DNA of 39,286 nucleotides, taken from positions 1 through 39,286 of IMG/VR virus record IMGVR_UViG_3300024283_000063; one strand, given 5' to 3'. The DNA comes from a virus. Its lineage: Duplodnaviria; Caudoviricetes. Below are positions 1 to 39,286 of this stretch, piece by piece. How positions within the stretch are numbered: position 1 is the stretch's first letter; each line of letters begins with the position of its first letter. A program made the translations under genes and the position numbers. The notes beneath the pieces are model-generated. The model was not told where the DNA came from, ran no database searches, and saw only the letters and a program-made list of their open reading frames with translations.

Positions 1-47
1 GTATCCGCCAGACGACCACACGAAGTTTTGACCCACCCCGGCCCACA

Positions 48-368
48 CTAAATGCGCGAGTTAGCCCGCTCTTTCGCTTCATCCGCCGTCTTGACTTTAT
101 GGCAGTCATCGCACAGGCCTTGATAGTTGCTCTCATCGTCAGCGCCACCACGCCACAGAGGATCGATGTGATCGACCACGCACGCAGCCACCACACGTCC
201 GGCAAGCTCACAGCTGGCGCACAGAGGATGATCGCGAAGCCATGCTGCACGACGCCTGCGCCATGGCCTGCCACGGTCGCGCTGCGTGGCTTCTGGCCTC
301 ACCAGCTTCAACGTGCCAAGCCTGTCGCCAATACGCGGCAGATTCGATTTAAGCGTTGTCAGTGGCAC
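48..368 (-). CDS. Packaging-associated HNH endonuclease (HK97 gp74-like)
   Basis: HPLCASC...VVDHIDPL..GG.DDESNYQGLCDDCHKVKT motif; directly upstream of cos/terS across the junction; GTG at 368 chosen because it lies downstream of the terminator. Confidence 0.88.
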   Translation of the reverse strand: MPLTTLKSNLPRIGDRLGTLKLVRPEATQRDRGRPWRRRRAAWLRDHPLCASCELAGRVVAACVVDHIDPLWRGGADDESNYQGLCDDCHKVKTADEAKERANSRI

Positions 369-373
369 AAACG

Positions 374-398
374 AAAAAACCAGCAATTAAGCTGGTTT
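374..398 (-). terminator. Intrinsic terminator downstream of late promoter (tR'-like)
   Basis: Minus strand AAACCAGC-ttaatt-GCTGGTTT continuing into a T tract. Confidence 0.75.
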
Positions 399-437
399 GC
401 GTGGGAGGTGGTCGCGACTGGTGAACACCTGGCGCGG

Positions 438-466
438 AAGATAAGGCATGGAAACTGGAATGTCAA
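438..466 (-). promoter_or_regulatory. Late promoter (pR'-like)
   Basis: TTGACA (466-461), 17-nt spacer, TATCTT (443-438), immediately after the Q-like gene and before a terminator. Confidence 0.75.
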
Positions 467-472
467 GCACCA

Positions 473-874
473 TCAAGCCACACACTTCCGCTGCATCAGC
501 AGCTTCAGGTGGTTCTTTGCCACCACCAGACAGGCACCAGCGTGTTCCGCGTGATGCCAATCGTGATCGAGATATGACCAGTAAACCGCGTCTCGCTCCA
601 ACGGCTTCAGGTCACCACGGATCAGCACGTTCATCGTCTCCGCGGTGCGCTGCATCACCTTGCGATACTCACCTTCCTCGTCGTAGTGGGTGTATCCCTG
701 CAGCATTCCACCGCCTACAACATTGAACTCGAACAGCCCGCCGCTACTGATCCAGTCGCGCCAGTTTATGAGATTGAATTCGAGACGCGCGTCCGGCGTC
801 CAGCCGTCCATCCACGAACCCGGCTCGATGTGCAACCTCGAAAGACTTGGTTTCGGTGTTTCAGCCACGATCAT
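473..874 (-). CDS. Probable Q-like late antiterminator
   Basis: Last early gene before pR'/tR'; L.NW..W N-terminal motif and L.P.ERDAV...Y helix typical of Q-like proteins. Confidence 0.6.
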   Translation of the reverse strand: MIVAETPKPSLSRLHIEPGSWMDGWTPDARLEFNLINWRDWISSGGLFEFNVVGGGMLQGYTHYDEEGEYRKVMQRTAETMNVLIRGDLKPLERDAVYWSYLDHDWHHAEHAGACLVVAKNHLKLLMQRKCVA

Positions 875-920
875 GCCGCCCTCTCAGGTGTGATCACGTT
901 GTCAAATGCGCGCGTGGCGG

Positions 921-1286
921 TCATGCGGATGGCGTCTCGCAGTTTTTCTTCATCTTCGAAAGAAGATCAGAAACCATCCGCTTAGTCTCCGGCGTGTGCC
1001 GCGTTGCAGGCGCCGTCAGTTTGTTCAGCTCTGGCAGAGGCGGCAACGCATCAACAAAGTTTTTCGGCGCCGGCCATCGCTCGCTGTTGGCGGCAAGGTT
1101 CCTGAATGCAGCTTGAATGCGCGGCCTGTCTCGATCCTCCTGCCATGTGTGCGGCAGGCTGCGCAACGTGCCGATCCAGATGCGTCCGGTGGCTTTTATG
1201 GCGTCCGCGCTCGGGGTGAATTGCAGGTTCAAAATAAACAGGGCTTGAATGCCGCGCACGATCTCTTTATCAAACCAATCAGTCAC
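921..1286 (-). CDS. Hypothetical protein, possible helicase loader/replication accessory
   Basis: Directly follows the initiator; ERWPAPKNF motif resembles phage loader-like proteins. Confidence 0.55.
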   Translation of the reverse strand: MTDWFDKEIVRGIQALFILNLQFTPSADAIKATGRIWIGTLRSLPHTWQEDRDRPRIQAAFRNLAANSERWPAPKNFVDALPPLPELNKLTAPATRHTPETKRMVSDLLSKMKKNCETPSA

Positions 1287-1989
1287 TTATAAGCTCCTGC
1301 AGGCTTTGAATGCCCTGCGCTTTTTTGCTCAATTGCGGCTGTGCATTGCCTCGCGCAGCGGCTTCCGCCCTGGTGTTCCTGACGATGCCGATCACATAGC
1401 CAAATCCCTTGCCCTTTTCCTTCGCGATCTTCCCGGCCTCGATAAACTCGCCGATTCCAGCGCCATCGTTAATTAACTCCAATAATTCAGGATGTTGCGC
1501 GTTTGATGCGTTAATCCCCTCCGATCTCAACGCGACACACACTGCAGTTGCGGCACTTGGGATCCCAGAAGGTGTGTCTTTTAATTCTGGATTCTGGTTA
1601 GTGGATTCTGGTTTAAGGTTATTGTTGGGTTTGTTTTGGGTTTCGTGTTCGGTAACCGTTTGGGTTTTTTTTGGCCTACCGCCTAGGTTTCCGTTTTCCC
1701 TGTTCTTGCCGGCCTTTGATCGATACATTTCCAGTTCCTCATCGATCCGGTCGTTGTGATATCCGTCGTCATGCAAAACCCACTTGGCTTCGAGAACGGC
1801 GTCCACGTCATCGCGATTGGCCTTGGTCGCTGCTTTGCATATCTCGTAGATGTCGCTCTTTTTCTTTGGTAATGGGCCTTCGTTGATGTAGCAATAGTCG
1901 ATCATCAGGCGATAGGCGCCGTGTTTCGCCATCGAGAAAAGTTGCGTGCGCTTGAGGTAGTCGCCCAAGTGGTGCTTGTAGAAGTTCAG
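1279..1989 (-). CDS. DUF1376/YdaU-family replication initiator (probable CTG start at 1989)
   Basis: NFYKHHLGDY...HGAYRLMIDYCY.NEGPLP...NDRIDEEL...NG..GGRPKK; the conserved N-terminus extends 7 codons upstream of the ORF-track start. Confidence 0.85.
   Translation of the reverse strand: MNFYKHHLGDYLKRTQLFSMAKHGAYRLMIDYCYINEGPLPKKKSDIYEICKAATKANRDDVDAVLEAKWVLHDDGYHNDRIDEELEMYRSKAGKNRENGNLGGRPKKTQTVTEHETQNKPNNNLKPESTNQNPELKDTPSGIPSAATAVCVALRSEGINASNAQHPELLELINDGAGIGEFIEAGKIAKEKGKGFGYVIGIVRNTRAEAAARGNAQPQLSKKAQGIQSLQELISD
1584..1672. repeat. Short direct repeats inside initiator gene, putative origin iterons
   Basis: TGGATTCTGGTT at 1588 and 1602; TTGGGTTT at 1625, 1636 and 1660; strongly skewed G/T-rich tract. 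Confidence 0.55.
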
Positions 1990-2483
1990 AATGGCTCCCC
2001 AGCAAGTTCAGCCGCACTCAGCTCCAACTTCGGCACAGGCAAATCCATCGGCAACTCAGCCAACGCCGGCTGCGATATAGCCTCAATCCGCACCACCACC
2101 CGAGCCTCACCATCAGGCTCCATGCGCTTTGCGGAATACTCGAACACGTATTTATCGTCACCGAACGCAACACCCTTGAGCGCATCAAACAGCACCTTGG
2201 TCGCGTTGTCCAGGTCGATGCAGCGCACATCATCGTCCCACCCGAACGGATTCGCCCTGGCGCGCTTTACCCAATCCTGCGGGCGCTGCGGATACAGTTC
2301 GATGGCAACCCTCACCCTACCGTCGATCGGCGTGACCAGCCCTGCGGCCCGAGCTGCGTATGCGATGTCGCTGCGATACGCTTTGGCTTCCTTCGTCGGC
2401 ACGATGGTGATGTGATTGCCGATGCGAACCGGGCGCCAATAGCGATTTCCGCTAATCGGGTAAGGAACGATGAGGGTAAGCAT
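1986..2483 (-). CDS. rusA: RusA-family Holliday junction resolvase
   Basis: PYPISGNRYWR...DLDNATKVLFDALKG....DDKYV. Confidence 0.9.
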   Translation of the reverse strand: MLTLIVPYPISGNRYWRPVRIGNHITIVPTKEAKAYRSDIAYAARAAGLVTPIDGRVRVAIELYPQRPQDWVKRARANPFGWDDDVRCIDLDNATKVLFDALKGVAFGDDKYVFEYSAKRMEPDGEARVVVRIEAISQPALAELPMDLPVPKLELSAAELAGEPF

Positions 2484-2497
2484 TGCGCGCGCCGTGA

Positions 2498-2836
2498 TCA
2501 GTTGATCGTGGATCCGCCGCCCTCGACTTCGCCGATACCCTCAAACAGCGCCTGCTGCTGCTCGATGTGTCGGCGGGTATCTTCGTATTTGCCATCTGCG
2601 CTCGATTTGATGAGGCGCTTCAAGTCCGGTGCATTGCATCCGGCGCGCTCGGCGACAGCCTTGAACAAGGTGTTATATTCTTTATTCGCCGCCTCCTTCT
2701 TCTTGTAGCCAGCCATCAGTTCCGTGCAGGCGTCCTGAATTGGCTTGAGTTTGATGGTTTCTTCGCCACCATCCTTTGATTTGCGACCGCGCGAGCCCGG
2801 CCTTAAATCGAGAGCGGTTTCTGCTTGAGTTCCCAT
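2498..2836 (-). CDS. Small helical protein, possibly GapR/T4 DsbA-like dsDNA-binding
   Basis: ATG 2836 with upstream AGGA; ..FKAVAERAGCNAPDLKRLIK.. pattern; function is an inference. Confidence 0.5.
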   Translation of the reverse strand: MGTQAETALDLRPGSRGRKSKDGGEETIKLKPIQDACTELMAGYKKKEAANKEYNTLFKAVAERAGCNAPDLKRLIKSSADGKYEDTRRHIEQQQALFEGIGEVEGGGSTIN

Positions 2837-3093
2837 ATAGCTTTTCCTTTCGTTGGTGATGGTTTGTCCTGCGCGTTGTGCTGCTGTAGTGGTAGTTCGC
2901 TCGAAGCGACTTCGTGCCATTGCCTCTGCGTGCCAAGCGTGCGCCCACCTTCCGATGCAAACTTGATTCTCGCGTCCGGGAATGTGAGCCGCATTTCGTC
3001 AAGGAATGCGGTGACAATTGGCATGGCAGCGCGGTTCGCGTTTGCCGCAGCGGCGCGATCTTGCAGGATTTGCGTGGCGGATTTGCTGATCAT
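2803..3093 (-). CDS. Hypothetical protein
   Basis: 96-aa ORF in the coupled early-right chain; F...I.FASEGGRTLG motif. Confidence 0.55.
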   Translation of the reverse strand: MISKSATQILQDRAAAANANRAAMPIVTAFLDEMRLTFPDARIKFASEGGRTLGTQRQWHEVASSELPLQQHNAQDKPSPTKGKAIWELKQKPLSI

Positions 3094-3266
3094 GCGACCA
3101 CCGCCCCAAATAGATCAGGCTGCTGCTCGCGCACTTCCACCTCATAGCCATGCAAGCGCGAGCCGTCAGCAAACTCCGCTGCGAGTGCGTGCGTATCGAA
3201 CGCATCCTCCATGAAGTCGGTATCGCCCGCTGTCCATGTGCGCACGATGAAGCGCTGGTCGCTCAT
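3090..3266 (-). CDS. Hypothetical protein (58 aa)
   Basis: ATG at 3266 overlaps the upstream stop (ATGA); its stop overlaps the next ATG. Confidence 0.55.
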   Translation of the reverse strand: MSDQRFIVRTWTAGDTDFMEDAFDTHALAAEFADGSRLHGYEVEVREQQPDLFGAVVA

Positions 3267-3430
3267 GCTGCCATCCTCGCCACAGCGCGCACCCGATACC
3301 CCGTAGCCAGCACGTTCTTGCATATCCTGCAGCGCCCGTACCCGTTCATCACGGTATTCGCCGCCGTCTTTGGATGCCCGCACTTGAAGCGCGGGACTTC
3401 GAGCTGCTTGGCTATTCCGCTCGCCTTCAC
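3263..3430 (-). CDS. Small Cys/His zinc-binding-like protein (55 aa, below ORF-track cutoff)
   Basis: Hand translation MKASGIAKQLEVPRFKCGHPKTAANTVMNGYGRCRICKN...; GTGA/ATGA overlaps on both sides. Confidence 0.6.
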   Translation of the reverse strand: MKASGIAKQLEVPRFKCGHPKTAANTVMNGYGRCRICKNVLATGYRVRAVARMAA

Positions 3431-3648
3431 GCCTTCCCCCGCACCAACGAATACCGCCGCTCAGAAGCCCGCCCGCTAGTAGTAATCTGCCCCGCGCTCT
3501 GCATGGTCGCGAGCAACTGATACAGCGTCGCGCGCCCAACAACCTGCTTCAGCGTCGCCTCAACCTTCCAGCGTAGGCGGTCGATGGACATTGGCTTGCC
3601 GGAGGATAAAGCGGCGCGGACTGCGGCGGATTTGGTGTTCAATCTCAT
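3427..3648 (-). CDS. Small winged-helix-like DNA-binding protein
   Basis: 73 aa, basic, helix-helix-wing pattern ending in RRYSL. Confidence 0.55.
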   Translation of the reverse strand: MRLNTKSAAVRAALSSGKPMSIDRLRWKVEATLKQVVGRATLYQLLATMQSAGQITTSGRASERRYSLVRGKA

Positions 3649-3757
3649 TTCTCAAAATAAGCGGCGATTAACGCTACGCAGAGAGCAACTGAGCCGCCTA
3701 TCCAGTGGTCGGTTGAAAACAGCACAATCGCCGTTATCAGGTAAGCGTCTGACGATT

Positions 3758-4090
3758 TCATCGCACAAAACTATGCACAGCCGCCCGCGACACTTCCAGC
3801 GGATCCCGATCACAAAGCCGCCAATTCTCAAAAATATCCCGCACCAACGGCTTAAACTCCCGCACAGCCCGCGGTATCGGCTCCTGCACAAAACGCTGAT
3901 ACGAATACCGCCCGCGCTTTCCGAGTCTGCGAACGCCACCACGCGCACCGATCAAATGATCGAGCGACTGGCTGATCTGCCGGCTCGTGTATGCCGGAAG
4001 CGCTAACACGATCTGCGGGTGCGACATTTCGCCGGTGTCGAGTAGGGCGAGGATTGCGGCGCTGATGCCGTTGCTTGGTGTCCAGGTCAT
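3758..4090 (-). CDS. Winged-helix-like hypothetical protein
   Basis: ATG 4090 after GGGAG; ILALLDTGEMS..QI...SRQISQSL..L pattern. Confidence 0.55.
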   Translation of the reverse strand: MTWTPSNGISAAILALLDTGEMSHPQIVLALPAYTSRQISQSLDHLIGARGGVRRLGKRGRYSYQRFVQEPIPRAVREFKPLVRDIFENWRLCDRDPLEVSRAAVHSFVR

Positions 4091-4092
4091 TG

Positions 4093-4506
4093 CTATCTCC
4101 CTTGAATCATTTCCATAGCCCACGCCAATTTTTTCTCGGCGTCGATCCGGGCCTCGCGCTCGGTGCGCAATTGCTTCTCTGTTTCGGTCTCACGCTTGCG
4201 TAGGCTGTGCAGGTCGTAGCCGCGTTGGTAGAGAAGCCAAAGCAGCGGAGCCTCATTTCCAGCTTGGTCGAATAAATCCCCGTATTTGTCCTGCGGGAAG
4301 TGAGCCTGCCCGCTCTTAATTCGCGTCCAGACAGCGGGATCAATGTCTACGCTGCGGCACAGGTCTTTGTCGTTCACAAAGCCCGCCATATCCGCGCACA
4401 GCACTATTGCCTTGGTCATTGACGGCTGGCGAATAATCGCCCCGCGATCCACATCCTGCATGGGCTTCGGCAATGACAGTTTCAACTGCTGTGCAATGTC
4501 CGTCAT
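4093..4506 (-). CDS. CII-position HTH transcriptional regulator
   Basis: Follows cro; HTH DKDLCRSVDIDPAVWTRIKSG plus C-terminal coiled coil. Confidence 0.65.
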   Translation of the reverse strand: MTDIAQQLKLSLPKPMQDVDRGAIIRQPSMTKAIVLCADMAGFVNDKDLCRSVDIDPAVWTRIKSGQAHFPQDKYGDLFDQAGNEAPLLWLLYQRGYDLHSLRKRETETEKQLRTEREARIDAEKKLAWAMEMIQGR

Positions 4507-4562
4507 TTCAATTGACTCGCATTGCAGGACGGTATGCAGGCAAAATTTTTTGCATGCACAGG

Positions 4563-4596
4563 AAGAAATACCCCGCGCACCTTTCGATACGCGGGG
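4563..4596 (-). terminator. tR1-like hairpin between cro and cII-like gene
   Basis: CCCCGCGTATC-GAAA-GGTGCGCGGGG (11-bp stem including G-U pairs) followed by TATTTCTT. Confidence 0.6.
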
Positions 4597-4667
4597 AAAA
4601 CCAGCGCGGAGACAGGGAGGAAGTGAAAACTCCGGGCTGGGTGGTGCTCGGTGATGTGGCGCGCATG

Positions 4668-4901
4668 TTAGGCGGCCGCCTTGGTGCTGCGGATGTGTGC
4701 CCAATCGACATCGGGGCGCAGCATGTCAACAGTCACCGCGCCGCTGGACTCCCGGTCAATGTTGATGCACAGGGATTCGCCGAGCTTTTGCCCGATGCTG
4801 ATCGCCTTGCGCAGATATCCTTCGGACGTCCCACAACGAGCGCAAAACGCCGCCCTTTCGTCCGCTGGCATGGTGTTTATGAACAAAAGCAGTGTTTCCA
4901 T
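4668..4901 (-). CDS. cro: Cro/YdaS-like repressor
   Basis: AAFCARCGTSEGYLRK...I...SSGAVT..MLRPDVDW; divergent from the repressor. Confidence 0.85.
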   Translation of the reverse strand: METLLLFINTMPADERAAFCARCGTSEGYLRKAISIGQKLGESLCINIDRESSGAVTVDMLRPDVDWAHIRSTKAAA

Positions 4902-4907
4902 GCCCAT

Positions 4908-4950
4908 ATATTACTGAATGGTAATGTTATTTGCAATACCCTTTGGTAAT
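4908..4950 (-). promoter_or_regulatory. pR promoter with two OR operators
   Basis: TTGCAA (4936-4931), 17 nt, TAATAT (4913-4908); imperfect palindromes ATTACTGAATGGTAAT 4910-4925 and AATACCCTTTGGTAAT 4935-4950. Confidence 0.8.
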
Positions 4951-4984
4951 TTAATTGCCGTCGATGTGCGCGGATAATTTCTAC

Positions 4985-5485
4985 ATGGATATTCAAGAAG
5001 TTAGGCGGCGTCGGCTTAAGGAATGGCTCGACGACAAATTCCCCGGCAAGCGACAGCAGAAGCGATTTATCGCGGATGTGGCGCAGCGTCTTGATGAGGA
5101 CATCAACCAAGGGGAGTTGTCCGCCTTGTTGGGAACCAATAAGTCATTCGCCGAGAAAAAGGCGCGGAACCTTGAGCGGCTCGGAGGTATGCCGGATAAG
5201 TGGCTTGACGGCGACCCGGCAGAGACCGGGGCCAGTTACCTTTCCTCTCTCGCGGACGCCGTTAACGATCCGGTGCTCAAAGAGTTGCTGGCGTTTTACG
5301 GAAATCTCAGTCCAGAACTTCAGGATAAGCTACGCATGGACGCGCAGTTTTACCACTCCCTTCAACACCCGCATCAGTCACACTCGAACCCGTCACCCAA
5401 TGCAAGACGCGCCGCGCCAGCGAAAGCGGCTATCATGACTCAGGGGATTATCAACAAAGCCAAAGCTCACGCGAGGAAAACATGA
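4985..5485 (+). CDS. CI-like immunity repressor lacking a recognisable S24 domain
   Basis: MDIQEVRRRRL...NQGELSALLG..KSFAEKKARNLE...GMPDKWLD HTH; divergent from cro. Confidence 0.8.
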   Translation: MDIQEVRRRRLKEWLDDKFPGKRQQKRFIADVAQRLDEDINQGELSALLGTNKSFAEKKARNLERLGGMPDKWLDGDPAETGASYLSSLADAVNDPVLKELLAFYGNLSPELQDKLRMDAQFYHSLQHPHQSHSNPSPNARRAAPAKAAIMTQGIINKAKAHARKT

Positions 5486-5697
5486 ACAGTCGCACTTTCT
5501 CTCTATTGTTGCTACTGCCGGCTTACCTCGCGCTTGCGAGCTGCGCGTCGCCACCGCCAACTGATAGATGTGGCCGCGTGATACCGCAAAACATCGTTTT
5601 TGAGTGCGAACAGCGGTGCGGGTTGTATGATTCCAGAACCGGCCCAATAGCCTACGCTATGTGCCGCAATGACTGTTTGCGGTCTCAAGCCTGCTGA
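5482..5697 (+). CDS. Small Cys-rich lipoprotein, possible superinfection exclusion
   Basis: Hydrophobic leader with LASC lipobox; ATGA overlap with cI. Confidence 0.6.
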   Translation: MNSRTFSLLLLLPAYLALASCASPPPTDRCGRVIPQNIVFECEQRCGLYDSRTGPIAYAMCRNDCLRSQAC

Positions 5698-5720
5698 CGT
5701 AGCCCACAGATCCCACTCCT

Positions 5721-5744
5721 AACCGGCTCAGCGCCGGTTTTTTT
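5721..5744 (+). terminator. Intrinsic terminator ending the immunity transcript
   Basis: AACCGGC-tcagc-GCCGGTT followed by TTTTT. Confidence 0.8.
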
Positions 5745-5783
5745 GTGCCTGGAATCACGCTCGCGCATATAGTAGCAAAAAAT

Positions 5784-5826
5784 ATTACCAAAAGGTATTG
5801 CAATTACTATTACTGTTTGGTAATCT
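5784..5826 (+). promoter_or_regulatory. pL promoter with two OL operators
   Basis: TTGCAA 5798-5803, 17 nt, TAATCT 5821-5826; ATTACCAAAAGGTATT 5784-5799 and ATTACTGTTTGGTAAT 5809-5824. Confidence 0.8.
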
Positions 5827-5858
5827 TCACTCCACCGCATCAACCCAGGAGTGCCCAA

Positions 5859-6095
5859 ATGCAAAAAATCCCGCTCGGCGCAATCGTCAAAGACGCGATC
5901 ACCGGATACGTCGGCGCAGTCACAGCTCGCTGTGATTACGTTGACGGACCGCCACGGCTGCAGGTTGAAACCCGCGTGACGACAGAGGGTAGGCCGGTCG
6001 AGCCGCAATGGTTTGCCGAGGAACGTCTGCAGGTGTGCCCGCACCCGGAGGCAGCAAACGACAAGTCTATGACGCACACAGGGGCGGCCAAGTGA
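5859..6095 (+). CDS. Hypothetical phage protein
   Basis: GGGAG RBS; LG..VKD.ITGYVG.VTARC.Y..G...W..EERL motif common in phages. Confidence 0.7.
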   Translation: MQKIPLGAIVKDAITGYVGAVTARCDYVDGPPRLQVETRVTTEGRPVEPQWFAEERLQVCPHPEAANDKSMTHTGAAK

Positions 6096-6388
6096 ACGCG
6101 CCCGAACGGATTGCTTCGATCCTCCGTCGCGGCCGCCTCAATCTAGCCGCCGACAACGCCTCGACCGTCTCGCTCGAACGCCGCCGCAATCCGCGCACGG
6201 TCGCCGATCAGGAAGCCTACATCGCCGAATATGAGCGCGCGGAGTATGAGCGCAAGTTCAATGTCGCGCGAAATATTCTTGCCGCAGATGGTTGTGATTG
6301 CCTCAAGCACTGGCGCGCGAGTGAGGCTTATAGGCGCTACGAGATTGAGCGGGCCGCGCGCAATGACGATCGGAGGGTTGCGGCATGA
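6092..6388 (+). CDS. Hypothetical protein
   Basis: GTGA and ATGA overlaps with neighbours. Confidence 0.55.
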   Translation: MNAPERIASILRRGRLNLAADNASTVSLERRRNPRTVADQEAYIAEYERAEYERKFNVARNILAADGCDCLKHWRASEAYRRYEIERAARNDDRRVAA

Positions 6389-6591
6389 ACACAATCAGCA
6401 ATCAGAAAGCGCTCAAGCGATTCGCCGCCGGCAAAGGTTATGACCACAATCCCGATCACTTCCAGTTCCGGCGCACGATTGATGGCTACTACCCAGAGCG
6501 AAAAGCGCCGCGCGATTGGATATCGTTCGTCGTGCTTGTAGTGATCTGGGCTGCGTTTGCTGCGGCATATTTATCCGGGGTGAATCTGTGA
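6385..6591 (+). CDS. Small protein with C-terminal transmembrane helix
   Basis: GGAGG RBS; WISFVVLVVIWAAFAAAYL. Confidence 0.6.
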   Translation: MNTISNQKALKRFAAGKGYDHNPDHFQFRRTIDGYYPERKAPRDWISFVVLVVIWAAFAAAYLSGVNL

Positions 6592-7346
6592 GCATCGTCT
6601 ACCACAATGACCTAATCCAAGGCGAACAGGCATGGCACGATGCCAGATGCGGGCTGCTTACAGCCAGCGAAATGAATCTAATCATTACGCCCACGCTCAA
6701 AGTCGCATCGAACGAAAAAGAGCGCGCCCACCTTTACGAATTGCTCGCACAACGCATCACTGGATACGTCGAGCCGTCATACATAGGCGACGCAATGCTG
6801 CGCGGGCACGAGGACGAAATAGATGCACTTGTCGAATACGCCAAGGCATACGCGCCGGTTGAATCTGTCGGCTTCGTCACAAACAATAAATGGGGATTCA
6901 CCATCGGCTATTCGCCCGATGGATTAGTCGGCAAAAAGGGGCAAGTCGAGTGCAAGTCCCGCAACCAAAAATTGCAGGTTCGCACTATCGTTTACTATGT
7001 TGCGGTCGATGCGATTGACCCGGATTTTATGATCCAGGCGCAAACCGGATTGCTGGTGACTGAGCGCGATTGGTGCGATCTGGTGAGCTACTGCGGCGGC
7101 TTGCCAATGGCGACGGTGCGAGTGTTGCCGGACCTCAAGATTCAGGCCGCGATCATCGAAGCGGCTACGGCATTTGAGGCGCGTTTGGCAGTGGCGCGGA
7201 GGACGTTTAACGATGTCCTCGCATCGAAAGCGCGGCTTATTCCTACCGAACGCAAGATCGTGCAGGAAATGTTTACGGGCGGAACCAATCCGGCAGACGC
7301 CGCGTTTTTCAATGACAAAGAACTCTCAGGAGGCATCCCGCTATGA
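6588..7346 (+). CDS. YqaJ/lambda-exonuclease family recombination nuclease
   Basis: QG...W..AR.G.LTASE, M.RG.EDE, GYSPDGLV, ECKS, Q.Q.GL motifs; GTG at 6588 overlaps the upstream stop. Confidence 0.9.
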   Translation: MSIVYHNDLIQGEQAWHDARCGLLTASEMNLIITPTLKVASNEKERAHLYELLAQRITGYVEPSYIGDAMLRGHEDEIDALVEYAKAYAPVESVGFVTNNKWGFTIGYSPDGLVGKKGQVECKSRNQKLQVRTIVYYVAVDAIDPDFMIQAQTGLLVTERDWCDLVSYCGGLPMATVRVLPDLKIQAAIIEAATAFEARLAVARRTFNDVLASKARLIPTERKIVQEMFTGGTNPADAAFFNDKELSGGIPL

Positions 7347-8011
7347 ACGATATGTCGCGCACGATAGTCCCCAAATCAGACCAGCTTAACGCTGACGATC
7401 TGCTCGCCGGCCCGATAACTATCACCATTTCCGGCGTTGAGATTCGCCCCGGTCAAGAACAGCCAGTATCCATTTTCTACGCAGGCGACAACGGCAAGCC
7501 GTACAAGGCATGCAAATCAATGTGTCGCGTGATGGTGTCCGCATGGGGCGCAGACGCATCGAAATACGTTGGCCGATCCATGACGCTATTCTGCGATCCA
7601 AAAGTGAAATGGGGCGGCATGGAAGTCGGCGGCATACGCATCAGCCACATGAGCGACATTGACGGCACGATGACAATGGCGCTAACCATGACGCGCGGGA
7701 ATAAAAAACCGTTTGTCGTCAGGCCGCTCAAACCGAATTCCGCGCCACAGTCGCAGCCGCCAGTTGCCTCGCAGCCCCCCGCTGCGTCTGGCGGGACTGG
7801 TGGCGCGGAACCTGCTGACGAAGCACTGATATCCGCCCGCAAGCAAGCTCAGGACGCCTACGACAATGCCTCGCGTGAAGTGAAGCGGCTATTCGACGCA
7901 ATGAACGAAGGCGGCAAGCCAATCCCGCAGATGACCGAGAAGGGCGCCACGCGAGCATGCGCTTGGCTCAAGGCGGAAATCGACAAAGAAGCGGCGTCGC
8001 AGACCGAATAA
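7343..8011 (+). CDS. Exonuclease-partner protein, candidate ssDNA annealing/binding protein
   Basis: Coupled to YqaJ; IVPKSDQLNADDL...WG.D..KYVGRS.TL..DP.VKWGG..VGGIRISHMS domain, Pro/Gln linker, small C-terminal domain. Confidence 0.65.
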   Translation: MNDMSRTIVPKSDQLNADDLLAGPITITISGVEIRPGQEQPVSIFYAGDNGKPYKACKSMCRVMVSAWGADASKYVGRSMTLFCDPKVKWGGMEVGGIRISHMSDIDGTMTMALTMTRGNKKPFVVRPLKPNSAPQSQPPVASQPPAASGGTGGAEPADEALISARKQAQDAYDNASREVKRLFDAMNEGGKPIPQMTEKGATRACAWLKAEIDKEAASQTE

Positions 8012-8035
8012 TCAGACCACAGGCAAAGGATCAAC

Positions 8036-9091
8036 ATGACCACAGAATTAACGATATCCGAACGCTGCGCCGTAGCCCTAAAAGCCGACGCACGCCGCAA
8101 GCAATTCACCGAACTGGCCGAGAAGTCCAAGGACATCGTTGCCATTACCAACCCGGCCAGCTACCAGGAGTGCCACTCCGCGCGCATGGCTCTGGCTCGC
8201 CGTCGCATCGAAGTGACCAAGGAAGGCAAGGAAGTTCGCGATGACGCCGTGAAATTCCAGAAGGCGGTCATCGAACTGGAAAAGGAACTGATCGGCATCA
8301 TCGAGCCGGAAGAAAAGCGCCTTGATGCCATCCAGACCGCGCACGACGAGCGCATCGAAGCCGAGAAACAGGCCAAGATACAAGCCGAGCGCGACCGCAT
8401 TGCCGCCGAAGCTGCTGCCATCAAAAAGGCCGAGGAAGATCGGCTTGCTGCCGAACGTGCCGAACTGGATCGCCTGCGCGCCGAGCATGAGCGCAAGGTT
8501 GCCGAGGCGCTTGATGCCGAGCGTCAGGCGCAATTACGGATTGAAGCCGAGCAGCGAGCCGCCCGCGAGCGTATCGAGGCAGAGCAACGTGCCGCGCGGG
8601 AAAAGATCGAGGCCGAACAAAGGGCGGCGAGGGAGGCGGCATTGAAGGAAGCCGAACGCCTGCTTGCCGAACAGCGGGAAGCGCAACGCATAGCCGATGA
8701 AGCTGCCGCCAAGGTGCGCGCAGAGCAAGCCGAAAAAGACCGCCAGCAGCGCGAGGAACAGGCCAGAATCGACGCCGAGAAACGCGCCATTGAGGATGCC
8801 CAGCGGAAGGAGCGCGAGCGCCAGGAAGCGCTTGCAAGGGCTGACCGCGAAAAGAAAGACGCAGCCGAGCGCAAGAAGCAATCCGCTGCCGAAGCAAAGG
8901 CCAAGGCTGAACTCGATGCGAAGGAAGCAAAAGAGCGTGAAGCCGCACGCAAAGAAGCTGAACGCGCAGACGCATACGGCATGCTCAAGTTGTTCTGCGA
9001 GCGGCATGGAAGCGTGGCCGAATTCGCGCCCATCGTTGCGGCAATCAATCAGTTTGTCGAGTCGCGCGAGCAGGTTAAAGCAGCGGCATAA
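8036..9091 (+). CDS. Long coiled-coil protein
   Basis: AAGGA RBS; 351 aa rich in E/A/R/K. Confidence 0.8.
   Translation: MTTELTISERCAVALKADARRKQFTELAEKSKDIVAITNPASYQECHSARMALARRRIEVTKEGKEVRDDAVKFQKAVIELEKELIGIIEPEEKRLDAIQTAHDERIEAEKQAKIQAERDRIAAEAAAIKKAEEDRLAAERAELDRLRAEHERKVAEALDAERQAQLRIEAEQRAARERIEAEQRAAREKIEAEQRAAREAALKEAERLLAEQREAQRIADEAAAKVRAEQAEKDRQQREEQARIDAEKRAIEDAQRKERERQEALARADREKKDAAERKKQSAAEAKAKAELDAKEAKEREAARKEAERADAYGMLKLFCERHGSVAEFAPIVAAINQFVESREQVKAAA
8537..8635 (+). repeat. Three 33-bp in-frame tandem repeats
   Basis: (R/K)IEAEQRAARE x3 with synonymous divergence. Confidence 0.8.
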
Positions 9092-9096
9092 CCATC

Positions 9097-9288
9097 ATGC
9101 AAATCCCACTACCCGAGCAGCTCAAATCCGTGCAGAGAGAAATAAAAATGCGACTGTCTGTTTATCCGCGATGGGTCGCATCAGGTCGCATGCCGCAGGA
9201 GAAGGCGGATTACGAAATAGCTTGCATGCGGGCGGTTGCTGACACGTTGGCAGGGATTGCGGAGAGGGCGCCTGGGAGTTTGATATGA
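9097..9288 (+). CDS. Hypothetical phage protein
   Basis: EQL..V.REI.MR..VYPRWV..G.M...A..EI..M.A motif seen in phages. Confidence 0.7.
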   Translation: MQIPLPEQLKSVQREIKMRLSVYPRWVASGRMPQEKADYEIACMRAVADTLAGIAERAPGSLI

Positions 9289-9662
9289 GCGACCAAAAAG
9301 ATGCGAGCGCCACGCCGAGGACGCGAGAAGTTGAATCTAAACATAAGGCATATGCATATACTGGAGACAGAAAGCCCCTTCAATCGTGGCCTGAATTCGC
9401 CCGCCAACTAGAAACCGAGCTTGCGTCGGCGCGGCGGGAGATAGCAGCGCAGAAAGTGTTTGAGGCAAGCTACCATAAGGTGCTCGGAGACTTGGAGCGC
9501 GAAATCGCCGCCCTCGATGCGACGATTGACACGATCATAAAATCATACGATATCGCAGGTCGGCTGGAAGAAGCTGACGAGGAATATGCAGCCGCCACAC
9601 TGTGCCTTGACCTTGCTATTAACGCTGCCCGCGTCCAATCCACGCAGGCGAAGGGAGGGTGA
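9285..9662 (+). CDS. Hypothetical protein
   Basis: ATGA overlap, GGGAG RBS; FARQLE.EL motif. Confidence 0.65.
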   Translation: MSDQKDASATPRTREVESKHKAYAYTGDRKPLQSWPEFARQLETELASARREIAAQKVFEASYHKVLGDLEREIAALDATIDTIIKSYDIAGRLEEADEEYAAATLCLDLAINAARVQSTQAKGG

Positions 9663-9663
9663 G

Positions 9664-10068
9664 GTGAGCGACGAACGTTTTTGTTATGACTGCAAAACGC
9701 ATTTGCCAATATCTATGTTCTATAAAAATAAAGGCGCGCATGGTGGGCTGTGTACGAGGTGCAAGCTATGCTCAAGGATAAGAAACAAACATCTTGACAG
9801 GAGAGTAAGCAATGCAAAAAAACAGCGTGATTATGTGCTTAGATATCCAGAAAGACAGTCTGCAAGAAACGCCGTGAACAAGGCTATTTTACGTGGCGAA
9901 ATAAAAAGACAGCCTTGCGAAAAATGCGGAGAACAATTGGCTCATGCGCACCATGATGATTACTCAAAACCACTTGATGTTAGATGGCTCTGTCACGCCC
10001 ATCACGTTGAGGCTCACACCGGAATGATACCGCTCCATTTGAGACAACAGGAAAATGCTCATGGATAA
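9664..10068 (+). CDS. Zinc-finger/HNH-like endonuclease
   Basis: C..C...F.KNK....G....CK.C and PCEKCG...AHHDDYSKPLDVRWLC..HH; AT-rich; GTG start. Confidence 0.75.
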   Translation: MSDERFCYDCKTHLPISMFYKNKGAHGGLCTRCKLCSRIRNKHLDRRVSNAKKQRDYVLRYPERQSARNAVNKAILRGEIKRQPCEKCGEQLAHAHHDDYSKPLDVRWLCHAHHVEAHTGMIPLHLRQQENAHG

Positions 10069-10564
10069 AACCACCGAAAACGAAGCGCTGCGCAAGCGAG
10101 CAACTGAATTGGCTATGCAACAACTTAACGTAAGCAATCTAAGCAATCAGGCTTATGAGACTATAGCCGACCTCATGCTCGCCTTTGCCGCCGAACAGCG
10201 CGCGTCGGCGAGGGCGGAGGCTATTGCGGAGTGTGCGAAGGTATGTCGCGACCAGAAGTTAGGCGTCAGCAGACGGCATGATTACACACGAGAGGAATGC
10301 GCCGAAGCCATCTCCCGCCTCTCCCCTGCCGGCGATCGCGTGCTGCTGCCTATGGAGGAATCTGCATGGGTTATCACGCGCGACATGGGGTGCGATGGTC
10401 TGGGATATTTTGAGGGCGTGAAATTTGTCACTGACAATCTGAAGGCTCTGCGCTTCTGTCGGAAAGTGGACGCCGATAAGATGCTGAAGTATTTGCACGG
10501 AGGCCAGCCAACAACAGACAAAGTTGAAGAACACCTGTGGCTAGACGCCGCGCGGAAGGACTGA
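10061..10564 (+). CDS. Hypothetical protein
   Basis: AIAECAKVC...ECAEAI and ALRFCRK.DA...EEH.W motifs. Confidence 0.65.
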   Translation: MDKTTENEALRKRATELAMQQLNVSNLSNQAYETIADLMLAFAAEQRASARAEAIAECAKVCRDQKLGVSRRHDYTREECAEAISRLSPAGDRVLLPMEESAWVITRDMGCDGLGYFEGVKFVTDNLKALRFCRKVDADKMLKYLHGGQPTTDKVEEHLWLDAARKD

Positions 10565-10565
10565 C

Positions 10566-10802
10566 ATGGACGCCGTAGACCAAGCCCGCGAATACCTAGA
10601 CGCCAAGCACCGTATTTATTGCAAGCTCGAAATCCGGCGCATCATCGACGGACTTCTGGCGGTGATCGAGCCGCCGTGCCCTGCCTGTAATGGCTTGGGC
10701 ATGATCGATGGAGTTATCGTTTGTCCGGATTGCGCGAAGTCGCCGCAGGATGTGCTGGAGGCTGTGCGGGCGGCGCACCATATGATGGTTGGTGAGAAAT
10801 GA
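10566..10802 (+). CDS. Small CxxC-CxxC protein
   Basis: AAGGA RBS; CPACNG.G....CPDC. Confidence 0.6.
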   Translation: MDAVDQAREYLDAKHRIYCKLEIRRIIDGLLAVIEPPCPACNGLGMIDGVIVCPDCAKSPQDVLEAVRAAHHMMVGEK

Positions 10803-10984
10803 CCGACACCGCAATCGCCTGCTGCCCATTCTGCGGCGACGCCGATCCCGCCATAGACGAAGTTGATTCTGGTTGTTGGGCAATCTGCTGCAACGGTTGC
10901 GGGTGTATCGGGCCGATTGAGAACTACGACAACGCGAAGCAGTCGCCTGAGCGGGCTATTTTGCTTTGGAATGGGCGGAAGTGA
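10799..10984 (+). CDS. Lar-like restriction alleviation zinc-ribbon protein
   Basis: CPFCG...ICCNGCG..GP...AI..WN.R. Confidence 0.7.
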   Translation: MTDTAIACCPFCGDADPAIDEVDSGCWAICCNGCGCIGPIENYDNAKQSPERAILLWNGRK

Positions 10985-11289
10985 TGAGGATAAGGGTGGA
11001 GCATTTTTCGGGTGATTATTTCGTGGTGAAATACTCTCTGCATTGGTATTCGCCGGAGAACACTGTAGAGGAAGGGGATCTAAATTTCAGCAGCCCTTCG
11101 CTTATCACGCGAGCGGGGAGGCCCGTTTTATTCAAATTCTCTGACGCTGAACAATTCGCCAAAAGCGCCACCAAAGAAAGTTTAATCGCATATCAGGAGA
11201 AACTAACCGCTGATTATGATGATGCGATGGCGAAGGCTTACGCTAAATTAGCCTCGAATGCGGCCAAAGAATTCTCTATAAAAAAATGA
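10981..11289 (+). CDS. Hypothetical protein (AT-rich)
   Basis: GTGA overlap with the Lar-like gene. Confidence 0.55.
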   Translation: MMRIRVEHFSGDYFVVKYSLHWYSPENTVEEGDLNFSSPSLITRAGRPVLFKFSDAEQFAKSATKESLIAYQEKLTADYDDAMAKAYAKLASNAAKEFSIKK

Positions 11290-11311
11290 CCACCAACCAC
11301 AGAGGGTTGAT

Positions 11312-11554
11312 GTGAGCGGGCCGCTTATCACGCTTGAGCGGTGGCTTGAATCCAATTACGCCGAAACCGGCCGGCCGACTATCGGCACGGCAAGACGCTG
11401 GGCGAAAGCAGGCAACATTCAGCCGCGCCCGGTCAAAAACGGGCGCAGCTACTACCTTACCCAGAACGCGGTCTATACTTCAGGCAGATCATCGCTTCTG
11501 GGGAGGCTGCTACGTGAGACCGAGGAACAGGGGAAACATGGACTTGCCGCCTAA
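11312..11554 (+). CDS. xis: Lambda-type excisionase
   Basis: ITLERW...Y...P...T.RRWAK.G.I.P.PVK.GRSY; overlaps int. Confidence 0.85.
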   Translation: MSGPLITLERWLESNYAETGRPTIGTARRWAKAGNIQPRPVKNGRSYYLTQNAVYTSGRSSLLGRLLRETEEQGKHGLAA

Positions 11555-12605
11555 CCTGCGGGACCGCGCCGGGTATTTTTCGTGGACGAATCCGCAGAAC
11601 GGCCGGGAAATGGGCATCGGGCGGGTATCCAGATCCGACGCCATAGCGCAGGCTCGAGAAGCGAACGCATGGGTTGCCACGCAGCGCAGCCCTGTAGCGC
11701 CCAGGTCCCAAGGCACGCGCACCATAGCTGGGTTTGTGCCACGCTACCTTGAATTGTTAGATAGAAAAAAATTATCTGATTCAACACGTTACGGTAGACG
11801 TCAGCAGATCGCCACGATAAACAAGGAGTTGGGCCATGTGGTCATCGGCGCGAGTCAGGAGGCTGTAGCGGACGTTACCCGCCAGTGCGCTGAATGGCTA
11901 CGCGTCTACGAGGACGCCGGTAAGCTGCGCATGGCAAAAGGGCTGCGGTCCACCCTCAAGGACTTCTTCGGGGATGTGGCTGCGGCCGGCTGGACCGCGA
12001 TCAACCCGATCACGGTCATCAGCCTTGGAGTTCCGGAAATCAAGCGGGCGCGGCTCACGCTCGAGGCTTTCCATGCGATTTACGAAACCGCCAAGAGTCA
12101 CCACCCTTGGGTATGCCGTTCGCTCGAGCTTGGGATTGTCGGCGCCCAGCGGCGTGAAGATACCGCCAGAATGGGCTTCAGAGACCTACGGGATGGATGG
12201 CTGTGCGTCGTTCAACGCAAGACGGGTATGAGGCTCCGGATACCGCTGACGCTGCGCCTCGAGGCCGTAGGCTGGTCGCTGGCCGATGTTGTGGCCCGAT
12301 GCCGCGACAGCGTTGTATCGCCGCGCCTGCTGCACCATACGGCCCATAAGGGACTCGGGAAACCTGGTATGGGCATTCACCCCCAGACGCTCGCCACGGA
12401 GTTCGCCAAGTGCCGCGACGAGGCGCGTATCGCGGCCCCGGATGGAATGCGCCCGCCGAGCTTCCACGAACTGCGCTCGCTCGCCGCGCGCCTGTACCAC
12501 AAGCAGGGCTACAACCCGCAAGCCTTACTCGGGCACAAGCAGGCCGAAACGACAGAGACCTACAAGGACTCGAGGGGCGCGGAATGGGTTGATGTGGCGG
12601 CGTAG
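11514..12605 (+). CDS. int: Lambda-type tyrosine integrase
   Basis: Arm-binding N-terminus LPPNL...YF.W.NP; catalytic R (QRRED), K (QRKTG), HELR, LGH, Y; GGGAGG upstream of GTG 11514. Confidence 0.92.
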   Translation: MRPRNRGNMDLPPNLRDRAGYFSWTNPQNGREMGIGRVSRSDAIAQAREANAWVATQRSPVAPRSQGTRTIAGFVPRYLELLDRKKLSDSTRYGRRQQIATINKELGHVVIGASQEAVADVTRQCAEWLRVYEDAGKLRMAKGLRSTLKDFFGDVAAAGWTAINPITVISLGVPEIKRARLTLEAFHAIYETAKSHHPWVCRSLELGIVGAQRREDTARMGFRDLRDGWLCVVQRKTGMRLRIPLTLRLEAVGWSLADVVARCRDSVVSPRLLHHTAHKGLGKPGMGIHPQTLATEFAKCRDEARIAAPDGMRPPSFHELRSLAARLYHKQGYNPQALLGHKQAETTETYKDSRGAEWVDVAA

Positions 12606-12823
12606 TTCAGGAGAGGAACCGGAGGAATTCCGGAGAGCGCCTGCAAGTAGTTGATTTGGAAAGGCGATTTTTACTTACCGATATCGCCCATATAGCAATA
12701 AGAGCGCCGCGCTTTTGCCAAACAGATCAATAGTTTACAGTATGATTGTGGTCTGTGCGAAACGTGCGAAAATGTGCTTTCGTGATCCAATAGAATCAAA
12801 CACTTAGCATGTGGTTCTGGAGA
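12606..12823. other. attP region with arm-type repeats and IHF sites
   Basis: TTCNGGAGA at 12606, 12628 and 12815 (degenerate copy at 12617); WATCAANNNNTTR at 12644-12656 (minus) and 12794-12806; near match at 12725-12737. Confidence 0.75.
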
Positions 12824-12829
12824 AAATAA

Positions 12830-13042
12830 TTGGCAAAGTTTATCGGGTTACTCAGATACGCTAAGTTGCGCAACAGGTATGTCGCGGAATTGATCGCGGC
12901 AGGCGTGTGGAGAAAACTAGACCGCATCTGGTTTTTTCATCCGACGCCGGTAGAGACAAAGGCTGACGAATTTATTTTGCTGCTGTTTAGCGATTGGCGA
13001 TTCACGTTGGCGGCGTTTCACGAAAAGATGCCAAATAAATGA
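12830..13042 (+). CDS. Hypothetical protein
   Basis: 70-aa ORF with TTG start after GGAG, coupled to the next ORF. Confidence 0.4.
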   Translation: MAKFIGLLRYAKLRNRYVAELIAAGVWRKLDRIWFFHPTPVETKADEFILLLFSDWRFTLAAFHEKMPNK

Positions 13043-13254
13043 CAGCCCCGAAACGTATGTCTCCGTACAGTGACTTTGCCGAAGGCGACTATGTCACGCG
13101 CGACGGCACCGACACGCACCTATGCGTGAATCTCGACGAGGATGGGTTTGCAGGAATTTTCCGATGCGTAAAGGCTCCGGCGTCTGGCTGGTGCATAGTT
13201 GGGGAGGCGGAGTATAACCTTTCCCGACGATATAGTTTCGTTCCGCCTATTTAA
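13039..13254 (+). CDS. Hypothetical protein
   Basis: 71-aa ORF with ATGA overlap. Confidence 0.5.
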   Translation: MTAPKRMSPYSDFAEGDYVTRDGTDTHLCVNLDEDGFAGIFRCVKAPASGWCIVGEAEYNLSRRYSFVPPI

Positions 13255-13319
13255 CTTTAGCCTGCCCGCCTATCCAACGCTTTCCGGTATCCAGATCCAC
13301 TACTGCCGTAGCGCCCTTT

Positions 13320-13817
13320 TCAACGATTGCCCCATCTGGTATCGCCGCCGAGTTTTGCGCTTTCTGATAGCGTCATCTTTGGCATCGTTAACATCCTTTC
13401 CGCGTCATACCCCTTGTAGTATCGACGCGCTAGGCATCTGTAATTTATTCCTGTTATTTCAGACCATTCACCCAATGGGCGCGATTCTCCTTTGAATGTA
13501 ACGAATACAGTATTGCGACGATTCCTTACTTGCGTTTTACTCGTCGCCCATCTGCAATTTCCAAACTCGTAGTTTCCGTTCTCGTTTATGCGGTCAATAG
13601 TAAGGCCATCAGGTACTGTGCCCATATCAGTAAGGAAGTTCCTGAAATCGTGCCACCGCTCACAAACCACGATTCCGCGCGCTCCGTAATACTTGAAATT
13701 CCTATCACCTGCCCGATAGCAGCGCTGCATCATCGAACGCCAGCATGTATAGGTTTTTGATTTTCTGTCGCCGGAAGTATGTCCGTGACGATTCGAGATA
13801 GAATTACCTGCAGCCAT
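13320..13817 (-). CDS. Free-standing HNH-type homing-endonuclease-like protein
   Basis: TY..W.SM.QRC......YG.RGI.VCERW..F.NF..DMG......TIDRI...GNYE.GNCRWAT...Q..NRR. Confidence 0.85.
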   Translation of the reverse strand: MAAGNSISNRHGHTSGDRKSKTYTCWRSMMQRCYRAGDRNFKYYGARGIVVCERWHDFRNFLTDMGTVPDGLTIDRINENGNYEFGNCRWATSKTQVRNRRNTVFVTFKGESRPLGEWSEITGINYRCLARRYYKGYDAERMLTMPKMTLSESAKLGGDTRWGNR

Positions 13818-13880
13818 GTTCGTTCCTTTTCAACGATTGTGGTTAGGGACGGCGAGCGTTAGCGCGTTCGCCTGTTCCCG

Positions 13881-14369
13881 CTATTTTACATCAGCGGCCC
13901 ATTTTTTTGTGGAATCTAGACCTACGGTGCTCGCTGTGCCTTCGTCAGCAAGGCGTCGCGCGCCGTCAACCAGTCGCTTAGTAATTTCTCCATCCTCTCG
14001 CTGATAGATGGCCCGGTCGAAGCAGGCAAGGTCATGACGGTTGGAACTGGCGGGGGCGGCGGGCAGACCGTGGCTACGACTGTCGGCTGCGACGCGCAAG
14101 CTGTTAAGAGCAATGGCAAGAGCGCCGCTAGTTTTCGCATATTCCGCATCGGCTTTTTCCTTCCTCCGTTTATCGATTTGGGCTTGCGCTATGGCCCGCT
14201 GTTGCGCCGCTGCGCCCTCTGCGGCTACCTTGGCCTTGAAATCGGCATATTCGCGCTGTAGAGCCTCGTAGCGGATATTGTCGTGCTGGCGCATCTTCAG
14301 GGCGCCGAAGCCTGCCACGGCCGCCAGCAGCAGCGCTATAGCGGCCCATCGACCCCACCAGGGCAGCAT
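13881..14369 (-). CDS. i-spanin (Rz-like)
   Basis: N-terminal TM followed by coiled coil; start 14369 (TAATG overlap) or 14387. Confidence 0.75.
   Translation of the reverse strand: MLPWWGRWAAIALLLAAVAGFGALKMRQHDNIRYEALQREYADFKAKVAAEGAAAQQRAIAQAQIDKRRKEKADAEYAKTSGALAIALNSLRVAADSRSHGLPAAPASSNRHDLACFDRAIYQREDGEITKRLVDGARRLADEGTASTVGLDSTKKWAADVK
13922..14140 (-). CDS. o-spanin (Rz1-like lipoprotein) embedded in i-spanin
   Basis: MRKLAALLPLLLTAC lipobox, Pro-rich mature part, different frame inside the i-spanin gene. Confidence 0.8.
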   Translation of the reverse strand: MRKLAALLPLLLTACASQPTVVATVCPPPPPVPTVMTLPASTGPSISERMEKLLSDWLTARDALLTKAQRAP

Positions 14370-14566
14370 TAAGCCGAGAAGTGGCATGGCGCGGAAAGTC
14401 TCGCTTTGGTTATCCCGGCGCCGCTCTGATGCCGGTCGATGTGCGGCGCGACCTCGATCCACTTCCCGCGCTCCAGCAGCATACACGGCATCCCCGCCCT
14501 TGAGTGGCACGTAGGGCACGATACCGCGCGCCAATCGTAGCGGGCGTCCAGGTGCCAGTTACGCAT
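14369..14566 (-). CDS. Small zinc-finger protein
   Basis: AVSCPTCHSRAG.PC...PH..R; overlaps both neighbours. Confidence 0.55.
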   Translation of the reverse strand: MRNWHLDARYDWRAVSCPTCHSRAGMPCMLLERGKWIEVAPHIDRHQSGAGITKARLSAPCHFSA

Positions 14567-15173
14567 GATCTACACCGCTTTGAACGTCGGTGAAGTCACT
14601 CCCGGCCAGCAAAGCCGCGTGATACTTGCGCCCGTAGTCGGCAATCTTCTCCGCGCAGTCGGTGCCGTTGATGATCCTGCGCGCGTTCACCCAATCGCCC
14701 TTGGTTTCGTTGAAATAGTTTTTCAGACTGACCCCGGTAAACCAGCCGTCGCGCATTCCAAGGAACATGATCCGAGCCGCGTTCGCCGGCTCCATCGCCA
14801 GTTCCGGGTAATGCAGCAGGTCAATCCCGAGCAGCCCCCCGGCTTTCTGGTAGTTTTCGTACCAAGTCAGTTGAACATACCCCCGCCCGTAAAATATTTC
14901 CGGCGTGTCGATGTAGGTTGATCCGTTCTGCTTCAATCTTTGGTCGTACATCCTTCCCTTGCCGTGACCGTATTCGGCTATCGGCTGCATGGTCATGGCG
15001 GTTTCGTGGTGCGCGGTGGCGAGCATGTAGGCCAGCTTGCGTTCGTCTGGTTCGTTCCATCCGCCCTCCCAGGCATCCAGAATGCCGGTGATGCCGTCAA
15101 CCTGCGATTGCAGCATTTTGGCGGCGAATAGGTTTGTGCGGACGTAATCGAAAAACGATTGGCGGTTGATCAT
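14559..15173 (-). CDS. GH19-family endolysin
   Basis: AYMLATAHHET...PI.E...YGRGYVQLTW.ENY...ARRIING.D. Confidence 0.88.
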   Translation of the reverse strand: MINRQSFFDYVRTNLFAAKMLQSQVDGITGILDAWEGGWNEPDERKLAYMLATAHHETAMTMQPIAEYGHGKGRMYDQRLKQNGSTYIDTPEIFYGRGYVQLTWYENYQKAGGLLGIDLLHYPELAMEPANAARIMFLGMRDGWFTGVSLKNYFNETKGDWVNARRIINGTDCAEKIADYGRKYHAALLAGSDFTDVQSGVDHA

Positions 15174-15183
15174 GGCGTAATCC

Positions 15184-15477
15184 TCATTTCGCTATCTTCC
15201 GCGCGCCTGGCGCATCCTTGCGCTTCAAAAAATTGCACATATGGCGCGTCAGGAAGGCTGCGAGCCCGATCCAGAGCAGCGAACCTACGTTGCTCACCGC
15301 CTCGGACGTGCCAGAGATCACCGTTGCAAATCTCCCGAATGAAGCGACGGCGATTACCGCCAGAGCGACTCTGCCGATTAACCCGTCCTCGTAGTCTGGA
15401 TGCAATACCAAAACGCAGCACACAACAAAAACAACCAGCGCGCAGAACACTACCAAATCAGCCAGCGCTATGTTCAT
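15184..15477 (-). CDS. Three-TM membrane protein (holin/antiholin candidate)
   Basis: Three hydrophobic segments and a basic C-terminus, directly upstream of the endolysin. Confidence 0.65.
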   Translation of the reverse strand: MNIALADLVVFCALVVFVVCCVLVLHPDYEDGLIGRVALAVIAVASFGRFATVISGTSEAVSNVGSLLWIGLAAFLTRHMCNFLKRKDAPGARKIAK

Positions 15478-15815
15478 TTGCCGCCTCCGATCTTGAAGCT
15501 GGCTATCGCCTTTAACATTCCAGACCAGTCTGTGTCCTTGATGAGTTTCATCACCGCCGCGGCGACCGCCATGCCGAACAGGCCAAGCGTCAGGGCTATT
15601 CCTGATTCCAGAGTCGGCTGACGAACTTGTAAAAAATATGCCGCGCCCTCAGATCCCCAAGACGCTATAGCCCAGCCGCCGACAAAGGTTGTCCAGCGCT
15701 CCCACGTCTTGAGGTCATCGAAGAATCGCAAGCTGATGAACGCGCCCATAGCGCCCGCGATCACCACTTTGAATTTAAGTCCGGCGGCTGCTAAAAATGC
15801 TTCGAGCCATTCCAT
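15474..15815 (-). CDS. Holin-like membrane protein
   Basis: AAGGGA RBS; AGAMGAFISLRF...F.GG...LGLFGM; several TMs. Confidence 0.7.
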   Translation of the reverse strand: MEWLEAFLAAAGLKFKVVIAGAMGAFISLRFFDDLKTWERWTTFVGGWAIASWGSEGAAYFLQVRQPTLESGIALTLGLFGMAVAAAVMKLIKDTDWSGMLKAIASFKIGGGK

Positions 15816-15829
15816 GTTGTGTCCCTTTG

Positions 15830-18496
15830 TTAAGCCTGCGAAACCGTCAGATCGTCGATGTAGCCGCTGTAGGTCGTGCCGCCATACGCGAACGCCTCGA
15901 CCTGCACCACCCCGGCCTCTGTCGGCGTAAAGGTGATCGTCACCAGTTCCCACGTATCGGCGACTGCGGTCATCAGCGTTTGAACGTCGCTATCAACGCC
16001 CTCGATCTGGCGGCCCTTGCATAGCAGGCCGAAGGTCAGCCCGGTGTTCGAGCGACGCATGCGCGCGCTCACCGTCACCAGCGAACTCGCCGCCACGGCG
16101 ATCTGCGCCACGTGCATGTTGAGCGGCTCGTAGATATTGCGGTCTGCGCTGGTCGGTGAAAACTGCCACGCCTGACCTGTGCCGGAATAGCGCACGGCGG
16201 TCTGCGAGACGATGCTGCCGCCGTCGGTAAAGATGCGGCTGTCGCCCACCACGCCACCATACGCGCTCACGCACAGGCGCGAGTCGCGCTTCGCCGATGC
16301 CGTTGCCACCGGCGTGCTGTCGGCAAAGGTGCCGCTGCGGATGTACGAAGGCGCGGTCGCGGCAGTGAATCCAACGCCTGCCGTTGTATTACCGGACGTG
16401 CTTACCTTGCCGATTTTGTGACCGCCTCCGCTCCCAAGGTCAAGCCCATACGTGCCGTTGTTGTTGGCCGCGCCGATGTACTGCACTTCGCAGTTATGTG
16501 ATTCGCCTAGACGAACTCCGGCAGTCGCGTTGTCATTTGCTGCCGTGATGGTTTTGATTCGACCATTTACCACGCCAAGAGTGCCGCCCTGAAACAGCAC
16601 GCCCGTTCCGCCATTATTATTCGCACGAGTGATGGTATCAGCCGTGTAGCCAAGCACACTGAGCTGGGTATTAACGCCGTGACTGCCGTTGCCTGAAGCA
16701 TCCGTCAGCGTTCCGATGCCGCACTGGTAGGTGTTGGTGCCGACGCCGCCGTTGTCGTCGAATAGCGCCCCGCTCGTGCCGTTGTAGTTCGCCGCCACTG
16801 CAGAAACATTCACGCGTACGCCCTGCGCCACGTCCACGCCGTTCGATGTGTTGTTGTTGTGATGCCCGCCTGTAATCGTGAGTTCTGTCGATTGATTGCT
16901 GCCTACATAGATGCCGTCGCCGTAGCGCACGGTTGATATCTTGTCCAGCGCCATGTAGTTTTTCGTAGCGAAAAGGAAGCCACGCCCGAACCCGTTGCGG
17001 CCGTCGAACCACGTTTCCAGATTCTGCGTGGTCATGGCGGTGCGATCCCATCCGCCGGAATAGGTGACCACGTTGCCGCTCGTGCCTGTGGGAGAAATGC
17101 TCACCACCGTAGCCGTGGCTGACGCCGCCAGCGTGGTGGCGAAGGTCTCTCGCTTATAGGCCGTAACCGTTTCCGTGGTGCCGGTGTAGCCGCGCTGAGG
17201 TGAGGCGGCCGGTATGGTGTTGACAACTTTATCCAACATCACGCGCGTCGAGTTAATCGACTGGATCGCGCACCAGGTCTCGGTGCCGGTGTTTTTGCCG
17301 ATCAGGCTGATGAGGGACAGGCTGTCATTGCCCGCCGCTTTAACGGCCAGAATGTTGTCCAGCAGGAAGGTCTGCGCGCCGCGATCCGTGTCGATATAGA
17401 GGGCAACGGAGGCCACTGCAGCATTCAGATTCGTCGTCAGATCGACCGTGACCGGCACCCACTGGTTGAGCGCGGCGAGCGCGGGGATCGCAACCGTATG
17501 CACTGAACTCGTGCCATCGACTGCCGTGCAAAGGCGTATCGACGCATCGCCCGCTATCGCCACCGTCCCGGAGGTCTGCTTCACCCAGAACGTGACTTGC
17601 TGGTAGCTGGACAGGTCCAGCGTGCCGGTGGCGAAAAATGCGGCAAGTCCGGTGGTGTGCGCCGCCGCCACCGCGATCTGCTGGCACTCGCCGCCCTCTT
17701 TGAAGTCGGACGTGATGACGGTGCAGACGTTCACACCGGGCGAGGTGATGGCCGTCCAGTTGGTTTTGGTGCCCTGGTTGCCGCACAGCGCGATGTTCTT
17801 GGTGAGCGCCGACGCGAGCTTGACGCGGCAGTTCGTGATCTTGCGGAACGTGCCTGTGGCGCCGCCGACGCCATTGCCCACACTGTTGGTGCCGTCCGCA
17901 TTCAGGAGCGTAAAGTCATTGCCGGAAACCGTCACGTCCCACACACCGTTTGCCTTGGTGTTCGTCGTGTGGCCGTTGACGATGATGGTGTCACCCGTGG
18001 CCAGGCCGTGGCCCGACTTGGTCATCACAATCGGCGTTGCGTTCGTGCTGCTGGTTGGTACGATGGTCGCCGCCAGCGGCCCGTTCGTCCAGGTGCCGTT
18101 AATGCCCAGCGACGTGGGCGACGGGCTGCCCTTCACCCGGCAGGTATCGCCCGCAGCCATCTTGCCCGCAACGGTTGAAAAGGTCAGAAACGCATCGGCC
18201 TTGCTCGATCCGCCGCGTGGTGTCACCGTGCCATTCGCGTCCGCCGTGGCCTGCCACACCGCCCCATCGAGATCAAAGTTGTCTGCATCAAACACGGTGA
18301 GCTTCCACGCGGCATTCAGCCATGCGGTGAACAGCGTGAGATCGACCACGGCGCCGGTCACCAAGCCATGCGCAGTCTTGTTGATGCGCGTTGTGCTGCC
18401 GGCTGGATTGGATGCCACGCACGTCAGCAACGCGCTGCGCGCGGTGTCGCTGCCGCTCTCGGTGTCGAGGTAAAAGGTCGCGCTGGTGTATGACAT
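15830..18496 (-). CDS. Large tailspike/adhesin-like virion protein
   Basis: Two HGL.TG (FCCH-like) repeats, CBM-like jelly-roll segment, NN.T.G beta-helix-like repeats; at the end of the tail module. Confidence 0.7.
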   Translation of the reverse strand: MSYTSATFYLDTESGSDTARSALLTCVASNPAGSTTRINKTAHGLVTGAVVDLTLFTAWLNAAWKLTVFDADNFDLDGAVWQATADANGTVTPRGGSSKADAFLTFSTVAGKMAAGDTCRVKGSPSPTSLGINGTWTNGPLAATIVPTSSTNATPIVMTKSGHGLATGDTIIVNGHTTNTKANGVWDVTVSGNDFTLLNADGTNSVGNGVGGATGTFRKITNCRVKLASALTKNIALCGNQGTKTNWTAITSPGVNVCTVITSDFKEGGECQQIAVAAAHTTGLAAFFATGTLDLSSYQQVTFWVKQTSGTVAIAGDASIRLCTAVDGTSSVHTVAIPALAALNQWVPVTVDLTTNLNAAVASVALYIDTDRGAQTFLLDNILAVKAAGNDSLSLISLIGKNTGTETWCAIQSINSTRVMLDKVVNTIPAASPQRGYTGTTETVTAYKRETFATTLAASATATVVSISPTGTSGNVVTYSGGWDRTAMTTQNLETWFDGRNGFGRGFLFATKNYMALDKISTVRYGDGIYVGSNQSTELTITGGHHNNNTSNGVDVAQGVRVNVSAVAANYNGTSGALFDDNGGVGTNTYQCGIGTLTDASGNGSHGVNTQLSVLGYTADTITRANNNGGTGVLFQGGTLGVVNGRIKTITAANDNATAGVRLGESHNCEVQYIGAANNNGTYGLDLGSGGGHKIGKVSTSGNTTAGVGFTAATAPSYIRSGTFADSTPVATASAKRDSRLCVSAYGGVVGDSRIFTDGGSIVSQTAVRYSGTGQAWQFSPTSADRNIYEPLNMHVAQIAVAASSLVTVSARMRRSNTGLTFGLLCKGRQIEGVDSDVQTLMTAVADTWELVTITFTPTEAGVVQVEAFAYGGTTYSGYIDDLTVSQA

Positions 18497-18723
18497 TATT
18501 GTGTGGCCGCGAACGGCATTCCGTTAAAGGCGTAATCCAGTGACATCGTGCCGAGCGGCTTGGCCTCTACGCGGCAGAACGGCATGCCGTTGTACGCATA
18601 GTCGAGGGTCATCAAAACCGAGCGGCTTGGAGTCCCGCCGCCGCCTACTCCGCCGCCCCCGCCAAGACCTGGCGCGGCCGTTCCACTGCGGCCCATTCCG
18701 CCCAGCCACATTGTCGGTATCAA
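18496..18723 (-). CDS. Small Gly-rich protein with duplicated LDYAxNGMPF motif
   Basis: Overlaps both neighbours (TTGA, TAATG); the internal repeat is conserved at protein level. Confidence 0.65.
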   Translation of the reverse strand: MIPTMWLGGMGRSGTAAPGLGGGGGVGGGGTPSRSVLMTLDYAYNGMPFCRVEAKPLGTMSLDYAFNGMPFAATQ

Positions 18724-19991
18724 GCGTCGTTCTCCGCGTCTGTCGTGATATAAAGAATGATGCCGTGCAGCCGAGCGTCAATCGTCATCGTGTCGCCGCC
18801 ATCCCCCACCACGCGCGATATGCGGAAAAACACCACATCCTGCGCCGCTGGAGTGCCGGCCACGGTAATGGCCGAAGATTCCGGCCCGACGTAGATATCA
18901 TCCGTAGTGCCGCCGGTATCGGTGCTGGTTTGCACCGTGCCGAATGCAACAGCTATTGTGTCATCGTCGCTGATCGCAACCGCCTGCAGGCTCCACACCA
19001 CGCCGAAATTGGTTATGGTCGCCGCGTGACTCCATATCGGCTTGAACGTCACCGTGCCTTCATTCCAGCTTTTTGGCATCGGGATCGCAAACTGTGCGTA
19101 TTCCTGCACCGTCGGATCGAAGTCGATAGTGATGATGTCGGGCTTGTCGCTTGCCGACGCAATAACAGCCAGCGCCGCGCAGCCGCCGGTATAGCTTGGC
19201 GCTATCGCCGCCGCCATGATCGGGATTGCGTGCTTTCCAATACCGCCGGCCGCATCGGGGTTATCACTCTGAAAATTGCAGTAAACGGTTTTATCGTCGG
19301 CAATCGAACCGCCCGAGGCCTGCAGCGTCACGGCGAACTTGCGGTAGCCGGTTCCGTCGGTGGGCGCCGCGGTCCACTTCCACAACTGCCACTTCGAGGC
19401 GTCGTCAGACTGCTGAAGGTAAATAAAGCCAGTAGACGCGAGTGATGCCCATAGCGTGGCCAGGCTCACCGCGTCGGCGGTCTGGTTGTCGAAATAGAGG
19501 AACGTGGCCGAGGCCTGCGTGGCGTTGTTCCACTTGAAGAGACCGTTGCCGGGATCGCTGTCGGCGGTCGATCCTGTATCACTGGTAAAGGTCAGGCCCT
19601 TCAGCTCGGTGCCACCGCTCGCCGCGGGGCCGCCGTGCACTCCGCCAGCACCCGCGCGATGATCCTCTACGGCGGAAACCAATCCTCCAGATGTGGTGAT
19701 CTTGTAGACGCGGGCGTAGCTTGTGGTGTCGTTCCAGTTGGTGTTGCTGGTGCTCACACTAATTACGCCGTTGCTGCGCAACACCACCACGTAGTTTGTG
19801 GTGCTGTCTGTTAGCGTCAGCGTACCTTCCGCCACGGAGAAGCCAGCCCAGCGGCCGCCGTAGTAGCCCCAGGTCAGCGCATCCGTGACCGGCTGGCGTT
19901 TGCCGTAGACGCTCGAATAATCGATAGTCTCGAAGTTCTCATTCATCTGCACTTCGGGGCTGGCCGAAGCATTCACGTTTTGGAAGTTCAT
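18720..19991 (-). CDS. Tail fibre/receptor-binding protein
   Basis: Directly downstream of the central tail protein; N-terminal E..MNENF..I...GYYGG anchor-like domain; multidomain, Thr/Ser-rich. Confidence 0.7.
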   Translation of the reverse strand: MNFQNVNASASPEVQMNENFETIDYSSVYGKRQPVTDALTWGYYGGRWAGFSVAEGTLTLTDSTTNYVVVLRSNGVISVSTSNTNWNDTTSYARVYKITTSGGLVSAVEDHRAGAGGVHGGPAASGGTELKGLTFTSDTGSTADSDPGNGLFKWNNATQASATFLYFDNQTADAVSLATLWASLASTGFIYLQQSDDASKWQLWKWTAAPTDGTGYRKFAVTLQASGGSIADDKTVYCNFQSDNPDAAGGIGKHAIPIMAAAIAPSYTGGCAALAVIASASDKPDIITIDFDPTVQEYAQFAIPMPKSWNEGTVTFKPIWSHAATITNFGVVWSLQAVAISDDDTIAVAFGTVQTSTDTGGTTDDIYVGPESSAITVAGTPAAQDVVFFRISRVVGDGGDTMTIDARLHGIILYITTDAENDA

Positions 19992-22891
19992 ACAGTCGCC
20001 TCAAGTTTGTAACCGCGTCCCACGGTGGCGGATATCTGGTACGCGCGGGCATACACGGGATCGCCTGGCGTCAATCCGTCAGTTGTCTGATCTGCGGCGC
20101 TGTAGGCCACGGTTGCGCTGGTGGCGACTATGGGTGTCGCGCGCGCCAGCGTGGAATAGGTGTCGTCGGTATAAATGTCTATCTCGTATCGCTCTAATTC
20201 CTCGCCCAATGGCAGGCTGATTCCGAGCGATCCGATCATGCGAACGGAGTAGCGGCTGCGGCGCTGCAAGGTAAATACAATGTTGTTCGAGCTGTCGCGC
20301 GCCGCGCGGATACCCACCAGAGAAAACGGCTTCTTGCCGACGCCGGTATCGGTGAACGGCTCCGCAGTCACGCCGCTCAACGTGCGTCCGAAAGTCACGC
20401 CCTTATAGAAGAATTCGAGACCGAGCTGTGAATTGATCAGATTGATGCGTCGCAGGCCGGCGGGGCGCAGCAGCACGCAACGCTCATCGGCGGCGTGATC
20501 CACCATCGCCCACTCTGTTCCGCGACAGCCTCGCAGCAAGCCGGTCAAATCGTATATGCCGGTTGAAATGAGTTCGGCAGATATAAACTGGATAACCTCA
20601 GAGCCAACCAGCAACAGATTCGCACCGCCGTCATTCAGCACAGTGTCGCGCGTGCCGCTCGACAGTTCACCTGCGCCAACGTCAACGCGAAGTATGTGCG
20701 TGTGGTCGAACACGCGCGGCCCCGTCCAGTCACCGAGAGTGGTGTCACAGTTACCGAACACCGCAGACTCTCCAACATCAGCCACGCCGCTGTAAGTCAC
20801 CCAATCCGGCGAACGGAAGATCGAGCCGCCGGGGTACGGCGTGCCGTCACCTTTGAGCGCCCCATAGATGCCGCAGTCGTCATCAGCATCGCGCAGGATG
20901 GGTATGTCCATCAACTCCATCAGCGCGTCGGGTATCGCCGCCACCTCGTCGCTTGAGGTGTAGTCCGTGTTCGTCTCGGCTTCGTCGATCAGGATGTTCG
21001 GATCGTCCAGCACCAGATCAAGCTCTATCAGCGGATACTGGCCCTTTAGCTGGACAATGCGCATGTCGAACAGATCGCCGTCCCTGTCCGTGATCGTGAT
21101 AACGTCCGTGGGTTCCAGCGCGGAATAGTCGCCGAGCAGCGCAATCGGTGCGGTGATGAGGGCGAGCTTCTGATCTGCCGCAACCGTTACCGCGATGCCC
21201 TTCCCTTCCGCTGGAGTCAGCCCAATGTCAAGCTGAATGGATGCGGTAGTATTCGTTACCGCAGTCAGCAGGCGGTCGCTATCTTCCAGGCCGTCCTGGT
21301 AGTCATTGCTCATGTTGTGAAAGCCGATATAGACTTTCGCGGGCAACTCTATGTCCGTAGCCTGCCTGAGCAAGAACGGCTCTGAGGGCTGGTCTCCCAT
21401 AGCCGCGCCGAGGTCGGCATAGGGTATCGTCATGACCGACGCACCGCCGCGCGGCACGCATTTGATAACGCTGCCGGACATCACATAATCGAAGTAGTAA
21501 GCCGTCGCCAGCATTTCCAGCATGGCGCGATTCGGTATTCCTGACAGCGCCCGCACGGGCTTGGTAAGCGTTGCCAGTTCGCTCACGTCGAACTGATCCA
21601 CGGTCAACCCGAGCGCAAGGAAAATGTCGCTCACCACATCCTCAAGCGCTTCGGTGCCCGGCGTGACAATTGCCGTCGGGCTGTATTCGGTAGAGTAGAA
21701 ACCAGAGTTGTATCCAGTAGGTACTGGGTAAGCGAACGCGGACTGCCCGAAATTCACCGTGAATACGTCATTCAGAGAAAGCGTGCTGACAGCAGGGTAA
21801 AGCGCCCCCGGCAGCGAAAGCAAAATCGCGCCCTGCGATACGCCGTTTTTGTAGAACGTGATATAGCCGGTGTCCAGATCCAGCGCCACTCCGATAACGT
21901 CGCCCGCTGTCCAGGTAGCGCCGTATGCGGTGCCGCCGCCGCCGCTGCCATCGTACCTGTTGCCGTTGGCGCTCGCATAACCCCTGCCGTGCGTTTCCTG
22001 CCCGACGTAGTGCTGCAGGTTGCTGTCTCCGTCATCCACGCCGATAAAAGCAAAAGTAGCCTTAACGGAAAATGTCACCTCCCAATACCATTTCCCGGAT
22101 GTCAAGCCCAGGGCAGCGCGCGACGTGGCGTAGGTCCCGCCATCCACAGTCGTTAAACTCGTGTGCGTTGCGGATAGCAGATCATCGCTCAGCGTCAAAT
22201 CCGCGCTGGTGTCCGCCGCATTGAGCGTGCTGTAGTCGACATAGGTCGCTTTGGTATAGACCTCGAACGTGAGCATGCGCATCTGGCCGGAGTTGCCAAG
22301 GTGCCACGACTCAATGAACACGCCGCCCATGCCACGGTACGCCGACGCATTTGCGGCGCCGACGGCATCTTCATATACCGGGTCAGGCAACTGATCCGAC
22401 GCGCCCGGATAAATCGTGATGCGGTCCCAATGCGGCGTGCTGACTGTCTGCGGCGTCCAGATCAACTCGCCGTCGATCCAGATGCGCGACACCCCGAGGA
22501 TTTCGTTGTCGCATAGCAGGATCAGTACATCAACATCCTGCGTGTAGGTGACCGTCACTGTGGTCTGGGTCGGCGAACCTCCGCCTTTGCCGCCACCGCC
22601 GGACTGCTGAACATCGGTGTGTGAAATTGTGCGCGGCTCGGACAGATACGCGAAAATCGGTGGCAGGCGCGGACTGCCCCACGCGCGCGGAATCGGTTGG
22701 CCGAAGCCGACTGTGGGTACGTTCAGGTTTCCCGGTTTCTGGCCGTATTGGCCTTGCGCCGGGACTTTGGGCGGCCCTTGGATGAGACCGCCGATTGCGC
22801 TGCCGATACCAATTCCGGCCAAAGTTCCAATGCCAGGAACTACTGAGCCGATAACTCCGCCGACAACGGCGAGAATTATTCGCGCGCCCAT
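19988..22891 (-). CDS. Central tail-tip/host-specificity protein (GTA-like) with SPRY-like insertion
   Basis: FGQPIPRAWG, GGGKGGG, RIWIDG.LIW, AYRG, LEP.DVI, LLRG.RGTE, RRSR motifs; ATG 22891 in TAATG overlap. Confidence 0.85.
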   Translation of the reverse strand: MGARIILAVVGGVIGSVVPGIGTLAGIGIGSAIGGLIQGPPKVPAQGQYGQKPGNLNVPTVGFGQPIPRAWGSPRLPPIFAYLSEPRTISHTDVQQSGGGGKGGGSPTQTTVTVTYTQDVDVLILLCDNEILGVSRIWIDGELIWTPQTVSTPHWDRITIYPGASDQLPDPVYEDAVGAANASAYRGMGGVFIESWHLGNSGQMRMLTFEVYTKATYVDYSTLNAADTSADLTLSDDLLSATHTSLTTVDGGTYATSRAALGLTSGKWYWEVTFSVKATFAFIGVDDGDSNLQHYVGQETHGRGYASANGNRYDGSGGGGTAYGATWTAGDVIGVALDLDTGYITFYKNGVSQGAILLSLPGALYPAVSTLSLNDVFTVNFGQSAFAYPVPTGYNSGFYSTEYSPTAIVTPGTEALEDVVSDIFLALGLTVDQFDVSELATLTKPVRALSGIPNRAMLEMLATAYYFDYVMSGSVIKCVPRGGASVMTIPYADLGAAMGDQPSEPFLLRQATDIELPAKVYIGFHNMSNDYQDGLEDSDRLLTAVTNTTASIQLDIGLTPAEGKGIAVTVAADQKLALITAPIALLGDYSALEPTDVITITDRDGDLFDMRIVQLKGQYPLIELDLVLDDPNILIDEAETNTDYTSSDEVAAIPDALMELMDIPILRDADDDCGIYGALKGDGTPYPGGSIFRSPDWVTYSGVADVGESAVFGNCDTTLGDWTGPRVFDHTHILRVDVGAGELSSGTRDTVLNDGGANLLLVGSEVIQFISAELISTGIYDLTGLLRGCRGTEWAMVDHAADERCVLLRPAGLRRINLINSQLGLEFFYKGVTFGRTLSGVTAEPFTDTGVGKKPFSLVGIRAARDSSNNIVFTLQRRSRYSVRMIGSLGISLPLGEELERYEIDIYTDDTYSTLARATPIVATSATVAYSAADQTTDGLTPGDPVYARAYQISATVGRGYKLEATV

Positions 22892-23337
22892 TACACGACG
22901 CCCGGAATTGAAAATGCCGCTACAAAGCGGCATCGTTCGTGGAACATTAACCGCGTTTCCACGACTCGCGGCGGGTGCGCGTTATTGGCCGCGTGGATGA
23001 TGGACAGCACGCCGAAAACCGGATGCACGCCGACTATGCCCAGGTGCGTCGGGTGCTCGTCGGCTTGCACGCAGACCACATTGCCAGCCTGCATTTCCTC
23101 GCGCTCGATGCGCAGCAGATACCTGTCGGCTTCGGCCAGCATGCGCACGCCATCTGGCACAGGTCCATACGGCTCGACGTCCCAATCCGGCATGCACAGA
23201 GCCAAATCACGCATCGTACACACGATGAGGCCGATGCAGTCGAGCGCGCCACGCGGCCCGGGGTTGCGCTGCATGTGGCCGAACGGCGTGCCGAGGTACG
23301 ATCGCGCGCAGTCGATGACGTCGGCGCGCGTCGTCAT
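22891..23337 (-). CDS. NlpC/P60-like tail tip peptidase
   Basis: ARSYLGTPF.H....LDCIGL...HLGI...IIHA. Confidence 0.85.
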   Translation of the reverse strand: MTTRADVIDCARSYLGTPFGHMQRNPGPRGALDCIGLIVCTMRDLALCMPDWDVEPYGPVPDGVRMLAEADRYLLRIEREEMQAGNVVCVQADEHPTHLGIVGVHPVFGVLSIIHAANNAHPPRVVETRLMFHERCRFVAAFSIPGVV

Positions 23338-24197
23338 ACAGCCACCGCGTTGCGCTTGGTTACGCGATCCTGGCTTGGCATATAAGGCTGCCCGCCGTGG
23401 TTGATGCCGTTCGAGAATTTGCCGACGCAATCCTCGATCAACCGCTTGCGGCAGCCGGCAACGGCGATGAAGGTATCCCCGACCTGCACCTCCTGAATCA
23501 TTGGCGTTTCGAGCGTGAATGCGCCGGACTCGAACACGGTTATTTTTGCGAAACGGCCAGCGTTCAAGCCGGTCAGCCATTCGACCGAGCCAGCACCGAA
23601 AAAGTCCGATACCTGCACCGCCGCCGTGTCGGAAAATTCCGCGTTGCTATCGACCGACGTGACCGACCCGGGATATGTGTAAGGCACAGGATCAACCCGG
23701 CACAATCCGCCGCGATTCTTGTCGGTGCTGAACAGGCGATAGGTGCAGTTGAAACTCGTGACGCGCACGACCTCCTGCTGCACGTACTGGCGCAAGTCGA
23801 GCAACTCTGCTGTGATTTTGTTCTGCAACATCTGCACTTCGCCGATGGTGCCGGCGAGCAGTGTATTCACGCCGCCGCTTAAATCCTCGTAGTTGTAGTG
23901 GATCAGCGTGAATGCGGCATTGCGCCACTGCCCGCCGAGTATGTCGGCCTTGGTGAATATCGTGCCATCGTCGAGCGCGGTGAGTTCGAGATTGCCGACT
24001 GCAAGGCCGGTCTGAATCACAATGTTGCTTACGTCCAGCCCCTCGGCCTCGTAGGTAACGCCGTCTATTTCGTCGCTGACATCGTGGCTGGTGTAGGCGA
24101 ATACCTCGCTATCTTCGCGCGTGATCTTGAGTCCGTGCGCCATCGTGTTACTGCCCAGCGCGTAGTGCGCGGCAAGTGCCGGGCTGAATACTTTCAT
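23334..24197 (-). CDS. DUF2163/BR0599-type tail hub protein
   Basis: ITRED...AYTSHD; Cys pattern C.Y.L...C ... GC.K...DC..KF.N..N.GG.PY.P. Confidence 0.85.
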   Translation of the reverse strand: MKVFSPALAAHYALGSNTMAHGLKITREDSEVFAYTSHDVSDEIDGVTYEAEGLDVSNIVIQTGLAVGNLELTALDDGTIFTKADILGGQWRNAAFTLIHYNYEDLSGGVNTLLAGTIGEVQMLQNKITAELLDLRQYVQQEVVRVTSFNCTYRLFSTDKNRGGLCRVDPVPYTYPGSVTSVDSNAEFSDTAAVQVSDFFGAGSVEWLTGLNAGRFAKITVFESGAFTLETPMIQEVQVGDTFIAVAGCRKRLIEDCVGKFSNGINHGGQPYMPSQDRVTKRNAVAV

Positions 24198-24832
24198 TCG
24201 CGCACTTCATCCAGCACTACGGACGGGCCGGCCATCAGCCGCGTATCCGCCTGCCCTGCACGCACCAGATCCCAATCGATATCGTCGTTGGCGAAATGCA
24301 CCGGCACGTAGAAAATGCCCGACCAGGTAACGTCAGCAGCGGCAGGCTGTGCCGGTATTGCCAGCACGCCGGTATCCGCGTTGAGCGTAAAAGAGGTTGT
24401 CGGCGCGCCAGATATTTTGAGGATGAAGCCGACCGCTTTCGGCCTGCGGATAGTCCGGTCTTTGGTGCGCGACGAGCCGACGGAGGTGTAGCGCTTGACG
24501 AGTTGATAGGTATCCGGCGATCCGACGCCCATAGCGCTGACCTTGCCGGTCGTATGATCAGCGCTGCAATCCTTTGGGTCTTGCATGAGAAACCCGTATG
24601 TGCCGGCGTCGGTGACCTCATACAGCCCTTCGAGGGCCTGCCACTGCGCCACGGTCATTGGACAGGTACCGACCGTGAATTGGCGCAGCGTGTTGCTCCA
24701 GATCGCGGTGATCTGCTGGCGGCCATCCTGCGCAGCAGCACGCCGGTTTTTGCGGATTAGCTTGCCGCTGATGCCGGCACTGATGACGCTGTTCGGCATG
24801 ATCACATCGGCATACACGGTGATTTTTGCCAT
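24194..24832 (-). CDS. DUF2460-type distal tail protein
   Basis: GFL..DP.D, YQLVKRY, F.VPV.F..D; follows the tape measure gene. Confidence 0.85.
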   Translation of the reverse strand: MAKITVYADVIMPNSVISAGISGKLIRKNRRAAAQDGRQQITAIWSNTLRQFTVGTCPMTVAQWQALEGLYEVTDAGTYGFLMQDPKDCSADHTTGKVSAMGVGSPDTYQLVKRYTSVGSSRTKDRTIRRPKAVGFILKISGAPTTSFTLNADTGVLAIPAQPAAADVTWSGIFYVPVHFANDDIDWDLVRAGQADTRLMAGPSVVLDEVRE

Positions 24833-27513
24833 CAGCTAAACCTCGCCACGGCGCGTTGCACTTGTCGGCCTGTTTCTGCCGCCGCCTGATTTACCGTTCT
24901 GCCGTCGGTGCCGGGCGCGAACGATTGCGAAATGGTGATCGCGATCGGCCGTGGCGCTTGCTGTGTGTCCCAGTTCTTATTCTCTGCGGCCGGCGTGATC
25001 CGCTCGCCCTGATGAACCAGGGCAAGGCCCGTACGCGGCACGTAGTCGGTGCCGGCGGCGAAGGAACCGACGAGCGCTTCGGCAATTGCTTCCCCGGCAA
25101 CGCCTTCGTATGCGGCGCTACCCAATCCCACCGACGATGCGATTTTCCCAATAAACCCGGTGCCGGATGAGAATTGATCTGCCAGCTCTCCCAGCGCTTT
25201 TTTCACTGCAATGCGGTTTAGTTCTGTGATTGCGTAGTCAGCAAATGACCGCCAGTCCGTTTTGCCTTTGGTTAAAAATTCCGTAAGGGAATCTTCCAGT
25301 TTTTTGAATGCTCCGGTGAAAACGTCCTCCGTCAGTTTGGCGACATTTCGCGCCTCGTCGCCATAGTTGCGCAGCGCCTCGATCGCGCCGACTGACCAGT
25401 CCGCCTCACCATTGAGCCGCGCCTGGTAGTAGCGGTCATATTCCTGCAACGCCAGTGTGCTGAAGCGTTTGATGCGGTCGAGTTCGTCGTCGTATTTTTT
25501 CTGCGCATCGGTGCCCAGCGGCCCGCGCAATTCGGCTTCGCGACGGTCGCGAGCAAGCTGCTGCAGTTGCGTGCTGTATCGGTCCTCAATTTGCGCGCGG
25601 CCGGACTGGCGCTCGCGCTCTTTGTTTCCGACGCCCTGTCCAGATAACTGCAGGTTGTTCGCGCGGATCAGCGTGTCGAGATAGGACTGCGCGGCGGCCT
25701 CGGCATCCAGATACGACTGCTTCAGCTTGACCGCGGCGGCTTCTTCCTGAATCGACAGCACCTGCAGGCCGGTGGCGCCGTTCTGCCGGATCTCGTTCAG
25801 CTTTTCGCGCGCCTTGGCGATTTCCTTGGCGTTGTCGATTTCATTTTTGGCTGCGTCCTTGCCGGTGAACACTTCTTTCTGCAGGCGCGCGATCTGCGCT
25901 TCGATCGCGGATTCCTGCGCGATGCTGGTCAGTTCGATGAAATTGCGCTTTTCCTCGTAGTACTCGCGATCTTCAACCAGCCCAGCAGCGCGGCGGGCCT
26001 CCATCACCTTTTCCTGATTCTGGAACGTGTTTTCGATGACGCGGGAGGTGCTGATGATGTCGGCCAGATCGGCGGCGAGGCGGGCTTTGGCTTCCTGTGC
26101 TGCGGTGTCGGCACCGCTCTTTGACTTGTCGGCGGCTCCGCTGAAATTCAGCGTTCGTCTTGTAGTTTGCTTGTCGCCGGGGTCATAAATTGATCTATCG
26201 CGTTGCAACTCCGCCAAACGATTGTCCAGTAGCCTCCCCAATGTCGGGCGCTGTAAGATTTTGTCCGCTTCACTGGCTGCATTTTTCGCGTCATCAATAA
26301 GCTGTGCGCGCGCCGCCTTAATGTTATTGACCGGGCTGCCCTTGCCGGTCAAAAAGTCAATATTGCCGGTGACGGGGTTCGCTGCCCTGGCGATAGCGGC
26401 TATGGATTCAGCCGCCGATGCGGTTAGCTTGATTTGAATGTAGGCAAGCTGCAGGACGCGGATCAGGCCGTCTATCGAATCCACAGCAAACGCCACCGCC
26501 TTGACGGCGCCGTTCGCAAAGTCCTGTATGCCGGTGCTGTTGCCGAGGCCTTTCTGGCTTTCGTTGATGCCGGCGATGCCCTTGATCGCGTCGTTGATCG
26601 CGACCGTCAGCGCGTTGTAGGCCGGCAGCATTTCGGTGGCGATGGCCTGCGCATTGGCCGTGATCAGCGCACGATTGCGCGCCTGCTTGTCTGAATATTC
26701 ATCGGCCAGGCGGATCTGCTCTGACGTCAGGATGTTCTGCCGCCCGACACCCTGCCCCAGCTCTTTCAGGAACGGCAGCATTTCAGCGCCGGCTTTGCCG
26801 AACAATGCGACCGCGACGGCGGTTTTTTGCGTGCCGTCTTCGAATCCGGCCAGCGCCTTGGCCACCGCTTCGAACTGCGCCGCAGGCGCAAGTGTTTTGA
26901 AGTTCGCCAGATCGAGGCCGAGCGCTGTGACGGCTGCCCCTGCGGCCTTGGTTTCGTCGTCGACGCCGGTCAAGCCCTTGGTGAGTTTGACGGATGCGGC
27001 GGTGATCGCATCCATTTCGATGCCGCCCACCTTGGCCGCCACCGCCAGCGACGCAAGATTTTCGGCAGAGTCGCCGATTTTTTCGGCCATGTCCTGAAAC
27101 TTGCCCGCGCCATTGACGAGCTGGTTGAACGCGGCCGCAGCGGCGATCAGGCCGGTGCCGGCGGCCAGGCCGATGGCGATGAAGCTGGCGCGCACCCGCT
27201 CGCCGATGGCAACGCCTTTTTCGTGCGCCTCTGTCAGTTTCAGCGCGGCATCCGCCGCCTTTAACTGCGCATCGGTGGCGCCGCGCAGCCCGAGCTTTAA
27301 CAGCTCCTGCTGGCGTGCGGTCTGGCCGCTGGTGACGGCAGCCACGCCCAGCGAGCGCACATAGCGGTCGATCGACGCGGACGCCGATTTGGTGGCGTTC
27401 TGCGCGGTGATGCCGAGTTCGTTGAGGCTCTTTTTGGCCTCATCGACACCGCCACGCAGTTTCTGGCCGTCCGTCGACAGCTCGATGACGCCGCGGCCAA
27501 TCACGTCTGCCAT
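24832..27513 (-). CDS. Tape measure protein
   Basis: 893-aa Ala-rich helical protein; LFGK.G..LP.L, DW..GA..AL.NY, FAAGTDYVP..GLALVHQGERI. Confidence 0.92.
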   Translation of the reverse strand: MADVIGRGVIELSTDGQKLRGGVDEAKKSLNELGITAQNATKSASASIDRYVRSLGVAAVTSGQTARQQELLKLGLRGATDAQLKAADAALKLTEAHEKGVAIGERVRASFIAIGLAAGTGLIAAAAAFNQLVNGAGKFQDMAEKIGDSAENLASLAVAAKVGGIEMDAITAASVKLTKGLTGVDDETKAAGAAVTALGLDLANFKTLAPAAQFEAVAKALAGFEDGTQKTAVAVALFGKAGAEMLPFLKELGQGVGRQNILTSEQIRLADEYSDKQARNRALITANAQAIATEMLPAYNALTVAINDAIKGIAGINESQKGLGNSTGIQDFANGAVKAVAFAVDSIDGLIRVLQLAYIQIKLTASAAESIAAIARAANPVTGNIDFLTGKGSPVNNIKAARAQLIDDAKNAASEADKILQRPTLGRLLDNRLAELQRDRSIYDPGDKQTTRRTLNFSGAADKSKSGADTAAQEAKARLAADLADIISTSRVIENTFQNQEKVMEARRAAGLVEDREYYEEKRNFIELTSIAQESAIEAQIARLQKEVFTGKDAAKNEIDNAKEIAKAREKLNEIRQNGATGLQVLSIQEEAAAVKLKQSYLDAEAAAQSYLDTLIRANNLQLSGQGVGNKERERQSGRAQIEDRYSTQLQQLARDRREAELRGPLGTDAQKKYDDELDRIKRFSTLALQEYDRYYQARLNGEADWSVGAIEALRNYGDEARNVAKLTEDVFTGAFKKLEDSLTEFLTKGKTDWRSFADYAITELNRIAVKKALGELADQFSSGTGFIGKIASSVGLGSAAYEGVAGEAIAEALVGSFAAGTDYVPRTGLALVHQGERITPAAENKNWDTQQAPRPIAITISQSFAPGTDGRTVNQAAAETGRQVQRAVARFS

Positions 27514-27833
27514 TATTTGGTGCCTTTCATGGTTTCAAGTGCCGCCGCTTCAAGGGTGCGAATGGAATCGAATACGTCGTGCCACTCCGCACGCGGGATG
27601 CCGGCCGTGCGCATCACAAACGGAACCGCCGCGTAATCCAGCCCGGTCGCCCCGGCCATGCCCACGCGCCATTGAGTCCCAAGCTGGATAAAGCAATTCA
27701 CGGCCGGCAGGTTGTCGGGCCACACGATGACATCCGGGCCGCCCGCCTCATCTACCGTCAGGCCGAAAGCAGCCGCCTCGTCCGCGCTCACCCCTTTCGA
27801 GTAAAGCGCGGCCGAGACGGCTTTCAGTTTTTT
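27513..27833 (-). CDS. Tail assembly chaperone frameshift extension (gpT-like, DUF1799)
   Basis: VWPDN..AV..F....TQWRVG..GATGLDY; entered by -1 shift at A AAA AAC (27833-27827). Confidence 0.8.
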   Translation of the reverse strand, partial: KKLKAVSAALYSKGVSADEAAAFGLTVDEAGGPDVIVWPDNLPAVNCFIQLGTQWRVGMAGATGLDYAAVPFVMRTAGIPRAEWHDVFDSIRTLEAAALETMKGTK

Positions 27834-28135
27834 GCTTTGCCTGCTATCAGCTGGTCGATGTAGGCACGGAATATCGCGAGCCCGGCCCCGGCGTAGTTGT
27901 CGCACAACAGGCCGACATTCTCCGGCGTGAACTCGTCTGACAATTCCCACCCGATGACCGTATCGAGCACAGATTCAGTGTCGGTCTTACCCTCGCGAGA
28001 TTTCACGAACTCATCCAGGGCGGGCTTGGTGCGGTGCTTGAATGTGAATTCCACATTCACCGGCTCCGCACCGGCCACCGGAATACTCACCACGCCCTTG
28101 AAGGTCGGGTCTGCAACCAGCTTGAGCTTCGCCAT
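27824..28135 (-). CDS. Tail assembly chaperone (gpG-like)
   Basis: PTF...V.IP...FTFK...GWEL..EF..EN...L..NY; ends AKN* on the slippery site. Confidence 0.85.
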   Translation of the reverse strand: MAKLKLVADPTFKGVVSIPVAGAEPVNVEFTFKHRTKPALDEFVKSREGKTDTESVLDTVIGWELSDEFTPENVGLLCDNYAGAGLAIFRAYIDQLIAGKAKN

Positions 28136-28794
28136 TACGAGGTGTAGCGCACCGGCTCGTTCAGCAACGACAGCGTGACCTCGACGGCCATCACTTCGTT
28201 CACCGTGAGCGTCGGCGTCTTATTGAGGCTGATGTAGGCGTTGTAGAGGATGATCGCCCCGGACGGCAATACCGCCTTCACCGCGCGCGGCAGCCGGTCG
28301 TCGTTGGCCGTTGAAGCCAGAATGTAGCCGGCCAGCGTCGGATCATCGGCGATGTTGAACGACAGCCCGGCCGGATTCTTGAACGTGGGGATGCGCTTTT
28401 TCGCATCGGATTCAAGGAACTGGTATTCGGTGAATTGCTGCTCGCCGCCGCTGCTCTGGCTGGTGAGGATTTGCGACAGTTGCGTCCAGCCGGTAATTTC
28501 ACGCACCGAACCCGTGCCGGAGCCTGCCGGATAGATGGTGGTGGACGAGGTATCGTAGCCGGCCAACCCGACATCGTTGTCGCCGGGCGAACTGACCAGC
28601 GACGCGCGCAGGATTTTATCCGTGAGGCGCGACCAGTTCGATGTGACTTCGATGTAGTCATTGTCCGCAACGCCGTGCGAGGACTGCAACGTGGCAATGG
28701 CGGGGTTGGCGTTCGACAGGGCGGACATGGTTTTGACCGCACCGTATCCGGACGCAATGGAAATAGTAGTTCCGTTCGGCAGAGAAACGCTCAT
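28135..28794 (-). CDS. Major tail protein
   Basis: LPNG...YPAGSG.GSVREI.GW.Q..Q.....GGEQQF..YQFLE. Confidence 0.88.
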   Translation of the reverse strand: MSVSLPNGTTISIASGYGAVKTMSALSNANPAIATLQSSHGVADNDYIEVTSNWSRLTDKILRASLVSSPGDNDVGLAGYDTSSTTIYPAGSGTGSVREITGWTQLSQILTSQSSGGEQQFTEYQFLESDAKKRIPTFKNPAGLSFNIADDPTLAGYILASTANDDRLPRAVKAVLPSGAIILYNAYISLNKTPTLTVNEVMAVEVTLSLLNEPVRYTS

Positions 28795-28814
28795 GGTGTT
28801 TTCCTTTCAACAAT

Positions 28815-28839
28815 AAAAAAACCGGCGGTTAAGCCGGTC
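28815..28839 (-). terminator. Intrinsic terminator-like hairpin upstream of major tail gene
   Basis: GACCGGC-ttaacc-GCCGGTT followed by TTTTT. Confidence 0.65.
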
Positions 28840-28877
28840 GATCACATTTGCCCGGATGGGCGATTACAAAACTTGGC

Positions 28878-29234
28878 TCAGGCCCACACGCTAAAATCCT
28901 GCATGGTTCCGTAGAGTTCCTGGTCATCCACCGTCAGCCACACCGGCGCGCCCAGCACTGTGGTTTGCAGCGACAGATATGCCCGCAGCGCGTTTTCCAC
29001 CTGCAATGCCAGCGCGTTCGCCGCATCGCGCGTGGTGTCCCACACGTTGACCTGGATGCGCGCGTTGCGCTTGCTCGGCAGCGTGGCGCTGTCGACAAAG
29101 TTGATCGACTGCCCGCCCACGCCGGTGAACGTGATGTGCGGCAGCGTGGTCTGCGTCTGTGGCGCGCGATCGCGGTAAACGCGTCCGCCGGCGAGCGAAT
29201 CCAGCGCGTCGTAGAGGGTGGCTTCCAGGGTCAT
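28878..29234 (-). CDS. Tail terminator/completion protein (DUF3168-like)
   Basis: GRVY...AP....P.I.F...GG...RIQVNVW...A..LA. Confidence 0.82.
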   Translation of the reverse strand: MTLEATLYDALDSLAGGRVYRDRAPQTQTTLPHITFTGVGGQSINFVDSATLPSKRNARIQVNVWDTTRDAANALALQVENALRAYLSLQTTVLGAPVWLTVDDQELYGTMQDFSVWA

Positions 29235-29719
29235 GCTTTCACCTCACCGCCGCTGCCCTTGGCCATCACCACGGCCATGCGCGCCTTGCCGGCTTCAATC
29301 GCGCGGCCCAGGTGGTCGGCTGCCGGGCGGATAAAGGGCTTCGGCGGGATCCACTTCGGCTGCGCCAGCGGGCGGTCTTTCAGCGTTACCCACGCGCCGC
29401 TGGCGAGTTGCACCACCTGGTGCGTCTGCCAGTGACCATATTCGATCAGGTGCCAGTGCGGCGCCTTGCGGTGGTTCGCGCCGACAAAGTAAGTTTTGAC
29501 ATACTCGGTCGAGCGCTTCGGCGAGTAGTAACGGTACACGGCGCCGGAGAGCCTGCCGGTTTTAACGCCGACGCGGCCCACGTTCACTTTCACTTCGTCG
29601 TAGATGACGCGCGCCATTGCCGCCACGCCAGACACCAGCACTTCTTCCTTCACGCGCTTTTCCAGCGCGTCGAGGCCGGAGGTCAGGTCGCCGGTCAGCT
29701 TGATATCGAGGCTGGCCAT
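29231..29719 (-). CDS. HK97 gp10-like neck protein
   Basis: TG.L...., APHWHLIEYG, P.PFIRPA. Confidence 0.82.
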   Translation of the reverse strand: MASLDIKLTGDLTSGLDALEKRVKEEVLVSGVAAMARVIYDEVKVNVGRVGVKTGRLSGAVYRYYSPKRSTEYVKTYFVGANHRKAPHWHLIEYGHWQTHQVVQLASGAWVTLKDRPLAQPKWIPPKPFIRPAADHLGRAIEAGKARMAVVMAKGSGGEVKA

Positions 29720-29723
29720 ACGC

Positions 29724-30059
29724 TTACCCGTTCACCACGGCGCTGACCGGCAGCGTGACCCACTCGCGGCCGCTTTTCATGTCCGGCAGCACGCCCTCGA
29801 TGTTGTAGAGGGTGCCCTCATGCTCAATACGCATCGACGGCACCACGCCCCCCAGGCGGCGAATGGTGACGCGTGCAGCGATGTTGGATGCCATCTGCGC
29901 GGCGTTGACGAACTCGCGCGCCGACAGCGGCACGATCTCGGCCATGACGGTGGCGAATTCGGCCCAGGTCACTGTCACCGCGCCCGTGGTGCCGTCTTTG
30001 GTGTCGACGCGGCGCTTGATGACTATGCGGTGGCGCAGGCGCCCGGCGCGCAGGTTCAT
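29724..30059 (-). CDS. Head closure/head-tail adaptor (SPP1 gp16-like)
   Basis: AGRLRHRI.I...W...ATV.A.I.PLS.RE...MRI...G..YNI..VLPD. Confidence 0.88.
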   Translation of the reverse strand: MNLRAGRLRHRIVIKRRVDTKDGTTGAVTVTWAEFATVMAEIVPLSAREFVNAAQMASNIAARVTIRRLGGVVPSMRIEHEGTLYNIEGVLPDMKSGREWVTLPVSAVVNG

Positions 30060-30658
30060 ACCCCTAAACCTTGCCTGTATTTTGCGAGCAAATACCGCGC
30101 CCCAAGCGGCAATTCCATCAGGTTGTCAGCATCCACCGCCTCGCGGTTGGTGAAGTAGTGGCCGATAAACAGGTGCATCGCCTGCCGGATCGGCTCGGGC
30201 ACCACGTCGGCCGGGGAATCCGCCGACGGATAGCCGGCGGTGTAGCGCACGCGCACGGAATCGACATCGCAGCGCGCCACCGGCCAGGATTCACCATACA
30301 GCGGCACCACCAGCCCCTTGTGCGCAACAACCCGATAATCGGCGGCGGACACGACCTGATCGACGCCATACGAGTCGATATACGTGACCGACACGACCGA
30401 CCGCACCGGGCCTTGCGGCAGTTCAATCACGTACGGGTAAAAAGACTCCTGCGATATCTCCAGCGTCTTGAACACCAGCGACAATTCCAGCTCCTGCTCG
30501 CACGCCTGGCGCGCGGCCGTGATCAGGCGCCGGATGCGCGCGGCCTCGGGGTAATCCGCCGGCGAATCACTACCCGCGGTAACGCGCAGATTTTCTGCGG
30601 CCTCGTCGAGCAGGATCGGCTCTGTAGTGTTGGCGCTGATGACGCGTGCTTCAGCCAT
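30056..30658 (-). CDS. Head-tail connector (HK97 gp6-like, long form)
   Basis: EPI.L.EA...LRV...LI.AAR..CE...LP.GPV.SV.SV.Y.D...AGY...VP.PI.QA...H...NRE; GGAG RBS upstream of ATG 30658. Confidence 0.88.
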   Translation of the reverse strand: MAEARVISANTTEPILLDEAAENLRVTAGSDSPADYPEAARIRRLITAARQACEQELELSLVFKTLEISQESFYPYVIELPQGPVRSVVSVTYIDSYGVDQVVSAADYRVVAHKGLVVPLYGESWPVARCDVDSVRVRYTAGYPSADSPADVVPEPIRQAMHLFIGHYFTNREAVDADNLMELPLGARYLLAKYRQGLGV

Positions 30659-31367
30659 GTTTGAACTCCATGCCGCCGCGCCATTTGTTGAGAAAAATCT
30701 GCCGGTTGCGACGGAACATTTCCGGCGTCCAGCCCGACTGCGCGCCGATGCGTACGTGCTCGACCACCAGGTCGTCGCGCATGCAGAACTTTGCGCCGGC
30801 GTGCTGCAGGCGCATGACGAAATCCGGGTCGTCGTAGCCGGCGCCGTCACGGTAATCTTCATCGAAGCCGCCGGTGTCGTCCCACAGGCTGCGGTGCATG
30901 ATGGCCATAAAGTGGTAATCCGCGCCCTTTGGCAGCATCGAGCCGACATCACCATCGTTCGGGCGGTTGCGCGTGCTGTGGCAATGCCACACTTGCTTTT
31001 CGGCGTGCCATGCTGCGGCCAGCACATACTTTTTCGGGTCGTCGCCCAGCTCGGCGATCATCTGCCGCAGGATCGGCGTGGTGTGCAGGTGATCGGGGCA
31101 CGACAGCCCGATGATGTCGCCATGCGCCGCAGCCACACCGCGATTGAGCGGCACGCACGGGTTAAGCGGGCCGGACTTCTGCGGCAGCCGCACCACCTGC
31201 ACGCGAAACGGCATCGCCGGTGGCTGATACGGCAGCGCGTTGCCGTCGTCTACGATGATCAACTCCATGTCGAGATCGGCGTAGTGCTGGGCGAGCAAGT
31301 GGCAGGCTTTGTCGGTTACGGCTTCGCGCTGCCAGTAGGGCCAGATCAGAGACAACTTCTTGCTCAT
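30651..31367 (-). CDS. GT2/GT7C-like glycosyltransferase
   Basis: LSLIWPY...ELIIVDDG...NRG..AA.GD...GGFDEDY..G.GYDD.DF..RL; ATGA overlap at 31367. Confidence 0.85.
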   Translation of the reverse strand: MSKKLSLIWPYWQREAVTDKACHLLAQHYADLDMELIIVDDGNALPYQPPAMPFRVQVVRLPQKSGPLNPCVPLNRGVAAAHGDIIGLSCPDHLHTTPILRQMIAELGDDPKKYVLAAAWHAEKQVWHCHSTRNRPNDGDVGSMLPKGADYHFMAIMHRSLWDDTGGFDEDYRDGAGYDDPDFVMRLQHAGAKFCMRDDLVVEHVRIGAQSGWTPEMFRRNRQIFLNKWRGGMEFKHG

Positions 31368-33403
31368 ACCCACACCTGCTTAACCCATCCGCCGGCCTGA
31401 TGCGGGCGCGGAGGCCCGCCGAAGCACACGACCGCGCACTCGGGCGGCACTTTTTCCTGCAGCCGGTCGTACTTGAATGACTGGAAAAACCCCGGCAGCG
31501 CCTGGTGCAGCTTGGGGATGTGCTCGAAGCAGTCGCTGATGAACGCCTGGTCGCCCATGTAGCGGTTTTCGGCGTGCTTGACGTGGTAGTCGATCCAGTA
31601 ATCGGGCTTTTCGGCGAAGCGCTGGTAGACGTGCGGCTGGGCGCGTGCAAACCACATGGCGCCGGAGTTGCCGACTTTCACGTCTTTGGCGCGGATGTTG
31701 AGCATGGAAAAGTCGTGAGGAATGGTCATCACCGCGTCGAGCTTGCCGGTGATTACGGTATCGAGATCGAGATACAGTGTTTTGCCGCGGATCACATCGG
31801 GGCGGAACATTTCGAGCTTGGACCACCAGCCTTTCCAGTTGTGTTTCAACGGGATGCGCTCGCACGGCACCTCGACATCACTCAGGCACACAAAGCGGTG
31901 CGGCAGCGTCAGGTTCTTCGCCACGCCGTCACGCAATTTGCGCACGTACTCGGCGTTGTAGTCGCCACCGGATTTCAACACGCACAGCACGGTGAGTGGC
32001 TGCAGGTTGAGCAGCGCGCGGATCGGTTCGCCCGTGGCGATTTCGTCGAGCGACCACTGCGCCGACGCCAGGCGCTCGAACACCGGCAGGCGGTCGGGCA
32101 TCAGCGGCTTTTCGATATCTTCCAGCCGGCTGCCGGCGGCACCTGCGCAGATCCAGTGCGGGGCGGTGTAGATCACTGGGATGCCCATGGCCAACGCCTT
32201 CACGCCCGCTGCGGACGCCCAAATAATGCAAGCATGTGCGCCTTCCAGGTCGCGCGCGAGACTCGCGTCCGGGTGTTCTGGTAGCTTTTTCCAGTTTCCG
32301 GGGTGCTGCCTTACCCTGATTTCCCGCTTGGTCAACTTCCGCAAAGCGGCGACGGTTTTTTCCGTCCAGTCCTGCGGCATGGGCTGCGCGCCGATGCCGC
32401 GGCTCGGACATACCAAAACATGCCCGCCATCCTTGCGCCAAGGGGACAAGGTGACGCCCAGCGCGTCCAGGCGTGCCCTGCTACCCTGCGGCCAGTCGCC
32501 GGCGCCGTTGTGGCCGTTCAGCGCCAATGCGCAATGCTGCTGGCCGTCTCTGCCCCGCAGGTAGCCGTTCTCGGCGACGAGCGCGCGACCCGTCGGCATG
32601 GGGTAGCCCAGCATGCCCTTACCCCAAATCACGGAAACGTCAGCGCCGGGCGCCACCTCTCCCGCCGCGGGGAATCGGGCTGCGGCGAGACCACGCAGAA
32701 AGGCGTCGTGCTCTAGGGGCAGCAACTTCGGCGGCACACAAAGCGCCGATGTACCGGACGCCGGCGCCCGTGCAGGCATCTGCACCGGGGCAAACAGTGC
32801 CTGCTCTATCGGCAGGCACTCGAAGCAGGTCAGAGCGGTGCGGCGCGTGGCGTTAATCACTTCGACGCCCGCGGTGCGCAGATCCGCGCCGAGCTGGATC
32901 AGCAATTGCCGCCACGTCGGCAGGTCGCCGAGGTTCGGCAGCGGGTCGCGGTGGTCGCCGTGAAAATGCGTCTCGCCGTTCGGCCCCTTCTGCATGTCGT
33001 AGCCCAGCAGGATGATCTTCGCAGCACCCCACAGGTAAGCCAGGCCGATGGCCTGATAGCCGCTGTTTTTGCCGGTGTGGATGCGGCCGGGCGTGTGCGA
33101 CAGGCCCTGCTCATCCACGCCCTGAATCCAGTTAATCGCGCCCTGCAGGCGCTCGGCGATACTCCACAACTCGCCAGTCACCGCACGCTCGACTTCGGCG
33201 CCGTATGCGACCCACCACCGCAGGTCGGCAAAATACAGAACGTCGGCCCACGGGGCCTTGCGGAATGTGGTGTTGATGGCGATCACTTTTCGGTTTTCGC
33301 GGTCCTGATCGCGCCACGCTTTAACGGCGGCGACATCTTCGTCGGTGAGGCTGGGGCCGCTGGCGATGCAGACGACGGTTGCCCCTGCCCATCGTCCGGC
33401 ACT
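31364..33403 (-). CDS. Three-domain glycosyltransferase (Maf/GT42-like, KpsC/KpsS-like GT-B, GT8-like GT-A); likely entered by -1 frameshift, first in-frame start GTG 33286
   Basis: D1 VVCIASGPSL..VIAIN..NSGYQAI.LA...GA.KIILLGYDM; D2 ENGY...IRVRQHP...S.AGV.AL..GIPV; D3 Y...YV..L...GWWSKL..F...LYLDLDTV...NSG.M...GDQ.FI...VCF.G.PRPH. Confidence 0.8.
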   Translation of the reverse strand, partial: SAGRWAGATVVCIASGPSLTDEDVAAVKAWRDQDRENRKVIAINTTFRKAPWADVLYFADLRWWVAYGAEVERAVTGELWSIAERLQGAINWIQGVDEQGLSHTPGRIHTGKNSGYQAIGLAYLWGAAKIILLGYDMQKGPNGETHFHGDHRDPLPNLGDLPTWRQLLIQLGADLRTAGVEVINATRRTALTCFECLPIEQALFAPVQMPARAPASGTSALCVPPKLLPLEHDAFLRGLAAARFPAAGEVAPGADVSVIWGKGMLGYPMPTGRALVAENGYLRGRDGQQHCALALNGHNGAGDWPQGSRARLDALGVTLSPWRKDGGHVLVCPSRGIGAQPMPQDWTEKTVAALRKLTKREIRVRQHPGNWKKLPEHPDASLARDLEGAHACIIWASAAGVKALAMGIPVIYTAPHWICAGAAGSRLEDIEKPLMPDRLPVFERLASAQWSLDEIATGEPIRALLNLQPLTVLCVLKSGGDYNAEYVRKLRDGVAKNLTLPHRFVCLSDVEVPCERIPLKHNWKGWWSKLEMFRPDVIRGKTLYLDLDTVITGKLDAVMTIPHDFSMLNIRAKDVKVGNSGAMWFARAQPHVYQRFAEKPDYWIDYHVKHAENRYMGDQAFISDCFEHIPKLHQALPGFFQSFKYDRLQEKVPPECAVVCFGGPPRPHQAGGWVKQVWV

Positions 33404-33621
33404 TTTTTTGCGGTGTCTGCCGCGGGCTCGTAAATCTCCACCGTGCCGCCCTGCTCAGTGCGGTTGGCGCTGGGCCGCCCCTGCGGCGCGAACGCGATGC
33501 GCACCAGCCCGGCACGCTCCAGATCGGCGGCGAGCTGTGCGTTGATGCGGATACCTTGGCCGGTGCGCGCATTGATGCGGCCATGCACAAATTCGGTAAG
33601 CGGGATTGCAGTCACATCCAT
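33283..33621 (-). CDS. Small post-capsid protein (FI-position); zero-frame product of putative frameshift
   Basis: GGAG RBS; compact N-terminal domain F..G....G......A..L..AGLV followed by a low-complexity S/P/A tail. Confidence 0.75.
   Translation of the reverse strand: MDVTAIPLTEFVHGRINARTGQGIRINAQLAADLERAGLVRIAFAPQGRPSANRTEQGGTVEIYEPAADTAKKVPDDGQGQPSSASPAAPASPTKMSPPLKRGAIRTAKTEK
33353..33409 (-). other. Putative -1 programmed frameshift signal (A AAA AAA plus pseudoknot)
   Basis: GCA AAA AAA GTG; stem CGGACGAUGG/CCGUCGUCUG; loop GGGGC complementary to downstream GCCCC. Confidence 0.7.
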
Positions 33622-33635
33622 CGGTGATGCTCCAT

Positions 33636-33662
33636 AAAAAAGGCCCGGATCGCTCCGGGCCT
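33636..33662 (-). terminator. Intrinsic terminator after major capsid gene
   Basis: AGGCCCGGA-gcga-TCCGGGCCT followed by TTTTT. Confidence 0.8.
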
Positions 33663-33692
33663 CTGGTTGCTACTGGTTACAACCTGCCGCGA

Positions 33693-35027
33693 TTAGCTGC
33701 CGACCAGGTTGGTCGATTTGATGAATGCCTCCGGCCGATACACCGCCAGCGCGAGACGTTCCTCGCAGCGGATGGTGATCAGGTTGCGAATGAAGTCATC
33801 CTCATTCATGGTGGCGATCACCACGTTGGCATCCTCGCGGTCAAACAGCTGCGCGCCGAGGCGGAATGCACCCACGAGGCCCGTGTCGCGCGTCATCGAC
33901 TTGGTAGCGACCACCGGCCGCGCCCACAGCGTCGGGTTGATCATCCCGACAGGGTTGCCGATGATGTAGCGACCGAGCGTGTCTTTCTTAAGCTCGATTT
34001 CCGTCCAGTCGATCGGGTGCATCACGATGCCGGTCGCCGGATACTCGGCCAGCTCAGCCTGCAGCAGCATCAGGCGGAACTGGTCGATCTTCGACGGGTT
34101 GGGCACGGTGGTCGGCGCAACGTACGTCGTAGCGGCGGTGTAGATGCCGTTGAGGTTGTTGCCGCTGCCCGATCCCTTGAGCAGTTGCGTTTCCTCCACC
34201 AGCTTCAGGCCATAGCGCAACCGGCCGTCAATCTGCGACTGCAATTGCATGAAGTCGTCGAGGATTTGCTTGGTCGCCTTGATGTAGTGCGCGATAGTGA
34301 CCACCGCAGACTGCACCTGCTCGTAGGCGATGTCGGAGGCGGGTTTGACGGTGCCTTCCGATACTGTCGCGGCGCTGTTGGTGAAGCCCGTCTCGCGCAG
34401 GTAGGCGATCAGGTTGGAGCTGGTGCGGCCCGGCGTGATCAGATCGCGGATCGTCAGGCGCTGATTCGGCTGGATGACAATACCGGGCTGCATGTCGGGC
34501 GACACACCAATGGTGCTTTGCTGCGTTTGCTGATCGCTCAGCAGCGTGGCGTTGAAGCGGTGCACGTAGCTGGAGTTATGCGTGCGCATGCCGTCACTTT
34601 CGACCCACGCCTTGAACGCGTCGTCGCTGACCAGTTGGCCGCCGATCGATTTTGGTGCGTCTTTTTCTTCGGTGCCGCGGCGGGCCAGCTTTTGCTCCAC
34701 TTCGAGCAATTGCGCCTGCAGTTCGCCCTGTTTCACCAGCATTTCGTCGACTTTTGGCTTGTCCAGCGCGTACATGTCGCCGTGTTTTTTGGCTTCTGCG
34801 AGAGCTTTGGCTCCCATCTCCTTGACGTCTTGGCTGATCTTGGCGAGCGCTTTCTCCGTGGCTTCGTGCAGGGCTTTCAGGTCGGTGGGCGGACCTTCAC
34901 CGAAGCGCGCGTGCAGCGCCAGGCTGTCGAGGTAATACACCAGCGAAAGGCCGATGGCCTTGGGTAGAGCGAGCGCGTAGATCAGCGCTACGGTGATAAA
35001 TTGAACGGCAATGCTAAATGTTTTCAT
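33693..35027 (-). CDS. HK97-fold major capsid protein with hydrophobic N-terminal extension
   Basis: RLTIRDL..PG.T.SN...Y.RETGFTN.AA.V.EG..KP, IAH.IKA.KQIL.D, LWARPVV, EERLAL.VYRPEAF; AGGAG RBS and ATGA overlap. Confidence 0.95.
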   Translation of the reverse strand: MKTFSIAVQFITVALIYALALPKAIGLSLVYYLDSLALHARFGEGPPTDLKALHEATEKALAKISQDVKEMGAKALAEAKKHGDMYALDKPKVDEMLVKQGELQAQLLEVEQKLARRGTEEKDAPKSIGGQLVSDDAFKAWVESDGMRTHNSSYVHRFNATLLSDQQTQQSTIGVSPDMQPGIVIQPNQRLTIRDLITPGRTSSNLIAYLRETGFTNSAATVSEGTVKPASDIAYEQVQSAVVTIAHYIKATKQILDDFMQLQSQIDGRLRYGLKLVEETQLLKGSGSGNNLNGIYTAATTYVAPTTVPNPSKIDQFRLMLLQAELAEYPATGIVMHPIDWTEIELKKDTLGRYIIGNPVGMINPTLWARPVVATKSMTRDTGLVGAFRLGAQLFDREDANVVIATMNEDDFIRNLITIRCEERLALAVYRPEAFIKSTNLVGS

Positions 35028-35866
35028 ACAGTGTGCTCCTGAAGTAGGGTTAAAAACGCGGTTGCATCCTCAGCAGCGATCTGCGTGCTGTCGTCGGCAG
35101 CGTTCTGCGTGCCGGTACTGAAATCTTTAATGAGCGCCCGCCGCTGGCTGCGCGGCATGCCCGCCTTCGCCAGGGCGAGGTCGATGGCGTGCGCGGCGAT
35201 GCGGTCGCCGCGGGCTTGCGTGTCTTTTTCCACCTGGTCGGCCGGCAGCAGATCGTCGGCGAAGCCCTGCTCCACCGCGGCCGCGCCGCCGATCCAGGTC
35301 TCGGCGTTCATCATTTTGCCGATGGCCTTGGCGTCGAGGCCGCTGCGCGCGGCGTAGATATCGGCCATCGCGGTGTCGAACGGCTCCAGCGTGTCGGCGA
35401 TCTCGCGCAGGTCGATGCGGTTGCCCATCGCCATCACCCAGGTGTTGTGGATCATCAGGAAACCGGCGCGCGCGATCAGCACTTCGTCGCCGGCCATGGC
35501 GATGATCGACGCGGCCGACGCGGCAATGCCCAGCACCTTGACGGTGACGCTGCCCTTGTGGTCGCGCAGCAGGTTGTAGATCGCCATGCCCTCAAACAGG
35601 TCGCCGCCGGGCGAATTGACGTTGACCACCACGTCCTGGTCGGCGCCGATCGCGCGCAGGGCGCCGGCGATACGCTTGGCGGTGACACCCTCGCCCGTCC
35701 ACGGATCCACGCCGATGGCATCGAGCACGGAGATCGTGTTGTCCGCCTTGTCGGCAGCCATCAACTCGGGCGTCCAGCGCTGCAGCGCCTGGGGCGCGAG
35801 ATCCCACTGCAGGCCCTGCGGGCGGTCGATCGACCGCGCTTGCGGCATGTTACGTTTGCGCATCAT
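35024..35866 (-). CDS. ClpP-like (S14) prohead protease
   Basis: NSPGGD.FEG.AIYN.L, GIAASAAS, LMIHN, ETW....AVEQGFAD. Confidence 0.92.
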   Translation of the reverse strand: MMRKRNMPQARSIDRPQGLQWDLAPQALQRWTPELMAADKADNTISVLDAIGVDPWTGEGVTAKRIAGALRAIGADQDVVVNVNSPGGDLFEGMAIYNLLRDHKGSVTVKVLGIAASAASIIAMAGDEVLIARAGFLMIHNTWVMAMGNRIDLREIADTLEPFDTAMADIYAARSGLDAKAIGKMMNAETWIGGAAAVEQGFADDLLPADQVEKDTQARGDRIAAHAIDLALAKAGMPRSQRRALIKDFSTGTQNAADDSTQIAAEDATAFLTLLQEHTV

Positions 35867-37152
35867 TTCTCCTGTGCGGACGGTTCGATTCCGAGCCACG
35901 CTTTGAGCGCGTTCTGCGCGTCGGCGCTGGAATTGGTGCCCTTCGCCATGTCGTCGATGGCGATCATTGCGCTTTGCACGGTAAGCACCGCGGCGTTGCC
36001 GCCCATCGGCGGATCGTTTTCTTTGGCGCGGCACTCATCGCGGGTTTTGAGACCGTTGTTCACCATCGTGGCGAAGTACGCGGCGCGTGTAGCCGAATCC
36101 GCCCGCAGCAGCCCTTCCATGTTGAACTCGGCGAAGTACGTCTTGCGCTCGGACGGCGTCAGCAGGCACTTGCGCACCGCCTGCTCGATGCGCACGCACC
36201 AGGTGCGCAGGGTGAACGTGAGAAACCACAGCATTTTCTGCTCGAGGCCGGTGCCCCAGTTGCTGTCCTTGCCGCCGTGGCCGATCATCGCTGGATCGAC
36301 GCGGAACCAGCGCGCAATCTCTTCGACGTTGTAGCTGCGGCTCGCCAACAACTCGGCGCTTACCGGGTCGAAGCCCAGCTTGTTATACCCGGCACCCTTT
36401 TCCAGTACATAGACGCCCCCGGCCTCTGACACTTTTTTCACATGCGCGCGGATGTCGTCGCGCTGTCCGCTCTTGAGCACCGAATCAACAGTGACCAGCC
36501 CCGTCGCTTTAGATGCGTCGCGGAACGTCACGGCGCTGGCGCGGTCGGTCTCGATCGCGGTGCCCAGCACGTTGACGCCATACGCCACCGGCGACAGGCC
36601 GCACACTCCGTCGGTGCTGAAGGCCGGGATGTGCATCATGGCGTCTTCGGCGATGACGCGCTCTTTGCTGTCGGGCTTGTCGCGATAGCGGTACTCGTAG
36701 CCGCCGTTCGCCAGCGCCTTGCGCGTGACGCAGGCCGGATGCAAAAAGCCCAGGCCCACCACTTTGCGGCCGCTGCGCAGCACTTCGATGTAGGCGTTGC
36801 CCCACAGCAGCATCGAGGCCACCACCACTTCCCAGAACACCACCGCGGTCATGTCGGCGTTCGGCTGGTTGTGCAGGATCTCGTACAGCTCGTGCGTCGT
36901 CGCCGGCGTGCGCGAACCGTCGGTGTTGCGCTTGTAAAAGCCGAGCGGCAGCGTGGCCAGGGTTTCAGAAATCAATCGCACGCAGGCCCAGGCGGTGGCA
37001 TTCTGCAGCGCGCTGTCGACGCTGACGGGCTTGCCCAGGAACGAGCTGCCGCCCAGCCACTGACTCCAGAAATCGCTGTTGGTCAAGCTGATCGGGACGC
37101 CGAGCCAGCTTTGCAATTGCGCGCGGACCTTGCCCACCAGCGGTAATTTCAT
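35863..37152 (-). CDS. HK97-family portal protein
   Basis: WACVRLISETLATLPL, PN..MTA..FW, LLWGNAY, GLSP, EEIARWFRV.P..IG, EGLLRAD. Confidence 0.95.
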   Translation of the reverse strand: MKLPLVGKVRAQLQSWLGVPISLTNSDFWSQWLGGSSFLGKPVSVDSALQNATAWACVRLISETLATLPLGFYKRNTDGSRTPATTHELYEILHNQPNADMTAVVFWEVVVASMLLWGNAYIEVLRSGRKVVGLGFLHPACVTRKALANGGYEYRYRDKPDSKERVIAEDAMMHIPAFSTDGVCGLSPVAYGVNVLGTAIETDRASAVTFRDASKATGLVTVDSVLKSGQRDDIRAHVKKVSEAGGVYVLEKGAGYNKLGFDPVSAELLASRSYNVEEIARWFRVDPAMIGHGGKDSNWGTGLEQKMLWFLTFTLRTWCVRIEQAVRKCLLTPSERKTYFAEFNMEGLLRADSATRAAYFATMVNNGLKTRDECRAKENDPPMGGNAAVLTVQSAMIAIDDMAKGTNSSADAQNALKAWLGIEPSAQEK

Positions 37153-38822
37153 ACGATGATCGGATCTCGCAACGAATCGGCAAGACTGCCTTGCGCTTCT
37201 GGGTTCAGCGACATCAAGGCAACGCCATTCAGTAGCGCCAGCAAAGGATCGATCTTCGCGTAGCCAGCCGCCTGCTTTGTAATGATTACTGCGTTTCCTC
37301 GCGGCTCGATCTTCGCGTTGCCGACACACCATGCCATCATTAGCTGTCCGCCGTGAATCATGCCGCCTTCCGCCAGCTTCCGTTCAGCGGTTTTGATCGA
37401 TCCGGTCATTTTCCATCCTTGAGTTATGCCGATGACTTTCTCGGCCGGAACTTCCGCCTCAACCATCGCATCGAGAATGCTGCCGATGCCGGCGGGGTCG
37501 ACGCCCACTTTATCCAGCTTCCCCGATTCTTCACAGTGCGCCACGAGTGCGGCAACCTCCGCTACGTCGTCGCCAATTTCGTGGACAAGCGTCAAATTTC
37601 CATCGCGCGCGAAATCGCGGAATCGTTCTGCCTCTGACTTGCGTCTCTCCAGCACTGACGGATGAGCCCAGGCATGCGTCCACACCAGCCACTCGCGTGT
37701 TTCTCCATCTCGCCCTACGACAGCGAATCCGAGCAGGTCATCGAGACCGCCGCCGTCTATGCCTACGGTCACTACTTCACAGCGTTCGAGCAAATCGTCG
37801 AGCGTGAATGCAGGGCGCGCCTGCGCTTCCCAATAATCGGCGCCTGCCCAGCGGTCAGAGTGCAGCGCCAGGCCTATTTCGACGTTCAAATGCTGCGATG
37901 CCCACGCGCGCAACTCCTCCTCGCTGGTCGACTGCGCGGCGTCAAACTCCTCCACCAGCCGCGCGATAGTCACCGACCTGCCAGCATTCGGCGTAACCAT
38001 GGGCCAGTTCTTTGGATTGCGCCAAACTGCCGCATCCTTCTGCATCGCCTGCGGAAACTCGTAAAGCACTGGCAGCATCGCGCCCGTTCGCTTACCGTCG
38101 CGGATCTCGCGCGCCTTCATCAACTCAGCGCGGAACACACCAGACGGCGCTTCCTCCGACTGCGTGGTGATGAAAGCCATGAACGCCTCTGGAAACGGCA
38201 ACATGCCGCCTCGCAACTGGCGTATAGCACTCGCCGCCTTCGACATTTTCGCCACGACATGCAGCTCATCGATCAGTACGCCCGCGCATTTCTGCCCGGT
38301 CACCACTGCCGGGTCGAACGTCATTATCTGCAGCGTCGCGTTCGTCTCGCGGTGAATGATCGTTTTCAAGTGCTGCCGAACGTGCAGTTTTTTCGACAAC
38401 ACAGGGTCGAGCGCAATCGTGCCGGCAGCCGCCTCGAACGCAATCTCCGCCACGTCGTGCACCGGCGCCAGCATCAAGAACGGCGCATTAGGACGCCGGC
38501 TCAGCAGCAGCGCTGTAACCATCAGCAGCGCGCCGTTTGAAGTCTTGGCGTTTTTCTTCGGCACCATCAGGAATAACTCCCGGATGGCGCGCTCCTGGGT
38601 GACAGGATCAAGCGAGCCGAACAGCGCTCGGACTATCTCGCGGAACCACTCGCCACCAGCATCGGCCAGTGCCGGCGTTCCAGGCACATCGTGCAGCCGC
38701 AACTTGTTGAACACCGCCACGGCGCGATCGCCGGACGGCTTGTGCAGCGGCAGATCGGGGACAAGCGACTCCCCTTTGAGAATCTTACTTTCCCACTCCT
38801 TGCAGCTCAGATCCCATGCCAT
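37149..38822 (-). CDS. terL: Terminase large subunit
   Basis: Walker A-like VPKKNAKT, Walker B VLIDELH, nuclease GIDGGGLDDL and KIDP. Confidence 0.95.
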   Translation of the reverse strand: MAWDLSCKEWESKILKGESLVPDLPLHKPSGDRAVAVFNKLRLHDVPGTPALADAGGEWFREIVRALFGSLDPVTQERAIRELFLMVPKKNAKTSNGALLMVTALLLSRRPNAPFLMLAPVHDVAEIAFEAAAGTIALDPVLSKKLHVRQHLKTIIHRETNATLQIMTFDPAVVTGQKCAGVLIDELHVVAKMSKAASAIRQLRGGMLPFPEAFMAFITTQSEEAPSGVFRAELMKAREIRDGKRTGAMLPVLYEFPQAMQKDAAVWRNPKNWPMVTPNAGRSVTIARLVEEFDAAQSTSEEELRAWASQHLNVEIGLALHSDRWAGADYWEAQARPAFTLDDLLERCEVVTVGIDGGGLDDLLGFAVVGRDGETREWLVWTHAWAHPSVLERRKSEAERFRDFARDGNLTLVHEIGDDVAEVAALVAHCEESGKLDKVGVDPAGIGSILDAMVEAEVPAEKVIGITQGWKMTGSIKTAERKLAEGGMIHGGQLMMAWCVGNAKIEPRGNAVIITKQAAGYAKIDPLLALLNGVALMSLNPEAQGSLADSLRDPIIV

Positions 38823-38828
38823 GCGTGC

Positions 38829-39248
38829 CTATTGCGGCGTGGTGGTGCTCAGTAGGTTTTCCCAATCCGTGCCAGCATGGGCGATAAGCGCATCTGACTG
38901 CGCCTTCGCTTTTTTCCCTTCGGGTAATTTGGGCGGCTCAACCGGCACAGGCGGAGCGCTTACGCGGACACTCATAGCCGCGTAATTCTTCTGAGCGGCG
39001 GCGTTGCCATTTTTAGCCGTAGCGTGCATTGCCTCGATGACTTCGGCGTGGCGTTCATACGCGCCAATCGAAAGCTCGTGGACGAAATATTTTTCAAGCG
39101 TGTTGCGGGAAATGCCCAGGCAAATAGCGATTTCCTCGTGAGTCCACCCGGCGCCAGCAACAACAGAAACTCGGTGTCGCTGTTTCGCTGTCGGTTGAAA
39201 CGCATTTCGTGACAAATTAAACCCCTTTAATTGCGCAAATTCAGACAC
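38829..39248 (-). CDS. terS: Terminase small subunit
   Basis: HTH EEIAICLGISRNTLEKYF..EL, A..GN.AAQ, GKK; directly upstream of terL. Confidence 0.85.
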   Translation of the reverse strand: MSEFAQLKGFNLSRNAFQPTAKQRHRVSVVAGAGWTHEEIAICLGISRNTLEKYFVHELSIGAYERHAEVIEAMHATAKNGNAAAQKNYAAMSVRVSAPPVPVEPPKLPEGKKAKAQSDALIAHAGTDWENLLSTTTPQ

Positions 39249-39286
39249 TTAAAAACGCCACGCCGGATAAAAAATCTCCGCGTGTC

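Follow-up and report, generated by a model that had tools for sequence, protein, structure and literature searches.

The locus considered here raises the question of how a predicted glycosyltransferase (GT) comes to be translated when the segment encoding its first strand and ASGPS loop holds no start codon. It lies in a virus record of 39,286 bases, which was analysed as a whole and is called the window below. The window is that of an HK97-like temperate siphophage: its late genes are on the minus strand, in the order terminase, portal, ClpP, HK97-fold capsid, a 112-aa open reading frame (ORF), the GT frame and a separate GT2-family gene, with head-tail adaptor, closure, tail completion, terminator, tail tube, chaperone and tape measure genes 3' of the latter, and an integrase is encoded on the plus strand. 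The only sequencing run containing this DNA is a soil metagenome. The relevant features, all on the minus strand, are the following.

33693..35027, minus strand: HK97-fold major capsid gene (PF05065, E 2e-50), adjoining the small gene on its upstream side
33635..33664, minus strand: terminator-like GC hairpin with a U-run, just before the GGAG of the small gene
33283..33621, minus strand: 112-aa zero-frame product, with a folded N-terminal domain, a linker and a Ser/Pro/Ala-rich basic tail
33487..33621, minus strand: residues 1-45 of that product, a gpFI-CTD/L9-N-like beta-beta-alpha domain according to a structure model
33409-33403, minus strand: slippery heptamer A_AAA_AAA at K72 K73, in the register GCA AAA AAA
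33353..33398, minus strand: predicted H-type pseudoknot, with stem 1 at 33398-33389/33378-33369 and stem 2 at 33385-33381/33357-33353
32780..33403, minus strand: GT domain 1 (PHROG 4603), with a Maf/GT42/MptE-like fold, its first 39 codons without a start
31997..32749, minus strand: GT domain 2, weakly KpsC-like GT-B, from a profile comparison with the PDB
31364..31996, minus strand: GT domain 3, with a DLD motif (PHROG 1962 glycosyltransferase, E 1e-39)
30651..31373, minus strand: separate GT2-family gene (PF00535, E 6e-8), followed by head-tail adaptor and closure genes
27827..27833, minus strand: tail-chaperone G/GT frameshift site A_AAA_AAC, with a strong hairpin (z -5.9)

The GT frame is open after a TGA at 33457-33455 as far as 31364, its first ATG, GTG or TTG is at 33286, and CTG, ATT, ATC, ATA and ACG are likewise missing from the interval of 22 codons that starts at 33454 and runs to the Trp codon. 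The part of the frame without a start encodes GRWAGATVVCIASGPSLTDEDV. A sequence-only reading of this DNA had taken this part for the first strand and nucleotide-binding loop of domain 1, placed upstream of the first start, and the profile comparison agrees: domain 1 matches positions 1-173 of the 178 positions of PHROG 4603 (E 3e-44), and position 1 of the profile falls within the start-less stretch, on residue 30 of the GT frame and 27 codons upstream of the GTG. The bases that encode this first strand also encode, in the other frame, the Ser/Pro/Ala-rich tail of the 112-aa product, seen as PSSASPAAP in the small-protein family. The overlap, the slip site and the two RNA stems described in the same reading are all found at their coordinates on the minus strand, and the product of about 752 aa claimed for a -1 shift was reproduced, the shift joining 73 + 679 residues. 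Strict in-register heptamers occur only five times in the approximately 7,750 late-gene codons of the window, and just two of the five, the one at 33409-33403 and that of the tail chaperone at 27833, are followed by a -1 frame that exceeds 100 codons. Upstream of the small gene, the fold of 33615-33695, around the terminator-like hairpin, has a z of -3.0, and the hairpin at 33635..33664 is absent from the list given by the consensus scan.

Homologous loci were collected in four scans, of which the three alignment scans contributed the best 80 of 584, 586 and 109, so that the sample lies near the query and is no census. The collection comprised 315 sequences, including the window and five annotated records; 13 lacked the motif and four were dropped as mis-picked or truncated, and the remaining 298 loci were reduced to 171 by de-replication at 80% identity. 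These 171 include 75 overlap loci, in which a small ORF with a start overlaps the motif in the frame that would shift; 83 own-start loci; seven with a long in-frame upstream ORF; and six that are unclassified. The seven did not score for the small domain and are treated as in-frame upstream ORFs only. Zero-frame stops across the motif (2/73 versus 57/89) are not used as evidence, as this comparison is circular, the class being defined in that way.

In 41 of the 75 overlap loci a strict XXXYYYZ heptamer stands in the shifting register; the remaining registers of these loci give 10 and 7, and only 5 of the 89 loci with an own start or an in-frame ORF have one. These counts are not independent events, because the loci are related and the best 80 per scan were taken. 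Under synonymous resampling, 6.8 +/- 2.3 strict heptamers are obtained, with a maximum of 17 in 500 rounds; when any Y is allowed, 54 of the 75 overlap loci carry a heptamer versus 15.8 under resampling. Twenty different heptamers are in use, and thus the pattern is retained while its letters change. GK is encoded at the slip position in 37 of the 50 scorable family proteins (50 of 149 matched the pattern), and C_CCA_AAG is present in 69/69 D3-like loci, which represent one lineage. An XXXYYYZ of any kind is missing in 21/75 overlap loci, a count in which at least two mis-anchored motif picks (L164 and L236) were kept, and some heptamer-less loci show only tetramers, for instance C_CCT_ACG. 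The missing start is likewise shared: 65 of the 75 overlap loci have no ATG, GTG or TTG 7-45 codons upstream of the motif, the others having GTG or TTG only (8) or ATG (2) in that interval. Among loci with at least 1.5 kb of flank, the capsid gene lies upstream in 52/61 overlap loci versus 4/67 own-start loci. The own-start loci (83/171) mostly lack the small domain, which means that the enzyme can exist without it. On a FastTree phylogeny, whose midpoint root does not fix the order of events, the three states are interspersed, with 36 Fitch changes versus 76 after shuffling. The proposed -1 frameshift is thus backed by an in-register slip site that is conserved across homologous loci; as dozens of related phages conserve it, ribosomes likely slip back one base here, and we regard -1 ribosomal frameshifting at A_AAA_AAA as highly probable.

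The start-less segment itself is equally conserved in both groups of loci, as W, G, G, P and S are kept in 67, 70, 100, 97 and 100 per cent of the overlap loci and in 70, 67, 100, 97 and 100 per cent of the own-start loci, respectively; homologues keep the SGPS segment, and so do not show the loss of this motif that the sequence-only reading would have counted against the shift. Natural in-frame fusions, which the sequence-only reading had suggested seeking, were found among the homologues. The small domain is in frame with the GT in 28 of the 120 listed homologues, and one locus, L097, is an in-frame fusion directly behind the capsid gene, so that the fusion is also encoded plainly by evolution. 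The best protein match, P0003, has a window-type small domain (50% identity over 46 residues to that of the window) in frame with domain 1, and falls inside the clade of the window in the tree. The record of P0003 consists of one contig, and its fused frame might itself be due to an indel. A representative search found one fusion (P0003) among its best 150, with a profile that includes the zero-frame tail and favours short forms, and of 7,992 candidates scored against the alignment of the small protein, no relative of greater length reached E <= 0.001, a result that counts for little. The suspicion that gene callers would miss this arrangement is borne out by Pseudomonas phage D3, in which the match is overlapped by orf6.5 and the annotated orf7 begins 90 bases inside it. 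The predicted slip site of D3 is C_CCA_AAG at 5837-5843 of AF165214.2, for a product of 95 aa and a fusion of 239 aa. Moreover, the gene-caller start is placed downstream of the SGPS motif in 16 of the 120 listed homologues, and the frameshift is annotated in none of the six GenBank records examined, three of which have the overlap layout.

Downstream of the slip site, a spacer of 4 nt leads to stem 1, which has 10 bp including two GU pairs, and the loop GGGGC (33385-33381) is complementary to GCCCC (33357-33353), giving the 5 bp of stem 2. The 38-nt hairpin has a z of -2.7 in an interval chosen to fit the stem, and the 83 nt that follow the slip site show no unusual stability (z +0.4) according to a tool that cannot score pseudoknots. 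The pseudoknot proposed from the window gains support from its relatives, as stem 2 can form in 10/10 of the closest loci sampled and covaries. The nine closest distinct loci sampled have G_GGA_AAA/G (G_GGA_AAR) at the slip codon of the window. Across the ten closest loci, pairing in stem 1 amounts to 98%, and three changes there are one-sided; 5-7 pairs of stem 2 can form in each, with compensatory changes: pair 33-60 occurs as G-C, U-A and C-G, and pair 30-63 as U-A and A-U. The covariation score of stem 2 in one register was reached by 9/500 shuffles; in the register of the window itself, shifted by one, covariation is not significant (112/500 shuffles). A register-free test, based on all permutations of nine distinct loci, gave -10.3 kcal/mol for the cognate pairing of loop and 3' strand versus -8.5 kcal/mol for permuted ones (P 9e-4, a value inflated by relatedness). 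The covarying columns of stem 2 are wobble positions of the GT frame, as read from alignment A3. Two registers are in use for stem 2; stem 1, which has to satisfy coding in two frames, hardly varies. Distant loci have other hairpins downstream of the slip site, and outside the close subfamily the enrichment of structure is modest (mean z -0.8), with 10/41 loci below a z of -1.5 versus 5 and 4 in controls. On the 5' side, an internal Shine-Dalgarno-like stimulator is absent in the window; an SD-like word is present 5-20 nt upstream of the slip site in 15/41 loci versus 5/41 in the control.

Other origins of the frame offset have to be weighed against frameshifting. Re-initiation at the GTG that overlaps the stop of the small gene (GTGA, 33286-33283) would make a GT without its first strand and leave the upstream segment as a relic. 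The coupling overlap is indeed present in the window, and the called starts downstream of the SGPS motif would fit it; however, such an overlap is found in only 4 of 73 overlap loci, the first in-frame start of the overlap loci comes 20 to 155 codons after the Ser, and the skipped segment, whose conservation matches that seen in own-start genes, includes model strand E71-75. Re-initiation in place of frameshifting is therefore very improbable, and could coexist with it as a minor side product. Transcriptional slippage on A7, adding an A to some mRNAs, would lead to the same fusion, and the homopolymer of the window, as well as the A_AAA_AAA or T_TTT_TTG present in 6 of the 54 heptamer-bearing loci, would suit it. 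Most relatives, in contrast, have non-homopolymer tandem-slip heptamers (G_GGA_AAR, C_CCA_AAG, C_CCT_TTG), the 3' pseudoknot is conserved, and a run of A7 is shorter than those at which transcriptional slippage usually occurs, which together leave slippage just as poor a prospect. Finally, the offset could stem from misassembly, or from loss of one base, in this genome alone, from an ordinary in-frame fusion with A8, an idea favoured by the homopolymer, by the existence of a close in-frame fusion (P0003) and by the fact that the sole run containing the DNA is its probable source; none of the listed runs containing it is an RNA dataset. The contig from that run nevertheless shows A7 rather than A8, unbroken at a depth of 21.7 and with no gap, which is not independent support; the identical 112-aa product appears in JGI/IMG, Logan and ENA data, and 74 further de-replicated loci, isolate genomes such as D3 among them, have the same offset between the frames. 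An error of this kind is hardly credible, and -1 frameshifting is retained as the preferred reading.

The product of the shift would begin with the small domain, whose model has a pLDDT above 90 for residues 1-40. Its gene had been compared with lambda FI on the basis of position, and the analogy exceeds gene position because the best PDB Foldseek match of the domain is 2LSM, the C-terminal domain of gpFI (E 0.028, probability 1.0). The two agree with a VIA Z of 4.4, an rmsd of 1.3 over 43 residues and 26% identity, the highest identity among the PDB fold matches of the domain. This fold is common to L9-N, GINS and PriS, with Z values tied at 4.3-5.7, and is not exclusive to gpFI; the match is weak, and the fold like that of the lambda gpFI C-terminal domain is a prediction from the model. 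In Pfam, no gpFI family was matched among the 28 + 71 members scanned, the weak matches of relatives were to DUF7210 (8), DUF7302 (7), L9_N (3) and FluMu_N (1), and P0002 matched no family.

The fold of domain 1 was taken from the model of the relative P0003 (58% identical, pLDDT 93), whose best match is Maf 5mu5 (Z 16.8, rmsd 3.1, 190 aligned), followed by HPPK/MptE (Z 11.9), CstI/2p56 (Z 10.7) and mammalian sialyltransferases. Since the fold is common to MptE/HPPK pyrophosphokinases, GT activity is not certain. A PDB sequence search gave nothing significant for domain 1 or domain 3. The profile of domain 2 matches KpsC (GT107) at E 0.011 with the HP motif aligned, and Capsule_synth PF05159 was matched by 1 of 25 domain 2 members, below cut-off significance; domain 3 is homologous to P1 pmgQ. 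In close relatives, a GT9-like domain (PF01075 weakly, 2/8) takes the place of domains 2-3, and the D3 version of the enzyme consists of domain 1 alone; the members of PHROG 4603 include D3 orf7, P1 PmgO and P7 HdmB. A tentative and rather doubtful assignment would have domain 1 use a CMP-activated nonulosonate or a Kdo-type donor, and start or cap a glycan extended by domain 2, domain 3 and the GT2 protein.

In the proposed mechanism, late-operon ribosomes would translate the small gene and most would terminate at 33283, and some would slip by -1 at K72-K73 before the predicted pseudoknot, whose position 4 nt downstream may stimulate the shift, to produce the 752-aa fusion, presumably as the minority product. 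The short 112-aa product may be a head factor similar to gpFI. In the fusion, the shared N-terminal domain could carry the sugar-transfer module to heads, where the enzyme, once docked on the prohead or head, might glycosylate virion proteins. We consider it rather probable that the shift yields a fusion whose gpFI-like domain docks the GT on the prohead or head, and which may glycosylate virion proteins. The capsid protein is the likely binding partner or substrate of the small domain or the fusion; that the small domain binds the capsid and that the virion is the substrate appears evenly balanced.

It is also conceivable, if on the whole doubtful, that the frameshift is real and the small domain is no head-docking tag. 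The domain might then have another partner (terminase, DNA), or the shift might set a low enzyme dose, and the substrate might be other than the capsid, namely the tail tube, host LPS/envelope or a small metabolite, as for MptE. The spread of the small fold among L9-N, GINS and primase domains would fit this, as would the resemblance of domain 1 to HPPK/MptE, the stand-alone homologues (P1 pmgO, Citrobacter phiNP, where it adjoins lysis genes, and PAJU2 ORF010) and a domain 2 that is KpsC-like or GT9-like depending on the relative, both being envelope-glycan families. However, the split form is nearly confined to the slot behind the capsid gene, gpFI-CTD is both the top Foldseek row and the PDB fold match of highest identity, the PAJU2 copy is annotated as "structural protein", and in-frame fusions retain the domain, for which a role in dosage alone would have no use. 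Head docking is thus the reading we prefer.

Extended to its relatives, the arrangement may represent a second, unannotated frameshift that is widespread among the HK97-like phages infecting Gram-negative bacteria, D3 being one of them. A gpFI-like head-binding domain would there serve as an address tag delivering a Maf-like protein GT with swappable extension domains to assembling heads, and the virions would bear glycan coats of nonulosonate or Kdo type, with recoding governing how dense they are; this wider picture we find plausible, though short of probable. The analysis gives the phage morphogenesis operon a second recoding site that is conserved, and proposes in concrete terms how a glycosyltransferase of a phage may reach the virion. 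It also corrects many annotations, including D3 orf7 and its relatives, which were deposited without the first strand and ASGPS loop, so that anyone expressing them has a truncated enzyme. The window contributes a subfamily with a covarying pseudoknot, a three-domain enzyme and D3 as a test case, and in the cultured phages D3, PMG1 and PP9W2 both the shift and virion glycosylation outside mycobacteriophages are testable now.

Among known systems, the closest parallel is the -1 frameshift of the tail assembly chaperones G/GT, reportedly described in lambda-like phages by Xu, Hendrix and Duda in 2004. As in that system, an in-register XXXYYYZ with a 3' RNA structure lies in a late morphogenesis operon, and a short product and a longer fusion would have an N-terminal binding domain in common. 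Unlike the G/GT site, that of the window is in the head module, the shift takes place within the gene, at 39 codons from the stop, and what it would add is a predicted enzyme (190-680 aa) instead of a chaperone domain. With lambda gpFI, the window gene shares its place directly after the major capsid gene and the same small fold (2LSM, rmsd 1.3 over 43 residues), whereas its domain is N-terminal, is followed by a disordered tail or, in the shifted product, by the GT, and has no sequence-level family match. The gpFI C-terminal domain is said to bind the head protein, a result attributed to Popovic and dated 2012. According to the accessible part of PMC13595911, gpFI bridges capsid and terminase-DNA. 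For TP901-1, the accessible part of PMC4493119 relates a proposed -1 fusion from the capsid to a gpFI homologue that was not seen on Western blots; there the proposed fusion is upstream of the gpFI-like domain, whereas in the window it is downstream. The literature consulted, from which subscription papers are mostly missing and in which survey supplements (e.g., PRFect) could list the site, yielded no description of this frameshift and no paper combining gpFI, frameshift and glycosyltransferase. The mechanism is the familiar tandem -1 slip, for which that literature gave no instance linking a post-capsid domain with an enzyme.

On the enzyme side, domain 1 shares its fold with Maf (5mu5) and with Campylobacter CstI/CstII of GT42 (Z 16.8 and 10.7), from which it differs in having only 12-14% identity, in lacking the other domains of Maf and in that, as a predicted GT, it would be targeted by a phage domain through recoding. 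Mycobacteriophage glycosyltransferases glycosylate virions (Freeman 2023, as cited in the accessible parts of PMC11256854 and PMC12691614), and capsid glycosylation by Che8 and Rita is reported second-hand in PMC11256854. Like these phages, the window has several clustered phage GTs that could build a capsid glycan. The arrangement differs from that of Maravista, where the GTs are near the 3' genome end, whereas the GTs of the window stand between the capsid and head-tail genes, with the Maf-like domain linked by a probable frameshift.

Overlap loci, in which a small start-bearing ORF overlaps a start-less glycosyltransferase front in the -1 frame, do not all carry an XXXYYYZ heptamer, and some of those without one have, at the usual slip distance, C_CCT or C_CCC followed by ACG, TCG or ATT, or else T_TTT_A... 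Such sites lie 15-16 codons upstream of the SGPS motif of domain 1 in L101, L128, L180, L195, L229 and L308, and 16 codons upstream of it in L166, L167 and L170; they are candidate non-canonical -1 sites. Among the overlap loci whose heptamer is strict, 15 of 41 have a Shine-Dalgarno-like word 5-20 nt 5' of the slip site, whereas a control stretch gives 5 of 41; the window lacks such a word.

Further slip-like sites in the window include:
27833-27760, minus strand: tail-chaperone G/GT frameshift, with slip site A_AAA_AAC and then a very stable hairpin (z -5.9)
24578, minus strand: C_CCA_AAG in register within the DUF2460 gene, with a 10+5 bp structure

At the former, the domain order is Phage_TAC_4 first and DUF1799 after. 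The -1 frame entered from the latter is closed after 4 codons, and this site is probably due to chance, or else would cause a truncating shift.

Three other minus-strand ORFs bear on the tail genes and gene boundaries:
15830-18496, minus strand: ORF of 888 aa that follows the tail tip genes; an internal segment, residues 142-222, matches PHROG 584, major tail protein, and no Pfam family was found
19988-22933, minus strand: GTA-like host-specificity protein in which a SPRY domain, at residues 281-397, precedes Phage-tail_3
30056-31027, minus strand: head-tail adaptor ORF, whose adaptor match begins only at residue 119

The last ORF shares its first ~120 codons with the GT2 gene, and this stretch probably goes untranslated.

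Behind domain 1, a GT9-like domain (GxGDxL motif) follows in frame and replaces the window's domains 2-3 in ten loci (L083, L157, L322, L323, L325, L328, L330, L001, L002 and L089), a pattern of modular swapping in which the front end stays fixed.

Homologues also occur in phages P1 and PAJU2:
2441-3103 and 4298-4999 of L079 (phage P1): pmgO and pmgQ, annotated as 'putative morphogenetic' genes
2489-3058 of L078 (phage PAJU2): domain 1 on its own, starting from an ATG that belongs to it and annotated as 'structural protein'

Since pmgO and pmgQ are homologous to domains 1 and 3, P1 carries a dispersed version of the glycosyltransferase set, and the PAJU2 annotation, if well founded, would suggest that the domain-1 enzyme is able to associate with the virion.
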